Assembly (NCBI GenBank): GCA_045863855.1
Contig: BTVV01000088.1
Location: 1-25,594, forward strand
DNA: 25,594 nucleotides
Direction of reading: 5' to 3'
Source: Planctomycetota bacterium
GTDB lineage: Bacteria; Planctomycetota; SZUA-567; H5-PLA8
A model generated the notes under the pieces. The model was not told where the DNA came from. It saw only the letters and a list, made by a program, of their open reading frames with translations, and did no database searches. Below are positions 1 to 25,594 of this stretch, piece by piece; the stretch's first letter is position 1, and each line of letters opens with the position of its first letter. The translations under genes were made by a program, and so were the position numbers.

Positions 1-118
1 GGCTCCAGAGCGTCGTCCAGGTGTTACCGCGTGCGTCTATGCGGTCCTTGCGGCGCTTGTCGAGCCAGTAGGTGAATGGCTGGGTGGGAGCGGATTGGCT
101 CTTGAGGTCCAAGGGCTC
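1..118 (-). pseudogene. Rhs/YD-repeat fragment running off the left window edge
   Basis: The minus-strand translation reads EPLDLKSQSAPTQPFTYWLDKRRKDRIDARGNTWTTLWS. FTY…RxxxxDARGNT matches the Rhs/YD repeat pattern. It lies downstream of, and co-oriented with, the Rhs toxin-immunity module. It is truncated by the window, so it could be part of a longer ORF. Confidence 0.5.
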
Positions 119-120
119 TG

Positions 121-380
121 GGCTTCGTACGCGAATCCACCGAGTACGCCTACGACTCCGCTGGTCGCGGGTTCAAAAGAGGCGGGTTCCTTCGCGAGCG
201 CCACCATGTGGGGATCTTACCATACCGGCCGTCCCTGCGCCTGTGCTCGGGGCTTGGGCGCCACACTCCACAGGCTCATGGGACGGGCTACACCTATACC
301 GATCCGCCCCTATGCGTACGACACGCTCCTGGCGGGTGCGGGACCAGTTCGACGAGGACGGCTGGCACGAGGAGATTCGC
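121..380 (+). pseudogene. degenerate Rhs/YD-repeat remnants in the opposite orientation
   Basis: Plus-strand pieces in different frames read STEYAYDSAGR (136-168), GYTYTD (286-303) and YAYDTL (311-328). A frameshift then gives RVRDQFDEDG. No continuous ORF joins them. Confidence 0.4.
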
Positions 381-476
381 GGCCGCTTCCCGAACAGCCA
401 CGAGCGGATGCTGGAGGATTAACGCGCGCGGCGGGGACGGTCTCGGCTGTCCGTCCTCCGCTTGCGGCGCTACGGC

Positions 477-701
477 CTATTCGACGGCCCCTTCATCCCC
501 TGATCCGCCACGCGACGAGTTTTTGCGTAGGACGCGGTTCCTAATAAATGCATTCCAATAACACACTGCTTCTATGTGCTGCGTTCTAGTTAAAAGAACT
601 CTATTTTGAGGGTCGTGAGGATTCCCCCCTATGATTATTGGTGTTATTTCAAAGATTTCAAAGCCACGACTATTGGGAGGTCGAGCTGCTTTAGCGTTCA
701 T
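477..701 (-). CDS. small protein resembling the upstream HNH-like toxin core, with His replaced by Phe
   Basis: The ATG is 7 nt after the SMI1 stop, in the same low-GC block. RGFEIFEITPIIIGGNPHDPQNRVLLTRTQH…YWN aligns with the toxin's RGWEVHEIQPVKWGGSPTDIGNKMPLPPYYH…WWN. Confidence 0.75.
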   Translation of the reverse strand: MNAKAARPPNSRGFEIFEITPIIIGGNPHDPQNRVLLTRTQHIEAVCYWNAFIRNRVLRKNSSRGGSGDEGAVE

Positions 702-708
702 TTTTTTG

Positions 709-1113
709 TCATTTTGATGCCAGACCGACCAAGAAATCTAGGAAGGTTCCCCCTACCTTTCGCACATGATCGAGCCCCATCCCTACAAAAGGCACGCTAA
801 CGAAAGTAGGGGGTTCGGTGCGCAAATCCAACGCATAGGCTTCACCTCCTCCGCTGGACCCAATCAGAAATAATCCTGGTGCATACTCATCTACTTTGTA
901 GTCACGATTAAACTCCAATAGTTCATGTGCGCTCCAGAACATTACATATGACTTCCCTATGAAGCCCTCACCACCATCTGTATACAAAAGGAACTCAAGA
1001 TATTCCGACGGCAGACCCCGTCCTAAACCCTCTTGAACCCTATCAATTTCTTCCTTAGATGCATTCCCAACACTTGAAAAATCAGTAAGCAATTCTGGCA
1101 ATGAAGCCGCCAT
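709..1113 (-). CDS. SMI1/KNR4 (SUKH superfamily) immunity protein
   Basis: Typical SUKH pattern: ASKEEIDRVQEGLGRGLPSEYLEFLLYTDGGEG…FLIGSSGGGEAYALD…GTFLDFL. Its start overlaps the toxin stop (TAATG). Confidence 0.93.
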   Translation of the reverse strand: MAASLPELLTDFSSVGNASKEEIDRVQEGLGRGLPSEYLEFLLYTDGGEGFIGKSYVMFWSAHELLEFNRDYKVDEYAPGLFLIGSSGGGEAYALDLRTEPPTFVSVPFVGMGLDHVRKVGGTFLDFLVGLASK

Positions 1114-2450
1114 TACCCACCTCCGTGAGGCAAGGTAAGCCTCTCAATTTCCTTTTGAATGTTATTCCACCAAGGTGTGACTTCGGATCTATGGTAATAG
1201 GGAGGAAGTGGCATTTTGTTTCCAATGTCTGTGGGACTTCCGCCCCACTTAACAGGTTGAATTTCATGCACCTCCCAGCCTCGCAACCCTGGATTTTCTG
1301 CCCGTAGAGATGCATTCGCAGCATTAGCAGAATCACGGGCCGCTTCATATTCCGCTCCCTGCAAGAGCTTAAACGGACCTTGTGGTCGAGGCAAGTAGCT
1401 TGGATACCCTTGCCATCCAAGTTCCGTAATGGAAAATGCGCCTTCAGAGATAGATGGTGCGGACTCTCTAGCGGTTAGCCTTTTCCACGCAGCCTTATAT
1501 GCCTCAACACTTTCAAACCCTACGGGAGGGCCTGTACGAACAGCTGCGCTTTCTAGCTTGGCTGCCCAATTGATCCCAATACCCTCATAGCCATTTCTAA
1601 GTCCTGAAACTGAGAGTGCTCCGCCAATTCCTGCTCGACCAGTATTTAGAATTGTCCGAACAGCTCTCTCTCCACCTGTAAGCCTTCCTCGGTCGTACTG
1701 ACCTAGATTGTATACATCCTCCCCTTCCAATGCCCCAATGGACAGGGTGTTAAAAAAGGAGTAGGCGGCCACATTGGGGCCGTAGTACCACTTTCCCTGC
1801 CTTTCCTGCTCCCGAATTGCACCAAGCCACCGTCCCGAATCCTTGTTTTCGACATCAGCGATCTGAGCGATTTGCTCGGCGCTGTACTCGGCGTGTCGTT
1901 CCGCCCTTCGTAGGAGCAATCGAGTCTGGACAACTCTTGTTATCTCATTAAGCCGAGTTTCTGAGTGGGGAGAACTCAATGCCGCGCGGCCAAACTCTCC
2001 CCACATGACGAGGTTATGCAGCTGATCGATCCCTTTATCATCAGCTATAAAGTCACCACCTAGTCCACCAAAGATTTCATATCTTCCCTTACCGACATGC
2101 CGTCCAATCGGAATCCGTCGAAGCACTTTGCCTGCGTATCCTTCACCGTCAGTCACCACCCAGTAGATTGCATCTTGGTCTCCCGTAGGGTCATTGCGAT
2201 TACCATAATCAATGTAGTCCAACCCCATCGGATCCCACCGATTAACCGGATCGCTGCCCGCGTAGTTGTACGTGTTCAGCCCGCCGGAGTACCCGATCGG
2301 GTCCCACGAGGTGAAGCGGCCTATGCCGGGTGAGTAGTAGCGATTGCGCAGGTAGACTTGGCCGGCGCCTTCATCGTGGAGTTGCCCGCGGTGGCCCGGC
2401 GCAGCCGAAGGTAGGGCCCACCCCGCCCACCGTGATGCTCGACTGACGGT
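1113..2450 (-). CDS. orphan Rhs core-end plus C-terminal HNH-like nuclease toxin (5'-truncated; first ATG at 2228)
   Basis: The frame is open from the TGA at 2451-2453. It encodes GHRGQLHDEGAGQVYLRNRYYSPGIGRFTSWDPIGYSGGLNTYNYAGSDPVNRWDPMGL, the Rhs-associated core with its DPxGL motif. A ~370-aa low-GC tip follows, ending in VHEIQPVKWGGSPTDIGNK…H…WWN. An SMI1/KNR4 gene comes next. Confidence 0.88.
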   Translation of the reverse strand, partial: TVSRASRWAGWALPSAAPGHRGQLHDEGAGQVYLRNRYYSPGIGRFTSWDPIGYSGGLNTYNYAGSDPVNRWDPMGLDYIDYGNRNDPTGDQDAIYWVVTDGEGYAGKVLRRIPIGRHVGKGRYEIFGGLGGDFIADDKGIDQLHNLVMWGEFGRAALSSPHSETRLNEITRVVQTRLLLRRAERHAEYSAEQIAQIADVENKDSGRWLGAIREQERQGKWYYGPNVAAYSFFNTLSIGALEGEDVYNLGQYDRGRLTGGERAVRTILNTGRAGIGGALSVSGLRNGYEGIGINWAAKLESAAVRTGPPVGFESVEAYKAAWKRLTARESAPSISEGAFSITELGWQGYPSYLPRPQGPFKLLQGAEYEAARDSANAANASLRAENPGLRGWEVHEIQPVKWGGSPTDIGNKMPLPPYYHRSEVTPWWNNIQKEIERLTLPHGGG

Positions 2451-2478
2451 TCAGCCGGTCGTAATCGAAGCTCGTGAC
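2428..2478 (-). pseudogene. out-of-frame YD repeat remnant upstream of the Rhs core-end
   Basis: Reads VTSFDYDRLNRQSSITV in a different frame from the core-end. That frame is bounded upstream by a TGA at 2542-2544. Confidence 0.6.
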
Positions 2479-2540
2479 GTTAGGCCGGTTGGACGTCAGG
2501 GCAGGCGCCGCGACGTTTGCTCCACGGTCTCTGTGCCCGC

Positions 2541-2568
2541 TTCACTTTCCTTCCCGCCTCTTTAGAAT
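2541..2568 (+). promoter_or_regulatory. candidate sigma70 promoter for the two-component operon
   Basis: TTCACT-16 nt-TAGAAT, about 35 nt upstream of the GTG start at 2605. Confidence 0.35.
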
Positions 2569-2604
2569 ATCCTGTGACGGTCTACTTGCTTGAGGACCGT
2601 CACC

Positions 2605-3003
2605 GTGAGCGTGCCCGAACTCATACGCATTCTGTACGTCGAAGACGAACCCGATATCCGCCTGGTCACTGCCATGGCCCTCGAAAAAGTCGCCAAATTC
2701 ACCCTCAAATCCTGCTCTTCGGGCGCGGAAGCCCTTGCCGCCGCGTCGGACTTTGCGCCCCAGCTCCTGATCCTCGATGTGATGATGCCGGCCCTCGACG
2801 GTCCCGCGACCCTCGCCAAGCTGCGCGAACGGCCCGCCACCGCCGATACGCCCGCCATCTTCCTTACCGCCAAATCCCAGGCCCACGAGATCCGGCGGTA
2901 CCTGGACCTTGGCGCCATCGAGGTCATCGTCAAGCCTTACGAGCCCATGACCCTCGGCACGCGCGTGCGCGAGATCTGGGCGCGCTACCACGGACAGGTG
3001 TAG
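2605..3003 (+). CDS. single-domain response regulator (CheY-like receiver)
   Basis: ILYVEDEPDI…LILDVMMPALDG…FLTAK…VKPY carries all the conserved REC residues. A GAGGA RBS precedes the GTG at 2605; the ORF track start at 2590 is probably too long. Confidence 0.93.
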   Translation: MSVPELIRILYVEDEPDIRLVTAMALEKVAKFTLKSCSSGAEALAAASDFAPQLLILDVMMPALDGPATLAKLRERPATADTPAIFLTAKSQAHEIRRYLDLGAIEVIVKPYEPMTLGTRVREIWARYHGQV

Positions 3004-3015
3004 CGGCCCGGACCC

Positions 3016-6000
3016 ATGAGCGTACCGCCGCCCACCAGCCACCTGCGCCACCAGCTACAGGCCGCCGCCGCGCCTCCCGCGCCCGCGCGCCGGCCCATCC
3101 TCTACCCGCTCTTGCTCATCGCCGCCGGTGTCGCCGTCTCCGCCGTGGCCTGGTGGTTGATCCGCGAAGACCAACACGATTTGATTCAATCGCGCTTCGA
3201 ACTGGAAGCCCGCGAGCGCGTCCTCAACATCGAGCGCGAACTGGAAGTGGACATGGGCGCGCTGGAGGCGCTGCGCGCGTTTTACGCGGGTTCGCAAAGC
3301 GTCGAGCGGGACGAGTTTAAAGCCTTCTGCGAGGTGCTGCTAAAGAGGTACCGCGGCCTGCGCGCCCTGGAATGGGTGCCGCGCGTCGAACCGGAACACC
3401 GGGCGGCGTTCGAAGCTCAAATGCGCCGGGACGGCCTGCCCGAGTTCGCGATTCAAACCATTGGAGCGGACGGCAAGAGCAGGGTTTCCGTGCCGGAAGG
3501 TAGAGTGACCTACCCGATCGCCTTTGCCGAGCCCGCGCCCGAGAACGCGGGCGTCCTGGGCGTGAGTTTCGACTTCGAAGCCATTCGCCGCGCCACCTTG
3601 GAAGCGGCCCGCGACGAAGGCCGGATCGTCGTATCCGGCCTGACCCATCTCATTCAGGACACCGACGCCAACCCCGCTTTCGTCGCCGTCCAGCCTGTTT
3701 ACCGGAACGGAACATCGACCGCGACGGTGGAGGAACGGCGTGCGAACTTGGCCGGGTTCCTGGTAGGCGCCTTCGAGTTCCAAAGTTTGTTCGAGCAGGC
3801 CTTGGTGCCTTTAAGCATCGTCGGCATCGACTTGAAACTTTTTGAAGGAGGTCCCGGCGGAAATGGGCAGTTGCTCTTCGATCGCCCTTCGCGCAAGCAA
3901 TCTCCCCGCAGTTCCACCCCCGCGCCGGAAAGCCTCGAATTCTGGTCCGCGCTCGAAGTGCCCGGCCGTACGTGGAGTATCCGCGCCAGTCCTTCCCCGG
4001 CGTATACGGTCGAAATTAACCCTTGGCTGTCTTGGATTACGCTGCTCATCGGACTGGTCCTGACCGGCTTGGTGGCCGGACTGCTCGAAAGCCAGTTGAC
4101 CCGCGCCCGCGAAATCGAGGCCCAGGTTCAGGAACGTTCCCGCGAACTGCGCCGCGTCAACGCCGACCTCCAGGCCATCCTCGATTCGCCCACCTACACC
4201 TGCATCACCGCCACCGATGCGCAGGGCCGCTTCACTTTTTGGAACAAGGGGGGCGAACGGCTCTTCGGGTACGCCGCCTCCGAACTGGTGGGGAAGGAAA
4301 GCCTCCTCAAGCTCTTCGCCCCGGCGGAATTGTCCGCGCGCTCCAAGGACCTTTCCGGGCGCATGAAGCGCTCCGTCGAAGGGCTGGAAGTCTTAACCCT
4401 CCTGGCCGAAACCGGCGTCGTCGACGAACGCGAATGGACCTTCGTGCGCAAGGACGGCCGAGCGTGCTACGTGAACTTGGCGATCTCCGCGATCTTCGGC
4501 GAGTCCGGCGAGCTCACCGGCTACCTCGGCGTCGCCCGCGACGTCACGCGCCAGAAACTGGCCGAAGATGCGTTGCGCGAAAGCGAACGCCGCTTGGCCA
4601 TGGCCATGGAAGGCGCGCGCCTGGCCAGCTTCGACGCCGACGCGGTCGCGCGAAAAGTAAATTCCACGCCCGGGCTGGGGCGCATGCTGGGCTACGCCCA
4701 CGACGACATCTTCCCCGACTTCGACGCCTGGGCCGCCGGCACGCACCCCGACGATTTCCCGGCCGCGCAGCGCCAGTTCGCCGCGCTCCTGGCCGGCGAA
4801 GAACCGTACTTCCAGATCGAACAGCGCTACCGCACCCAGACCGGCGGCTGGAAATGGCTGGCCGCGCGCGGCTCCGTTGTCGAACGCGACTCCGCCGGAC
4901 GGCCCCGGCGCGTGGCCGGCACCTTTCAGGATATCGACGACCGCAAACGCGCCGAGCGGCTCAAGGACGAGTTTGTCTCCGTCGTCAGCCACGAACTGCG
5001 CACGCCGCTCACCGCGATCCGCGGCTCTTTGGGGCTTTTGGACGGCGGAGCCGCCGGCGCGCTCCCCGCCGAAGCCGCCCAGATGCTCCAACTGGCCTTG
5101 CGCAACACCGAACGCCTCGCGCGGCTCATCAACGATATTCTCGACAGCGAACGCATCGAGGCCGGCAAGATCGTCTTCGACCTGCGGCCCGTCGACCTCG
5201 GCAGCCTCATCGCCCAGGCCCTCGAACAGAACCGGCCGTTCGCGCAGCAGTTCGACGTGCGCCTGGAAGGGCGCGACCTGGAGCGCGTGCCGGTCGTGCA
5301 GGCCGACGCCGAACGCCTCATTCAGGTGCTCACCAACCTGATCTCCAACGCGGTCAAGTATTCGCCTTCCGGGCAGGCGGTGGAAGTCGCCGTAAGTGTC
5401 GACGGCGCCAAGGCCCGGGTTTCCGTCGCCGACCGCGGACCGGGCATCCCGGAGGAATTCCGCGCGCGCATCTTCGAACGCTTCAGCCAGGCCGACGCCA
5501 CCACGACGCGCAAGCAGGCCGGTTCGGGGCTGGGCCTGGCCATCAGCAAAGCGATCGTCGAACGCATGGGCGGGCGCATCGGCTTCGATTCCGAACCCGG
5601 CGTGCGCACGGCCTTCTGGTTCGAACTCCCCGTCGTCGCCGATCTTCCCAAGCTCTCGCTGGCCCCCTCCGAAGGCACGCTGCGAGGCAGGCGCATCCTG
5701 GTCTGCGAGGACGACACCGACGTCGCCTCGCTCTTGCGCCTCGTCTTCGAACGCGAAGGCGCCGCCGTGGACGTCTGCCGCAGCACCGCCGAAGCGCGCA
5801 CCTTGCTCGAAAGCCAGACCTACGACGCCCTCTCGCTGGACCTGATCCTGCCCGGGGAAGACGGGACGCAGCTCTTCGAAGAGCTGCGCGCCCATCCGCG
5901 CACGCGCGAACTGCCGGTGGTGGTCGTCAGCGGCGTGGCCGACGAGCGCCGCAAGGTGCTCAACGGCGGCGCCGTCGGCGTGCTGGATTGGATCAAAAAG

Positions 6001-6414
6001 CCCATCGATACGCGCCGCCTGATCGATGCGGTCCGGCGCGCCGTGCGCCCCGACGGCCACGTAGGCCCCTGGCGCGTGCTTTACGTCGAAGACGAACCCG
6101 AACTGATCTCCCTGGTCGCCAGCCTGCTCAACAAAACCGCCTCCGTCGTGCCGGCCAAGACCGTCGCCGAAGCCCGCCGCCTGCTCAAGGAATCCTCCTA
6201 CGACCTCCTCCTGCTCGACGTGGGGCTCCCCGACGGCTCCGGGCTCGACCTGCTGGGTGACTTGCCCCATACCCCCAACCGCGCCGTGCCCGTCCTGGTC
6301 TTCACCGCCAACGAACTGACCGCCGACCGTGCGCGACAAGTCAGCGCTGCTCTGATTAAGTCCAAGACCTCCCACGAAGACCTGCTGGCCACCATCACCC
6401 GCCTGCTGAAATAA
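3016..6414 (+). CDS. hybrid sensor histidine kinase: TM-CHASE-TM-PAS-PAS-HisKA-HATPase-REC-REC
   Basis: CHASE motifs (EFKAF…ALEWVPRV…YPIAFAEP…RRATLEAARDEG) lie between two TM segments. PAS/PAC motifs include WNKGGERLFGY, RKDG and HPDD. Kinase motifs are the H-box SHELRTPL, NLISNAVKY, DRGPGI and GSGLGLAI. Two receivers follow (LSLDLILP, LLLDVGLP). Confidence 0.95.
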   Translation: MSVPPPTSHLRHQLQAAAAPPAPARRPILYPLLLIAAGVAVSAVAWWLIREDQHDLIQSRFELEARERVLNIERELEVDMGALEALRAFYAGSQSVERDEFKAFCEVLLKRYRGLRALEWVPRVEPEHRAAFEAQMRRDGLPEFAIQTIGADGKSRVSVPEGRVTYPIAFAEPAPENAGVLGVSFDFEAIRRATLEAARDEGRIVVSGLTHLIQDTDANPAFVAVQPVYRNGTSTATVEERRANLAGFLVGAFEFQSLFEQALVPLSIVGIDLKLFEGGPGGNGQLLFDRPSRKQSPRSSTPAPESLEFWSALEVPGRTWSIRASPSPAYTVEINPWLSWITLLIGLVLTGLVAGLLESQLTRAREIEAQVQERSRELRRVNADLQAILDSPTYTCITATDAQGRFTFWNKGGERLFGYAASELVGKESLLKLFAPAELSARSKDLSGRMKRSVEGLEVLTLLAETGVVDEREWTFVRKDGRACYVNLAISAIFGESGELTGYLGVARDVTRQKLAEDALRESERRLAMAMEGARLASFDADAVARKVNSTPGLGRMLGYAHDDIFPDFDAWAAGTHPDDFPAAQRQFAALLAGEEPYFQIEQRYRTQTGGWKWLAARGSVVERDSAGRPRRVAGTFQDIDDRKRAERLKDEFVSVVSHELRTPLTAIRGSLGLLDGGAAGALPAEAAQMLQLALRNTERLARLINDILDSERIEAGKIVFDLRPVDLGSLIAQALEQNRPFAQQFDVRLEGRDLERVPVVQADAERLIQVLTNLISNAVKYSPSGQAVEVAVSVDGAKARVSVADRGPGIPEEFRARIFERFSQADATTTRKQAGSGLGLAISKAIVERMGGRIGFDSEPGVRTAFWFELPVVADLPKLSLAPSEGTLRGRRILVCEDDTDVASLLRLVFEREGAAVDVCRSTAEARTLLESQTYDALSLDLILPGEDGTQLFEELRAHPRTRELPVVVVSGVADERRKVLNGGAVGVLDWIKKPIDTRRLIDAVRRAVRPDGHVGPWRVLYVEDEPELISLVASLLNKTASVVPAKTVAEARRLLKESSYDLLLLDVGLPDGSGLDLLGDLPHTPNRAVPVLVFTANELTADRARQVSAALIKSKTSHEDLLATITRLLK

Positions 6415-6492
6415 AAAAGGCTCCTCAACCGGATAGCGGCGCGGCGTGGCGCCTTGGAAAGCCCGCCGCCCGACCCATCCGATCAAGGAGCC
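6413..6492 (-). terminator. long hairpin plus U6 tract downstream of the TM2 gene
   Basis: On the minus strand, GGCTCCTTGATCGGAT…ATCCGGTTGAGGAGCC is followed by TTTTTT. The 16-bp basal stem includes G-U pairs. Confidence 0.6.
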
Positions 6493-6496
6493 CAAC

Positions 6497-6748
6497 CTAA
6501 AGCCACGAACGGCTGCCTGTTACATACGTGCGCTCGTATTCGGCATCGGTCATCTTCAAATACCGCACGCCTTCCACGATCCCCACCACCCAGCCCAATC
6601 CAAAGAAGCACGACAACAACACATGCACCAACCCTGGAATCAGCCGCGCCATGTAAAATTTGTGCACGCCCAGCCCACCCAATCCCAACGCCAAAATCGC
6701 CGCCGGTACGCGCCGGTGAGGATGATTTCGAGACATCAGCATGGCCAT
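6497..6748 (-). CDS. TM2 domain small membrane protein
   Basis: RVPAAILALGLGGLGVHKFYM…GWVVGIVEGVRYLKMTDAEYERTYV…W is the typical TM2 signature. Confidence 0.88.
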   Translation of the reverse strand: MAMLMSRNHPHRRVPAAILALGLGGLGVHKFYMARLIPGLVHVLLSCFFGLGWVVGIVEGVRYLKMTDAEYERTYVTGSRSWL

Positions 6749-6976
6749 CCCCAGTTACCTTTCATCACGGTCTTCCCTTTTCGTTTGCCCTCAAGTGCAC
6801 ACAGGGTGCCAAACTCGAATGTCTCCTTTACAGGGGCGCTTAGGTGTGCCAAATGAAGGCAGGGTAACGGGTAAGGGAGATGAAAAAGGCTGCCGCTTGA
6901 TCTTCCCAGATTGATAGTTCGGATGCGCTACCCGCAGCGTATAGAGTTACCTAATTAGGAACGTTAGGGGATCGCC

Positions 6977-8014
6977 ATGGTCACCGGGAGGTACGCGCAA
7001 GCAGCCGAACACCTTCGCGCGCATCCAGAGCGCTGGCTGGTGACCGGTGTGGCGGGCTTCATCGGCAGCGGGATTCTGCGGCAGCTCTTGGATTTGAATC
7101 AGGAGGTCGTGGGGCTCGATAATTTCGCCACGGGCCGGCGCGAGAACCTGGAAGACGTGCGCGCTCGAGTGAGCGAGGCGGCGTGGAAGCGGTTCGAACT
7201 CCGGGCCGGAGACATCGTGCAACCGTCCGATTGCCTGCACGCGTGCCAAGGCGTGCGCTACGTACTGCATCAAGCGGCCTTGGGCTCGGTGCCGCGTTCA
7301 CTTCAAAACCCGCAAGCCACGCACGAAGCGAACGCCACCGGCACCTTGAACGTGCTGCACGCGGCGCGCGAAGCCGGCGTGCGGCGCGTGGTCTATGCGT
7401 CCAGCAGTTCCGTTTACGGAGACTCGGCCGAGCTTCCACGCGTCGAGGCGCGCTTGGGCTTGCCGCTTTCGCCGTATGCCGCCTCGAAGCGCGCCTGCGA
7501 GCTTTACGCGAGTTCGTTCACGCGAGCGCTGGGTTTGCCGACGGTGGGCTTGCGTTATTTCAACGTGTTCGGCCCGCGGCAGAATCCCGACGGCCCGTAC
7601 GCGGCGGTGATTCCGCGCTGGATCGCCCATCTGCTCGCCGGTCGCCCGTGCACGATTTACGGCGACGGCCAGTCCAGCCGCGACTTCTGCTACTTGGAGA
7701 ACGCGGTGCAAGCCAATCTGCTTGCGGCGATGGCCAACGAGGACGCGGTCGCGGGCGATTGTTTTAACGTCGGCAGCGGAGAAGAGTTGAGTTTACTGGA
7801 GTTGCATGCGTCTCTCGTGGAGGCGCTGCAAGCGGCGCGGCCTGGGTTGGCGCCGCCGGCGCCGCGGTTCGAGGCCTTCCGCGCGGGCGACGTGGCGCAT
7901 TCGCGGGCCGATCTGAGCCGTGCACAGGAACGGTTGGGGTATTTCCCCGGCGTATCGATACGCGCCGGCTTGAAGGCCGCGGTGGACTGGTACGTCCGGG
8001 AGCGCATGGGGTAG
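6977..8014 (+). CDS. NAD-dependent UDP-HexNAc(A) 4-epimerase, WbpP/TviC-like extended SDR
   Basis: Motifs include WLVTGVAGFIGS, GLDNFATG, HQAALGSVPRS, YASSSSVYGD, SPYAASK (YxxxK), LRYFNVFGPRQNPDGPYAAVIPRW and RAGDVAHSRAD. Confidence 0.92.
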   Translation: MVTGRYAQAAEHLRAHPERWLVTGVAGFIGSGILRQLLDLNQEVVGLDNFATGRRENLEDVRARVSEAAWKRFELRAGDIVQPSDCLHACQGVRYVLHQAALGSVPRSLQNPQATHEANATGTLNVLHAAREAGVRRVVYASSSSVYGDSAELPRVEARLGLPLSPYAASKRACELYASSFTRALGLPTVGLRYFNVFGPRQNPDGPYAAVIPRWIAHLLAGRPCTIYGDGQSSRDFCYLENAVQANLLAAMANEDAVAGDCFNVGSGEELSLLELHASLVEALQAARPGLAPPAPRFEAFRAGDVAHSRADLSRAQERLGYFPGVSIRAGLKAAVDWYVRERMG

Positions 8015-8073
8015 GCTGTATGTAGAGGCCGAATTCCGGCATGCTGCGGACGGGGCATGGGAGCGATTGGGCG

Positions 8074-8409
8074 ATGGCATTCGGCGCGACGTGCGACCGC
8101 TGCGGCGGCGATCTGCTGGGCTCCGACGTGCGTTACACGGTGAATCTGGATATCGCCCAGGCGTTCGACCCTATGGAAGTGGCGCCGGCCGAGCAGCGGC
8201 GCGAGATGCGCGGTGAACTGGAAGCCGCGATCCGTACACTGGAGGCGCTTCCGGCCTCCGAAGTGCAGCGCTTGTCGGACGAAAGCTATGCATCCTTTCG
8301 CTTCGACTTGTGCCCGGGCTGCGCGGCGGCGCTGCGCGATGAGGCCAAGGCCTGTTTCCGCGGACGCCAAATGCCTCGGCCACCGCAAGCCGGCGAAACC
8401 GCCAACTAG
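8074..8409 (+). CDS. small protein with a split CxxC…CxxC zinc-binding motif
   Basis: TCDRCG near the N-terminus and FRFDLCPGC near the C-terminus, with an acidic helical insert between them. The start could be 8041 or 8074. Confidence 0.75.
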   Translation: MAFGATCDRCGGDLLGSDVRYTVNLDIAQAFDPMEVAPAEQRREMRGELEAAIRTLEALPASEVQRLSDESYASFRFDLCPGCAAALRDEAKACFRGRQMPRPPQAGETAN

Positions 8410-8510
8410 CGGAATCGGTGTACACAAGTTGAAGCAGCGTACATTCTTGCCGCAAATAGGACCCAGGCTCGACTTACCTAAGACAGCGTTTGGAAAAGGT
8501 TTAGCCGCAC

Positions 8511-10238
8511 ATGGAAATCGTCTATTGCCGTTGTGGTAAGCGTATTACTCAAGAAGAGTTACCCCAAGCCCGGCAGTTGGAAGGGGTTTGGTATTGTGCG
8601 GGTTGCGTGGCCCAGTCACCTACGGGCGACCAGGAAGCCGTGACTGCACAAGGGCGTGGCCGTTCGACCGCTAAATCGTCCAAACCGCCCACCAGCGCGC
8701 ACCAGACGCGGCGCGGGCAGGTTGCCGCTTCGCGGCCGGTCGGCGCGCCAAGCGCCCAATCCGGTTCGCCGGTCCCCTTCGTGCTTTTAGGAGTGGGCGT
8801 ACTGGTTTTTGGCATTGGCGTGGCGATTTTCTTCTCCGGCGGCAAACCGGCGGAAGATCCGGCGCGAGCGCACGCACCTGAAGGCACGGCCGAAACCGTC
8901 AAGAGCGAATCCACACAGGCCTCCCCCACCGGTACGCAGGCCAAATCGGCATCTACCCCGTCCCCGGTCCCGGCCGCGACTACGCCAGCGCCGCCGGCTA
9001 GCACGCCGAGTCCTCCGGCGGTGGCGCCAGCGACCTTTCGCCCGCCGACGGTGAGCGAGACGGAAGCACAGTCGAAGTTCAATCCGTTGCGCGACCGTTT
9101 TGCACGCGCTCGGCAGGCCAACGATCTTAAAGAAATGGGTTCCGTGGTCAGCGAACTAGGGCTCATCACGCGCGATTACGACGGGACCGAGACGTCCAAG
9201 GCGGCGATGGATCTGATTAAGATCCACAAGGAACTGCGCGCGACGGAGGACTACAATACGCAATGCGCGGCGCCGTTCCGCGAAGCGACGGCGAAAGCGA
9301 CGCGCCTGAACGAGGATCTAGACGACATCCTCGACCGGGTGTTGAAGTTCGGCCGCAGCCGCAAAGATACCGAAGCGGGAACGAAGGCGCTGGATCTGGT
9401 CAAAAACTGGCGCGAACAGTCCGCTCAACAGTGGTGGGACCGCCTAAAGGGCAAATTGGAGAGCGACGAGCCCAAGCAGGCGGCGCTGGTCGAGGCCGGG
9501 ATCTTGAACCGCGAGTTTTCGGGTACGCCCGGAGCGGGTGAAGCGGTCAAGCAATTCCGGGTGATCCATCAGAAGCTGCTCGACAAGCAAGGCCCTTCCG
9601 CCTGGCTGCATATGCTAAAAGACGTGGTCCTGGCGCCGGGTACGCGCGAATTGCGCGGCGCAATTCAGGCCATTCACACCTACAAAGGCGCACAGATCGC
9701 GCCGCCCGATGCGCGGCTGGACGAATTGCAGGCCGAAGCGTACAAGGCGCTGATGCAGTCCTTGGCTCCGCGCGACCGTTCGAAGGAACTCTTCAAAATT
9801 CCCCAGGCGCACCGGTTGGGCGAATGCTTCAGCCCCCTCGATGGCTCCCAGCTCAAGAAGGAAAAGGAAGGAGAGACGCAGGTAGCCGCGGTTACCTCCA
9901 AGGCCGGCCAGGCCGGGATTCAAATATTGTATCCGACCAGTTTTGCCGAAGAGCAGGCGATCTTTAAGGTGGAGTTCAAGTCGAACGGCTTGAAGCGAGT
10001 TTTCCTGCGTCTATTCAGCAGCACGCACCAGCAAGTCTTCGAGCATGAACTGAAAGACCCAAAGGGGAGCGCCTGGAATACCGCCACGGTGGAGTTGTCC
10101 AAGGTCAAGCACGACGGGTTGACGCTGCGCAACGCCTGGATCGGGCTTTTGATCCTGGAAGGCGAAAAGTCCGATCCGAGCAAAGAGGACGCGTCGCTCT
10201 TGATCAAGTCCGTTGAGCTAACGTCCGGCCGAAAGTAG
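8511..10238 (+). CDS. single-pass membrane protein: N-terminal Zn ribbon, TM, Pro-rich linker, helical repeats, beta-rich C-terminal domain
   Basis: MEIVYCRCGKRI…WYCAGC, then the TM segment VPFVLLGVGVLVFGIGVAIFF and a P/A/S/T-rich linker. The C-terminus has alternating beta-strand patterns (IFKVEFK, WNTATVEL, LLIKSVEL). Confidence 0.8.
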   Translation: MEIVYCRCGKRITQEELPQARQLEGVWYCAGCVAQSPTGDQEAVTAQGRGRSTAKSSKPPTSAHQTRRGQVAASRPVGAPSAQSGSPVPFVLLGVGVLVFGIGVAIFFSGGKPAEDPARAHAPEGTAETVKSESTQASPTGTQAKSASTPSPVPAATTPAPPASTPSPPAVAPATFRPPTVSETEAQSKFNPLRDRFARARQANDLKEMGSVVSELGLITRDYDGTETSKAAMDLIKIHKELRATEDYNTQCAAPFREATAKATRLNEDLDDILDRVLKFGRSRKDTEAGTKALDLVKNWREQSAQQWWDRLKGKLESDEPKQAALVEAGILNREFSGTPGAGEAVKQFRVIHQKLLDKQGPSAWLHMLKDVVLAPGTRELRGAIQAIHTYKGAQIAPPDARLDELQAEAYKALMQSLAPRDRSKELFKIPQAHRLGECFSPLDGSQLKKEKEGETQVAAVTSKAGQAGIQILYPTSFAEEQAIFKVEFKSNGLKRVFLRLFSSTHQQVFEHELKDPKGSAWNTATVELSKVKHDGLTLRNAWIGLLILEGEKSDPSKEDASLLIKSVELTSGRK

Positions 10239-10282
10239 GGTTGCAGAAGTTTATGCGGCTCAGCGCGAGCCCTTTCCTAGCG

Positions 10283-10311
10283 TTCCCATCGAGACTTCCG
10301 GCGAGTATAGT
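10283..10311 (+). promoter_or_regulatory. candidate sigma70 promoter
   Basis: TTCCCA-17 nt-TATAGT, about 70 nt upstream of the ATG at 10380. Confidence 0.4.
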
Positions 10312-10379
10312 AGGGCGCTTTCCCCAAGCCGCCGCGAGCGAATGCGGGCGGATAGAAATGGTTGCGAGAGGAGCTGTTC

Positions 10380-11609
10380 ATGCGCCGGTTGAGTGTGTTC
10401 GTTGGGATGGTGTCGGCCGGGATGCTTGCGCTGATGGCGTGGACGGCGCAGGCGGCGGGCGAAGCGGAAGCTCCGGCGGCCGAGGCCGCTCCTGCGCGCG
10501 GCGGCCTGTACGTCGACCCGTACAAGAATCCACTCTATGCGACTCTGAACGCCTTCCTGATGGGCGCTCCGGATATCGCGGGCGAACAGAAGATCAAGCT
10601 CGAGGTGGAAGGTTTCAAAGGCAAGCTGGAGGTCCGCGCGCTCTTGCAGGACAAGCCCGCGCCGCTGGCGGTGGTGCTGCTGGGCGGGGACGGAAAGTCG
10701 GCGTGGCCGCTGGGCCGGCTCTTCCCGTACTGGATTAACGAAGGCCTGCATTGGAACGTGCTTTACTTTGACGCGACGTTTCGTCCGAACATGGTCAAGG
10801 ATCTGCGCACGGGCGTGACCGGCAACTTCGACCACGAATGCGAAAACATCTCGAAGATCGTCGCGGCGTTCCTGAAGCACAAGGAAGTGCAGGGCAAGGT
10901 GACGGATGTGGGTGTAGTGGGCTACAGCCTGGGGGCGACGCAGGCGATGGTTCTCGCGCGCATGGCCGCCGACGGGAAGTTGCCGTTCGAGCTGAAGGCC
11001 GCGCTGGGATTCTCGCCGCCGGTGCGCTTGCAGCACACCGCGCGGATTCTGGACAACTTCTACAAGATGGACCGCTTCAAATTCACGCGCGTCGAGATGG
11101 GCCTGGCGATCATGAATCACGATCCGGTGGAGCCGGGCCAAGCGATCCCGTTCGACGACGATTTCATGCGCGCGGGCATCGGGACGGTGATCCGCGACGA
11201 GTTCACCGAGATCGTGGACCAGAACGACTACCTCTTCCGCCTGAAGCATATTCCGTTCCAGGAAGACCTCCCGGCCGGCCAGAACCGCAACGAGATGGCG
11301 CGGGCCTGGGGTTTCACGCGCTTCATGGAAGAGATGTGCTTCCCGTACTGGCAAAAGAAGGGCGCGTTTAAAACGGTCGACGAAATGTGGGCCGTAGGCG
11401 ATATGACGCGCGTGATGACGAAGCTCCCGCCGTACGCCCGCGCCGTAGTCTGCAAGGACGATCCGTTCTGCGAACCCGGCGACGTGGACGCGCTGGTCGC
11501 CGCGGTGGATGCGAAGCATCTCGTGCTGCCCGAGACGGGCGGCCATTTGGGTTACTTCGGTTCGCGCTGGTGCTTCGACCAGCTCGCGACGATGTTCCGG
11601 ACGCGCTGA
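10380..11609 (+). CDS. secreted alpha/beta-fold hydrolase
   Basis: Signal peptide MRRLSVFVGMVSAGMLALMAWTAQA. The nucleophile elbow is GYSLG, with a candidate Asp in CKDDPF and His in GGHLG. A GAGGAG RBS precedes the ATG at 10380. Confidence 0.85.
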   Translation: MRRLSVFVGMVSAGMLALMAWTAQAAGEAEAPAAEAAPARGGLYVDPYKNPLYATLNAFLMGAPDIAGEQKIKLEVEGFKGKLEVRALLQDKPAPLAVVLLGGDGKSAWPLGRLFPYWINEGLHWNVLYFDATFRPNMVKDLRTGVTGNFDHECENISKIVAAFLKHKEVQGKVTDVGVVGYSLGATQAMVLARMAADGKLPFELKAALGFSPPVRLQHTARILDNFYKMDRFKFTRVEMGLAIMNHDPVEPGQAIPFDDDFMRAGIGTVIRDEFTEIVDQNDYLFRLKHIPFQEDLPAGQNRNEMARAWGFTRFMEEMCFPYWQKKGAFKTVDEMWAVGDMTRVMTKLPPYARAVVCKDDPFCEPGDVDALVAAVDAKHLVLPETGGHLGYFGSRWCFDQLATMFRTR

Positions 11610-11703
11610 CGGTTCGAGCAGGCAGATCTCCTGTTGTCCGGGCCGTGCGTTGTCCGGCCCGTTGCCCCGCCGGACTTCAATCCCCACCACTAAGGAGCAT
11701 CCC

Positions 11704-13137
11704 ATGGCTCGCCGCGCCTTCGAGGTATTAACGGGACTCACGCCGCACGGGGTGATCCAGGTCGATGCTGGCGGTTTGGCCGCAGCTATATTGACCGGGC
11801 GCTGCGTGCACGCCGGCCGGATCGAAGCCCGCGTCATGCAGGGCAAGGACGAACGGCTCGGCTGGCGCGAGATCGCCACGACGCCTGGGGGAGAAGAGCC
11901 GTTTCGCGGGACGCTGGGGGGCCTTCCGGCAGGCGGCCCGTACAACGTTGAATTACGGGTGATGGGCGAAAACGCGGCCGAACTGGGCGGTACGCAGGTC
12001 AAGCAGGTTTACGCCGGCGATCTGTGGGTGCTGGCCGGTCAGTCGAACATGCAGGGCATCGGCGATCTGGACGAACGTGTGGAGACGCCGCATAAGAGCG
12101 TGAAGTGCTACGCGATGCGCGAAGAATGGGAGACGGCGACGGAGCCGCTGCACCCGCTGATCGAGTCGATCGATCCGGTGCATTGGAGCTGTACGCCCGA
12201 GGACCGTCCGCGGCTGGTGGAGGAAGCGCGCAAAACGCGCACCAAAGGCGCGGGGTTGGGAATCACCTTTGGGAAGGAACTCGTCAAGCGCCGCGGTTAC
12301 CCGATCGGCCTGATTCCGTGCGCGCACGGCGGGACTTCGATGAATCAGTGGAGTCCCGACAAGAAGGGCGAAGGCGGGCGTTCGCTGTACGGGAGCTTGC
12401 TGCGCCGCGTGGCGGCGTGCGGCGGAAAGGTGAAAGGCGTGCTCTGGTATCAGGGCGAAAGCGAATGCGGTCCGCAGTCGGTGGCGGTCTTCGCCGAGAA
12501 GTTCGCGAAGCTTGTCGCCGCGCTGCGCGAAGATTTGCAGGCTCCCGATCTGCCATTCCTGTATGTGCAGATCGGGCGTTTCGTGCGCGACGGCGTGGAC
12601 GGCGCGAGCTGGAACGCGATTCGCGAACTGCAGCGCCAGGCGGAGTCGTCCATTCCGAATGCGGGCATGGTTTCGGCCATCGATCTGCCCCTGGACGATG
12701 CGATTCACATCAGCACCGACGGATTGAAGCGGCTGGGCAAGCGCATGGCCGATGCGGCCTGCCGTTCGGTATACGGCGAGGCGGGGATCGAGACCGGTCC
12801 GCGGTTGAAAGAGGCGTACTTCTCGAATTCCGCGCGCACGCGCTTGAAGCTCGTCTACGAAGGCGTGCACGAAAAGCTGGTTTCGCCGCGCCGCGTCGGC
12901 GGCTTCTCGATTCACGACGCTTCCGAAAAGCCGATTCTGGCGATCTTCGACAGTTACGTCGAGCCCGCGCAGCCTTGTGCGGTGACGCTCAAGCTGGAAC
13001 CCGCACCGCCGCCGGGCGCGGCGCTGTACTACGGAGCGGGCGTGGAGAGTTTCGCGACCCTGACCGATGCGCGCGATCATGCCGCGTTTGCGTTCGGGCC
13101 GCTGAAGTTGGACGGCGTGCCGGTTCGGGAAGGGTAA
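11704..13137 (+). CDS. sialate O-acetylesterase / SGNH carbohydrate esterase (SASA, DUF303-type)
   Basis: Motifs GDLWVLAGQSNMQG, AHGGTSM, GVLWYQGES and DDAIH. An AAGGAG RBS precedes the ATG at 11704; the ORF track start at 11509 overlaps the upstream gene. Confidence 0.9.
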   Translation: MARRAFEVLTGLTPHGVIQVDAGGLAAAILTGRCVHAGRIEARVMQGKDERLGWREIATTPGGEEPFRGTLGGLPAGGPYNVELRVMGENAAELGGTQVKQVYAGDLWVLAGQSNMQGIGDLDERVETPHKSVKCYAMREEWETATEPLHPLIESIDPVHWSCTPEDRPRLVEEARKTRTKGAGLGITFGKELVKRRGYPIGLIPCAHGGTSMNQWSPDKKGEGGRSLYGSLLRRVAACGGKVKGVLWYQGESECGPQSVAVFAEKFAKLVAALREDLQAPDLPFLYVQIGRFVRDGVDGASWNAIRELQRQAESSIPNAGMVSAIDLPLDDAIHISTDGLKRLGKRMADAACRSVYGEAGIETGPRLKEAYFSNSARTRLKLVYEGVHEKLVSPRRVGGFSIHDASEKPILAIFDSYVEPAQPCAVTLKLEPAPPPGAALYYGAGVESFATLTDARDHAAFAFGPLKLDGVPVREG

Positions 13138-13144
13138 GTCGCGG

Positions 13145-13591
13145 TTACTCGGGTTCGGCGCCGGGGCCTTTGCCGGCCACTACGTCGTCGATGGTCTGGA
13201 TGACCTTCTTGAACTCTTCGAGCACCTTCTGCATGGCCGCGGCGTCGCCCCGATGAAAGGTACGGCCTTGCATACGGTCGTTTCCGTTCAGGAAGAGAAT
13301 CAGGGGGCTGGACTCGAACTCGCGGCTGAGCCGGAAATTCTTGTTGTTGCTCTCGGCCGAGAAGATCCCGCCGCGTTCGAGGTTCGAAGCGGCGAGCGAT
13401 TCGAGTTCCTGCAGCAGCGCTTTGGCGCCTTCGTGGTCGGTCAGGTACGCGGCGGCGGTGTAGCCGCGGTCGTTGCCGTAAAACTGGAGCCGCACCTTCT
13501 TGCCGTCGGGCGTGGTGTAGCCGTTCAACACATCGCCTTCGAAGACGGTGTTGCCGGAACCGGTCGCCGCCGGAAAAGCCTTGAACGCCAT
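13145..13591 (-). CDS. hypothetical protein with an internal duplication (two GNDR motifs)
   Basis: Host-like codon bias with a GGAG RBS, and it fills the gap between two + strand genes. LQFYGNDR…AKALLQELE resembles LFLNGNDR…AMQKVLEEF. Confidence 0.8.
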   Translation of the reverse strand: MAFKAFPAATGSGNTVFEGDVLNGYTTPDGKKVRLQFYGNDRGYTAAAYLTDHEGAKALLQELESLAASNLERGGIFSAESNNKNFRLSREFESSPLILFLNGNDRMQGRTFHRGDAAAMQKVLEEFKKVIQTIDDVVAGKGPGAEPE

Positions 13592-13669
13592 GTCTGGTAC
13601 TCCGCGAGCTAGGTGTCCGTAGAAGGCCTATAGGTATATCCTGGCGGCGGGGCTTGGCTAGCGGAGGCA

Positions 13670-14674
13670 ATGGGATTGCGTAAGCGCAGGCCGCTGATCG
13701 TGGACACCGACCCGGGGTTGGACGACGCGCTGGCTTTGGCTGTCTGCGCCGGTTCGCCGGAGTTGGACTGGCGCGCGGCGCTGGCGGTGGGCGGGAACGT
13801 TCCGCTCGCGCGCACCTTTGCGAACCTGCGTGCGCTGCTCGCGCTGCTGGACCGCCCGGAGGTGCCGGCGGGGCGCGGGCTGGAACCGCGCCGAGGACTG
13901 CATGCGCCGGAGGTTCACGGCGGCGACGGATTGGGCGGGTATGCCTCCCGTTTGCCCCGCGCGTCCGGCCGAACCGAGGCGTGGCGAGTGCTTTTGCGTA
14001 CGGCGTTGCGCGCCGTACCGGACGCGTCCGTCGAACTGCTCACGCTGGGCCCGCTTACTAATCTGGCGGCCTTTCTGGACCGCGACGATGCGCTGCTACG
14101 CCAAAAGGTTCGCCGGCTTACGCTCATGGGCGGCGCGCTCTTCGATGCCGGCAACGTCGCGCCGCAGATCGAGTTCAATATCGCTTGCGATCCGCGCGCG
14201 GCGCGCGCGGTGCTTCGAAGCGGGGTGCCGCAGCGCTGGGTGCCGCTGGACGTGACGCATCGCGTAACCTTTGGCCTTGCGGAAGCGCGAAAACTGGAAC
14301 GCTTGCGTACGCCGCGCGCTCGCGCGCTGGCGCATTTCGTCCGCGCGCTGGTGGTATTTCAGGACGGGATCGGTCCGGCGCCGCGATCCGGATTCGGCGC
14401 GCCGTTTCCCAAGGCTGGCTCAACCGGTGGGCATACCTTTATTCACGACGCGTTGGCGGCCTGCTCGATCCTGCGCCCCGAATTCTTTACGTGGCGGCGT
14501 ATGGCGCTGGAGACCGTCGAAGCGGGCCGTGCCGCGGGTCTATGGGTTTCGGATCGCCGGCCCACGAGACGCGTGGCGGCCTTGGGCTGGCCCGTGGTTG
14601 AAGTGGCGCTGGACGTCCAAAGCTCGGCCGCTCGAAGTTGGATTCTGGAACGAATCTTGAAGAGCTGCACCTGA
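13670..14674 (+). CDS. nucleoside hydrolase (IU-NH family)
   Basis: Motifs IVDTDPGLDDALAL, GGNV, VHGGDGLG, TLGPLTNLA, LMGGA, EFNIACDP, PLDVT and HDALAA. A GGAGG RBS is present. Confidence 0.92.
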   Translation: MGLRKRRPLIVDTDPGLDDALALAVCAGSPELDWRAALAVGGNVPLARTFANLRALLALLDRPEVPAGRGLEPRRGLHAPEVHGGDGLGGYASRLPRASGRTEAWRVLLRTALRAVPDASVELLTLGPLTNLAAFLDRDDALLRQKVRRLTLMGGALFDAGNVAPQIEFNIACDPRAARAVLRSGVPQRWVPLDVTHRVTFGLAEARKLERLRTPRARALAHFVRALVVFQDGIGPAPRSGFGAPFPKAGSTGGHTFIHDALAACSILRPEFFTWRRMALETVEAGRAAGLWVSDRRPTRRVAALGWPVVEVALDVQSSAARSWILERILKSCT

Positions 14675-14760
14675 TATTGCCCCAATGCGCTGGTGCAACC
14701 CGGGTTTAGAAGTGCGGATGGAGGTTCGTGGAGTGCTGTAAAGTGGGTCTGTGCGTTGCC

Positions 14761-14789
14761 TTGGTAATTCGCACCGGATAACGTATCTT
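14761..14789 (+). promoter_or_regulatory. candidate sigma70 promoter
   Basis: TTGGTA-17 nt-TATCTT in the intergenic region ahead of the 14913 gene. Confidence 0.45.
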
Positions 14790-14912
14790 AAAGCTACGGA
14801 TGAGCCGGTCGCGTGGGGTGCGTAAGGGGAAGCGCGGCGTGGTCTCTGCGGCGTCGCGGCCCGGTTCTTTACGAACCGCGGTTACGGCTATGCGTTAAGA
14901 CGAAAGGCCCAC

Positions 14913-16223
14913 ATGGCGGTGCAACCAGGATTCTCGATCGTCTTTTTGGGCCGTTTTCCGGGCAAGGACCGGGCGGTAGCGCAGGCATTGGCTCAGGCTT
15001 TCGGCCGCGACGACAACTGGGGTCTGCAGATCGTCGGCGCTTCGCCGATCCATGTGTTGACGGGATTGACGGCTCCGCAGGCACAAGCGATTTACGAAGC
15101 GCTGGTGGAAGTGGAAAAGGTTGGCTGCCGCTTCAAGATCGTCGATCATTTGGATCCCGCGCTTCCGCTGGTGAACCAACCCGCGGACTGCAAGATATTC
15201 GGCCGGACGGTCGGCAGCTTCGGGATGATCGCGCGCCCTCGTTCGAGCACCAGCGCGAACGCGATCGCGGTCACCGAAGTGGTTTTGCCTTGCCCGTATA
15301 CGGGCCAGCCGATGGTCCTGAAGTTGATCTTGTCGCGAGCCGACGAAGGCGGCGCACCGCAACTGGGCGTATCCGCGGCGCCCGCGCGCGGCGCGACGCC
15401 GGTGCCGGGTTCCACGGCGGTGCCGACTCGCGGTCCAGCGGCGCCGATTCCGATTCCGATTCCCAAGCCGGCGGCCGCGCAAGGCGCGACGCCGGTTCCG
15501 ATCCCGCTGCCCGCGGCGACGCCGATTCCGCTGCCCGCGGCGAGCGCCACGCCGGTTTCGTCGCCGGCTGCGGGCCGCCCGAGCGCGCCGGGGCGTCCGG
15601 GTCCGCGCAACGATGCGGCGGCGCTGGAACCCATCGACGTCGAACTGGAAGAACTTCATCCGGCCCGTCCGGAGACGCCCAGCAGCGTGATTCCGCTGCC
15701 CGAAGTGCCTGTGGTGGAAAGCATGCCCATGCCGATGCCGGCGGCGCATGCGAGCACTTCCGCTTCGCTGGCCGGGCCGCAAGACCCGCGCATCAAGGGG
15801 CCGATGGCGCTCGAGGATTTCGAAGCGGGACTCAAGATGGGGCCGTCCGATGTGGCGCCCGCACCGTCGGGGCCGGACATCCAGCCGGGAGCGCGTCAGG
15901 CGCCCGCGCGGAGTCCGGGCATGGCGCGCACGCGGCAGCCTTCGCCGCAGGTGCCGATGCCGCAAGCGGCCGCCGCGCCGGAACTGGAACCCATCGACGA
16001 CGACCCGGACTCGCTCTGCAGCATTTTCATCAGCCGCACCAGCAAGCCGGAGGTCCACGAACTCGTCGCGGAGATCCAGGGCATCACCACCGAGGAAGCG
16101 CAGCGGCATTGCCAGAAGGCCGTGGTGCCGATCGTGAAGAACATCCCCGTCGCCGAAGCCGACGCGATCCGCCAGCGCTTCAAAGAGATCAACGTGAATC
16201 CGCGCGTGGTGGTGAAGCGCTAA
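14913..16223 (+). CDS. protein with N- and C-terminal L7/L12-CTD (ClpS-like fold)-like domains and a long Pro-rich linker
   Basis: The C-terminus KPEVHELVAEIQGITTEEAQRHCQKAVVPIVKNIPVAEADAIRQRFKEINVNPRV follows the bL12 CTD pattern. The N-terminus …IVGASPIHVLTGLTAPQAQAIYEAL…VGCRFKI matches more weakly. Confidence 0.75.
   Translation: MAVQPGFSIVFLGRFPGKDRAVAQALAQAFGRDDNWGLQIVGASPIHVLTGLTAPQAQAIYEALVEVEKVGCRFKIVDHLDPALPLVNQPADCKIFGRTVGSFGMIARPRSSTSANAIAVTEVVLPCPYTGQPMVLKLILSRADEGGAPQLGVSAAPARGATPVPGSTAVPTRGPAAPIPIPIPKPAAAQGATPVPIPLPAATPIPLPAASATPVSSPAAGRPSAPGRPGPRNDAAALEPIDVELEELHPARPETPSSVIPLPEVPVVESMPMPMPAAHASTSASLAGPQDPRIKGPMALEDFEAGLKMGPSDVAPAPSGPDIQPGARQAPARSPGMARTRQPSPQVPMPQAAAAPELEPIDDDPDSLCSIFISRTSKPEVHELVAEIQGITTEEAQRHCQKAVVPIVKNIPVAEADAIRQRFKEINVNPRVVVKR
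15385..15560 (+). repeat. intragenic low-complexity repeats (ATPV/IP, PIPIPIP)
   Basis: GCGACGCCG(G/A)T units recur, along with CCGATT x3 and a duplicated CCGCTGCCCGCGGCGA. Confidence 0.7.
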
Positions 16224-16230
16224 TCGAATC

Positions 16231-17061
16231 ATGAGTCCGGCGTTCGAGTACCTCCGCCGGCTCCTCCAAACCCGCTTGGACGTGATGCACGCGCAGGCGC
16301 TTGCCTGCGGCGGCGGTTTTCGCACGGCAGAACTTGTGGTGCCCACCCCGCGCCTGCTGCTCGCGCGCGCCGGCGCAGCGCGCTACGCGGTGGAAGGCCG
16401 TACGTTTCGTTTCGCGGCCGGCATGCTGCTGTGGGTTCCGGCCGGCGTGAGGCGCGGCTGGCACGTTCCGCGCGGCGGGCGCTTTTCCATGGCCTGGGTG
16501 GAGTACGCCGCGCTGGGACTGGGCCCCGCTTCGCGCCTGGAGCCCTATCTGCTGCGGCGTTCGGCGGACGCGGACTTGGACGCGGCTAGTCTGGCGCGGT
16601 TGCAGGATCTGGCCACGCGCGGCGGCGCGGCCCTGCAGGCCGAAGGCGAATTGAAGGCGCTGCTGGCGCGGTTCTTCTCGGGCTTCGGCGCGCGCATACG
16701 CAGGACAGGCAAGGAGCCCGCGGTTCGGCGAGGCGGCTCCGGCGCGCAGGGCATCGAGCGCGCGGTGGCGTGGCTGGGCGAACATTTCCGCGAGCCGGAT
16801 GCGCTGGAGGGTTTGCCGGATCGCGCGGACCTGAGCGCCAATCACTTCCGGCTGCTCTTCAAGCGCCAGACGGGGCTGAGCGCGCAGCGCTACATCCTGA
16901 CGCTGCGGATGCGCGCGGCGCGTAGCTTCCTGCAGGAGACGGACCTGGCGGTGAAGCAGGTGGCTCAAGCGGTGGGCTACCGCGATCCGCTCTATTTTTC
17001 GCGCCTGTACCGCGGATTCTGGAAACGCTGGCCAACGGAAGATCGTGCGTTTTCTCCATAA
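16231..17061 (+). CDS. AraC family transcriptional regulator
   Basis: Cupin-like N-terminus and a C-terminal double HTH: LSANHFRLLFKRQTGLS…LRMRAARSFL…VKQVAQAVGYRDPLYFSRLYR…PTEDR. Confidence 0.93.
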   Translation: MSPAFEYLRRLLQTRLDVMHAQALACGGGFRTAELVVPTPRLLLARAGAARYAVEGRTFRFAAGMLLWVPAGVRRGWHVPRGGRFSMAWVEYAALGLGPASRLEPYLLRRSADADLDAASLARLQDLATRGGAALQAEGELKALLARFFSGFGARIRRTGKEPAVRRGGSGAQGIERAVAWLGEHFREPDALEGLPDRADLSANHFRLLFKRQTGLSAQRYILTLRMRAARSFLQETDLAVKQVAQAVGYRDPLYFSRLYRGFWKRWPTEDRAFSP

Positions 17062-17109
17062 GATCGTGCATCGCCTCCATAGCTAACCCTCTACCCGGGA
17101 AGGTATCTT
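17040..17109 (+). promoter_or_regulatory. tandem 21-bp direct repeat (candidate AraC operator) with a downstream -10 element
   Basis: AGATCGTGCgttttCTCCATA (17040-17060) is followed directly by AGATCGTGCatcgcCTCCATA (17061-17081). TATCTT lies at 17104-17109. Confidence 0.7.
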
Positions 17110-17171
17110 GAGGGACGTAAGCGAAACGCATCGGTTTCGCGACGTTTCCTCCATCGACCGGGAGCTACCTC

Positions 17172-18686
17172 ATGTCCGCGCAGAACCGACCGCACACGCC
17201 GAACATCCTGCCCGCGCCGCGTCCGCTGCCGCGTTTTCTTCCCGATACGCCGCGTGAATCGGCCAGCATCGCCGAACCCGCCCGGCGCGTCTCGGTGCTG
17301 GCCGAATGCGACGTGGCCGTCCTGGGCGGCGGTCCGGCCGGAGTCTGCGCCGCGGTAGCCGCGGCGCGTTCCGGTGCGCGCACGATCATTGTCGAGCGCC
17401 ACGCGTACTTCGGCGGCATGGCCACCGCCGCGAACGTGAACATCTGGCATTCGCTCTGGTCGCAGACCTTCGAGCAGCAGGTGATCGGCGGGCTGGCGCA
17501 GGAGATCCTCGACCGGCTCGAAGCCATCGGCGCTATGCGCAACAACCGCCCCGACGGGCGAGGGATGTACACCATCTGCAGCGAGAGCACCAAACTCTGC
17601 TACGACGACATGATCGTGGGCTCGGGCGTGCGCGTGCTCCTGCATGCGTGGTTGGCCGGCGCGGCTACCGACGAGTACGGAAACATCACGGCCGCGATTC
17701 TGGAGACGAAATCCGGGCGCGGGGCGTTGCGCGCGAAGGTCTTCATCGACGCCACGGGCGACGCGGACCTCTGCGCGCGCGCCGGTGCGCCGACGAACGT
17801 CGGGGACGCCGCGGGACTGTGCCAGCCGCCGAGCCTGTGCTTTCGCGTGGGCGGGATCGACTTCAAAAAAGCCGAGGACGCGGGCGTTAACACGCGCACC
17901 ATCCAAGCCGAGCTCTTCAAAGGCACCATGGATTACAACGGCGGAAAGTATCCCACCTTCCTGTGGGGCACCAAGAGCGTCTGGCGCAAGGACGAGTACA
18001 TGTTCGCGGGCGTGCGCGTGCCCGGCGTGGTCTGCTCCAAGTGGGACGACTTCACGCGCGCGGAGATCGAAGGGCGATACCAGTTACGCTGGGTGATGGA
18101 GAATCTGCGGCGCTTCCCCGGCTACGAGAACTGCAGCCTGGTGGACATCGGGGCGCAGATCGGCGTGCGCGAGACGCGACGCATCGAAGGCGAATACACC
18201 GTCCAAGAGCACGAACTGCTCGAAGGGTACCGCTTCCACGACACCATCGCGCAGGGCACGTATCCGGTGGACATCCACAATCCCACCGGGCCGGGGATCG
18301 TTTTCCGCAAACTCGACGGCACCGAATACGAAGTGCAGGGGGACGGGACGGGCATCGGCCGGCGTTGGGACGGACAGCCCGAAGGCGCGCCGAAGAAGAC
18401 CACGCCGTGCTACTGCGTGCCTTACCGGTCGCTGATTCCGAAAGGTCTGAAGAACGTGCTGGCGGCGGGGCGCTGCATCTCCGCGACGCACGAAGCGGCC
18501 GGCGCGCTGCGGGTGATGATCAACGCGATGTCCTTCGGACATGCGGCGGGCGCGGCGGCGGCTCAAGCGGTGGCCCGCCACGGCGGCGCGGTGCGGGAGG
18601 TGGATGCCGCGGCGCTGCGCGAACACCTGATCCGCGACGGCGTGCCTTTGCTCCCCGTCGAACAGCCGGTCGGCGCGGCCGGATAA
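17172..18686 (+). CDS. FAD-dependent oxidoreductase (FAD_oxidored / PF12831-like)
   Basis: Motifs DVAVLGGGPAGVCAAVAAARSG, FIDATGDADL, IGVRETRRIEGEY, VPYRSLIP, AGRCISATHEA and ALRVM…GHAAG. A GGAG RBS is present. Confidence 0.93.
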   Translation: MSAQNRPHTPNILPAPRPLPRFLPDTPRESASIAEPARRVSVLAECDVAVLGGGPAGVCAAVAAARSGARTIIVERHAYFGGMATAANVNIWHSLWSQTFEQQVIGGLAQEILDRLEAIGAMRNNRPDGRGMYTICSESTKLCYDDMIVGSGVRVLLHAWLAGAATDEYGNITAAILETKSGRGALRAKVFIDATGDADLCARAGAPTNVGDAAGLCQPPSLCFRVGGIDFKKAEDAGVNTRTIQAELFKGTMDYNGGKYPTFLWGTKSVWRKDEYMFAGVRVPGVVCSKWDDFTRAEIEGRYQLRWVMENLRRFPGYENCSLVDIGAQIGVRETRRIEGEYTVQEHELLEGYRFHDTIAQGTYPVDIHNPTGPGIVFRKLDGTEYEVQGDGTGIGRRWDGQPEGAPKKTTPCYCVPYRSLIPKGLKNVLAAGRCISATHEAAGALRVMINAMSFGHAAGAAAAQAVARHGGAVREVDAAALREHLIRDGVPLLPVEQPVGAAG

Positions 18687-18695
18687 TGCCGCGGG

Positions 18696-21311
18696 CTATT
18701 TCTTCTTCGCCGCGGACTGGACTTCTTCGATGGCGGTCTTGAGGCGGGCGGCGAGGGCGTCGTCGAGTACGCTGGAAAAGCGCTTCTGGATCGTCGCCGA
18801 TTCGTCCACCTTGCCGGCTTGCCCCAGGATTCGGAGATACGCCTCCATTTGCTCCAGGATGACGAGCTGATTTTCGCGGCGGCGGTCGCGGTTCAGGCAG
18901 GCGACAAAACTCTTGGCGGCCTGCTCGTAGTCGTTGAGCTGGGTGGCGTAGAAGAGCCCTTCGGTGAGCAAGATGTGGGCTTCGATCTGCTGGCGCGGAC
19001 TCCCGGGCTCCTGGGGTGGCCAGGCACTGAGGCGCTTGCGCGCGTCGTCGAAGCGCGCATGCGCGAGCAGCGCTTCGATGGCATGGTACGCATCCTCTCG
19101 ATTCGGGGGCACGGCGGCCGAACCTTCGGCCTTGGGCATGCCTTGCAGCACCGCGTCGAGCTTCTCGACGTAAGGCAAGCTCTCGAAGCGCGCATCCTCG
19201 TGCGCCATGAGCTGAATGCGCCAGCGCAGCGAGCGCGGATCCTCCGGCGCGAGTTGCTCAAGTTTTGCGATCGTCTCCGCCAGCTTTTCGCGCTGCCCAA
19301 GGTTGTGCAGGCGTCCGGCCCGCGCCAGGAATGTCATGTATTCCGCCGCTTGAGCGGCTTCCAGAACTTTGTGCGCGGTACCGGGCAGATCTTTAAGTTC
19401 GAGCAACCGCTCGCGCATGCGGCGGACCGTGCCCGGCGTCTTCTCGCCGGCTTCCAGCGGAGCCAATGCGGCCAAGGCTTCCTCGAACCGTCCATTCCAG
19501 CCGAGCCATTCGGCTTCGAGCAGCGCGCGCTGATCGGCGGGCCAGGCGTCTTTGGCCGCTTCGAGCGCGGCCTTGGCGTCGTCCGGCTTGTTCAGGTTCA
19601 GCAGCGTGCGAAAGCGCCAAGCCTGCGCTTCGGGCGCGGCGGGAAGCTTGGCGAGAAACGCATCCGCGGCTTCCAGGGCGGCGGGCAGGTCGTCGGAGGC
19701 CGTGGCGATGGCGCAGCGCAGCGCCCAGGCGCCGGCGTGGAGCGGATCGATCTCCAGCGCGCGGTCGGCATGCTGCTTCGCGGGCAGCGGGGCACGATTC
19801 GCGAGGTACAGTTCGGCGAGCAGCGTGTGAGCGCCAGGATGTCCGGGCATCAAGGCCGCCGCGCGCGCGGCGGCTTCGAGCGCCGGACCGTGCGCGCCGG
19901 TGGCTTGCAGACGCCGCGCACGGCTCATGTTCGCCGGACCGAAGTGCGGAGAGCGCTTAAGCGCTTCGTCCAGCATCTTGAGCCCGAAATCGTTCGCTTC
20001 GCCCGGCGGCAGCGCGCCTTCCTGCCGCCAGAGGGTCTCGACGTTATGGGGATCCTGAAAAAGCACCGCGCGCACGTAAATATTCAGCGGCTGATCTTTC
20101 AGCCCGTGCAGGAGTTCGGCGGTCACGAGCGGCATGCCGGCGTATCCGCCGCTCATTTTGCCCGGCTCGGTATTCAGCAGTTCGAGGCCCGTGGCGGTCA
20201 GGTCGCGGTCGGTGATCTTTAGCGCTTCGATGCGCTTCTGCGCTTCGACCGATGGATTCGCGTTCAGGGCCGAAAGCACGCGTTGGACAAACGGGCGCGC
20301 GATCTCGCCCCACTTGCCTTTTTCCAGGACGGCTTCGGGCCCGCGGACCGGCGTTCCGGCCGGCGTGCAATACTCCATGCGGATCGTAAGCTTCCCGTCT
20401 TTCTGCTCCGCAACCAACTGCACCACCGCTTCCAACCCCACCAGATAGGGCTTAAGCGTTTCGAGTTGCTGCTTGAGCGGACCGGTGGCGGAGTTGGCCA
20501 GGTCGGGATCGAAGAGGCTTAAAGTATCCACCAAAGCCAGATCGCGGCGCAAGAGCGCCGTGAAAGCCGCGGCAGCTTGGCGCACTTCCGCGGGCGCCGA
20601 ATCGGCCTCGCGGTTTGGCCAGCCGGAAACAACAGCCACCCGAGTGGCGGCGATGCGCGGTTCCGGAAGCGGCTGAACGTGGGCGGGCCACGGGCAGGGA
20701 TCGGGCTTCAGCAACGGCGCCTTCAGCGGCAGCATGTCGGCGAGGGATTGCTTGCCCAGCTTGTTAATCGCGGTCTGTTCGGTCCGCGTCCGCGCTCGCG
20801 GAGGTTCCTGAAAGGTGTAGAGCGAAACCAGCTTGAAGACGCCCATGCCGAAGATGAGCACGACCACCCATAGGATGCGGCGCTGCCACGTTCGGGAAAT
20901 CAGGCGCTTGTTCTCGATCTTGCGCGCTTCGGCCTCCTGTCGCAGGCGTGCTTCGGCGAAGGCTTGCGCCTTGGCCAGCTTCTCCGCGTCGGTAAGTTCT
21001 GCGCCGTCGGAGCCTTCTTCGTCAGGGCTTTCTTCAGGCGGTTCGGCGGCAGCTTGGGGCTTAGGGGCCGGCGGCGTGCGCGCGTCCACGGGCTTGGCTT
21101 GGGCCTTCGGTGTGGCGGCCTTCGCAGCGGCTGCTTTCGGCTTACGCGCTACGTCCTCTGGATTGGGTTTGTCCGGCGCGGGTTTTGAGGGCGGTGCGGC
21201 CGTTGGTTTCCGTACCGGCGCGGAAGCCGCCGGCTTGGCCACGGCCTTGGCCGCGGCTTTGGGCTTGCCTGCGGCCGCGCTTGGTTTGGGCTTGGGTTTG
21301 TCTTCCGCCAT
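18696..21311 (-). CDS. membrane-anchored tetratricopeptide-repeat protein
   Basis: K/P/A-rich disordered N-terminus, then the TM segment ILWVVVLIFGMGVFKLVSL. TPR-like helices follow (ALKRSPHFGPA, AALMPGHPGAHTLLAELY, ALEIDPLHAGAW, LEQLAPEDPRS). Confidence 0.85.
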   Translation of the reverse strand: MAEDKPKPKPSAAAGKPKAAAKAVAKPAASAPVRKPTAAPPSKPAPDKPNPEDVARKPKAAAAKAATPKAQAKPVDARTPPAPKPQAAAEPPEESPDEEGSDGAELTDAEKLAKAQAFAEARLRQEAEARKIENKRLISRTWQRRILWVVVLIFGMGVFKLVSLYTFQEPPRARTRTEQTAINKLGKQSLADMLPLKAPLLKPDPCPWPAHVQPLPEPRIAATRVAVVSGWPNREADSAPAEVRQAAAAFTALLRRDLALVDTLSLFDPDLANSATGPLKQQLETLKPYLVGLEAVVQLVAEQKDGKLTIRMEYCTPAGTPVRGPEAVLEKGKWGEIARPFVQRVLSALNANPSVEAQKRIEALKITDRDLTATGLELLNTEPGKMSGGYAGMPLVTAELLHGLKDQPLNIYVRAVLFQDPHNVETLWRQEGALPPGEANDFGLKMLDEALKRSPHFGPANMSRARRLQATGAHGPALEAAARAAALMPGHPGAHTLLAELYLANRAPLPAKQHADRALEIDPLHAGAWALRCAIATASDDLPAALEAADAFLAKLPAAPEAQAWRFRTLLNLNKPDDAKAALEAAKDAWPADQRALLEAEWLGWNGRFEEALAALAPLEAGEKTPGTVRRMRERLLELKDLPGTAHKVLEAAQAAEYMTFLARAGRLHNLGQREKLAETIAKLEQLAPEDPRSLRWRIQLMAHEDARFESLPYVEKLDAVLQGMPKAEGSAAVPPNREDAYHAIEALLAHARFDDARKRLSAWPPQEPGSPRQQIEAHILLTEGLFYATQLNDYEQAAKSFVACLNRDRRRENQLVILEQMEAYLRILGQAGKVDESATIQKRFSSVLDDALAARLKTAIEEVQSAAKKK

Positions 21312-21370
21312 CGCGCCGCCCCCGTTCCGGCGAAGATCGCGGAAAGCCTAGCACACTTTCCGGGAAAGCT

Positions 21371-22582
21371 CTATCGCCAGCCCCGCTGCCTGCCCGAAAG
21401 ATGCTTCCAGGCCGAGTCGAGCGTCATGAGGCCGTACAGCACCCCGGCCACCGGGAGCGACCAGGAGTAGGAGCCGGGCAGTCCGAAGAAGCGCACCGCC
21501 GGGCGGTAGACGTCGGACATCAGGACGCACGCAACGATTCCCTTGGCGGTGATGCCTACGCAAAGCCCCAGCGCGCCGGGATCCAGGAGGCCCGTGCCGG
21601 CCTGAATGGCAAACATCGCGCCCGCGGCGATCGCCAGCGGCGGAAGCAGGAACATCACGAACAGCAGAAAGACGCACGCGCCGAGCTTCAACCACGAGTG
21701 ATTCAGTTCGGTGAACGCCGTGCGGCGGACCATCTTCCAGATGCTGTCGAGGGTTTCGTAGGCGCGCAGACTGCGCACGTCGTCGCGGCTGAGGGCCAGG
21801 CGGATCGGCCGGCCGGGGGCCTTGATGCGCCGCGCGAGGTTCACGTCGTCGATGATTTCGCCGCGAATGGCGGCCAGCCCGCCGGACTGTTGGAGTCCGT
21901 CGTGGTCCAGAAGCACGCACCCGCCGGCCGCCGCCGCGACGCGGTTCGCGGGGTGGTTCACCCAGCGCATCGGATACAGCAGGTTGAAGAAGAAGACGAA
22001 AGCGGGAATCAGCAGTCGTTCCGCGCCAGACGCGCAGCGCAGGAGCGCCATACGGCTGTTGAGCGCCAAACCGCCGGCGGCGCTTTCGGCCACCAGCCGG
22101 CGCAGCGAATGCGGCGCGTGGAGAATGTCGGCGTCGGTGAGGAGAAGGTACCTCGGCGGCGTCTTGCTCGCCGCGGCATGGCGCGCGGCCTGTTCCAGCG
22201 CCCAGACTTTGCCCACCCAGCCTTCGGGAAGCGCTTCGCCCTGCAACACGCTGAGTTTATGCGCGAGGGTGCGGTCGGCGGCCAGTTTGCGCGCGACGTC
22301 TGCCGTGCCGTCGGTGGACCGGTCGTCGACCAGAATGACGCGGAACGAACCCGGGTAATCCTGCTGCAAGAGCGCCGGCAGAGTGAGCGGCAAACTGTCG
22401 GCTTCGTTCCGCGCCGGGACCAGGATCGCGACGGGCGGCCATACGGTGGGCGCGGGCGGGGGCGATCCGTCCTCGGCCACAGGCTGGAAGTCCCATGCGC
22501 GCGCGGGATGGAATACGATCGCCAGCCAGATCAGGACGCCGATCAGCATCAGAGAGGCGAAAGCGATCAGGAGCAGAAACAT
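21371..22582 (-). CDS. hpnB: glycosyltransferase family 2, hopene-associated HpnB-like
   Basis: Motifs VPARNEA, LVDDRSTDGT, LPEGWVGKVWAL, LLTDADI, LIPAFVFFFNLLYP, AAAAGGCVL, IRGEIIDDVNLA and SLRAY…IWKMVRRTAFTEL, plus C-terminal TM segments. Confidence 0.8.
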   Translation of the reverse strand: MFLLLIAFASLMLIGVLIWLAIVFHPARAWDFQPVAEDGSPPPAPTVWPPVAILVPARNEADSLPLTLPALLQQDYPGSFRVILVDDRSTDGTADVARKLAADRTLAHKLSVLQGEALPEGWVGKVWALEQAARHAAASKTPPRYLLLTDADILHAPHSLRRLVAESAAGGLALNSRMALLRCASGAERLLIPAFVFFFNLLYPMRWVNHPANRVAAAAGGCVLLDHDGLQQSGGLAAIRGEIIDDVNLARRIKAPGRPIRLALSRDDVRSLRAYETLDSIWKMVRRTAFTELNHSWLKLGACVFLLFVMFLLPPLAIAAGAMFAIQAGTGLLDPGALGLCVGITAKGIVACVLMSDVYRPAVRFFGLPGSYSWSLPVAGVLYGLMTLDSAWKHLSGRQRGWR

Positions 22583-22623
22583 GCGCGCTCCGCGATGGCC
22601 GGGCTCGTGGCGGGCGAAGTCCG

Positions 22624-22671
22624 AAAACGAAGCGGCGCGGCGCAGAGTTCGAACTCCACGCCGCGCCGTTT
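22624..22671 (-). terminator. GC-rich hairpin with a short U-rich tail immediately after rpsJ
   Basis: On the minus strand, CGGCGCGGCG-tg-GAGT-tcga-ACTC-tg-CGCCGCGCCG is followed by CTTCGTTTT. It begins about 12 nt after the rpsJ stop. Confidence 0.6.
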
Positions 22672-22680
22672 ACGATGCGC

Positions 22681-22989
22681 TTAGTACGCTTTGATCTTGA
22701 TGTCCACGCCCACGGGCAGGCTCAGCTTGCCCAGCGCGCCGACGGTCTTGGTGGTGGGTTCGAGGATGTCGATCAAGCGCTTGTGCGTGCGAATCTCGAA
22801 CTGCTCGCGGGATTTCTTGTCCACGTGCGGGCTGCGCAGCACGGTGTACTTCTCCACGCGCGTGGGCAGCGGAATCGGACCGTGCACCTTGGCGCCCGTC
22901 GCCTTGGCGCGCTCGACGATCACCTGCGCCGACTGATCGAGCAACTCGTGGTCGTACGCTTCCATTCGAATGCGAATCTTCTCGGCCAT
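22681..22989 (-). CDS. rpsJ: 30S ribosomal protein S10 (uS10/NusE)
   Basis: [18 protein letters not shown]…GPIPLPT…[27 protein letters not shown]…[10 protein letters not shown], with an AAGGA RBS. Confidence 0.98.
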
Positions 22990-23190
22990 GGCTGTGCAAC
23001 GTTCCTTAAGTCAATGAGCTACCCGGGCCGGATCGGCCCTTCATCCTGCCGTCCGATCCCCACTCCGGGGTTGCGGTTGCCGGTCAGAGCCCGTCCATTA
23101 AGCCGCGTTACGGCGGGGAATCAAGTCGAGATCTTCTTGAATTCGGCGAGTCCTGCACCATGCGGCGATCCGAACGGATTTCGTGGGTTG

Positions 23191-23970
23191 CTAACCGCCG
23201 CCCAACCGCTTGATGCCTTCTCCCGAATCCAGACCCAGCGCCTTGGCATGGAAGGCCAGCGCCGCCACGATGTGCTTCTCCCAATAATCCCAGTCGTGCA
23301 CACCGGGATGCTCGGCGTAATGGTGCGCTACGCCCAGCTTCTCGAGGTGCGCGTGGAAGGCTCGGTTGTTGGCGATGAGATGATCGTCCAGGCCGCAATC
23401 GATCCAAAGCTTGGGCAAGCGCGTGCCGCGGCGCTTGTGATGCGCAGCCAAATGGAAGATATCGTGCGCGCTGCCTTTGGCTTTCGGGCCATAGATTTTC
23501 TTGAGCATCGCGCGGCGTTCGGGGCGAAACGGTTTGCTCAGGTCGAAGAGCGCGCCCGAATGGCTGTGCGCGCTGACAAAGAGCTCGGGATGCGCGAGAG
23601 CCGTACGCATGGCGCCGTAGCCGCCCATGGAGAGCCCGCCGATACAGCGCGCCGCGCGTTTGCCGATGGCCGGAAAGGTGCGTTCGGCGAAACCGATCAC
23701 GTCTTCCACCAAGTAGCGTCCGTAGGCCGCGCCGTCGTGGTTATCGGTGTAGAAGCCGCGGTAGCCGTCGGGCATGACCACGATGAGCGGAAGTTTGCGG
23801 ACGTACCATTCGATCCGCGTGCGGCGGTGCCAGATTGTGTAATCGTCGCTCAGTCCGTGGAGCAAATAGAAGACAGGGAACGGTCCGCGCCCGGTTTCGG
23901 GGACGATCGCGTTGAGCCCGACTTCCTTTTGGAGGACGGGACTGAAGAAGGATGCATGCAGGAATGCCAT
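23191..23970 (-). CDS. esterase family protein (tributyrin esterase / S-formylglutathione hydrolase-like alpha/beta hydrolase)
   Basis: Motifs FYLLHGLSDD, VVMPDG, IGGLSMGGYGA, IDCGLDD and PGVHDWDYW. A GGAGG RBS is present. Confidence 0.92.
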   Translation of the reverse strand: MAFLHASFFSPVLQKEVGLNAIVPETGRGPFPVFYLLHGLSDDYTIWHRRTRIEWYVRKLPLIVVMPDGYRGFYTDNHDGAAYGRYLVEDVIGFAERTFPAIGKRAARCIGGLSMGGYGAMRTALAHPELFVSAHSHSGALFDLSKPFRPERRAMLKKIYGPKAKGSAHDIFHLAAHHKRRGTRLPKLWIDCGLDDHLIANNRAFHAHLEKLGVAHHYAEHPGVHDWDYWEKHIVAALAFHAKALGLDSGEGIKRLGGG

Positions 23971-24158
23971 GAAAGCCTCCGTGAATTCGAAGTTGGGCAG
24001 GCTGGATCGCGGCCATCATGGCGTGAAGGCCTTACCTGTCCACGCCCAAACCTGCGCTTAAGTGCGCTAAAGTCGCGGAATCCATGAGCCCCGCTTGCGA
24101 GCAGGCGTAGACAGCAAGGTAGAGTGAACAGTCGTAGCGGCGCGCAAGGAGACCCTAC

Positions 24159-25376
24159 ATGGATCGGCCGGCACTTTGGGGCGATGCGCACACGCATTCG
24201 CATTACAGCGACGGCCTCTATGCGATCCCCGAACAGACACCGCACTACGAGTCGTTCGGACTCGACTGGCGCTTTCAGACCGATCACCACCTGATTCGCG
24301 TGCCTGAAGGCAAGGCCGCCGGCAAGTGGCTGCAATCCGCCGATTGGGAGCGCTACGCCGCAGATTGCCGCGCCGCCTCGAACGCGCGGCATCTGTGCAT
24401 CCCGGCCGTCGAATTGGGCTGGATCGTTGCGAAAGAACGCAACGCGAGCGAAGGCTGGTTCCACACCAAGCTGCATCCGCCATCGGGCGCACCGATCCCC
24501 GACGAATCCTTTTACGCGGGGCGCGACTACGTGAACACCATCCGGGCCTGTAAGGAAGCGGGTTACCGGACGATCGTTGCGCACATCGACCAAGGCGCGC
24601 CGCTCGAACGCTTCGACGGCTCGGAGATCGACGGGCTGGAGGTGCGCCTGGATATCGAGGAGCGGCGGCCGTTCTTCGCGCGCCCGAACCTGAAGCATTG
24701 GGATCGCATGTTGAGCGCAGGGCGGCGCATAAGCCTCTCCAGCGGCAGCGACGCGCATCAGCCGGACCTGTGGGCGGGCTCGGGCTTGCGCACGGTGGTG
24801 CTCGATACACCCTTCGAAGCCGATGCGATCGTCGATGCGGTGGTGGCCGGGCGTGCGTATCTCTCCGGGACTTGGCACGCCGACGCCTACGCCGAACTGG
24901 GCTGGCCGGCGCGGCCCAACCCCGTCGATAACGGCGCTTCGATCACGCATATGGTGCCGTGGTGGGAGTTCAAACAGTATCCGCTGCTTTCGGGGCGCGA
25001 GCCGAAAGCGGTGGTGGAGGAGGTTTACGCTCGAGCGCTCCAATCGGGGCGCGTGCGGCGCGAGGACCATCCGGTGCTGGACGCCTTCCGCGTGGGCACG
25101 GCCACTTGCGGCGGAACAGCCGCCGCGCAGCAGCACGAGGCGCTGATTGCGTTTCACACGCACGTACCGCTCAAGGCGCTGCGCTTGATCGCCGACGGCG
25201 CGACGGTTTTCGATTTGCCGCCCGGCCAAGCTCCACTGGGCGCAACCGAAGGCCGCCTGAGCGTGCCCGTCGATCTGCGCGGGAAGCGCTACGTTCGGCT
25301 GGAGTTGGAAGCCCAGGACCCCGCCGCGCCCGAATGTGTGGAGATTCTGGCCGGAAATCCTGTCTATCTCTCTTAA
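24159..25376 (+). CDS. PHP-domain metallohydrolase (CehA/McbA-like)
   Basis: Motifs WGDAHTHSHYSDG, TDHH, AVE, VAH, GLEV, GSDAH, IVDAVVAGRAY and a C-terminal YVRLE…NPVYL. An AAGGAG RBS is present. Confidence 0.85.
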   Translation: MDRPALWGDAHTHSHYSDGLYAIPEQTPHYESFGLDWRFQTDHHLIRVPEGKAAGKWLQSADWERYAADCRAASNARHLCIPAVELGWIVAKERNASEGWFHTKLHPPSGAPIPDESFYAGRDYVNTIRACKEAGYRTIVAHIDQGAPLERFDGSEIDGLEVRLDIEERRPFFARPNLKHWDRMLSAGRRISLSSGSDAHQPDLWAGSGLRTVVLDTPFEADAIVDAVVAGRAYLSGTWHADAYAELGWPARPNPVDNGASITHMVPWWEFKQYPLLSGREPKAVVEEVYARALQSGRVRREDHPVLDAFRVGTATCGGTAAAQQHEALIAFHTHVPLKALRLIADGATVFDLPPGQAPLGATEGRLSVPVDLRGKRYVRLELEAQDPAAPECVEILAGNPVYLS

Positions 25377-25416
25377 AAGGAAGCGCCCGCACGCCTAGCT
25401 CTGCAGTCTATTCCAC

Positions 25417-25445
25417 TTGCATTCGGCCAGTGCAAAGGCTAGAAG
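25417..25445 (+). promoter_or_regulatory. candidate tRNA promoter
   Basis: TTGCAT-17 nt-TAGAAG, ending 16 nt before the tRNA. Confidence 0.4.
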
Positions 25446-25461
25446 CGGCAAGACTTTGGTT

Positions 25462-25538
25462 CGGGGCGTAGCGCAGTTTGGTAGCGCGTCTGACTGGGGG
25501 TCAGAAGGTCGCAGGTTCAAATCCTGTCGCCCCGACCA
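25462..25538 (+). tRNA. tRNA-Pro (anticodon GGG)
   Basis: Acceptor stem CGGGGCG/CGCCCCG followed by ACCA. D-arm GCGC…GCGC, anticodon arm TCTGA-CTGGGGG-TCAGA, T-arm GCAGG-TTCAAAT-CCTGT. Length is 77 nt. Confidence 0.97.
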
Positions 25539-25594
25539 TTTTTCAAATCCGCCTGTTTCTGGAGCCAGTCGAACGGCGATCTCTTTGTGAGTTC

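Follow-up and report, generated by a model that had tools for sequence, protein, structure and literature searches.

A His-less paralog of a predicted toxin nuclease core linked to SUKH immunity genes, and its possible role in splitting the toxin

We find that the small gene trailing the SUKH-1 immunity gene of an orphan Rhs toxin cassette belongs to a family of nuclease-core paralogs, here called pseudo-cores, that lack the first His of the toxin core. The first-pass annotation had taken this gene for a catalytically dead relative of the neighboring toxin with a possible function in immunity. The phylogenetic tree, the loss of the His, the dN/dS values and the gene neighborhood now support a conserved, selected pseudo-nuclease that is associated with both SUKH and this toxin family. 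In one form or another, the ORF very probably functions within the SUKH immunity module. As to the form, we favor, at a probability of roughly 55%, a SUKH-bound pseudo-core that would be the second subunit of the SUKH immunity factor, replacing the toxin's own core and so splitting and locking the toxin.

An orphan Rhs cassette and its trailing gene

The window, by which we mean the whole 25,594-nt stretch that was analyzed (contig C88 of a 6.9-Mb genome with 64% GC), carries a minus-strand cassette of low GC content (0.46-0.51 versus ~0.64 around it) made up of an Rhs core remnant, a toxin tip, a SUKH-1 gene and a 74-aa ORF (Table 1). The SUKH-1 gene overlaps the stop of the toxin tip, and the ORF starts 7 nt after the SUKH-1 stop. 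This start is a second ATG, in frame. Another ATG, which overlaps the SUKH stop (700-712, minus strand), occupies the position at which members of the family most often start, but it is in a different frame from the ORF, from which a short A run separates it. Family sequence does not extend over the final ~19 codons (481-534), which read into a ~55-bp repeat.

Table 1 Features of the cassette in the window.
Feature	Position	Strand	Remarks
Pseudo-core gene, 74 aa, ATG start	477..701	-	His-less paralog of the toxin beta-beta-alpha core
Conserved part of pseudo-core, residues 13-53	543..665	-	Invariant P21, G25, G26, N33, R39, H42, W49, N50
Phe17 of pseudo-core	651..653	-	Position of the toxin's first His (putatively that of colicin E9 His102, a metal ligand)
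SUKH-1 (SMI1/KNR4) immunity gene, 134 aa	709..1113	-	PF09346
Orphan Rhs toxin tip; 371 aa, counted from the Met in DPxG	1113..2228	-	C-terminal ~110 aa are a predicted HNH-type domain
Toxin N-terminal subdomain	1278..1436	-	Sole toxin residues named in the predicted pseudo-core contact (toxin-chain residues 7-59)
Toxin beta-beta-alpha core	1137..1274	-	His (1266-1268), Glu, Lys, Asn, second His (1191-1193)
Broken Rhs core remnant	2229..2510	-	Lacks a start; has a stop at 2451-2453 and, in another frame, pieces of YD repeats
~55-bp genomic repeat at cassette edge; ORF tail reads into it	481..534		blastn copies elsewhere in the genome

In the same genome, blastn found copies of this repeat on seven other contigs (C13, C118, C129, C144, C149, C163 with two copies, and C186), several of them near contig ends, and the repeat may be a recombination or insertion site. 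The copy on C186 borders a second low-GC orphan Rhs cassette (C186:7500-9109, minus strand), with which the cassette of the window shares an identical 42-aa tail of the Rhs core and the same downstream flank; its tip is unrelated, with an HExxH-like motif (read by eye), and is followed by a small downstream gene. A third Rhs tip of the genome lies on C200. Two further observations concern the surroundings of the cassette in the window. On one side lies a convergent small gene (72-422, plus strand), apparently degenerate, whose end shares 82% identity with a gene at C186:7068-7373. On the other, a response regulator and a CHASE-PAS hybrid histidine kinase (2590-6414, plus strand) diverge from the Rhs remnant; these are ordinary host genes, unrelated to the cassette.

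The toxin gene in the window is an orphan remnant of a family (window 1113-1454, minus strand) that is found on Rhs and other carriers, has a His-Glu pair in 67 of 71 toxin cores and has no model in Pfam, NCBIfam or PADLOC. A fold search with a model of the toxin returned HNH/NucB nucleases as its best rows at Z 6.4-5.0, with middling values (Z 6.4, rmsd 6.9, 92 aligned; Z 5.5, rmsd 3.2, 87 aligned). Foldseek on the same model gave no row at E ≤ 0.001, the weak rows being mostly HNH/colicin DNases, and a PDB sequence search with the toxin tip alone gave no match. We regard the toxin as a predicted DNA-cutting HNH nuclease. The idea that it corresponds to Bacillus subtilis YxiD with YxxD/YxxE found no support in the descriptions given in the accessible portions of the literature. 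The gene directly behind this nuclease toxin tip matches PF09346 (E 2e-15, 57.8 bits versus a cut-off of 25.4) and PDB entry 3d5p (E 2e-12).

The likeness of the ORF to the toxin core, on which the first-pass annotation was built, goes beyond chance, since BLASTP aligns the two proteins with 21/61 identities (E 1e-8) and profile-profile comparison of the ORF with the toxin core gives a probability of 99.2% (E 2.7e-19). The ungapped comparison (13/31 identities) and the correspondence between the His codon 1266-1268 of the toxin and the Phe codon 651-653 of the ORF were reproduced exactly, and the ORF indeed has its own ATG and carries neither the toxin's N-terminal subdomain nor an Rhs core. 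It was also rightly judged to be no recent duplicate, with a DNA identity to the toxin of only 45/93 and, as shown below, an old family of its own. Homology to the toxin core thus stands, whereas descent as a copy of the adjacent toxin does not.

AlphaFold2 folds the ORF with pLDDT 85-95 over residues 11-60, with strands at 14-18 and 34-38 and a helix from 39, and the features of the HNH / beta-beta-alpha-Me fold (two antiparallel strands, an omega loop with Asn, and a core helix) are all present. A fold search was weak, its top two rows being HNH domains (Z 3.5, rmsd 3.3, 50 aligned; Z 3.3, rmsd 4.8, 48 aligned). No family in Pfam, NCBIfam or PADLOC covers the ORF. It matches the PHROG family phrog_22091 (68 aa, unknown function) at E 1e-12, and the ORF, SUKH and toxin are each represented in PHROGs as families of unknown function. 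A word-index protein search with the ORF found no match, whereas an exhaustive phmmer search did find relatives.

A single-origin family without the first His

That phmmer search, run over 1.84 billion representatives, gave 164 matches at E ≤ 0.001. Among the best 150 of these 164, anchoring on the motif succeeded for 139 and failed for 11; the anchored matches comprised 22 toxins with the N-terminal subdomain, 83 short stand-alone proteins and 34 proteins fused to SUKH. All 22 listed toxins with the subdomain keep both His residues and the Lys. Among the 117 listed non-toxin matches, the first His is kept in 19 and both are kept in 14, five of which look like toxin fragments; the other nine have lost the Lys. 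In five non-toxin matches with the first His, Tyr replaces the second (P0052, P0064, P0067, P0078 and P0144), which would be a second way of breaking the same metal site. Pfam recognized SMI1_KNR4, SUKH_5 or SUKH_6 in 18 of 19 fused proteins examined, P0062 matching nothing, and one SUKH fusion carries the pseudo-core at its N-terminus. The phmmer matches P0002 and P0149, as well as P0024, were rejected as spurious repeats.

A tree was built from 42 columns of 64 pseudo-cores and 71 toxin cores, leaving out four toxin cores that could not be anchored. A single branch separates the two sets (SH-aLRT 99) and each pseudo-core is nearest to another pseudo-core. The first His is present in 0/64 pseudo-cores versus 70/71 toxin cores, and it is absent from all 32 toxin-anchored copies, which were found without using any residue pattern. 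Moreover, the pseudo-cores are no closer to the toxin next to them than to other toxins (distances of 0.496 versus 0.495, p 0.47, 50 triplets), with none closer to its own. Recurrent local duplication from the adjacent toxin was rejected on the tree and these distances, and the sequences point to an old family of single origin rather than to local duplicates. Pairwise dN/dS among relatives ranged from 0.02 to 0.30, mostly below the values for SUKH, in the 22 of 36 pairs that were computable (the pairs are not independent, 14 showed synonymous saturation, and the set consists of relatives, the window's own copy being outside it). For the family as a whole, the expectation that homologues consistently lack the His and do not evolve neutrally was therefore borne out, and the notion that they are truncated orphan toxin tips failed as well.

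The probable role of the lost His can be read from colicin E9. An ungapped alignment of the family with its residues 95-130, weak in itself (E 0.24-0.4), places Phe17 at His102, Glu18 at His103, Asn33 at Asn118 and His42 at His127. The toxin aligns with pyocin AP41 in the same register, also as a weak match (E 0.2-0.3 for the colicin E9/AP41 matches). According to the accessible text on colicin E9, Mg is bound by His102 and His127 and water is activated by His103 (bioRxiv 10.1101/2020.04.29.068437); the general HNH catalytic scheme is described in PMC5714182, as far as its available text goes. By this register, the ORF would have lost a metal ligand and not the general base, and the toxin would have Glu at the base position. 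The general-base His at the end of strand 1 is absent from the ORF, which has Glu18 there, as does the toxin family. The metal site of the ORF is incomplete, with Phe17 for the His102 equivalent and the His127 equivalent (His42) kept, and the toxin's invariant Lys is missing as well. In pseudo-cores the first His and the Lys are replaced by hydrophobic residues, the Asn and the second His are kept, and a new invariant Arg is gained. From these substitutions we infer that the ORF is catalytically inactive. The toxin, in turn, would bind its metal through two His and have Glu where the base is expected. An active precedent for His-Glu exists in Rehh, in which His52 is a ligand and Glu53 is required, according to the accessible part of the preprint (bioRxiv 10.64898/2026.09.22.753552).

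Genomic association with SUKH and the toxin

A scan of species genomes with a narrow alignment of the ORF found 31 loci in at least eight phyla (two identical in sequence and two on one contig). The neighborhood with SMI1/KNR4, for which the first-pass annotation had suggested a check, is conserved: SUKH lies within 200 nt upstream in 31/31 loci, with eight in-frame fusions. The toxin core precedes SUKH in 21 of the 31. The other ten comprise two loci at a contig edge and eight without this toxin in at least 450 nt of upstream DNA, one of which follows a small gene and a long toxin-like gene unrelated to this toxin.

The reverse search started from the toxin and covered the best 80 of 300 metagenome matches, 77 of which have SUKH. 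After dropping 12 uninformative loci (no SUKH or short downstream DNA), the ORF was present in 41/68 toxin-anchored loci from these best 80, or 32/53 after removal of near-copies. SUKH without a pseudo-core was found in the other 21 of these 53 non-redundant loci, so the pseudo-core is not generally required. On the SUKH tree, presence of the pseudo-core was clustered (5 changes versus 19.6 when shuffled, 84 rows, 0/500), a result that is partly built in, as 29 rows were found via the ORF. Divergent SUKH groups are without it, and four rows without it fall among pseudo-core-bearing SUKHs.

In viral contigs, the triplet was found at 8 of 10 toxin-anchored loci (several near-identical), one locus having SUKH only and one having no match. 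One viral contig (L118:4106-4680, also L120) carries a second SUKH and pseudo-core pair ~430 nt behind the first, duplicated as a unit. Nothing matched in a scan of viral contigs with a single protein or in a tblastn search of annotated phages. The plasmid collection contained one Hymenobacter Rhs tip with SUKH, behind which another Rhs gene, and not a small ORF, is annotated. In the phylum of the window, 3/401 genomes match, and in its family 0/7, so that the cassette is patchy.

Coupling to SUKH is also evident in the start codons. Among 54 split loci, 51 have their nearest in-frame start at -17 to +12 nt from the SUKH stop, with a 4-nt overlap in 15 of the 51; the nearest start was chosen at each locus, which favors small gaps. 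Programmed readthrough or a fixed frameshift from SUKH was considered and rejected, as split loci use all three frames (24, 21 and 9 of 54), all with a start codon. Fused forms make up 10/64 loci, and fusions occur as the first immunity gene behind a toxin tip (L060, L030). Because of the fusions, the toxin-free cassettes and the duplicated SUKH and ORF pair, the genomic partner of the pseudo-core is SUKH rather than the toxin.

A predicted complex, its readings and known systems

We made one complex prediction, of toxin tip, SUKH and pseudo-core with a 46-row alignment each, in which the pseudo-core was scored. The three-chain scores were 0.90, 0.89 and 0.90, and the best of three controls reached 0.01; the score mark is reached by 116/157 solved complexes and 2/215 mismatched pairs and holds roughly for a three-chain job with its own alignments. 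The runs share at least 75% of contacts, with a partner pLDDT of at least 76. In the model, the pseudo-core is predicted to sit on the invariant surface of SUKH and on the toxin N-terminal subdomain, replacing the toxin's own core. Its helix is predicted to contact SUKH at E49, Y72, Y77, S86, G88-G90 and P108-M112, which are invariant or nearly so. The toxin contacts named are all from residues 7-59 and none from the core at 61-106, although an unnamed residue is no proof of no contact. Confidence of the other chains was 72-74 with the pseudo-core versus 86-87 without it, a drop that is as expected if the native core is displaced. The model speaks for binding. The core swap may itself be a modelling artefact, as predictors can exchange homologous segments between chains, and may thus reflect resemblance instead of function. 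The first-pass annotation had offered a second immunity factor acting on the toxin and a partner of the SUKH protein as separate options; the prediction joins them, with the pseudo-core binding SUKH and the toxin N-terminal subdomain together.

Columns at the predicted interface are more conserved than others, both in SUKH (0.86 versus 0.55) and in the toxin N-terminal subdomain (0.76 versus 0.55); conservation of the latter surface is expected in any case, since the native core packs on it, which weakens the interface argument for the swap. In partial Mantel tests, which are independent of the model, pseudo-core distances tracked those of SUKH (r 0.38, p 0.0005) and, weakly, of the toxin N-terminal subdomain (r 0.21, p 0.012) but not those of the toxin core (r -0.16). 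Results were similar after thinning to 36 rows; the effects are small and taxon and GC are shared confounders.

The mechanism that we favor would begin with a pseudo-core that travels with one SUKH-1 subfamily, as the next gene or as part of a fusion, and keeping the structural core residues without the first His and the invariant Lys, both as observed above. Its helix is then predicted to dock on the conserved SUKH surface while its strands pack on the toxin N-terminal subdomain. The native core would thereby be evicted and the metal site left incomplete, locking the toxin in a split state. SUKH alone would often give basic immunity, which the pseudo-core may make more durable or extend to related toxins. 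A pure SUKH blocker would be hard to reconcile with fusions in the place of the first immunity gene after the toxin. Against this mechanism stand the putative nature of the toxin's own activity, given Glu at the base position, and the state of the window's toxin gene as an orphan remnant.

Appreciably less probable is that the pseudo-core fills the toxin site of SUKH when no toxin is there, stabilizes SUKH and leaves when the toxin comes, SUKH neutralizing alone. The 25 lowest-error predicted pairs are all between SUKH and the pseudo-core, whose distances track SUKH best, and the SUKH interface residues are largely kept in SUKHs without a pseudo-core as well, and so are likely a toxin-binding site; toxin-free cassettes also fit. 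However, a placeholder fused to SUKH would be a competitor of the toxin in cis, and fusions are nonetheless frequent both among the 139 listed anchored matches and among the loci, the face of the pseudo-core away from SUKH is conserved (E15 96%, K34 89%, aromatic 48), and there is residual tracking of the toxin N-terminal subdomain.

It is unlikely that the pseudo-core alone binds the intact toxin, for example through a self-association surface, as an independent second immunity factor or dimer poison like Tdi5b beside Tdi5a. Dual immunity to one beta-beta-alpha DNase is documented in the accessible text of PMC13392607, and a homotypic surface could have been retained through descent shared with the toxin, but the pseudo-core was never found without SUKH upstream where flanks were readable, and replacing SUKH in the model brought the score to 0.01 and the partner pLDDT to 36. 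Still less likely is a selfish or signalling remnant, a mildly toxic or DNA-binding free pseudo-core held by SUKH that maintains the cassette or reports arrival of the toxin: although the Asn, second His and new Arg are kept, a few members keep both His, and SUKH and ORF pairs persist without the toxin, the replacement of the first His and Lys by hydrophobic residues and the frequent SUKH fusion speak against it. Functionless decay of an orphan tip or recent partial duplicate is highly improbable and already contradicted for the family, for despite an orphan Rhs cassette of low GC, a setting in which remnants are commonplace, and a window copy whose tail reads into a repeat and to which the dN/dS of its relatives does not extend, the family is of single origin across phyla with fixed substitutions, coupled start codons and purifying selection, and the ORF, which has neither core nor N-terminal subdomain, has no SUKH or other immunity gene of its own downstream in the window.

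The immunity protein Tdi consists of a GAD-like and a DUF1851 domain, and Pfam detected neither in the 19 fused pseudo-core proteins. In Tde/Tdi, an element of Tdi that mimics an active-site motif of the Ntox15 DNase displaces that motif and splits the nuclease, as seen crystallographically in the available text of the reports (PMC13556189; PMC10470768). As in our prediction, the mimic packs on N-terminal helices of the toxin; orphan immunity copies are likewise common, and P(hydrophobic)4GG in Tdi versus PD(X)3GG in Tde resembles P-hydrophobic3-GG in the ORF versus P-x-K-x-GG in the toxin. In contrast, our cognate toxin is not an Ntox15 HxxD nuclease (no Pfam match for the toxin or 19 relatives), and the Tdi mimic described there is a short motif inside one immunity protein, whereas here a homolog of the whole beta-beta-alpha core has its own gene or is fused to SUKH-1. 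The Tdi mechanism is crystallographic, whereas displacement by the pseudo-core is predicted. The displacement route has only a partial precedent in this mimicry, and what would be new is a paralog of the whole catalytic core.

By mechanism Tde/Tdi is the closest of the known systems, by gene layout Tde5 is, and HipBST is a more distant analog. In the accessible account of Tde5 with Tdi5a/Tdi5b (PMC13392607), two small genes also follow a beta-beta-alpha toxin and form a three-part complex, but the two act independently and without mutual contact, and no homology to the toxin is described for them, whereas ours is toxin-derived and predicted to depend on SUKH. HipBST, as far as described in the text available, is likewise a toxin module of three genes, and its antitoxin HipS has homology to the N-terminal part of HipA; unlike our system, it is an intracellular toxin-antitoxin kinase in which HipS complements a split toxin, with no dead catalytic copy. 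The Tox-REHH toxins (Rehh) also have a His-Glu dyad with a His metal ligand, and some pair with SUKH. According to the available part of the preprint (bioRxiv 10.64898/2026.09.22.753552), which has no mention there of a pseudo-core, they are defined by an Arg, the His-Glu, two further His and large insertions, their three metal His being spread over 69 residues, whereas our toxin is compact and colicin-like with two His 25 residues apart, the second of which is its one further invariant His; by description, the two are set apart.

The survey of the SUKH superfamily (PMC3113570) also places SUKH-1 behind nuclease toxin tips; its accessible text has no inactive-nuclease partner or fusion, and most ORFs shorter than 80 aa in such neighborhoods were set aside there as likely false predictions. 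The supplement file of PMC3482391, in its accessible part, holds none of the motifs. Across the literature covered, including the accessible text of these two founding surveys and with subscription papers and supplements (of PMC3113570 and preprints) mostly outside it, there was no description of a SUKH gene with an inactive paralog of a nuclease core next to it or in fusion with it. Thus, the pseudo-core arrangement is apparently undescribed. The system fails the defining features of each of Tde/Tdi, Tde5/Tdi5 and HipBST.

To our knowledge, almost every immunity protein works by blocking the active site of a toxin to which it is unrelated, and we know of one worked-out precedent for displacement by mimicry, Tdi, from 2026. 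The origin of the mimic, which is open for Tdi, is visible here in a core paralog that appears to be of single origin, with a fixed loss of the putative metal ligand and a SUKH partner. At even odds, in our estimate, a SUKH-chaperoned dead core would disassemble widespread His-Glu HNH toxins by subdomain exchange, gripping their most conserved buried surface and thus giving cross-protection that is hard to escape, as two genes or one fusion interchangeably, and spreading as a toxin-free cassette. The locus also flags an unnamed family of predicted HNH toxins with Glu at what would be the usual general-base position. How new immunity mechanisms may arise from toxin duplicates, and what role the small ORFs trailing SUKH genes may have, would be testable here with small proteins.
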